Source of the DNA: Candidatus Thorarchaeota archaeon
GTDB taxonomy: Archaea; Asgardarchaeota; Heimdallarchaeia; Hodarchaeales; Hodarchaeaceae
NCBI GenBank assembly: GCA_048882505.1
Contig: JBHLRO010000032.1
Coordinates: 1-32,000, forward strand
Reading direction: 5' to 3'
DNA: 32,000 bases
In this document: piece after piece, positions 1 through 32,000 of the stretch
How the letters are laid out: every line of letters starts with the position of its first letter
Position numbering within the stretch: the stretch's first letter is position 1
Notes under the pieces: model-generated
Databases searched by the model: none
The model's input: only the letters and a program-made list of their open reading frames with translations
What the model was told of the DNA's origin: nothing
Position numbers and translations under genes: made by a program

Positions 1-227
1 GTTTCTTCAACCTCACCCCAATTGGGACTCTCACCTTTGATATGCTCAAGGAAAGTATCGTGCCATACAATTGTATGATGGAGCAATTCCCAACAGGAAT
101 GTGGAGTGTTTTGGGGTTTTTTTCGTGCGTTTTCGGGGGTTAACCCGGTTATTACCTTTTGAGGGTCTATATGAGTATATCTACCCCGGAGTCCACCTAA
201 AATCGCGCTTATTAACATATTCTGCAT
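1..227 (-). CDS. DinB/YfiT-family protein, N-terminal part (runs off the window edge; not in the ORF track)
   Basis: My translation from ATG 227: MQNMLISAILGGLRGRYTHIDPQKVITGLTPENARKKPQNTPHSCWELLHHTIVWHDTFLEHIKGESPNWGEVEE..., open to the edge. HSxWELLHH matches the first-His helix of DinB_2 proteins. Confidence 0.8.
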   Translation of the reverse strand, partial: MQNMLISAILGGLRGRYTHIDPQKVITGLTPENARKKPQNTPHSCWELLHHTIVWHDTFLEHIKGESPNWGEVEE

Positions 228-408
228 GGTCTCAATACACTTCTTGGTCTTCTAATATTTTTTTGGAGGGAATTGGCAAAAGATGAATTTTGATCCCCTG
301 AACGTTTATCCGTGAAATTTGGCTGCAAAAGAAACCGTTTCTGGGATCTGGGCCTTTATATACTACAACCTAATTGCGTCCACTATCCTTTTTATGGTGA
401 CAAATACC

Positions 409-3213
409 ATGGCCGTGGAGTTCCATACCTTAGACCGAGACCAAATTGCGAAAATCCTTGACACAGATCCAGTTGGGGGATTGTCTACCGAGGAAGCCAA
501 AAATCGGTTCAAACGTGATGGTCCGAACGAACTGGTGGCTGCTGAGAAGATTTCTCCTCTGAAAATGTTCCTTTTACAGTTCAAAGATTTTATTGTATTC
601 CTATTGGTCGGTGCGACCATAGTTTCGATTGTTTTTGGAGAATACATTGAGGCTTTGATTATTTTGATCATCGTAATTCTCAATGGCGTTTTGGGCTTTG
701 TTCAAGAGTATCGCGCTGAGGAGGCCCTCGAAAAATTGAAGCAATTAACAGGCGACGATACCATAGTAATGCGAGACGGCCGAGAAGTCCGTGTCGATAC
801 TCGGGATTTGGTTCAGGGGGATTTATTGCTACTTTGGGAAGGCGAAACAATTGCCGCAGATGCCCGAATTATCGAAGCGAGCCGCCTTCGGATTGAAGAA
901 GGTATATTGACGGGGGAGTCGGTGCCAGTCGATAAAACCGTTGAAGTGATCTCTGATCCAAAAATTCCCTTGGCAGACCGAATTAATTCAGTTTTTATGG
1001 GAACTACGACGGTAAAGGGACGTGGAAAAGCCATCATAACTCGTACGGGTATGGCAACAGAAATGGGGAAAATTGCAAGGTCTACTGTTGAAACAGAGGA
1101 ACAACCGACCCCTCTGCAGATTCAACTAGATAGGTTGGGAAAAATCCTTGGGATTATTGTACTCCTCGTAGTGGGGATCGTTTTATTATTTCAGCTTTCT
1201 TACATTGAGGGAGACCTCATTGAAGGATTGGAAGGGGCTATTGAAACTGCAATAGCTCTGGCTGTATCGGCTGTTCCTGAAGGACTCGCAGCAGCGATAA
1301 CCTTGACTTTAGCTATTGGCGTACAAAAGATGGCAAGGAAAAAGGCCATAATTCGGAAGTTACCCGCGGTTGAAACTTTGGGGAGCGTCGAAGTAATATG
1401 TACGGACAAAACAGGAACTTTAACCCAGAATAAGATGACTGTACAGCGGTTCTGGACCCCTTCTGATGGGATGATTGAGGTCACAGGTACGGGATACACA
1501 CCAAAAGGGGGGTTCATTCATGTCGCGCAGGAGAAGAGGATCGATATTGCCAAGGATAAAGGATTATATCAAGCTGTGAAGGCTGGGGCTTTATGTAATA
1601 CTGCTTCAGTCAATTATTCGTATAAATCCAATTCCTGGGAATGCGAAGGTGATCCTACCGAAGGAGCTTTACTTGTTGCGGCCATGAAGGCGGGCGTGTT
1701 AGACCGTTGGGAGGAGGGGTATCAGTTAAAGAAAGATGGCGAAATTTTCTTTGATAGTGACCGAAAGCGAATGTCTATGGTTTTCAAACGGCAAAGACCT
1801 GGGTTAGAAGAAACATGGGGATTCATGAAAGGTTCACCCAAAATCGTATTGGACCATTGTTCCCATGTCTTACATGAAAACAGGATAATTCCATTAACAG
1901 AGGAACTTCGTCACCAAGTTTTGGAAAATAACTCCAAATTAGGCAGCAAGGCATTTCGTGTGCTCGGACTTGCCGAAAAACAATTACCTAATGATCTTAA
2001 GGAATTCAATGAGACAACCGTTGAAACAGAAATGATTTTCCTTGGGTTAGTGGGTATGATCGATCCTCCCCGAGAAGAAGTAGAGGCAGCGATTGCTAAA
2101 TGCAAGAATGCAGGGATTCGCGTAATCATGATTACGGGGGATCAACTAGATACGGCCCTTGCCATTGCCCGATCATTAGATCTCAAACCATATGAGGATA
2201 CATTTTACCTCGCTCACACTTCTGCCGAGCTAGAGGCCATGAATGACGAGGAATTTAAGGCCGTAGTCTCGGATCTTGACGTTTGTGCTCGTGCATCCCC
2301 GGGAATTAAGAGGCGTATAGTTGAAACGCTCCAAGACGATTTTGGTCATGTCGTAGCTATGACGGGAGATGGTGTTAACGATGCGCCTGCCCTAAAGAAG
2401 GCAGACATTGGTGTTGCCATGGGCATAACAGGGACGGATGTAGCACGGGAAGCTAGTGATATGATACTGGCCGATGATAATTTCGCTAGCATAGTTGCGG
2501 CGGTCGAAGAAGGAAGAACCATATATGACAATATGAAAAAATTTATCCGTTACCTTCTCAGTAGTAACTTTGATGAAATTCTTGTGGTCTTTACTGCGAC
2601 AGTTCTCTTAGGCTTGCATTCTCCATACCTTGCATTAGGCATTCTTTGGATCAATCTTCTAACCGACGGATTACCCGCCTTGGCATTAAGTGTTGATCCC
2701 GGAGATCCAGATATTATGAAGAGGAAACCTCGCGGAAGAAACAGCGGAATGATGGGAGAGATATTGGGTTTTAGTTTGATTGCAGGGATTATTTCGTTTA
2801 GCGCAACCATGATCTTGTTCCTATCCTTTTCCCCTACGATATTGCTTGTTTCTAGCACACCTGGCTCAGAGTTGACGGTTGCAAGGACGCTTGCACTGAC
2901 TGTCTCCGTGATTTTTGAACTGGGCCAGGTATTTGTTTCCAGGGCTCCTGATGATAAGAGTGTATTTGTGACTAATCCCTTCAGTAACCTTTATCTACTC
3001 TTAGCGGTCGGTACCGCCTTCATTCTCCATCTTTTCATAATATATGTTGGCCCTCTTGCGTCAATCTTTGAATTGGCCCCATTATCAATCAACCAATGGG
3101 GTATGATCTTCGGGATAGTAATCATCGGTATTATCTTATTAGATGTGGCTAAAGTGGGACTTCACAGGGTTTTAGAGAGAATATCTCCCGATGGGGTAGC
3201 TAAATCCGTATAG
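409..3213 (+). CDS. P-type Ca2+-transporting ATPase, type IIA (SERCA/PMR1-like)
   Basis: TGES, PEGL, DKTGTLT phosphorylation motif, MITGD, TGDGVNDAP; TM5 SSNFDE, TM6 WINLLTDGLP. Start placed at ATG 409 (GGTGA at 396-400) rather than the track's 319. Confidence 0.95.
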   Translation: MAVEFHTLDRDQIAKILDTDPVGGLSTEEAKNRFKRDGPNELVAAEKISPLKMFLLQFKDFIVFLLVGATIVSIVFGEYIEALIILIIVILNGVLGFVQEYRAEEALEKLKQLTGDDTIVMRDGREVRVDTRDLVQGDLLLLWEGETIAADARIIEASRLRIEEGILTGESVPVDKTVEVISDPKIPLADRINSVFMGTTTVKGRGKAIITRTGMATEMGKIARSTVETEEQPTPLQIQLDRLGKILGIIVLLVVGIVLLFQLSYIEGDLIEGLEGAIETAIALAVSAVPEGLAAAITLTLAIGVQKMARKKAIIRKLPAVETLGSVEVICTDKTGTLTQNKMTVQRFWTPSDGMIEVTGTGYTPKGGFIHVAQEKRIDIAKDKGLYQAVKAGALCNTASVNYSYKSNSWECEGDPTEGALLVAAMKAGVLDRWEEGYQLKKDGEIFFDSDRKRMSMVFKRQRPGLEETWGFMKGSPKIVLDHCSHVLHENRIIPLTEELRHQVLENNSKLGSKAFRVLGLAEKQLPNDLKEFNETTVETEMIFLGLVGMIDPPREEVEAAIAKCKNAGIRVIMITGDQLDTALAIARSLDLKPYEDTFYLAHTSAELEAMNDEEFKAVVSDLDVCARASPGIKRRIVETLQDDFGHVVAMTGDGVNDAPALKKADIGVAMGITGTDVAREASDMILADDNFASIVAAVEEGRTIYDNMKKFIRYLLSSNFDEILVVFTATVLLGLHSPYLALGILWINLLTDGLPALALSVDPGDPDIMKRKPRGRNSGMMGEILGFSLIAGIISFSATMILFLSFSPTILLVSSTPGSELTVARTLALTVSVIFELGQVFVSRAPDDKSVFVTNPFSNLYLLLAVGTAFILHLFIIYVGPLASIFELAPLSINQWGMIFGIVIIGIILLDVAKVGLHRVLERISPDGVAKSV

Positions 3214-3247
3214 GACTCACACATGAGGATTTAAGTTTGATCGCGAT

Positions 3248-6200
3248 CTATTCGCGGTTTTTTTGCAGACTTCCTAGAACAATTTGCCGATGTTTAATAT
3301 TGAGTCCAAAGCAAAGAACGGATAGAATGTCAACAGAATCACCCAGTATATCTGTTCTCTTGTTTAGGATTTGAATTCGAGAGCTAACATGCTGATACCT
3401 TTCATGGACCTTCAGATTCTGCGCCTCTGAAATATAAAAGCTCCTTTGGATCGTTTTTCTTATTTCGGGCCATTTTTTAATACCAACGACTTCCATTAAT
3501 CTTATAGAAGCTTCTCTCTCTAATAATTTTGTTTCATATGCCACATCGGATTTAAAATGGGTTTGAAGACGTTCAACAAACCCTTGTTGCAACTCTTGAA
3601 CCTTAGTTTTCATCTTTATGATGTTTTGAACCATGATCGCTACTGCATCATGGTAACCATGATCTGTATGAGCTTCCATATATAGATTAATCCCGTTTTG
3701 AATGCTTTTTACAATTTCATTCTTCAGGCCTGATCTTGGAGGCCCATTGAAAGCCAATATTGCATCAATTGATTTCTCGACGTAATGTCTAAATTGTTGT
3801 AGTTTCGATTTTGGGGTATCAAATTTTATGACAGGAATCGGTATTTTCGATGAATAAGGGAAATCCATAACTCGAGAAGTTTCCGTCGTTTTGCTAAATA
3901 GGACATTTGCAAGATAGAAAGACGGAATAGGGCTATTTATAATTCCACAGAGGAAATGCAAGGAATATGGAGAGCTTTTAGGCAAGATAATGTTAACTAG
4001 TTTTTCAGTTGTACAGAAATCTCCATTCGGATCTACATAAGCTACTAGACGGTTCCCACGCAACACTTTGAGGAAAAGGCGCTTTCTAAGAATTTTATCG
4101 GCCCGCCTACGTAATCGAAGGTGATGATCGGACGAAAGATCCAATAGGTGGTACCTGATGATTTGGTAGGGTTTTACATGAGGAACGCGGTCAATCCAGA
4201 CATATTGCCCGTTAGTTTTCGCTCGGAGGAGTGATTTTAACGAATAGGTGAGTTCGGTAATTACGGTTCTTTTAATTTTATCAGGAATGTACATACCTCG
4301 AAATATACATCGTTTGGATCTAATGATCTCCCCCAATGGAACAGACGAAAGGGATATCCGTTTAACTACATCCAGTTCATTGGATGACATCCCCCGAAAA
4401 AGCATGACCTCATTTTTATGATAGAAATCTGAGGGTATTGAATGATCGGCGCGAATTACTTTTGGAAGAGCTAATCTGTTGTTGGGATGTGCTACCGCAA
4501 TTTCAACCTGTTTTTTTGGCTTTTGATATTCGGTCAATCCTCCAATCAGGCCAATTGTTTCAAAATTGACATTAGCAAATGATAAACCTATATCCAGAAC
4601 ATTTCGAATCCGAGTTTTACTCAGCAATACCGCTCGAACATCCCTCCATTGCGAATAGAAAGCGAAACTTTTCGGAAGGATAAGCCCGAAACGCTTTGAA
4701 ATCGTTAAAATAAAAACCAAGAAATATGCTGCAGAGTCTTTATGAGTTCTATACAAGTTTTTATAATATTTCTTAAGTTTTGGTGGTATATATGCACCAT
4801 ATGGAGGATTCGTGATGACTAAGTCAAATCCTTGATCCAGAGCTGATGAATTATCATCCCAGTCCCAAAATTCTACATCAGTATGAAAATATTGGAGGTT
4901 CTTTGCTTCGTTCATCACTTCCTTAAGCAATGGGGTTGGCGGCTCCAATTTACTCCCCTTTAGAAGGGACAATATGATTTCAATTACTCTTCCCTGAAGT
5001 GATATGTCATTTAGAGCACAGTGAATCCTTGTCCACTGACAAATATCGAACAAGAGTTTCATAATTTCCCTATTGCCTTGTTGCAGCATGGAATAGACCA
5101 GATCATCCTTAATCCTGATCCTAGACAGAAATTCCCGAACATCACACCAGCGTACCCCCAAAAGGGGATTTCCAACACAGATCCGATCGTCCAAATATGA
5201 GTAGTCCATTGGATGCGCTGCTGACGTTATCCAAAGCGAAAACTTGGTTATGTCCACCGCAATCGGATCAAGATCAATTCCGTAGAGGCAATGTTTTAGA
5301 ATCAACCACTCAATATGGTCTCTGGAACTCCTCAAATCGTGACTGACGAGAGGTTCAAATCTATATTCTTGACCCATGAGTCCATAAAATGTACTTAATA
5401 TCTGCTTTGCCCATTTCTTAAGAACATTGAACGTTTCGAGTAAAAACAATCCCGTTCCGACGGCTGGATCAAGGATTCTAAGTTCAAGCAATTTAGTTAA
5501 CGGATCAATTTCGCTGAGTTTCTTTATCTTCTCCTCATAGTTATCTTCGGTTTTAGACTTAAGAGTTTCAATTTCAGACTGAAAATTCTGGTTTATTCGC
5601 ATTAAAATATCATTAAGGGCATTATTAGTCAAATACTGAACAGCATACGAAGGAGAGTAGTAAGATCCTGAAAATTTTTGATTATCCTTTCTTCCCTCGG
5701 CTGAAGTTAATGTCAGTTCCTTGGAATTATTTGAGACGTTATATTGAAGGCTTAGCTCATAGATTTCACCAAGGAAAGCCGGGGGCAGCGTGCTGTAGTC
5801 TATCCAGACAGAAACATCATCGGATGCTGCGAATCTAGAGAGAGAATCGATCAATTTTGCCATGGATCGGTCAGAAATTTGAGTTTGATTTATGATTACG
5901 TCATGTTTACTGTTGAAGATCCAGCTTTTCCATGGGATTCCGTGGCTAGAAGAAGAGGGTAATCTTAATCTTTGACAAAGCTCCTGAAATGATTTGAACA
6001 AATTATAAATGGAGCTACTAAATGATTTATGATCCTCATATGCATTTCCGATCCTTTTTCTCAAAACAACCAATTGGAGGTATTCAGAATTGATCTGTAC
6101 TGAAAAACGATCCTCTACAATCATTACAATGAGGAGGCGTAATATGAATATAACCGCAACATTGTAGATTTTCTGCAAATTATTCGAAAAATGATCTTTT

Positions 6201-6313
6201 CCGTTTTTAGAGAACTCGTTAATCAAAATAGGTAATGATTCCTCAATAATTGTTCTCTTTAGGTGCAAAATGATTTCATTGGTTTTTTGAGGAGAATTTT
6301 TCATTATTCTCAT
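3248..6313 (-). CDS. Large gamma-class N6-adenine DNA methyltransferase (Eco57I/type IIG-like MTase-TRD-helical architecture); no evident nuclease domain
   Basis: GSYYSP, motif I ILDPAVGTGLFL, YGIDLDP, motif IV FDLVITNPPY, TaqI_C-like LCGIINS...IPIP, C-terminal helical region. Confidence 0.9.
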   Translation of the reverse strand: MRIMKNSPQKTNEIILHLKRTIIEESLPILINEFSKNGKDHFSNNLQKIYNVAVIFILRLLIVMIVEDRFSVQINSEYLQLVVLRKRIGNAYEDHKSFSSSIYNLFKSFQELCQRLRLPSSSSHGIPWKSWIFNSKHDVIINQTQISDRSMAKLIDSLSRFAASDDVSVWIDYSTLPPAFLGEIYELSLQYNVSNNSKELTLTSAEGRKDNQKFSGSYYSPSYAVQYLTNNALNDILMRINQNFQSEIETLKSKTEDNYEEKIKKLSEIDPLTKLLELRILDPAVGTGLFLLETFNVLKKWAKQILSTFYGLMGQEYRFEPLVSHDLRSSRDHIEWLILKHCLYGIDLDPIAVDITKFSLWITSAAHPMDYSYLDDRICVGNPLLGVRWCDVREFLSRIRIKDDLVYSMLQQGNREIMKLLFDICQWTRIHCALNDISLQGRVIEIILSLLKGSKLEPPTPLLKEVMNEAKNLQYFHTDVEFWDWDDNSSALDQGFDLVITNPPYGAYIPPKLKKYYKNLYRTHKDSAAYFLVFILTISKRFGLILPKSFAFYSQWRDVRAVLLSKTRIRNVLDIGLSFANVNFETIGLIGGLTEYQKPKKQVEIAVAHPNNRLALPKVIRADHSIPSDFYHKNEVMLFRGMSSNELDVVKRISLSSVPLGEIIRSKRCIFRGMYIPDKIKRTVITELTYSLKSLLRAKTNGQYVWIDRVPHVKPYQIIRYHLLDLSSDHHLRLRRRADKILRKRLFLKVLRGNRLVAYVDPNGDFCTTEKLVNIILPKSSPYSLHFLCGIINSPIPSFYLANVLFSKTTETSRVMDFPYSSKIPIPVIKFDTPKSKLQQFRHYVEKSIDAILAFNGPPRSGLKNEIVKSIQNGINLYMEAHTDHGYHDAVAIMVQNIIKMKTKVQELQQGFVERLQTHFKSDVAYETKLLEREASIRLMEVVGIKKWPEIRKTIQRSFYISEAQNLKVHERYQHVSSRIQILNKRTDILGDSVDILSVLCFGLNIKHRQIVLGSLQKNRE

Positions 6314-6842
6314 TATATCCCTTGGTTAATCTTACGTTTTCATCGTGCCTTTGGCCTGATAAAGACAATGAGCCTTTAATGATTTTAAATCGAGTGCGTT
6401 TGCTGTAGCTTCATGTCGGAGGGATATGGGTATACTCAAAATACGCCATTAAACCTACCTTTCGTTGTTCAAGCCACCGTAATTTCTTTGATGGATCCTA
6501 AGGATAAAAATTCTTCTTGAAACAGCATATAAGCAAAGTTAATTTTATGCATCACGTAATTAGTACTTTTCAGTTTTTCATTGGCCCTTTGTCAGCGTAT
6601 TTTCAAGAATAAATTGGTTTCGATACGTGGGTATGGCTCGCATCTATTCTATCTTTACCTGGCGGCCCAAGTTCCGATTTCCATCGAAATCCCAAAATCG
6701 ATTTTCCTGACTCCTTTTCTAATATGCAAAATAAATGGAATTAAGTCCGGAAATAATTATGTCAGCAGAAGTAAACCTCTCTTAACTTTTTCAGTGGATA
6801 GTATACCTCAAGTATATTGGGGAGAGGACGTGATTAGAAACT

Positions 6843-6855
6843 AAAACCTTTTAAA
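6843..6855 (+). promoter_or_regulatory. Putative BRE/TATA of the histone gene
   Basis: AAAA-CC-TTTTAAA about 80 nt upstream of ATG 6934. Confidence 0.4.
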
Positions 6856-6933
6856 CAGAATGATTTTTGTCGCGAGCTGTAATCACCCCATCAAAAACTT
6901 AAAAATAAACCATAAGGAGAAAAGGTGAGAACC

Positions 6934-7365
6934 ATGGCAAATACATTTGCAAAAGCTAGAGTGGAATCGATTGTTAAAGCTGCTGGAGCTGAACGTATTT
7001 CAGCAAAAGCTATTATGCGATTAGACGACCTTACATCGGAATTCGGTACCAATGTGTCCAAAACCGCAATCAATCTCGCACAAACGGCTGGTCGTAAAAC
7101 CGTGCAAGCTGAAGATATTAAGTTGGCTGTAAATAAAACAGGCGCTCCCAAAAGTTCCCCAACGGATCCAAAATCGCGTGCATTTGCGAAAGCAAGAGTA
7201 GAACGAGTTATCCGAGAAGCCGGTGCTTCTCGAGTTTCGGGTGATGCTGTCGAGTACCTCAACAAACAGCTCGAAGCCTACTGCTATACACTGGCCAAAT
7301 CAGCAATAGAAATTGCACGTCACGCCAAGCGTAAGACGGTCAAAGACACCGACATTATGGTTTAG
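6934..7365 (+). CDS. Archaeal doublet (tandem) histone, 143 aa
   Basis: Two HMf-like folds: FAKARVE..AGAERIS..AGRKTVQAEDI and FAKARVE..AGASRVS..RHAKRKTVKDTDI, joined by a linker. ATG 6934 has GGTGAG at 6924-6929. Confidence 0.95.
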   Translation: MANTFAKARVESIVKAAGAERISAKAIMRLDDLTSEFGTNVSKTAINLAQTAGRKTVQAEDIKLAVNKTGAPKSSPTDPKSRAFAKARVERVIREAGASRVSGDAVEYLNKQLEAYCYTLAKSAIEIARHAKRKTVKDTDIMV

Positions 7366-7403
7366 TTTCATTCTATTGGAACTAAAACATTGATATTCAC
7401 TAA

Positions 7404-7428
7404 CTCTTCCCTCTCTTTTCTTTTTTAT
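7404..7428 (+). terminator. Pyrimidine/oligo-T tract after the histone gene (archaeal-type terminator)
   Basis: CTCTTCCCTCTCTTTTCTTTTTT about 40 nt after the stop codon. Confidence 0.55.
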
Positions 7429-7516
7429 TATCACGACGAACTTACCTGATTAGCTATATTCCTAATTTCCCTAGCCGCAAGAGGATTTTGAAATCGCCTC
7501 CAACTTAGCAGATGGA

Positions 7517-9454
7517 TTGAATACAGCTCACAAACAGAAGTCATTGGGCCAATATAGGACTCCAGATGTTCTAACTTCTTATATGGTTAAACGAACGCTA
7601 GATATATGGTTTAGAACAGAAGGCAGCACAAGATCCGTAACAAGCGTTCGTGTTCTTGATCCAGCCTGTGGGACGGGATCCTTTCTGGCTCAAGCTCTAA
7701 AACATCTGATTACAATATATCAAAAGAAATTTCCCCAAATCGAAAACTCTGGTATCCTAAAACGAATGGCAATTGCAAACAATCTGTATGGCCTTGATAT
7801 CGACCCATTATTGATAAACACAACTCAAATGGAGGTAGTTGAGGGGTACAGAGGAAATGTGAAACGGCTTGACGCACTCGTTCCTCCGCCCCGATTCAAA
7901 CTGAAAGTTTCCTTGCCATCAAAAATTAAAGATCTTAGAGATGAATACAAGGAATTGTTTATAGCAGAATCAGATGAAATGAGGTTGCAAGAGCTCAGTA
8001 AAGAGATTTCACAATGTGAAACACGAGCCAGAAAACAGTTTATGGAAGAATTCGCTTCATTTTTCGGGAGAATCCCAGATACGTTGCTTCCCATGTATTG
8101 GGAGGCAGTTTTCCCTGAAACTAGTGGTAGATTCTCAATCATATTAGGGAATCCCCCTTGGGGTGGAATACTACCGTATCCACGCCAATATGTTGAGCTG
8201 TATCAAGTCGGATTGAAACAAGTTGATACGTGGAGTCTATTTCTAGAGAGAAGCATTTTCGCTCTAGAAGACGGCGGTATGTTGGGATTTGTACTCCCTA
8301 ATACCCTGTTGCTAAATCAGAACTATTCAGAAGTCCGTCAGCTCATACTTGAGACTTGCTTCATCCATGAAATAATTAATCTCGGAGAAGGGATTTTTCC
8401 TAATGTCACTCAACCTAGTTTGTTGATCATCCTTCAAAGGCACCCCATCAAAACTCTTGAGAGACCAATTAAGACTCAGATTGTAAACCAAATTTCTGCT
8501 AAGATGAGGAAACAATTACAAAATGAGGGGGCGTCTCTTTTCGATCTCCCATATCTAACGTGTCGTCAGGAATATTTTCACAGAGGAAACTATCTGCAAT
8601 TTGATATATTCTCTGTCGGCCATGAGGGATTCATCAAGGCTATGGAGGGTGACTCTCTTTCCGGTAAATTTTTCGTGAAACCTTTGGGGGATCTTGTCAT
8701 TAATGGCAGAGGAGTCGAAATAAATTATCAAGGAAGAGTGGTACAATGTACGAGCTGCGGAATGTGGAATTCTCCAATAACTAGCCGCTCGGGCCCAAGA
8801 ATCAAAAGGTGTGCTCACTGTAATGACAGTATTACTGAAAAAAATCCGAAAGATCGGATCGTTCATGGTACCCCGCGAGAAACCACCGTACCTTTTCTTT
8901 CAGGGCGGGATATTCATCGGTACCTAATACATTCCCCGAAATACATTGATGTGACGAGGCCTGGAATTCAATACAAACGACCTGAATTATTTGTGGGAGA
9001 TAAACTTCTTCTGAGAAAAACTGGAAATAAAATCAATCTCGTATTAGATACTCAAAATCACTGGGTAAGCCAAGTTGTTTACATTTTCAAGCTTAGAGAA
9101 CAAGCACCAGTATCATTGGAATACCTTCTGGGAGTACTAAATTCAGAACTAATTCAGAACTATTATGATCATAAGTATGGGGATCCTAATAGACGAGAAT
9201 TCCCTCATTTTACACAAGGGAGATTCGTCCAATTACCTATTAGAATTCCTCGCTCTCTCAAAGAACTTAATTTGGCCCAGAACATTGGAGACCTTGCTTT
9301 GTCGATTCAGAAAATGATTCAGCTGAATTATACACAGAATACCCAGAAATCTTCCCCATTGTTTTCCAAAACACAGATCTTAGAACAGAATGAGCGATTG
9401 AATAAAACCGTTAGCCTGTTATATGAAATAACAGATCAAGGCTCGGAGAATTAG
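7517..9454 (+). CDS. Gamma-class amino (N6A/N4C) DNA methyltransferase with TaqI_C-like TRD carrying a zinc-ribbon insert
   Basis: GQYRTP, VLDPACGTGSFL, GLDIDP, IILGNPPW, GFVLP, LLGVLNS; CTSC-x17-CAHC within the TRD. Confidence 0.9.
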   Translation: MNTAHKQKSLGQYRTPDVLTSYMVKRTLDIWFRTEGSTRSVTSVRVLDPACGTGSFLAQALKHLITIYQKKFPQIENSGILKRMAIANNLYGLDIDPLLINTTQMEVVEGYRGNVKRLDALVPPPRFKLKVSLPSKIKDLRDEYKELFIAESDEMRLQELSKEISQCETRARKQFMEEFASFFGRIPDTLLPMYWEAVFPETSGRFSIILGNPPWGGILPYPRQYVELYQVGLKQVDTWSLFLERSIFALEDGGMLGFVLPNTLLLNQNYSEVRQLILETCFIHEIINLGEGIFPNVTQPSLLIILQRHPIKTLERPIKTQIVNQISAKMRKQLQNEGASLFDLPYLTCRQEYFHRGNYLQFDIFSVGHEGFIKAMEGDSLSGKFFVKPLGDLVINGRGVEINYQGRVVQCTSCGMWNSPITSRSGPRIKRCAHCNDSITEKNPKDRIVHGTPRETTVPFLSGRDIHRYLIHSPKYIDVTRPGIQYKRPELFVGDKLLLRKTGNKINLVLDTQNHWVSQVVYIFKLREQAPVSLEYLLGVLNSELIQNYYDHKYGDPNRREFPHFTQGRFVQLPIRIPRSLKELNLAQNIGDLALSIQKMIQLNYTQNTQKSSPLFSKTQILEQNERLNKTVSLLYEITDQGSEN

Positions 9455-9606
9455 GATTGAGCCAAGTATAAAATTCTAAGACAAATTCTGATTCTTAAAA
9501 ATCTCTATATTTGGCTACGAAGAGACTCCAGCGAATTATGATGTCGATAACTAGGAAGCCTTTAAAAGGCGGTTTAATGCTAAATTCCGTAACGATAGCA
9601 TGAGAA

Positions 9607-10100
9607 GTGGCTGGGAATGTCCGAATGAATCAGATATCGAGGAACTTTGATTATAATCCTGAAAATTCTGTCGTCACTCTCTCTCTAAGAGGAAACATTA
9701 TGTTCGGGATAGCAATGACAATGTTTTTGCCGCTATTGGTAATCAGCCTGTTCTCCTATCGTAGCAATATATTGTTGTTTATGGTATTGTCATTGATTGT
9801 CCTTGGATTTACCGTTTGGTTCTATTTTTTGGTATTCAGGGAAATCAAACGAGTAAGATCGGGCTATTATAAAAATTTTGGGCCTTCTCAACCCTCACTT
9901 AAAGGAAACGTGGGTATAGGAGTTTGGTCTATTTATTTCTTTGTTTTGAAATTATTTTGTCCAGTTGGGATTTGAATTTTCCCATGAGAGGTATGTTCAG
10001 TATTATGCTGTTGGTTCCAGTTATTATATTGAATTATCGGCTATTTCAGGATTCTAAATTAATCTGGAAAGCACGAAGTAAGAATTCGGAACCTAGGTAA
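9607..10100 (+). pseudogene. Small multi-pass membrane protein interrupted by a -1 frameshift (or a sequence error)
   Basis: Track ORF 9607-9975 stops just after a hydrophobic segment. The -1 frame is open 9903-10100 and continues LSSWDLNFPMRGMFSIMLLVPVIILNYRLFQDSKLIWKARSKNSEPR*, a further TM helix with a basic tail. Confidence 0.5.
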
Positions 10101-10351
10101 ATGAAATCGATAAATACCTAAAGTGTACCGTTATAGGCATCCAATACTATCGAATTGGCGAAATCGGCCTTTTTTTCGTTAGATCCCAATCATACTATTT
10201 ATTTTGAGGCAAAATTCGATTAAACGCGTTAGATATTTTTACTCTGAATACCGCTATTTCACTTTCGAAGTGCGAATTAATTTTAAAAGGGGAAAGAGTC
10301 CAAAAGGGAAATGATGTTCGCGCATCCACCCTAACTGGGAGTCGATAACAA

Positions 10352-10495
10352 ATGGATATACTCGGTCCGTGTAAAAGGTGCGGAAAACTCATGCGGAGAC
10401 CACACCCCTCTGGGGTGTGCAAAGAATGTCGTAAAAAGACATCCTCACGTCTTCCTGGAACTCCAGATCTCCCCGAACCTTTACGATTTGAATGA
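10352..10495 (+). CDS. 47-aa C4 zinc-finger microprotein (not in the ORF track)
   Basis: MDILGPCKRCGKLMRRPHPSGVCKECRKKTSSRLPGTPDLPEPLRFE*; CxxCG-x11-CxxC; GGGAG at 10337-10341; TTTTAAAA TATA-like element near 10281. Confidence 0.75.
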   Translation: MDILGPCKRCGKLMRRPHPSGVCKECRKKTSSRLPGTPDLPEPLRFE

Positions 10496-10645
10496 ACTGA
10501 GAGACAGCTCATTTATTGTTTAGTTCTTCTCTTCTGTTAACGATTAAGTTCCTTGTTTTTGCAAAGAACAGATAGTGTGTACGTTGCAGCGAATCGTAAC
10601 GTTTATGTGATATCTTGATGAGGACAAAATCCATGGTGTTCTGCT

Positions 10646-11983
10646 GTGACTCTTGATCTATTCAAGCAATATGACCACATAGAGGAAGCTCTACAAGAAG
10701 GAATAGACCCTGAAGAATATATAATTGGTACTTATATGATTCAACTTGGCCCTCGTATGGATCCGTGGTATTTAGGTCGGGCCGCCGCCATGGAACAATC
10801 CACTGGAACTTGGGTACCAGTTCCTGCAAATACGCCAGAATTACGGGCCAAATACGGGGCGAAAGTGGTCGGAGTTTACGAAGTGCCCTCATATGAGTTT
10901 GAAATCCCGAAAAATGTGGAGAGAAGAAATTATATTTATCAAATCGCTTTTCCAATGATCAATCAAACCGATCAAATAGGTCTTATGCTGACCGCGACGA
11001 TTGGAAATATCTCAATGGGAGGTAGGCTTAAGTTATTAGACCTTCGTTTTCCAAAAAAGTGGATCAAATCATTTAAGGGACCGAAATTCGGAATCGGCGG
11101 TTTACGGAAACTTCTGAAAGTTCCTAAGAGACCTCTCCTGAATAACATGATTAAACCATGCAGTGGATGGACCCCAGAAGTTGGCGCGGATCTTTTCTAT
11201 AACGCCGCTTTGGGTGGTTGTGATGTCGTTAAAGATGATGAATTAATCGCAGATATGGATTACAATCGTCTTGCGGATCGTGTTCCCCTGTTCATGGAAA
11301 AAGTAGACCGGGTACGTGAGGAAACGGGTGAGGAAACTCTTTACACCGTGAATATCACGGATAAATTAACTAAGCTTAAGGAAAATGCATTGGTCGTTCA
11401 AGAAGCGGGCGGAAATGCCCTAATGGTTAATTATCTGGTAATTGGATTTCCCGCCTTACGCATGTTGGCAGAAGATCCGGAAATAAAATTACCCATATTA
11501 GGGCATATGGATTTTGCGGGTGCCTTTTATGAGAGTCCCTACTCAGGTGTTTCGAGTTTTTTGATTATGGGCAAGCTTGCTCGCCTTGCGGGGGCCGATA
11601 TCGTCGTATATCCAGCTCCTTATGGAAAGGCTCCGTTTTTGAAGGAAAAATATATTGGGATCGCTCGAGCTCTTCGATATCGTATGCATGGTCTAAAGCC
11701 AACTCTACCCATGCCCTCTGGCGGCATAACACCTGGTATGGTACTTAGAGTGATGAAAGACCTTGGATTTGACATTATGATCGGATCTGGTGGGGGTATT
11801 CACGCTCACCCAAACGGCCCAATAGCGGGTGCAAGGGCATTTCGCCAAGCCATTGACATAGGCATGGTCGAACTGGATGCTGCAATGGAGGATTTCGAAG
11901 ATTACGTCGAGGAGCATGAGGAAGAATACCCAGAACTAAGCGTTGCTATGGAAACATGGGGAGTCTCTGATACACGTTTATGA
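10646..11983 (+). CDS. RuBisCO-like protein (form IV, YkrW/DeepYkr-like enolase/isomerase type)
   Basis: EQSTGTW, IGN, IKPCSG, KDDE, GHMDF, YPAPYGK, PSGG, SGGGIHAHP. Lacks equivalents of K177, R295 and H327. Confidence 0.9.
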   Translation: MTLDLFKQYDHIEEALQEGIDPEEYIIGTYMIQLGPRMDPWYLGRAAAMEQSTGTWVPVPANTPELRAKYGAKVVGVYEVPSYEFEIPKNVERRNYIYQIAFPMINQTDQIGLMLTATIGNISMGGRLKLLDLRFPKKWIKSFKGPKFGIGGLRKLLKVPKRPLLNNMIKPCSGWTPEVGADLFYNAALGGCDVVKDDELIADMDYNRLADRVPLFMEKVDRVREETGEETLYTVNITDKLTKLKENALVVQEAGGNALMVNYLVIGFPALRMLAEDPEIKLPILGHMDFAGAFYESPYSGVSSFLIMGKLARLAGADIVVYPAPYGKAPFLKEKYIGIARALRYRMHGLKPTLPMPSGGITPGMVLRVMKDLGFDIMIGSGGGIHAHPNGPIAGARAFRQAIDIGMVELDAAMEDFEDYVEEHEEEYPELSVAMETWGVSDTRL

Positions 11984-12011
11984 GTCCCAGAGGATCTGGT
12001 TACTTCTCCTC

Positions 12012-12341
12012 TTATTTTCCGCCTGCTGCTGGAGGAAAAATAGCAAGAATATCCTTATTGGTGAGTTTACTTTCCGTTCCTTTTATAAACTTAATATTCC
12101 TGCCATTTAGTAGAATTACGATTGAATCTTGCAGATTTTCGTGCTCCTTATCCTGAAAAACTTCGTTACTTATTTTGGGATAGGTCTGGCAAAGAGCCTG
12201 TAATACCGAGAGCACTGTAGTATCATGGTCAATCTCTTTTTCAATTTCTTTGACCCCTGTCATTTGCCTGAGGGAGGCGAAAAACCTTATTACGACCTTT
12301 CCTATTTTCTGAATCGTATCGTCCATTTTCTTTCCGCTCAA
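12012..12341 (-). CDS. MoaD/ThiS/SAMP-type ubiquitin-like protein ending GG-K
   Basis: IRFFASLRQMTG, ILLNGRNI, AIFPPAAGGK*. TTG start overlaps the upstream TGA (TTGA); alternative ATG at 12326. Confidence 0.9.
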   Translation of the reverse strand: MSGKKMDDTIQKIGKVVIRFFASLRQMTGVKEIEKEIDHDTTVLSVLQALCQTYPKISNEVFQDKEHENLQDSIVILLNGRNIKFIKGTESKLTNKDILAIFPPAAGGK

Positions 12342-14134
12342 ACCCTTGCATTATTCCTGCTAAAGATTTGTCGTAAGATTAGAGGTATGTCACGCGGGGT
12401 CGTGGCTGGAAAGATTTCCCCACGAGTCTCTTTTGCAATGATTCCAGCAACAAAATCATTTACCTCAGGCGGCATTGTGATAATCTTTAATCCTGGCAAC
12501 CGCCATGCAATAACCGAGGGCACCTTTCCTGCATTGACATCGCAGTCACTCATCAAAAAGGCGGTATATTTACCATGCTTTCGTTCTCCAAGTTCTTCTA
12601 TAGCAACTTTTAATCCCAGATAGATATTCGTCAATCCCTTTGGGGTAAGGGAAAATATCTGCTCCACGAGGGTTTCAGGAGATATATCTATATCAAATCG
12701 TTTTAAGACGTGACCTTTTGTTCCGAAGTGAATCACAGCAATATTCTGAGCCTCAAATATATGTGACACCGTTGCGGCGAGGGCCGCAGCTAGTACTACC
12801 TTTTTTCCACTCATCGAGTAACTGGAATCAATGATTAAAAGGGCGGAATGATCGGCTCGCGCACGATTGAAAACTCTCAGTGCCTCGAATTTTCGTATTG
12901 GATTCTCGATCACGGTTTCAATGGTTCCATCAAGATCGAAATCAAGAAATTGCCTCTTTGGTTTTTCAGAAACATACCGTGGTATATTACGCCGTATACC
13001 CAGAAGTTCACTTGTTTCCTGAATAAGTAGTCTTGTGGCCCATTGCACCACACGTTTCCGAAGATCGGCTTGTAACTCGAGCAAAACCGACCCAACCATT
13101 TCGATCTGGTCAGTACCATGTTCAGGAGCAAAATTATCTATTCCCTTTCCTTGAAGGTTCCCCTCGGCTTCATCCGTTGTAACAGCAACCTCTTCATCAA
13201 TTAAGATCGAAGAATCTTCATCGGTCATTTTTTTTTTGAGAATCTCCCAATCCTCTAGATCATCTGGAAATGCGAGCTGGTTAGCGTTTAAAATCTGGAG
13301 AAGAAGTTCTTCGATGATATCTTCCGCTGAGCGATCGCTGCTCGGGTCGATCCATATCTTACCTGATAATGCAGCCCACGCGGAGTCACGAAGCACTTCA
13401 AATGAGCTACGCTCACTCCCCACCTCCACTAAACTGGAGACTATTGTGACAAGATCTATGGCCCCTCGTACAGATGCCCCCTGCTTTATTTCGGGATGTA
13501 TACGAGTAGCTCGTACTAATTGCACTGCAATTCGAATGAACTGGGATTGTATTTCAGGATCTGTTTCTCGTCGTACTATCTCCTGTTCTTCAACTTCTGT
13601 TTGATAATGCATTTGGATACGGATTAAACGATCAAAAAGGGCCCGGCTAATCCGCCCTACACCAACATCATCGAAAGGATTTTGGGCCAACACCACTCTG
13701 AAATCTCTATGCGCCTTAACCTGGCCGATTCTTGGGACAACGAGAACATTTTCCTCAATGGCACGAATCAATGTGTTGCTGGCATCTGGTGCCATTCGGT
13801 TGAATTCATCCACATAAAAGATCCCACCTTCCTCCATGGCCTTATAGAGAGGTCCCTTAATGAAATATTCTGGATGCATTCCGTGCTCCAAAACAAGGGC
13901 TGGATCGAAGTTCCCAACAATCTTGGCTGGTGTCAGATCTGCATTTCCTTCCATGATATATAAAGGAAGGTTTGAGTTTTCAGAAATTTCTGTTAAAATT
14001 GTAGATTTGGAAGTACCCGGGGCTCCCTCTAAAAGAATGTGTTTTCCCGCGTCTAAACATGCAATGATTAATTCCAATTCTCTCCGTCTACCAACCACCG
14101 CCTCTCGAGTGTTTATCAACACATCTCTAAACAA
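12338..14134 (-). CDS. MoxR/CoxD-like AAA+ ATPase fused through an acidic linker to a vWA (MIDAS) domain
   Basis: Walker A EGAPGTSKS, Walker B YVDEFNR, AQNP, ALFDR, SVR; vWA IIDSSYSMS, TNI, MSD; LKKKM junction at residues 299-303. Confidence 0.9.
   Translation of the reverse strand: MFRDVLINTREAVVGRRRELELIIACLDAGKHILLEGAPGTSKSTILTEISENSNLPLYIMEGNADLTPAKIVGNFDPALVLEHGMHPEYFIKGPLYKAMEEGGIFYVDEFNRMAPDASNTLIRAIEENVLVVPRIGQVKAHRDFRVVLAQNPFDDVGVGRISRALFDRLIRIQMHYQTEVEEQEIVRRETDPEIQSQFIRIAVQLVRATRIHPEIKQGASVRGAIDLVTIVSSLVEVGSERSSFEVLRDSAWAALSGKIWIDPSSDRSAEDIIEELLLQILNANQLAFPDDLEDWEILKKKMTDEDSSILIDEEVAVTTDEAEGNLQGKGIDNFAPEHGTDQIEMVGSVLLELQADLRKRVVQWATRLLIQETSELLGIRRNIPRYVSEKPKRQFLDFDLDGTIETVIENPIRKFEALRVFNRARADHSALLIIDSSYSMSGKKVVLAAALAATVSHIFEAQNIAVIHFGTKGHVLKRFDIDISPETLVEQIFSLTPKGLTNIYLGLKVAIEELGERKHGKYTAFLMSDCDVNAGKVPSVIAWRLPGLKIITMPPEVNDFVAGIIAKETRGEIFPATTPRDIPLILRQIFSRNNARV
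13228..13237 (-). repeat. A10 homopolymer (coding strand) at the AAA/vWA junction; candidate slippage site
   Basis: Coding strand reads GGGAG ATT CTC AAA AAA AAA ATG ACC GAT GAA. Confidence 0.9.
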
Positions 14135-14288
14135 ATGACACCACTGGGGTGGGTCTAAGATGAACAGAATATAAAAAAGTAACCTTTCGGGTTTCTTGGG
14201 CCAAGAAAAACTCTAATATTGGTTCGAAGCATTGTTATAGGATCCTATCTTTAGAGGAATATAATCACAAATCATTGGTGATTTAGGT

Positions 14289-15752
14289 ATGAGTACATAT
14301 CAGAAACCTGATATCAAAACAGACTTCTCTAACATGCCTGTTTGGCTCTGGGTAATTATTGCGCTAGGACTGTACCTCTTCGGGGGTTATGCATTTTTTG
14401 ATGTAATTCTTGATCCGGCAAACGAAGAGATTCTCGCAGCTATTGGCCAGACCTTGGCTCTCTTGGTCCCTCTTTCACTGCCATTTCTACCGCTTTTTCT
14501 ATTGTTTGGAGTGCTATTTCTTATTGTTACATTCATCCTCGCATACGTGATTGTATGGATCATGTCAAAACTTGCTCAAGAGGTAACTATGGCTGTCTCT
14601 ATACTATTTCCGATTGCTCTGATTGCAGTAGGTGGCTTACTAGCGACTGCAGGAGCCGTTACATCTGATTCTGATACTGCAGGTCTTCTCTTTGTCGGTA
14701 TATTCATTGCTGGCTTTGGAGTTCTTCTTTTAGCATTTGTTATTTGGAAATTCACAGTCATCAAGAGAAGTGGCCAATTTGTGGAATTTTCTGCTCAGTT
14801 GGTGCTTGCAGAAAAGGCAGTTTTGGCGATGCCAGTTTTACTCGGCTTATATTCAATCGTGACCGGCTTTTTCATGCTATTTGGATTTGTTAAGATAGTT
14901 ACGCTGTTTGCGGTATACAACCCAGACACAATGACCATGGAATGGACTGGCCCTGGTATTTTAGCTGCTATTATATTCGAATACGTCTACTTGGTGGTTT
15001 ATCTTGGCGTATATTACAGCCTTTCCGCAGGAGTTATTTCTTATGCAAGCGATTGGTACCGCGGCTTGGATCCTGATCTTAATTCGGCCATGAAAGACGT
15101 GAGTCAAACATTACCAGTTATTATCAAATTTGCGTTTGCGATGGCAACAGTGAAAATCATTATCTCCGCGGTAACACAGAGCGGACGCCAAGCCATGGCT
15201 GGTCAACGCGGACAGGACAACATAGGTGCTGCCATAGGCGGCTTTATTTTTGCGGCGATTGGAGGTTTCTTTATTTCCCTTTTAGGGGCCATCTGGATGT
15301 TTTTGAATTACTTTACACTGGTTTCTATTGTTCAAAACAAGCGGCATCTCACGGATTCCATTAAAGACTCTGCAAAGACAACATGGAACGCACTGCTTGA
15401 TGTTTTGGTCGGAGAAACAGGATTCGGTCTTACCACATTCATTTTTGCAATCATCAACAGTATTTTATGGATCGTTACAGGATTTGCCCTCGGCTGGGCC
15501 GTTGGCCAGAACATTGGATACGGCATCGTGATAGGATTCATTTTCTTCATCTTAGGAAGTCTCCCGTATAGTGTCGTGACTATGCCCATGAAAGTCGCTT
15601 TTCGCACGTTTATCTATTCGTTTGCGAAAGATACAGTTGAAGGATTTGAGAAACCGAGTAGATTGCCTGCTGAACTTCGAGGCGAGCTAAACGAACTCCG
15701 TAAAAGAGACGTGAAACGCCGCGGCATGCGTGATCCAAGTCAATACTTCTAG
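14289..15752 (+). CDS. About 10-TM membrane protein resembling the CTL/SLC44/Pns1 choline-transporter-like family (DUF6159-like C-terminal half)
   Basis: Motif order recognised by eye: IKRSGQFVEFSAQLVLAEKAVLAMP; SAGVISYASDWY; FLNYFTLVSIVQNKRHLTDSIKDS; RTFIYSFAKD...P..L. Confidence 0.65.
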   Translation: MSTYQKPDIKTDFSNMPVWLWVIIALGLYLFGGYAFFDVILDPANEEILAAIGQTLALLVPLSLPFLPLFLLFGVLFLIVTFILAYVIVWIMSKLAQEVTMAVSILFPIALIAVGGLLATAGAVTSDSDTAGLLFVGIFIAGFGVLLLAFVIWKFTVIKRSGQFVEFSAQLVLAEKAVLAMPVLLGLYSIVTGFFMLFGFVKIVTLFAVYNPDTMTMEWTGPGILAAIIFEYVYLVVYLGVYYSLSAGVISYASDWYRGLDPDLNSAMKDVSQTLPVIIKFAFAMATVKIIISAVTQSGRQAMAGQRGQDNIGAAIGGFIFAAIGGFFISLLGAIWMFLNYFTLVSIVQNKRHLTDSIKDSAKTTWNALLDVLVGETGFGLTTFIFAIINSILWIVTGFALGWAVGQNIGYGIVIGFIFFILGSLPYSVVTMPMKVAFRTFIYSFAKDTVEGFEKPSRLPAELRGELNELRKRDVKRRGMRDPSQYF

Positions 15753-15769
15753 ACTTCAATTTCAGCACT

Positions 15770-15791
15770 TTCTCTCCCTTTCCTTTTTTTT
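15770..15791 (+). terminator. Oligo-T terminator after the SLC44-like gene
   Basis: Pyrimidine tract ending in T8 (15784-15791). Confidence 0.5.
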
Positions 15792-16025
15792 ATCGGATAC
15801 CTATCAACGATATTGTAATAGAGACCTCCGCGACGCGCACGATGAGTATATTTGCTCAAGATTGCTGCTCAGATCTGCTGGTTGGCATCTTCACAAGAGA
15901 ATTCTCGAGTATATGTTAGGTCGCTTAAGACTATCAGGTTTTTCGGATAGTAGAAAGATCCCAAATCCTTTAGCATGATGCCATTCATTTTCACGAGCTG
16001 GATGATTCTTTGATTGAACATTATA

Positions 16026-16628
16026 TCATTCAATTGAAGGCGGCTTAGCGGCTAATTCCTCAAATTTTATTTCTTCTCCCAAGAGAAGCTGAACTTTCGA
16101 GGCCAATCGCGCCACCATTGTTTTGGTATTTCCCTCCTTGTCTACGAAGATTAAAAGGGTCGATAAATCGGATCCTGGTGTAATTTGGTAATCCATTTCC
16201 AGCTGATAGCGATTCACCATTCCCACCATGTCGAGAGGAATAATATGGACTCGAATTGCTTGAACCTGGTTTTTCAAGATCTCTTGTTCTCTGTGCCATC
16301 GGAAGAAGGCTGATCCGAATATTATTCTTCCCTCTTTGCCATTCTTCACCAATGTATATTCCTTCCACCCGAACTCTCGTACTGAAACCAACAGGCAGCC
16401 GCCTCCAAACATGAAAACAATAGAAAGGTAAGGAAAAAGTTCACTCTGAATAATTCCCAAAGTAAGAAGGGCCCATATTCCACTCGCCGCGGTAAATGTC
16501 AGTAATCCCCAAACAAATAGGATTTGGAACATTAAGCCAAGTATGAGAAAGAATAACGCGGTTGGCAGGTTCCCACTCTTGATAATCCTGAGTTCCGCTG
16601 GATCAGTGTCAAATATTTCAATTGGCAT
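16026..16628 (-). CDS. Hypothetical membrane protein (2-3 N-terminal TM helices plus a small soluble domain)
   Basis: 200-aa ORF, co-oriented 18 nt downstream of the acyl-CoA ligase; hydrophobic residues 22-82. Confidence 0.75.
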   Translation of the reverse strand: MPIEIFDTDPAELRIIKSGNLPTALFFLILGLMFQILFVWGLLTFTAASGIWALLTLGIIQSELFPYLSIVFMFGGGCLLVSVREFGWKEYTLVKNGKEGRIIFGSAFFRWHREQEILKNQVQAIRVHIIPLDMVGMVNRYQLEMDYQITPGSDLSTLLIFVDKEGNTKTMVARLASKVQLLLGEEIKFEELAAKPPSIE

Positions 16629-16646
16629 GGATTTCCCACATTCATC

Positions 16647-18329
16647 CTATGTATGATGTTTGTTGAGTTCTTCTTCTTTCAACCGTTTCTTGTCCATTTT
16701 TAAAATCCTTGTTAATGGAATATCAAACCGAAAATCGATTTGCCGAGGTACCGCGTAAGGAGGTAGCTTTTCTTTGCAGTATGCGATGATCTCAGCCTCT
16801 GAAATCTCCTGTGTATCCTTCGGAACTATTATCGCCTTAACTCGTTCACTTCCAGGACGTTCTGGATCAGGGATTCCAATAACACCCGCCATTCTTACAG
16901 CAGGATGTTCATAGAGGATTTCCTCGATTACTTGAGAATATACTTTCATGCCTGATACGTTTACCATATCTTTCATCCTATCAACTATCCAGAAATAGCC
17001 ATCATCGTCCATTTTGGCGATATCACCAGTTCTAAGCCATCCATCACGTTCAAGGCCCCTTCCTGGTTCTGGATAATATCCTTTCATGACTTGAGGCCCT
17101 CTAACCCAAATTTCTCCAGGTTCTCCAATATCGACCTCTTCTCCGGTATCTGGATCTACCAACTTTACCTCAGTATCAGGAATGGGTACTCCGACTGATC
17201 CTTCCTTACCTTTAGCAGACATAAATCCTGTAATTTTTGAAACTGCAGAGAGATCTACGTGCGTACATGGACTCGTTTCTGTCATGCCATACCCTTCGGC
17301 CATAGGAACTCCAACTTTTTCTTTAAATTTCCTTGATATATCAGGAGCGAGAGGAGCCGCCCCTGAGAAGAATAAGGTCTGAGATCTCTTTAATTCATGA
17401 CTAAGCAATTCCATATAATGAGTTGGTACCCCGAAAACTCCAAAAGGCCTCGTATTTCTGATTACGTCAGCGATCATCCCAATGTCCCTCGCATCCATTA
17501 GGATAGATCTTAATCCCCAGGATATCGCGGCGTGAAGCACCCAGTGTCCATATTGATGAAAAATTGGAACACAGATTAAAAACGCTGATTTACCCTTTGC
17601 GCCTGCTTCAAGTGGTTTTAAAAACCAGTGAAGTGCTTGAATAACATTAGTGGTAATGTTGTAGTGAGTGAGCATGGTTGCTTTAGGTTTTCCAGTAGTT
17701 CCACCTGTGAAAGGAAGAAGAGCCAAATCCTGTTCAGGATTAACTTTAACAGGACTGAAATTTGAGGAATTTTTAGCAATCAGCTCTTCAAAAGAGAGAA
17801 CATCGGGAGGAGGTTCCATATCAAGGAGTTTATAATCAGGGAAAATTGGAACCGGAGTATGAATGACGTGTTCCAGACTCGTTTGATCTTTTATCGATAA
17901 TGCTCTCTTTAATCGCCTGGAAGAACAGATTAATACTTTGGATTTAGAAGTAGCCAATTCATAAGCTAGTTCAGGGGCCTTATGCATTATGCTAAGAGGA
18001 ACATGGATAGCACCGAGGCCCATGATGGCGTAGTCCGCTATTACAAACTGAGGACATGTTGGTAGTACGGTAGCGACCATATCCCCTTTCTGGACATTTA
18101 GATTAATCAAGGCGTTAGCGAATTGGTTTACGTGTTCCAAAAGCTCTGTGTACCCAAGCTCACTGTCTAAATATGCCAAGGCGACATTATCGGGATATTC
18201 TTCGGCAGCATCCATCAAGAACTTATATACATTGATTTTAGGATATGGGGCCATCGTTTTTTTTAGTTTAAAGGGACCAACAAAGTAACTTTTCTGCCAT
18301 GGCTTCTCTAGATATGTCATTAATTCCAC
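16647..18329 (-). CDS. Long-chain fatty acid-CoA ligase (AMP-binding adenylate-forming enzyme)
   Basis: PFTGGTTGKPKA P-loop, EGYGMTETSP, WLRTGD, DRMKD, KMDK. Alternative ATG at 18320. Confidence 0.95.
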   Translation of the reverse strand: MELMTYLEKPWQKSYFVGPFKLKKTMAPYPKINVYKFLMDAAEEYPDNVALAYLDSELGYTELLEHVNQFANALINLNVQKGDMVATVLPTCPQFVIADYAIMGLGAIHVPLSIMHKAPELAYELATSKSKVLICSSRRLKRALSIKDQTSLEHVIHTPVPIFPDYKLLDMEPPPDVLSFEELIAKNSSNFSPVKVNPEQDLALLPFTGGTTGKPKATMLTHYNITTNVIQALHWFLKPLEAGAKGKSAFLICVPIFHQYGHWVLHAAISWGLRSILMDARDIGMIADVIRNTRPFGVFGVPTHYMELLSHELKRSQTLFFSGAAPLAPDISRKFKEKVGVPMAEGYGMTETSPCTHVDLSAVSKITGFMSAKGKEGSVGVPIPDTEVKLVDPDTGEEVDIGEPGEIWVRGPQVMKGYYPEPGRGLERDGWLRTGDIAKMDDDGYFWIVDRMKDMVNVSGMKVYSQVIEEILYEHPAVRMAGVIGIPDPERPGSERVKAIIVPKDTQEISEAEIIAYCKEKLPPYAVPRQIDFRFDIPLTRILKMDKKRLKEEELNKHHT

Positions 18330-18346
18330 ACAGCAACATAGACTCT

Positions 18347-19447
18347 TTAACGTAACCTGTTATACTTTTCCAAGACTTCTTTCAATTCCGAATGCGGAAG
18401 AGAATAAACTGTGTTATTATTTATCCCTGTCATTGTTTTTGCACTAACTAAAGCGTTAATTATGGCTTCTTCCGTGGCGTCCGCGGCGGCTTTGAATAAC
18501 GGAGTCATGAGGGGGTCTCTTAGTGTCTTTACCTTGTTTATAGGATTTTGTTGGCCAGATCTGGTTTTGAGAATGTTTGCTGTCGAGAAAGCAATGAAAA
18601 TATCACCCGAAAAATGCCCCCCATAACCTCCAACCTTGGCGATACCCGCAGGAATCCTTTTCGCCAAGCGTTTCAACTGATACGGTAACAGCGGAGCATC
18701 AGTTGCCAGGACCACAATGATCGAACCAACCGCATTTTCGCTTTCAAACCTCGGCGTGTTTATTTCAGGTAAGAGATCAGGTAGTTCCTCACCCACTGGA
18801 ACGCCTGCAATAGTCAAATCTTGACGAAGACCATAGTTACATTGAGCTAAGACTCCTAACATAAATTTATCCAGTACCCGTCTTGAACTGGTGCCGATCC
18901 CCCCTTTGAATTGATGACATACCATGCCTGTTCCACCCCCTACGTTTCCTTCCTCTACTTGGCCTGAGGATGCCCCGTTCAAGACTTGAAAAACATGTTC
19001 TCTTTTTACGTGAAATCCGTTGATATCATTGAGGATTCCATCGTAAGTTTCGGCGACAACTGGAAGCCCCCAAAAGAATTCCTCATCCTTACCGAGTAAA
19101 TTGCGTTTTAGGCCCCATTCAATCACTGCATCTCTCACAGTACCGATACTATGGGTATTCGTGATACAGATAGGCCCCTGAAGATGGCCAGTTTCTTCGA
19201 TCCAAACTGTGCCTGTCATCTCTCCATTTCCGTTGTAAGAATAAAAAGCAGCGAAAATTTCCGTCGAAGTTCTACCCAGAGGAAAGATACCTGTCACGCC
19301 TGTCCGAATTGGTCCTTGGCCCACAATAAGTTTGCCATCGCCTTTAATTAACGTGCAATGGCCTACTTCTACCCCCTGCACATCAGTTATTGCATTCAGC
19401 TTTCCTGGTGTACCCCCAAAGGGGATACCTAATTGTCTGGCTCGCAT
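18347..19447 (-). CDS. dmpA: DmpA-like self-processing aminopeptidase (peptidase S58/P1)
   Basis: MRARQLGI start, NAITDV, YNGNGEMTG, VVAETYDG, EGNVGGGTGM, G|SIIVVLATDAPL autocleavage site, ATEEAIINAL. Start set at ATG 19447, not the track's 19591. Confidence 0.9.
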   Translation of the reverse strand: MRARQLGIPFGGTPGKLNAITDVQGVEVGHCTLIKGDGKLIVGQGPIRTGVTGIFPLGRTSTEIFAAFYSYNGNGEMTGTVWIEETGHLQGPICITNTHSIGTVRDAVIEWGLKRNLLGKDEEFFWGLPVVAETYDGILNDINGFHVKREHVFQVLNGASSGQVEEGNVGGGTGMVCHQFKGGIGTSSRRVLDKFMLGVLAQCNYGLRQDLTIAGVPVGEELPDLLPEINTPRFESENAVGSIIVVLATDAPLLPYQLKRLAKRIPAGIAKVGGYGGHFSGDIFIAFSTANILKTRSGQQNPINKVKTLRDPLMTPLFKAAADATEEAIINALVSAKTMTGINNNTVYSLPHSELKEVLEKYNRLR

Positions 19448-19748
19448 GTTTGCCGAAGAGAGTTTGAGTTTTTTTAGCATTAGGTAGGCCTGAAAAAGAA
19501 TAGATAGCCAAGAGAATCTGAAATCGTAGTAATCGATCCTACTAATGTCAGCTATCTCTGTAACTAGTAGCCATAGGGGATATGTATTCAAGACAAAAAA
19601 ATCGGGAGAAAATCGAAGAAAATCAAGCCATATCTCATTGAGAAGCCTCTGTTGGCTTTATCAAGGATAAAAATGTCTTTTTTTCCCCTTATTCCACGTA
19701 CATCCGGTTTTCGTCCCTAAACCAGACCCAGTCGGCACGTCCCAGGTG

Positions 19749-20279
19749 TCAGATACTTCCCTTCTTGGTTCGATACAGCTGTCTAATGGTACTTATTTGG
19801 CCGTGATGATAGGAATCATGGTGAATCATCGTGAATATGATCCTTTTAACAGGCCACAAGTCCCCCCAGTTGGTAGAAACCTCTAGTTCCAGTTGCTCAT
19901 CGGTTAACAACCGAATGCTTTCCACTAATCGCTCTTGAGTCTGTTTCAAGTAACTAACGCACATGGGCCATTGGGGCGAATCCAGGGCACTCCACTTTAG
20001 GTGACGCTCCCTGAAAGCGTAATCATCATACATTATTTTGCAATGCGCTAGATGTACCACCTTAAATTCAATGGTAGAAACAGGATCAAATTTTTGTGCC
20101 CTTAGCCAATCGCTTCCTTTTTCGTTCCACCTTTTTATGGTATCTAACGTCATCGAATTAGGAGTCGGCAACCATCTAGCCTCTGTTTTTGACAGCATAG
20201 CTAGGAGTTTAAGTAGCTCCTGAAAACGGTATTCCAATTCCCGTTCTATAATAGGAATAATCTTTCGGTCAGCGGTCAT
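19749..20279 (-). CDS. DinB/YfiT-family metal-binding protein
   Basis: VVHLAHC and MIHHDSYHHGQI provide the three-His site. Confidence 0.88.
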   Translation of the reverse strand: MTADRKIIPIIERELEYRFQELLKLLAMLSKTEARWLPTPNSMTLDTIKRWNEKGSDWLRAQKFDPVSTIEFKVVHLAHCKIMYDDYAFRERHLKWSALDSPQWPMCVSYLKQTQERLVESIRLLTDEQLELEVSTNWGDLWPVKRIIFTMIHHDSYHHGQISTIRQLYRTKKGSI

Positions 20280-20471
20280 AGTTCAGACGTTCTATGCGAT
20301 CTTTTCTAATATCTTTGGTTCAAGAAACTAGGAAACGTGGATGCTGATTCTCGAATCACCCGTGTAAGCAGAATCGTAGTTTCGCAAATAATAATAAAAC
20401 TTCCGGCTGCAAGTGAAGTGAAGGTGGCGTGTGATAACTAGATAGGAAATGTAATCAAGCAGATTACGAGA

Positions 20472-20885
20472 TTATTGCGGTGAATCGCCGTGATGGAGGT
20501 CAATCGAAGATAAGACAGGATCTTTGCCTTTTCTAACAATCATAACTACGCCATCACATACATCTGGACAGCAATCAACCAGAAATCCCAGTATCTTTTG
20601 AACTCGCATTGTTACTTCGGTCACCATCTCCTTACCCTTCAAAGTCAGCGCATACGTTCGGATCCGTTTATCTTTTCGGGCATCCAATGTTGTTTCTTTG
20701 ATGTAACCTTTTTCTGACAATGATTGGACGATCTTATAGGTAGCTCCAGTGGTAGGAGTCCAATTCTCGCCTAGATCATTCCTGATCTTTTTTACGATTT
20801 CTGTACCAGATAAGGACGAGGAATTGTAGAGTGACATTAAAAACAGGGCTTCTAAAGAGGTTATCTCAATATTCTTGCCGATCAT
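20472..20885 (-). CDS. PadR-family winged-helix regulator with C-terminal CCxxxC
   Basis: SGTEIVKKI...WTPTTGATYKIVQSLSEKGYI...RTYALTLKGK; DCCPDVC after the wing. Start at ATG 20885 (track start 20894). Confidence 0.88.
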   Translation of the reverse strand: MIGKNIEITSLEALFLMSLYNSSSLSGTEIVKKIRNDLGENWTPTTGATYKIVQSLSEKGYIKETTLDARKDKRIRTYALTLKGKEMVTEVTMRVQKILGFLVDCCPDVCDGVVMIVRKGKDPVLSSIDLHHGDSPQ

Positions 20886-20958
20886 ACTTAACACATTGAG
20901 TTTGTTAACAGTTCTCCAATTCTCGAAGTGTTTTTTGTCATTTTCCCTGACCTCAAAA

Positions 20959-20966
20959 TATATAAA
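20959..20966. promoter_or_regulatory. TATA element readable in both directions, between padR and arsM
   Basis: TATATAAA on +, TTTATATA on -; an A-rich BRE-like flank lies upstream on each strand. Confidence 0.55.
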
Positions 20967-20975
20967 TATTTGTTT

Positions 20976-20993
20976 CTTTGGAATATTCCAAAG
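20976..20993. promoter_or_regulatory. Perfect 18-bp palindrome CTTTGGAATATTCCAAAG, putative PadR operator
   Basis: Exactly self-complementary; 10 nt downstream of the TATA on the arsM side; further AATATT hexamers at 20965, 20995 and 21008. Confidence 0.7.
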
Positions 20994-21053
20994 GAATATT
21001 GATTATGAATATTTGCCAATCCAATCGTTAGAATCTTAAAAGAAGGAAATCCT

Positions 21054-22082
21054 ATGACAAGTCTTGAAACATCCAAGAAGGTAAAAGATGAACAAAAAAA
21101 TACCGATTCGAAAGCTAATATCGAATCGACGTTTGTAGAGGCCCTTTCTGACCGCAACTACTCGTGTTGTGGGTCTGAATCATCTTCTGAAGAGAGCTCA
21201 CCAAAGACAATTGATGATACCACCGTGAGGAGAGAAGTTCGGAAACAATATCGGGCAATTGCTACTGAGACTAACCAATCTGAAGACGATGGATCTGAAA
21301 TTCTCAAGCAAAACCTTGAGACGAGTGGCTATACGTGGTATTCTGAGGAAGACCTAGATAGTATTCCCCAAGGGGCTAATCTAGGTTTGGGTTCAGGTAA
21401 TCCGGTCAAGCTGGCGTCAGTTCGACCAGGCGAGGTCGTGGTTGACCTTGGTTCAGGAGCGGGAGTAGATGTATTTCTCGCCTCGAAGAAAACGGGGAGC
21501 AACGGAAAAGTCATAGGAGTGGATATGACTCCAGAAATGGTTGATAAGGCACGTAGCAATGTTCGATCAGGTAAATACGACAACGTCGAATTTCGACTTG
21601 GTGAAATCGAACATTTACCTATTGCAGACAATACTGCGGATCTCATAATTTCAAACTGCGTTATCAATTTATCCGTTGATAAATCGCAGGTATTCCGTGA
21701 TGCTTATCGTGTTCTAAAGCCTGGGGGTCGATTGGTGATTTCAGACATAATCTTGGAGAAAGAACTTCCAAAGGTTGTAAGGGACGCAATTCAGCACGTT
21801 CCTGGATGTCTTACAAGATCGCAAACGGAACGAGAGTACCTCAGTCTAATCGAATCCGCTGGATTTGTTAACGTCGAAACATTGGATAAAATGATCCTTT
21901 CCCCTCGGGATTCGCAGAATAAGAAGCTATTAGAAGAGAATTTTGAAGGGACACGGAAGGCTCGCGTCATTCTGGATGGAAAGCCCGTCGAAATAGATAT
22001 GTCTGCTGAGGAAATCAAGGAATTATCAACGTCTATTTCTGCTGCCCACATCAGAGCGATAAAACCCAAGATAGGCCCTTGA
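21054..22082 (+). CDS. arsM: Arsenite/methylarsenite S-adenosylmethionine methyltransferase
   Basis: LGLGSGNP, VDLGSGAGVD, GVDMTPEM, GEIEHLP, IISNCVINL, RVLKPGG, GC, IRAIKP. C202 and C252 are 50 residues apart, as for the core ArsM pair. Confidence 0.88.
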   Translation: MTSLETSKKVKDEQKNTDSKANIESTFVEALSDRNYSCCGSESSSEESSPKTIDDTTVRREVRKQYRAIATETNQSEDDGSEILKQNLETSGYTWYSEEDLDSIPQGANLGLGSGNPVKLASVRPGEVVVDLGSGAGVDVFLASKKTGSNGKVIGVDMTPEMVDKARSNVRSGKYDNVEFRLGEIEHLPIADNTADLIISNCVINLSVDKSQVFRDAYRVLKPGGRLVISDIILEKELPKVVRDAIQHVPGCLTRSQTEREYLSLIESAGFVNVETLDKMILSPRDSQNKKLLEENFEGTRKARVILDGKPVEIDMSAEEIKELSTSISAAHIRAIKPKIGP

Positions 22083-22253
22083 AAACTTTTCATCCTTAAC
22101 TTATACCCGTTTCTTCGCACGTTTTAAGAGAAAACCTTACTTCTACTCTTTTTTGTAGCGTAAGTTTTCCAGCTCCAGCCTTCCAGATTAATAGCCGTCA
22201 TTGAAAAAGTAATAAATCCTAGAAACCCTTAGTTTCTGCAAGCGGAGATCAAC

Positions 22254-22352
22254 GTGGAGTATGCAAAACTTCTTCGTGCAGCCCTATTACTAGTAATCAC
22301 GATCATATTTATCATAGGATTAATTGTCTTCTTCTATTTTAACATGGATTGA
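22254..22352 (+). CDS. 32-aa single-pass membrane microprotein (not in the ORF track)
   Basis: GTG start with GGAG 6 nt upstream; MEYAKLLRAALLLVITIIFIIGLIVFFYFNMD*. Confidence 0.5.
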   Translation: MEYAKLLRAALLLVITIIFIIGLIVFFYFNMD

Positions 22353-22424
22353 AAAACTATACCTTTTTATTTCCTTATCTGGAGTCTAACAGGCCTAAAA
22401 TTAATATATCACCATTTTGCTTTT

Positions 22425-23759
22425 CTATATTGGCATTTTCTTACCCAGGTATTCATCTGATTCCCAAAATTCATCTGAATCCCTTGTTTCGCGTTTCCAC
22501 CATTTTTTGCTTTCCTTTGGACGTTTGGAGATCCTTTTTTTAAGCGATTCATAATTTCGTTTGAAAAATCCAATCTTGGGTTCCTCCCCACAAACGGTTC
22601 TTCTTGGAATCTTTGGTTTTCCCTTTCCTCGATCCAACCAGACCCAAAGAGGATTAAATACTGGTAATTTTCTTATTATGAACAGTCTAAGCCTCCTAAA
22701 AAGACTGCGGGGCTTGCCAAATTGGCAAACGGCCAGGCAATTAGAACAATCCGAGGTATTTAATGTCCAGTACTGATAACACGTGTCAACGTTCACGTAC
22801 CACTTATATGTGGCGCCGGAATTATTGGAGGGGGTTTTCCAATGGCTCTCCCAAGTGGGATTTTTATCGAAAGGGATAGCCTGGGGAGGGCAATATTTCG
22901 CGCACTTCTGACAAACTTGGCAATATTTTCTAACACCAAAAAAGGTTGGGGAGTCTGATTCCATTGGAAAATCGGTAAATACTTTGCATATTCTGACATT
23001 CGGACCCAACCTAGGATGAATAAGCATTCCGTGCCTCCCAAATTCGCCCAGTCCGGCCTTGATGGCAAGAGGGACTGAGAGTCCTACATCATTTCCCGCT
23101 TGAATGGCAGTATAACCCAGATTCCGAAGGAATTCTCCCATTAGCGAAATCGAAAAGGCCATTCTTGAATACGCATCTCCGGTCGTAATACTAGCAGGAA
23201 GTTCCGGTGACGTTCTCAAAGCCTCTGCATCCATCTCTATGAGCAATATGATTGCATATTTGACCCCTTCTGGTAATTTCAGTGGACTTCCGTCGTCATT
23301 ATGAGAATAGATTAACTTCGGATCTATCTCACAAATCCCCACGTCAGCCGCGCCAAATATCTGCCCGACTCGTTTAACGGTTTTCGAATTGATTCTGGGA
23401 TCCTTGGATTCATATTTAGGAAGAGTTGTACTAAGTTGAGTCAATTCAACTTTTCCAGGATACGGTATACGATCCCAGGAAAAGGCTTGTGGGTATTTAT
23501 CGTAGATCGTCCATGCTGCTGATTGTACAGCATAACCCACTCGACTATATCCTTTCTTCCCAACCATTGTTCCCTGTTTTTCGGCCAAAGTCTTTCCGTA
23601 TGCTCTGTATGAAGGATCCCATCTAACCCGGGAAAAAATCACATTCCTTTGCGAGAATTGTGAAAAATCCTCTTCTAGCATTGCATAACCTAACTTGTTG
23701 CTCCAAAACTCCCTTTCTTTCGATCGTTTCTGTTCACTTAACTGCATCGAATGAACCAT
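22425..23759 (-). CDS. Reductive dehalogenase-like cobalamin/2x[4Fe-4S] protein without Tat signal
   Basis: FGAADVGI, YSRM, AGND, AGLGEFGRHG, GPNVRICKVFTD, CQVCQKCAKYCP, CYQYW...CSNCLAVC. Confidence 0.85.
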   Translation of the reverse strand: MVHSMQLSEQKRSKEREFWSNKLGYAMLEEDFSQFSQRNVIFSRVRWDPSYRAYGKTLAEKQGTMVGKKGYSRVGYAVQSAAWTIYDKYPQAFSWDRIPYPGKVELTQLSTTLPKYESKDPRINSKTVKRVGQIFGAADVGICEIDPKLIYSHNDDGSPLKLPEGVKYAIILLIEMDAEALRTSPELPASITTGDAYSRMAFSISLMGEFLRNLGYTAIQAGNDVGLSVPLAIKAGLGEFGRHGMLIHPRLGPNVRICKVFTDFPMESDSPTFFGVRKYCQVCQKCAKYCPPQAIPFDKNPTWESHWKTPSNNSGATYKWYVNVDTCYQYWTLNTSDCSNCLAVCQFGKPRSLFRRLRLFIIRKLPVFNPLWVWLDRGKGKPKIPRRTVCGEEPKIGFFKRNYESLKKRISKRPKESKKWWKRETRDSDEFWESDEYLGKKMPI

Positions 23760-23968
23760 TTAATGCGAAAAAATACTCTCCAATAAATTTTATGGTTATT
23801 CTTTTCAATAATTAAGTTGAATCAAATAAATATTTCGATAACGGAATAAGAATGCCTTTTTGAAGTGCCTCATGATGTTTCTTCATGATTTAGCTATATT
23901 GGGCCTAATTAAAGGGTGTTTAAGCTGGTGTCCCCCGAATATGGTCATATAGCTGGAATTCACGGTAC

Positions 23969-24001
23969 ATTGACCGGATGTTACTGCAAACATCCGTCAA
24001 T
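23969..24001. repeat. Inverted repeat, 13-bp stem with a 1-nt bulge
   Basis: ATTGAC-C-GGATGTT-actgca-AACATCC-GTCAAT in the rdh/SDR divergent intergenic region. Confidence 0.7.
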
Positions 24002-24084
24002 ATCGCTATCTATTAAAACTGAATTTAGAACGTATTGGTTAAACCAGCGAAAAAATATTCCAACAGACTCCAAGGTGGATTGTT

Positions 24085-24894
24085 ATGGATTCAGGTCTTG
24101 ATGGAGAGCATGTTCTAATAACAGGAGCTAGCGGAGGTATCGGACAGGCAATAGCGAAAGTTTTTGACGGCGAAGGGTGTAAACTTTCGCTTCATTATAA
24201 TAAAAACGAAAAGGGGATTTCCCGGCTAATTCGAACCCTGAATAACAATTATTGTGTACTCAAGGCGGATTTGACTTCGGAAAAACAAACTAAACAGCTA
24301 TTTCAGGATAGTATGGGCGCCAATGGGCGAATCGATAGGTTGGTGATAAATCACGGTGTTTGGCCAGAAAATTCAACGCCTGTCCATGAAATGGAGTTAG
24401 ATCAATGGGATAGAACAATTGGAATCAACCTTCGAGCGGCTTTTATCTGCAGTAAGTTCTACATGCAGAATCTAACAACCTTTCCAAAAGCTACCGGAAG
24501 TGTTGTATATATTGGTAGTACAGCAGGCGTATTTGGGGAGGCTGGGCATGCAGATTATGCTGTTTCAAAGGCAGGTCTTCTGGGACTAATGCTATCGTTA
24601 AAAAATGAAATTATATATGTGGCATACAGGGCCCGTGTAAATATCGTTGCTCCGGGTTGGACAAAAACGCCAATGGCTGAAAATTCTCTAAAAGATGACA
24701 CTTTGGTGAGGTCTGCTCTTCAAACGATGCCATTGAGAAAAATTGCCCAACCGTCCGATATTGCCAACATGGTTTTGTTTCTGAGTTCAGATAAGCTAGC
24801 GGGACACATATCTGGGCAAATAGTTACTGTAGCTGGTGGAATGGAGGGAAGAAAGCTTTTTAAACCGAATGAAATTGAAATAGATAAAATCTAG
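24085..24894 (+). CDS. Short-chain dehydrogenase/reductase (classical SDR)
   Basis: TGASGGIG, catalytic S and YAVSK, PGWTKT. Confidence 0.95.
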   Translation: MDSGLDGEHVLITGASGGIGQAIAKVFDGEGCKLSLHYNKNEKGISRLIRTLNNNYCVLKADLTSEKQTKQLFQDSMGANGRIDRLVINHGVWPENSTPVHEMELDQWDRTIGINLRAAFICSKFYMQNLTTFPKATGSVVYIGSTAGVFGEAGHADYAVSKAGLLGLMLSLKNEIIYVAYRARVNIVAPGWTKTPMAENSLKDDTLVRSALQTMPLRKIAQPSDIANMVLFLSSDKLAGHISGQIVTVAGGMEGRKLFKPNEIEIDKI

Positions 24895-24961
24895 GCCCTG
24901 AAAAGGTGGAAGATCGGGGTGAGAACGAATCTATTCCACGAAAAGTCGAGTAAAAGGGTAT

Positions 24962-25501
24962 TCAAATTTTAAATCGCAATCTTCTGGTCGGACATTCAAA
25001 TCTCTCAAAGAAAGGGCCCTTCCAATGCACGATTCGAATTATCTCTGCTTTTACATAAAGATCATTCGTTGAGGCAAAGGTTTCTACCAACATGGGTATA
25101 AGGTGGGAACTGTATCGTCTCCGAAGCCGTTCCAAACATTCTGAGATATCCTCCCAAGAATCGCTTAGTTCTGTTACCGCGGTGATCATTATACCAGAAT
25201 TTTCAAGGGGATTAGACGGGTGCGTCGTATCTGTAGTCAATGAAACAAAAGGATTCCTTCTTAGATTTCTTGCCTTGACAGAGGTTTTACTAATCAGGAA
25301 TGATAAGCTGCATTGGTTCATTTCGTAGTAATACATGATGGGAGTTATGTGGGGCATCCCTCGAGATAAGGTACAGCAATACAAAAGCTGACTGTTTATC
25401 AAAAATCCAAGGTTGTCTCTGGAAATATCACAAAAGTGCTTATTATCTGAACACTCGATTGTGATAATTCTTTTACTTAAATTTTGCTGCAGATTGATCA
25501 C
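24962..25501 (-). CDS. Pyridoxamine-5'-phosphate-oxidase-like flavin/F420-binding split-barrel protein
   Basis: GMPHITPIMY, SVKARNLRRNPFVSL. Confidence 0.8.
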   Translation of the reverse strand: MINLQQNLSKRIITIECSDNKHFCDISRDNLGFLINSQLLYCCTLSRGMPHITPIMYYYEMNQCSLSFLISKTSVKARNLRRNPFVSLTTDTTHPSNPLENSGIMITAVTELSDSWEDISECLERLRRRYSSHLIPMLVETFASTNDLYVKAEIIRIVHWKGPFFERFECPTRRLRFKI

Positions 25502-25507
25502 TCGGCT

Positions 25508-26782
25508 CTAAAAAGCTATTTGAGTATATTTGGTTCCTTTCCACCAGATTAAGCGTGAGGGAAGGACTTCAACAATAGTGCGACTTAAGATAGGTCGTGT
25601 TCGCCACGCAGTCGGTAAGAAACGTCGTTGTTCCTTATACTGCTTAAGATACTCGGGATATTTCCTATAAAAAAGGCTTCTAATCAAAAGAAGTCGAACT
25701 CCAAAAACCATTATGTACAAAATGGCAGTAAAAAGGTCATGTCCATAGACTCTTGCCTGGCCCTGAATTAATACTCCTTGGCTTTTTGCCAGCTCCCTTT
25801 CATCCCTTCTTTCAATACATACAGCCACCCTGGGGTTTTTACGTAAATGTCGAACTTTTGCGCTTTTAATGGAGGTGGCAAAGAACACATTTCTCCCGTC
25901 AAACACAAATAGCGTTGGAGTTACGTGAGGCATCCGGTTTTTCGATCTGGTACCAACATAGGCAAATCGAGTCGATGTTAAAAGGCGAATGACGTTTTCA
26001 GGAATTGCCTTGGCGTGGAGGATTCTTAGCTGAAGAAGATTAACGGTTGCAGAAATAAAAGCTACCGTCAAGTACAAATATAGTCCAATGATTAGAATAG
26101 GATCTAAGATAAGGAAGGGAAATAGAAAAATCCCGCCACCTAGAGCCAAATAATGGTATTTATCCGCTTCTTCTAGAACCTTAATGTTGTTAGGGAGGAA
26201 ATTCTCCTTTAATTTCGCGTTCTGGATAATCCGTCCTAACCAAACATTCCTACGGATTTGGGTGAACATAACATAGGTTGAGAGGCCAATTCGATAACAG
26301 ATATCCCACGAAACAAGAAATACGTACAAGAGGATAAACGGGGGGAGTGAAGTAAGTTGGAGTTCTTCCTGAAGTGTCACAATTAGAGAGTGAGGGGCCA
26401 ACAAGAAGACAAGAGTTATTATATATATAATTACACCTATAACAATGCTGGAGGGGTGAAATAGGGCATCCAGGTATTGAATTAGAAATTTCCTGTTAAC
26501 GCTGTTAAGTTTTTCAACCTGGGTTTCCCGTAAGATCCTAGCGTACCTGAAAATGCCCAGGGTCCAAACGCTAATACTGAGCGCTGCCATGATCCCTGAC
26601 ATAAAAAAATACGGAGGAATGGGGTAAACTACGAAAATTGCCACACCCCAGAGGAAATAGAGAACTGTTAACAGCCCTACGTTTAAAGGCGACTTAAATT
26701 TATTCAGAGGCCAAACGCCATCAAAAACCTGTTCTTGGAGAAACTTATAAGGCTTAGGACGTTGCATTTTGCCAAGTTTCAA
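25508..26782 (-). CDS. Polytopic membrane protein fused to a C-terminal PPOX-like split-barrel domain
   Basis: About six hydrophobic helices, then MPHVTPTLFVFDG...SAKVRHLRKNPRVAVCIE. Alternative ATG at 26767. Confidence 0.82.
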   Translation of the reverse strand: MKLGKMQRPKPYKFLQEQVFDGVWPLNKFKSPLNVGLLTVLYFLWGVAIFVVYPIPPYFFMSGIMAALSISVWTLGIFRYARILRETQVEKLNSVNRKFLIQYLDALFHPSSIVIGVIIYIITLVFLLAPHSLIVTLQEELQLTSLPPFILLYVFLVSWDICYRIGLSTYVMFTQIRRNVWLGRIIQNAKLKENFLPNNIKVLEEADKYHYLALGGGIFLFPFLILDPILIIGLYLYLTVAFISATVNLLQLRILHAKAIPENVIRLLTSTRFAYVGTRSKNRMPHVTPTLFVFDGRNVFFATSIKSAKVRHLRKNPRVAVCIERRDERELAKSQGVLIQGQARVYGHDLFTAILYIMVFGVRLLLIRSLFYRKYPEYLKQYKEQRRFLPTAWRTRPILSRTIVEVLPSRLIWWKGTKYTQIAF

Positions 26783-26830
26783 TATATATACCTCTCAATC
26801 GCCTTTAATGAAGTGAGTTGCCTAGATGGA

Positions 26831-26866
26831 CGAGTGGGATGGATCCATTCCACTTGGTTTTTTTTT
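26831..26866 (+). terminator. Intrinsic-terminator-like hairpin plus T9
   Basis: CGAGTGGGATG-gatc-CATTCCACTTG (11 bp, two G.U pairs), then G and nine T. Confidence 0.55.
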
Positions 26867-26963
26867 ATGATTTATCGTTCTTCGGAATTTTAATTTTTAA
26901 TTAATAAACTTTGGCACGAAAATTAGAAGTTTAACGTTCTTCTCGGAACAGTAGGAACGGCTT

Positions 26964-27410
26964 ATGTCAATAATAGCTGTAAAATCAAACGTGGAAGCAT
27001 CGATAGATCAGGTCTGGAATGTGATATCAAATTTTGAGCAACCCCATCGTTATCACCCTTATATCATCAAGACACAGTTGTTGAGTGATCAAAAACAAGG
27101 GATCGGCGCAAAACGTCGATGTGATATGAATGACAACACTTTCGTGGTTGAGGAGGTGATTGAGTGGATTGAAAAAGAACGTATAACCGTGGATGAAACC
27201 CATTTTCACGCTGTGTCTCAATCAAGAGTCTCCTTTGGATTAAATAAGTTAACTGCGTCAACCTCTGCAGTAACAATCAGAATGGATTATGTCCGAAAAC
27301 CAGGTTTCTTGGGGTGGCTGGAAGAGCAAATTACAGTCAAAATATTCATGAAACGGGTTTTCAAGAGGATAATAAAAAATATCGGGGAGATAATTCATAA
27401 TAGTTCGTAA
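26964..27410 (+). CDS. SRPBCC/START-fold ligand-binding protein
   Basis: ASIDQVWNVISNF..YHP, GIGAKRRC, EEVIEW. Confidence 0.85.
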   Translation: MSIIAVKSNVEASIDQVWNVISNFEQPHRYHPYIIKTQLLSDQKQGIGAKRRCDMNDNTFVVEEVIEWIEKERITVDETHFHAVSQSRVSFGLNKLTASTSAVTIRMDYVRKPGFLGWLEEQITVKIFMKRVFKRIIKNIGEIIHNSS

Positions 27411-27566
27411 AAGACACTTTTTTTTCTTATTAAGTATGGAAACTCTTCGGGTAAATAGAAAATCGCCGATTAAGCGGGAGAGATTCTTTAGTTCAACTTA
27501 TTAATACTGGGAGACCCATCATATTCGACAGTTAATTATAGGGGCGTTATAAAACTGAATTTTGGC

Positions 27567-28124
27567 TTGGTTGGAGGATGTGCGATGGGTGAGCGAATTC
27601 CTCAAGAGTCTTACACAGCGCATATTGTATTCTTTAATTATTCTCTTTGCTGTCTTCCATCGTTGGATAAGATGATAGGGGGCCTGGATGAGGCATGGCG
27701 AGTATTGAGACCAGGAGGATTACTCGTGAACTTCTATCCGTTTGTTGCACCCGTCCAGCTTTTTGCACGAATTGACTCCAATATATCTATCGAAGTTCCT
27801 CCATATACCCAGGGGATGGGATTCGATGAAAGCTACACGTTCAAGAATGCAGTCGTTTTCCGGGGATTTGAGCTGATCATTGAAGAAAAGATTACACTAA
27901 GATCATTTTATCGCTCCGAACACCAGGCAATGAAAGATATATTGCCTGAAAGAAGTATAAGGTATCTTGGAATTGATCAGTTCCTTAATTTTTGTATATC
28001 CAAATTGGTTGGGAAGTTTGTTACGAACCGAGAAAAACCTGAATGGTTCCAGCTCGGGAAAGATGATGAATTTACGCTCGTCTGTCAGATATTCATGAAA
28101 AAGGGTTACATGGCGAGGAATTAG
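27567..28124 (+). CDS. Class I SAM-methyltransferase-like ORF with degenerate or missing N-terminus
   Basis: EAWRVLRPGGLL motif present; no canonical GxGxG motif I in the track ORF; the frame opens only at 27492 after a TAG. Confidence 0.5.
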   Translation: MVGGCAMGERIPQESYTAHIVFFNYSLCCLPSLDKMIGGLDEAWRVLRPGGLLVNFYPFVAPVQLFARIDSNISIEVPPYTQGMGFDESYTFKNAVVFRGFELIIEEKITLRSFYRSEHQAMKDILPERSIRYLGIDQFLNFCISKLVGKFVTNREKPEWFQLGKDDEFTLVCQIFMKKGYMARN

Positions 28125-28156
28125 CAGCCGGATTTTTTCAAACGGTTGGATATTGA

Positions 28157-28184
28157 ATGTCGTCAAAGTGGAGATTGACGACAT
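28157..28184. repeat. Perfect 10-bp inverted repeat with 8-nt spacer
   Basis: ATGTCGTCAA-agtggaga-TTGACGACAT. Confidence 0.75.
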
Positions 28185-28382
28185 ACGCGATGGCTCATAT
28201 GTAATTCGATCATTGAGGAAAGATTCGGCTAGCTCACATGGAACTTCTGCTGGTATTCCTTATTGCCGCCTCCAAATGGGTTCCCAGATCAACTTGTTTA
28301 TATGATTAAGTTCCCTTTATCTTGTATTTACGAAATCTATAAACATGTCGATCCTGTCCGATGAAATCGAGGTGACAACTAG

Positions 28383-28853
28383 ATGGTGGAAATAGACCAT
28401 GGATTTGACACTGATATGACCTACGCAATAGCAGGAACATTCACAGGGGGGCTGTCAAGCAAGGGATTCCGAGCCTTGAAAGACGAATGGTTCAACGTGA
28501 AAAAAGTTTATCCTATCTGTCCTGACAAAGATAGTGTTGATGACATCAAAGCCTATCAATCTCTTGGCGAGCTTCCAGAGCCAGTAGATGTGGTTATTGT
28601 GGTACACAAACCTTCGATAACAACGGATATTGTGAGGCAAGCCAGCCGGTTGGATCCTAAACCAGCGATTTGGTTTATGCCCCGAACTGATACACCTGAG
28701 AGCATAGATATTTGTGAGCAAAATGGGATGAAATATGCTAGATCGTGCTTAATGGGACATCGGGAGGTTTCGGGGATGAAACGCTTCATTAATATTCACT
28801 ACTACCATTCAAGATTAGGAAAAATGAATCGTATTCCAAAACAAGTTAGCTAG
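28383..28853 (+). CDS. CoA-binding domain protein (YccU-like)
   Basis: YAIAG, VYPIC, AYQSLGELPEPVDVV, IWFMP, CLM. Confidence 0.85.
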   Translation: MVEIDHGFDTDMTYAIAGTFTGGLSSKGFRALKDEWFNVKKVYPICPDKDSVDDIKAYQSLGELPEPVDVVIVVHKPSITTDIVRQASRLDPKPAIWFMPRTDTPESIDICEQNGMKYARSCLMGHREVSGMKRFINIHYYHSRLGKMNRIPKQVS

Positions 28854-28983
28854 TGTTCCATGTCCCGCCGATTCTTGAGGACAATTTCGGGTAAATTCTC
28901 TCTTAGTGTATTCGTTGGATGACTATTATTCTTCTACTAAATCCATCAAAGCAGTTAAGTAATCCAACAAGCTACCTTTACGC

Positions 28984-29832
28984 ATGAACTATCCAGACCA
29001 TCGCCTCCTTGTAGATCCACTCTGGCTCGCAGAACATTTGGATGACAAAAATATTGTACTTATAGATTGTGTTTTCGATAGTAACGCCTATAGCAGAGCA
29101 CATATACTGGGGGCAATCATGCGACCTGGCACTCCGTATATTAAGTCCGTTAACGCCGATGGAAATCCCGCGCTTCATTTGCCATCACCTCAGGAATTCG
29201 CCAGTTTGATGAACCAGATGGGTGTTGGTACTGATACCAGTGTTGTTTGTTATGATGAGTGGGGATCCCTTTGGGCCACCCGTTTATGGTGGGCTCTCAG
29301 GGTTTACGGTCACACGAAGACAAGGATCCTGAACGGGGGGTGGCAGGGGTGGGTATCTCGTGAACTTCCTGTTTCTTATAAGATGGTTAAACCCGAAAAA
29401 CCAGAAAAGCCATTTCATTCCAGATTTCGTGAGGAATTCGTCGTATCTCTGGATACTCTAGAAAAGGAGTATAACTCTCCTAATTGGAAACTAATCGACG
29501 TTCGCTCTACAGATGAATATTACGGTGTTCGACCTGAAACAAATAAACGACTTGGACATATACCTGGGGCCATACATTTGGAGTGGACCCAATTAGCAAA
29601 AAATGGTCGAAACAAAGAAGCGATAAGAGAATTTCGTTCTCCCAGTGAGTTGGAAGAAATATTCTCAAATGTTGGAATCACTAGGGATAAGACTATCGTA
29701 ACTTATTGTCAATCAGCTATTCGTGCGACTCACACCGCATTTGCCCTAGAATTGTTGGGATATCCCAATGTTCGCGTTTATGACGGATCTATGAAAGAAT
29801 GGGCAAACTTAGAGCATACTCCTTTGATTTAA
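28984..29832 (+). CDS. Two-domain rhodanese / 3-mercaptopyruvate sulfurtransferase
   Basis: AHILGA, LNGGWQGW, IDVRS, GHIPGA, active site TYCQSAIRA, YDGSMKEW. Confidence 0.93.
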   Translation: MNYPDHRLLVDPLWLAEHLDDKNIVLIDCVFDSNAYSRAHILGAIMRPGTPYIKSVNADGNPALHLPSPQEFASLMNQMGVGTDTSVVCYDEWGSLWATRLWWALRVYGHTKTRILNGGWQGWVSRELPVSYKMVKPEKPEKPFHSRFREEFVVSLDTLEKEYNSPNWKLIDVRSTDEYYGVRPETNKRLGHIPGAIHLEWTQLAKNGRNKEAIREFRSPSELEEIFSNVGITRDKTIVTYCQSAIRATHTAFALELLGYPNVRVYDGSMKEWANLEHTPLI

Positions 29833-29876
29833 TAGTCTCCTAAACTGCTGCTCAAAACGGTTTTGTCGTACAACAC

Positions 29877-30461
29877 TTATTCCTTAGGATCCGATCCAGC
29901 ATTGAACTTGTCTAGATCCTGGTAATAAATGGTAATTCGGTCTTGATGGTCAAAGCCAACGCCTTCATAAGCTTTCCGGGCGGGGATATGTGCATCATCC
30001 AATCCTGTTTCAACCAACGCAAAACGAATTCCCAAACTTCTAAAATATTTCAAAACATGTCGATACATGAATTTTCCCCATCCTTGATCCCCGTGGGAAG
30101 GCAATACTGCGTTATTATCGAATATTCCGTAATTTTTTCCGGGTCTTAGTTTGAAGGAAACATAACCAAATACTTCGCCTCGTTTTTCTAAAACCCAGAT
30201 CCATTCTGGGTGTTCTTTAAACAGGCGATGATTTTGAGATGTTTTATTCTCGGGCCAAGGATTCTCCGGATCATAGTAAATCTCTTGATACGCTTCTCGA
30301 CCAACCATTTCAATAAAACTTTCATAGATCGGAGTATAACATGTAATAGTGATATGATCGATTGCCACGAAGTCTTCTGGCCGTGCATGACGGAGTATAA
30401 CATCATCTTTTTTGGCTATTATCAACATTAAAACACCCACAGCTTTCATAGAAATATTCAA
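29877..30461 (-). CDS. GNAT-family N-acetyltransferase
   Basis: IRHARPED-like start (ILRHARPED), AVLPSHGDQGWG motif A, ARKAYEGVGF. True start may be ATG 30449 or 30428. Confidence 0.88.
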   Translation of the reverse strand: MNISMKAVGVLMLIIAKKDDVILRHARPEDFVAIDHITITCYTPIYESFIEMVGREAYQEIYYDPENPWPENKTSQNHRLFKEHPEWIWVLEKRGEVFGYVSFKLRPGKNYGIFDNNAVLPSHGDQGWGKFMYRHVLKYFRSLGIRFALVETGLDDAHIPARKAYEGVGFDHQDRITIYYQDLDKFNAGSDPKE

Positions 30462-30750
30462 AGATGCCTATTCGTCTGCTGACTCCAAATTCAAAAACCG
30501 TTTGGAAACCCAAGAGACTCCTAACAGCGAACCTTTCTAGCTGATATACAGAAGTTATTTCCTCGGCCAAATCGGATCCTTCCTTTGGGAATGTAGCGAT
30601 GATTTGACCTACGCATATATATGGGCTATGGAGGAGGTAAGTTTCATAAAGGAGACGCAGCTCATGATTATCTGCCAGAAAAAGTGATTTGTTTTTCATT
30701 TGTGATTGTTTAGCGATAACATGTTGAGCTGGACTCAGGGAATCATCCAC
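30403..30750 (-). CDS. Possible small hypothetical protein between the aminopeptidase and GNAT genes
   Basis: Only ORF filling a 270-nt gap, on the same strand as its neighbours; no recognisable motif; overlaps both neighbours. Confidence 0.25.
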   Translation of the reverse strand: MDDSLSPAQHVIAKQSQMKNKSLFLADNHELRLLYETYLLHSPYICVGQIIATFPKEGSDLAEEITSVYQLERFAVRSLLGFQTVFEFGVSRRIGIFEYFYESCGCFNVDNSQKR

Positions 30751-31841
30751 TTGCCCTGTTGGTAGATTACATCGCCATCGAGGAGAATCTTCGCTTTAGG
30801 TCCCTTCATGTCCTTGAGAATGTCCCAATGAATAGCACTCTGGTTCTTGGATCCAGTTTCAGGATACCCGGATCCAATGGCCAGGTGGACTGTACCTCCC
30901 ATTTTTTCATCAAACAGCATATTTTTGGTGAATCGCTGAATGCCGTAATTGGTTCCCACTGCTAATTCACCTAGGATCTCTGCGTTTGTGGTGGTCAGCA
31001 ATTTCCCGAGTAATTTTTTCCCTTTTGCTGCGTCATGATCTGTTATCTTTCCATCCTTGAAGGTAAGTTTAATATTTTCAATCTCTTGACCCTGATAGAT
31101 ACCTGGATAGGTGAAACGAATGGATCCATTCGTACTGGATTCATCAGGCCCAGTAAAAACCTCTCCATCAGGAAGGTTGCGATGTCCAGAAGCGTTTATC
31201 CATTTTCTTCCTTCTATACCAAGAAATAGATCAGTATCCTCGCCAATGATGCGAAATTCCGACCCTTTGTTCAAAATCTCTATGATTTTCTCCTGTTTAA
31301 CTTCAACATTTTTCCAAAATCTGACAGGATCTTCCTGTAAATGTAGGGCATTATACACAAACTCCAAATATTCAAAACGTCCCATATTGGCCTCCTGAGC
31401 AAAGGAATTATTAGGAAAAGGCGCGATAACCCAATCAAGGTCCTTTTTCGCAGATCTTTCCATGAATATCTGATTTATTTCCTTTCTAGCCTCTGCGACC
31501 AAAGCCTTTTTTTCAGGTAAAACATTGGTAAGAGCGCGGGTGTTGAAGGAGGAATATATATTGATCAACTTTTTTACTTTTTTGATAATGTCAATAGCTG
31601 TGGTATCTACATACTCCAACTGCCCATCGGAAGCATATTTGTAGAAAGTCTCTAGCTGCCCATCAAAAGAAAGACGAGTTTGAATTACGTGCCCTCCTAC
31701 CTGCAATACTTCCCTATAGATTTCTCGAACAAGCTCCTGGGCGTTGTTAGGCCCTTGAATTATCACAGTATCTTCTGATTCAACACGGACCGCGTAATTC
31801 ACGACCAAACTTGCTAATTTTTCCGAATAATCACTGTACAT
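30735..31841 (-). CDS. Aminopeptidase, M29 (AmpS/aminopeptidase T) family
   Basis: NLPDGEVFTGP, GELAVGTN, LFDEKMGGTVHLAIG, SAIHWD. Confidence 0.95.
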   Translation of the reverse strand: MYSDYSEKLASLVVNYAVRVESEDTVIIQGPNNAQELVREIYREVLQVGGHVIQTRLSFDGQLETFYKYASDGQLEYVDTTAIDIIKKVKKLINIYSSFNTRALTNVLPEKKALVAEARKEINQIFMERSAKKDLDWVIAPFPNNSFAQEANMGRFEYLEFVYNALHLQEDPVRFWKNVEVKQEKIIEILNKGSEFRIIGEDTDLFLGIEGRKWINASGHRNLPDGEVFTGPDESSTNGSIRFTYPGIYQGQEIENIKLTFKDGKITDHDAAKGKKLLGKLLTTTNAEILGELAVGTNYGIQRFTKNMLFDEKMGGTVHLAIGSGYPETGSKNQSAIHWDILKDMKGPKAKILLDGDVIYQQGKWMIP

Positions 31842-32000
31842 TTCGGTTCCTCAAAGAAAAAAAGGATTTGTTTGATATAAGTAAGACCTTTTATACAAAA
31901 TTCGTATTAAATTACGAAAATTAACCTCAGACTCACCTGAACTTGAAAAAGAACGATATATTCATCCAACCAAAACAGGAATGAAACTCTGGATTGCTAT

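Follow-up and report, generated by a model that had tools for sequence, protein, structure and literature searches.

In the genome of an Asgard archaeon, an arsenite methyltransferase gene (arsM) and the gene for a PadR-fold regulator with a vicinal cysteine pair (CC-PadR) face each other across a shared three-box operator. On the strength of sequence comparisons, the unit probably constitutes an arsenic switch that is not of the ArsR type. Arsenic-responsive transcription is textbook ArsR/SmtB biology. The reading that we favour, with somewhat better than even confidence, is that CC-PadR is a dedicated, dimeric, local regulator of arsM, a repressor in its apo form that is released when a trivalent arsenical binds at its thiolates. 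If this is true, a sensor on a PadR scaffold would be a third independent solution to arsenic sensing and the first in Asgard archaea, with relevance to the control of arsenic methylation in anoxic sediments, a setting in which little is understood of how arsM is regulated. It would also provide a compact set of parts: a 137-aa protein, an operator that fits three boxes into 35 bp, and natural variants with two, three and four cysteines. Such variants could reveal how the choice between As(III) and MAs(III) depends on the number of thiols, and the parts might be of use in biosensors.

The regulator gene, arsM and their shared control region

The regulator gene occupies positions 20472-20885 on the reverse strand (137 aa, the stop codon being included in the coordinates) of the window, by which we mean the whole 32,000-nucleotide stretch that was analysed; its contig belongs to a 4.32-Mb assembly that is 94.6% complete. 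The product matches the Pfam PadR model PF03551 with 40.8 bits (E 2.2e-10; gathering cut-off 27), and the assignment also draws on an AF2 model and Foldseek matches described below. As the start codon, ATG at 20885 is preferred over GTG at 20894 because orthologues open with MIGKN or MFGKN. The complete set of cysteines in the protein is C105, C106 and C110, all within the motif CCPDVC, whose codons lie at 20556-20573 on the reverse strand (extending to 20576 when D104 is included).

A sequence-only reading of this DNA had described a PadR protein with a C105-C106-x3-C110 cluster, placed head-to-head with arsM in a window lacking an ArsR gene, and each of these points holds: the family match is clear and there are exactly three cysteines, the divergent spacer (20886-21053) measures 168 nt and the neighbouring product scores above the cut-off for ArsM, and the ArsR-type HTH_5 model (PF01022) has no match anywhere on the contig. 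Elsewhere in the genome the same model has 28 matches. The regulator itself does not match HTH_5 at E<=0.1; the MarR model PF01047 gives nothing significant against it, and HTH_27 and HTH_34 match weakly, below their cut-offs. On sequence grounds the protein is at most ArsR-like in its working, and membership of the ArsR/SmtB family fails.

Just downstream of padR and on the same strand lies a DinB_2 or mycothiol-S-transferase-like gene, 19749-20279(-), whose product might serve the cassette as an accessory thiol transferase. In the leader of padR, an upstream ORF of 17 codons was dropped from consideration, as it is not conserved in a relative with 85% identity.

The divergent partner, arsM, is found at 21054-22082 on the forward strand (342 aa, stop codon included), and its product scores 294.7 bits against the NCBIfam arsenite methyltransferase model NF008823 (cut-off 263). 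This protein has a vicinal N-terminal pair (C38/C39), C202 (in SNCVINL) and C252, of which the last two correspond to Cys174 and Cys224 of CmArsM. The full set of four conserved ArsM cysteines (Cys44, Cys72, Cys174 and Cys224 in CmArsM) is incomplete in the window ArsM, in which the alignment puts a serine at the Cys72 position (GLGSGNP, residues 109-116, versus GCGNP in the solved ArsM 5evj). The serine variant also occurs in the clade of this ArsM, with the N-terminal CC, C202 and C252 kept. Across loci, four have an ArsM with the canonical GCGNP, and these are exactly the loci where PadR carries CCPGCC or CCPSCC; at the 13 loci with the serine variant, the PadRs do not have those motifs and are CC-only or CCxxxC. 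This pairing of ArsM variant with PadR motif is only suggestive, because the split follows clades.

Convergent with arsM is a gene for a 444-aa protein, 22425-23759(-), with a 4Fe-4S dicluster and a weak C-terminal match to reductive dehalogenases (PF13486, E 0.004); a counterpart stands next to arsM at L001, in the 85% relative, and, weakly, at L088. Two genomes of the same genus have a 184-191-aa ORF directly 3' of arsM (L086:8144-8719(-) and L087:8196-8750(-)) that looks flavin-reductase-like by eye. A third ArsM-like gene, on contig C13, was set aside: its catalytic Cys is absent (NNVINL) and it has no adjoining regulator.

The 168-nt spacer is the control region common to the two genes. 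Box A (GGAATATTCC, 20980-20989) is enclosed in a perfect 18-bp palindrome at 20976-20993, and is followed at 13-bp steps by box B (20993-21002, AATATT core at 20995-21000) and box C (21006-21015, core at 21008-21013). Adjoining box A is an A/T-rich, TATA-like element at 20956-20972, which has a counterpart in orthologous spacers, where a ACATTTTTAAAG / ATTTATAAA-type element stands a constant distance beyond the last box; it is a candidate promoter for padR, or a candidate bidirectional one. Another A/T-rich, TATA-like element, on the forward strand at 21034-21042, lies 12-20 nt upstream of the arsM ATG, and similar A/T-rich elements occur in orthologous spacers at about -16 to -28 of arsM. 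It is a candidate arsM promoter that would yield an mRNA with a short leader.

Palindromic boxes of the form (G)GAATATT(C)C are present in two to four copies in every arsM-linked spacer. Exact AATATT cores number 53 over 17 upstream regions (160 nt each), compared with 5.4 in shuffles (maximum 14 of 500), and the spacing between boxes is exactly 13 bp in 25 of 36 cases. Within the 4.32-Mb genome, the triple AATATT-N7-AATATT-N7-AATATT occurs once, which points to a local regulator of the padR-arsM pair. Searches of the same genome for a second site (AATATT-N7-AATATT, or GAATATTC-N5-GAATATTC with <=2 mismatches) returned nothing convincing outside the spacer, and no such operator was found near the acr3 gene; a wider regulon that might include acr3 was consequently rejected as unsupported by the genome-wide box searches. 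The operator also differs from that of known PadR proteins. PadR operators of the type ATGT-N8-ACAT, seen for the PadR-s2 group, have a half-site spacing of 12 bp, which the 13 bp of the CC-PadR boxes resembles, so that both have inverted half-sites about 12-13 bp apart; the ATGT-N8-ACAT pattern itself, which is usual for PadR proteins without being a strict mark of the family, is not what is conserved here, where there is instead a three-box AATATT-N7-AATATT array of (G)GAATATT(C)C boxes with a 13-bp period.

The CC-PadR subfamily and its vicinal cysteines

Relatives of the regulator are few. The closest in the databases is a protein from a Candidatus Heimdallarchaeota MAG, with 85% identity and the same arsM-PadR arrangement, and it was the single relative returned by a word-indexed protein search. 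Among 1.8 billion representative proteins, searched exhaustively, only 17 relatives reached E<1e-10. The vicinal CC is near-invariant across alignments of these relatives. When a profile was searched against 400 Asgard genomes, 19 subfamily members were found at E<=5e-33, with a clear gap between them and the generic PadRs (E>=2.6e-21). As judged from these comparisons, CC-PadR is a small, distinct subfamily, mostly from Heimdallarchaeia, and is defined by its invariant vicinal pair C105-C106. In an alignment of 31 sequences with identities down to 26%, C105 and C106 are invariant, as are the fold-core residues G47, Y50, K51, Y78 and G84; because its invariance equals that of the fold core, the pair is not a chance feature.

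The third cysteine has a different history. Only the window genome and the relative at 85% identity carry CCxxxC, with C110. The motif reads CCPGCC in three orthologues, a Cys close to the very C-terminus is seen in four, and seven that are linked to arsM contain no cysteine besides the pair. A canonical S3 site for As(III) therefore cannot be the mechanism of the family, and since the third Cys is mostly absent, the family-wide site comes down to two thiolates. The sequence-only reading had proposed a three-cysteine site like that of AfArsR, to be expected throughout the arsM-linked orthologues. Half of this stands: the pattern is present in the window protein (C105, C106, C110) and the pair is invariant in all 31 sequences, but C110 is found in two genomes only, the third Cys is missing from most arsM-linked orthologues, and the triad is not conserved.

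The AF2 model of the regulator (mean pLDDT 84.8) has helices at 10-19, 27-38, 46-58 and 82-105 and a wing formed by strands 62-64 and 77-80, and its tail beyond about residue 111 is of low confidence. It thus shows the arrangement that marks the PadR family, a winged helix followed by a long C-terminal dimerisation helix (a4). Since a4 (82-105) ends at residue 105, the CC pair sits at the helix terminus. Foldseek matches of the model are winged-helix proteins of the PadR, MarR, F-93 and RosR kinds, including LmrR and Bacillus subtilis PadR.

As a homodimer the protein reaches an ipSAE of 0.60, versus 0.00 for the best control. Of 30 proteins whose solved structures pair two copies of one chain, 20 attain this mark, as does 1 of 23 whose solved structures contain a single chain; the pass may, however, reflect likeness to the PadR dimers that have already been solved. 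The homodimer runs agree in >=72% of contacts, with a partner pLDDT of >=74. The interface is made by residues 88-113 and 1-42, with the two-fold axis near residue 99, and C105 and C106 touch the partner chain at its residues 17, 18, 20 and 37. The model suggests that the CC pair lies at the subunit interface, forming two separate sites per dimer, each between the helix end of one chain and the DNA-binding domain of its partner. This modelled geometry resembles that of ArsR sites at helix ends (PMC11868830). A four-thiolate site shared between the subunits was rejected as unsupported, since the confident cross-contacts of the dimer model set C105 and C106 against residues 17-20 and 37 of the partner and not against its CC pair.

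Linkage to arsM and other CC-bearing regulators

An ArsM homologue (44-85% identity, by tblastn) is adjacent to and divergent from the regulator gene at 16 of the 19 subfamily loci, and at 0 of 11 generic PadR loci searched in the same way. The 16 linked loci span five families and two classes, although such counts overstate independence because the lineages are related. Two ArsM partners that were spot-checked scored 300 and 327 bits and are true ArsM. Outside this set, a metagenomic CC-PadR relative with 35% identity likewise faces a divergent gene for a true ArsM (355.8 bits); a 64-aa Cys-rich ORF (L082:3697-3891(-), GCCTPITCC) lies between the two.

The two genes also come and go together. 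In the window's genus, the arsM orthologue is present in all 11 genomes with CC-PadR (the window genome included), and CC-PadR is present in none of the 10 genomes without that arsM; in genus g17, the PadR is found only in the two genomes that have a full-length arsM. Pairwise identities of PadR and ArsM correlate with r=0.82 over 120 pairs (37-85% identity). When the window genes were compared with five other genomes, there was no synteny beyond padR and arsM themselves. Given this co-occurrence, the covariation of identities and the lone synteny, padR and arsM behave as one inherited cassette. The co-occurrence of a cysteine-bearing PadR with arsM, which the earlier reading had named as a check, is in this way seen across genomes for the CC pair, with CCxxxC itself limited to two of them.

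Where CC-PadR is not the neighbour of arsM in Heimdall archaea, other regulators with vicinal cysteines may be. In a genome of the same genus (G063), an ArsR-family (HTH_5) protein with the motif FSCCD, L058:998-1462(+), is encoded upstream of the orthologous arsM, L058:1507-2472(+), whose product is 52% identical to that of the window; this is an apparent non-orthologous displacement of CC-PadR by an ArsR. A DinB_2 gene is convergent with, and downstream of, arsM at that locus. In genera g5 and g9 (>20 genomes), a 93-125-aa protein of the AbrB/MazE type (PF04014) directly precedes arsM on the same strand and has an N-terminal CC-x8-9-CC (e.g. EPCCP...GCCH); examples are L066:1116-1397(+), L075:999-1289(+) and L088:3662-4039(-), with about 20 further loci (L066-L081). 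This protein is a candidate for a second non-ArsR arsenical regulator. The window genome itself has, on contig C10, an ArsM-like paralogue, L015:2272-3057(+) (247 aa, motifs SCCGS and ECCPPE), divergent from a gene for a 261-aa TrmB-family regulator, L015:1438-2181(-), whose extreme C-terminus reads CC-x6-C.

Four unrelated scaffolds (PadR, ArsR, AbrB and TrmB) thus stand beside arsM with vicinal cysteines, which argues that the CC pair is an arsenical-sensing element; this replacement of one scaffold by another appears to be the strongest argument for a sensing role over a structural quirk. Two further proposals of the sequence-only reading draw strength from these comparisons. A PadR-fold regulator tied to arsM in the place usually taken by ArsR accords with the pairing at 16 of 19 loci, the conserved operator and the replacement by other CC-bearing regulators, and the cysteines are the most plausible sensing element, given that the ArsR, AbrB-like and TrmB-like regulators at the side of other arsM genes bear CC as well.

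Known systems, proposed mechanism and alternatives

Thiol-based arsenical repressors are known on the ArsR and MarR scaffolds, with their ligands bound at helix ends (PMC11868830; bioRxiv 10.1101/2021.08.12.456183). Among ArsR proteins, AfArsR of Acidithiobacillus ferrooxidans has a type 2 site made of Cys95, Cys96 and Cys102, and SpArsR of Shewanella putrefaciens 200 uses Cys101 and Cys102 and is selective for MAs(III), As(III) sensors having three thiolates (PMC11868830). Like both, CC-PadR is a winged-helix protein (a dimer by prediction) with a vicinal Cys pair ending its C-terminal dimerisation helix; in cysteine pattern the window protein, with a third Cys four residues on, resembles AfArsR, and most orthologues, having the pair only (seven with no other Cys), resemble SpArsR. 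It differs from these two in its family (PadR PF03551, without HTH_5), its operator and its archaeal host, and in adjoining arsM alone, whereas the ArsRs control an efflux operon.

The closest precedent off the ArsR scaffold is MarR_ars (AdMarR_ars of Achromobacter), a repressor responsive to As(III) and Sb(III) that is built on a winged helix of another family; apart from this MarR subfamily, we found no tested exception to the ArsR rule. It has vicinal Cys36 and Cys37 plus a distant Cys157, lies next to its target gene or in divergent orientation to it, and binds at both promoters (bioRxiv 10.1101/2021.08.12.456183). MarR_ars is thus a precedent for a vicinal Cys pair on a non-ArsR scaffold with an adjacent or divergent target gene; it differs in being an experimentally tested bacterial MarR with an N-terminal pair and arsV as its target, whereas CC-PadR is known from its sequence. 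The window protein does not belong to MarR_ars, as it has no significant match to PF01047 and its cysteines are at other positions. A search of the literature on PadR in connection with arsenic, arsM, the ars operon or TRASH returned no characterised PadR arsenic sensor, and one incidental STRING link in Exiguobacterium.

In the mechanism that we propose, the apo PadR dimer would bind the three (G)GAATATT(C)C boxes, which follow one another at a 13-bp period between the two candidate promoters, and would repress transcription of the divergent arsM, and probably of padR itself. In the window protein, As(III) would be bound via C105, C106 and C110; in the CC-only orthologues, the CC pair would bind MAs(III), or As(III) together with another ligand. 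Binding of the arsenical would then disrupt the contact between the helix end and the winged-helix domain of the partner, so that DNA is released and arsM is induced. The sign of regulation is taken by analogy with other repressors.

A more specific version of this mechanism is conceivable, and we hold it tentatively. CmArsM requires Cys44 and Cys72 for methylation of As(III), and can dispense with them for methylation of MAs(III) (PMC6138428). Because Cys72 is dispensable for the latter reaction and is a serine in the window ArsM, the module may be directed at MAs(III): CC-only members would be SpArsR-like MAs(III) sensors, paired with an ArsM lacking Cys72 in a defence module that senses and methylates methylarsenite. 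Extra cysteines (CCxxxC, or CCPGCC beside a four-Cys ArsM) would retune the sensor to As(III), and vicinal cysteines would have been grafted at least four times (onto PadR, ArsR, AbrB and TrmB) in Heimdall archaea.

A broader role for CC-PadR as a sensor of soft metals or thiol stress (Cu, Cd, Zn, Hg or disulfide stress), with arsM as one output of a response to thiophilic metals, is in our estimate unlikely. It is suggested in part by members away from arsM. Three of the 19 subfamily members lack the arsM linkage: two more distant ones (L039 and L040) have unrelated neighbours, and the third, at L025, keeps the same operator boxes in its spacer and faces a metallothionein-like, Cys-rich 52-aa peptide, L025:1980-2138(+), in which nine of the last 16 residues are Cys and which ends in NCCPECCGGCCGTGCC. 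The Cys-rich ORFs at L025 and L082, both divergent from CC-PadR genes, have no Pfam or NCBIfam match and are possibly metallothionein-like buffers of arsenicals or metals. A CC-PadR with 39% identity (P0017; L083:216-560(+), CCQGM, no third Cys) adjoins not arsM but a CopZ-type 2Fe-2S/HMA metallochaperone, L083:610-1407(-). From the Cys-rich peptide and CopZ neighbours it follows that the scaffold may respond to soft metals more generally. Finally, in the distant PadR relatives P0030 and P0065 the dimerisation helix is followed, at the equivalent C-terminal position, by a CxxC...CCxxC insertion that weakly resembles a TRASH domain (PF24273, E 4e-5, below cut-off), and the CC of the subfamily aligns with the second Cys pair of this insertion. 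Membership of the window protein in TRASH (C-X2-C-X19-22-C-X3-C) was itself rejected, CC-x3-C being a half motif only. Against the soft-metal reading, 16 of the 19 members pair specifically with arsM, the operator array occurs nowhere in the genome but in the padR-arsM spacer, and the replacement regulators at other arsM genes carry the vicinal CC that is a hallmark of arsenical sites. Disulfide stress in particular is disfavoured, since vicinal Cys pairs make poor disulfide switches.

It is similarly improbable, we think, that CC-PadR senses arsenicals through its CC pair as an activator or dual regulator of arsM instead of a simple repressor. The boxes lie between or upstream of the candidate TATA elements of the two genes, a position that would fit archaeal activators; the characterised PadR, ArsR and MarR_ars proteins, however, are repressors released by their ligands (PMC11868830; bioRxiv 10.1101/2021.08.12.456183). 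In addition, should arsM be served by the conserved A/T box at 20956-20972, its transcription would be expected to start beneath the boxes, a placement that suits a repressor.

In overall build, CC-PadR is like the PadR-s2 proteins (LmrR of Lactococcus lactis, CdPadR_0991 and the Listeria PadR 6abt), which have about 110-140 aa and combine a winged helix with a single long C-terminal dimer helix; it differs from them in that their ligands, aromatic compounds or drugs, are bound in a hydrophobic pore, and in that none of them has the CC motif. That CC-PadR is an ordinary PadR with an organic (e.g. aromatic) ligand or none, its cysteines structural or incidental and its link to arsM merely positional, is the reading we find least credible: characterised PadR proteins do bind phenolic acids or drugs, and two of them are among the Foldseek neighbours named above, but the CC pair is conserved like the fold core across 26-85% identity, the pairing and the operator are conserved as well, padR and arsM are gained and lost together, and independent scaffolds next to arsM also carry CC.
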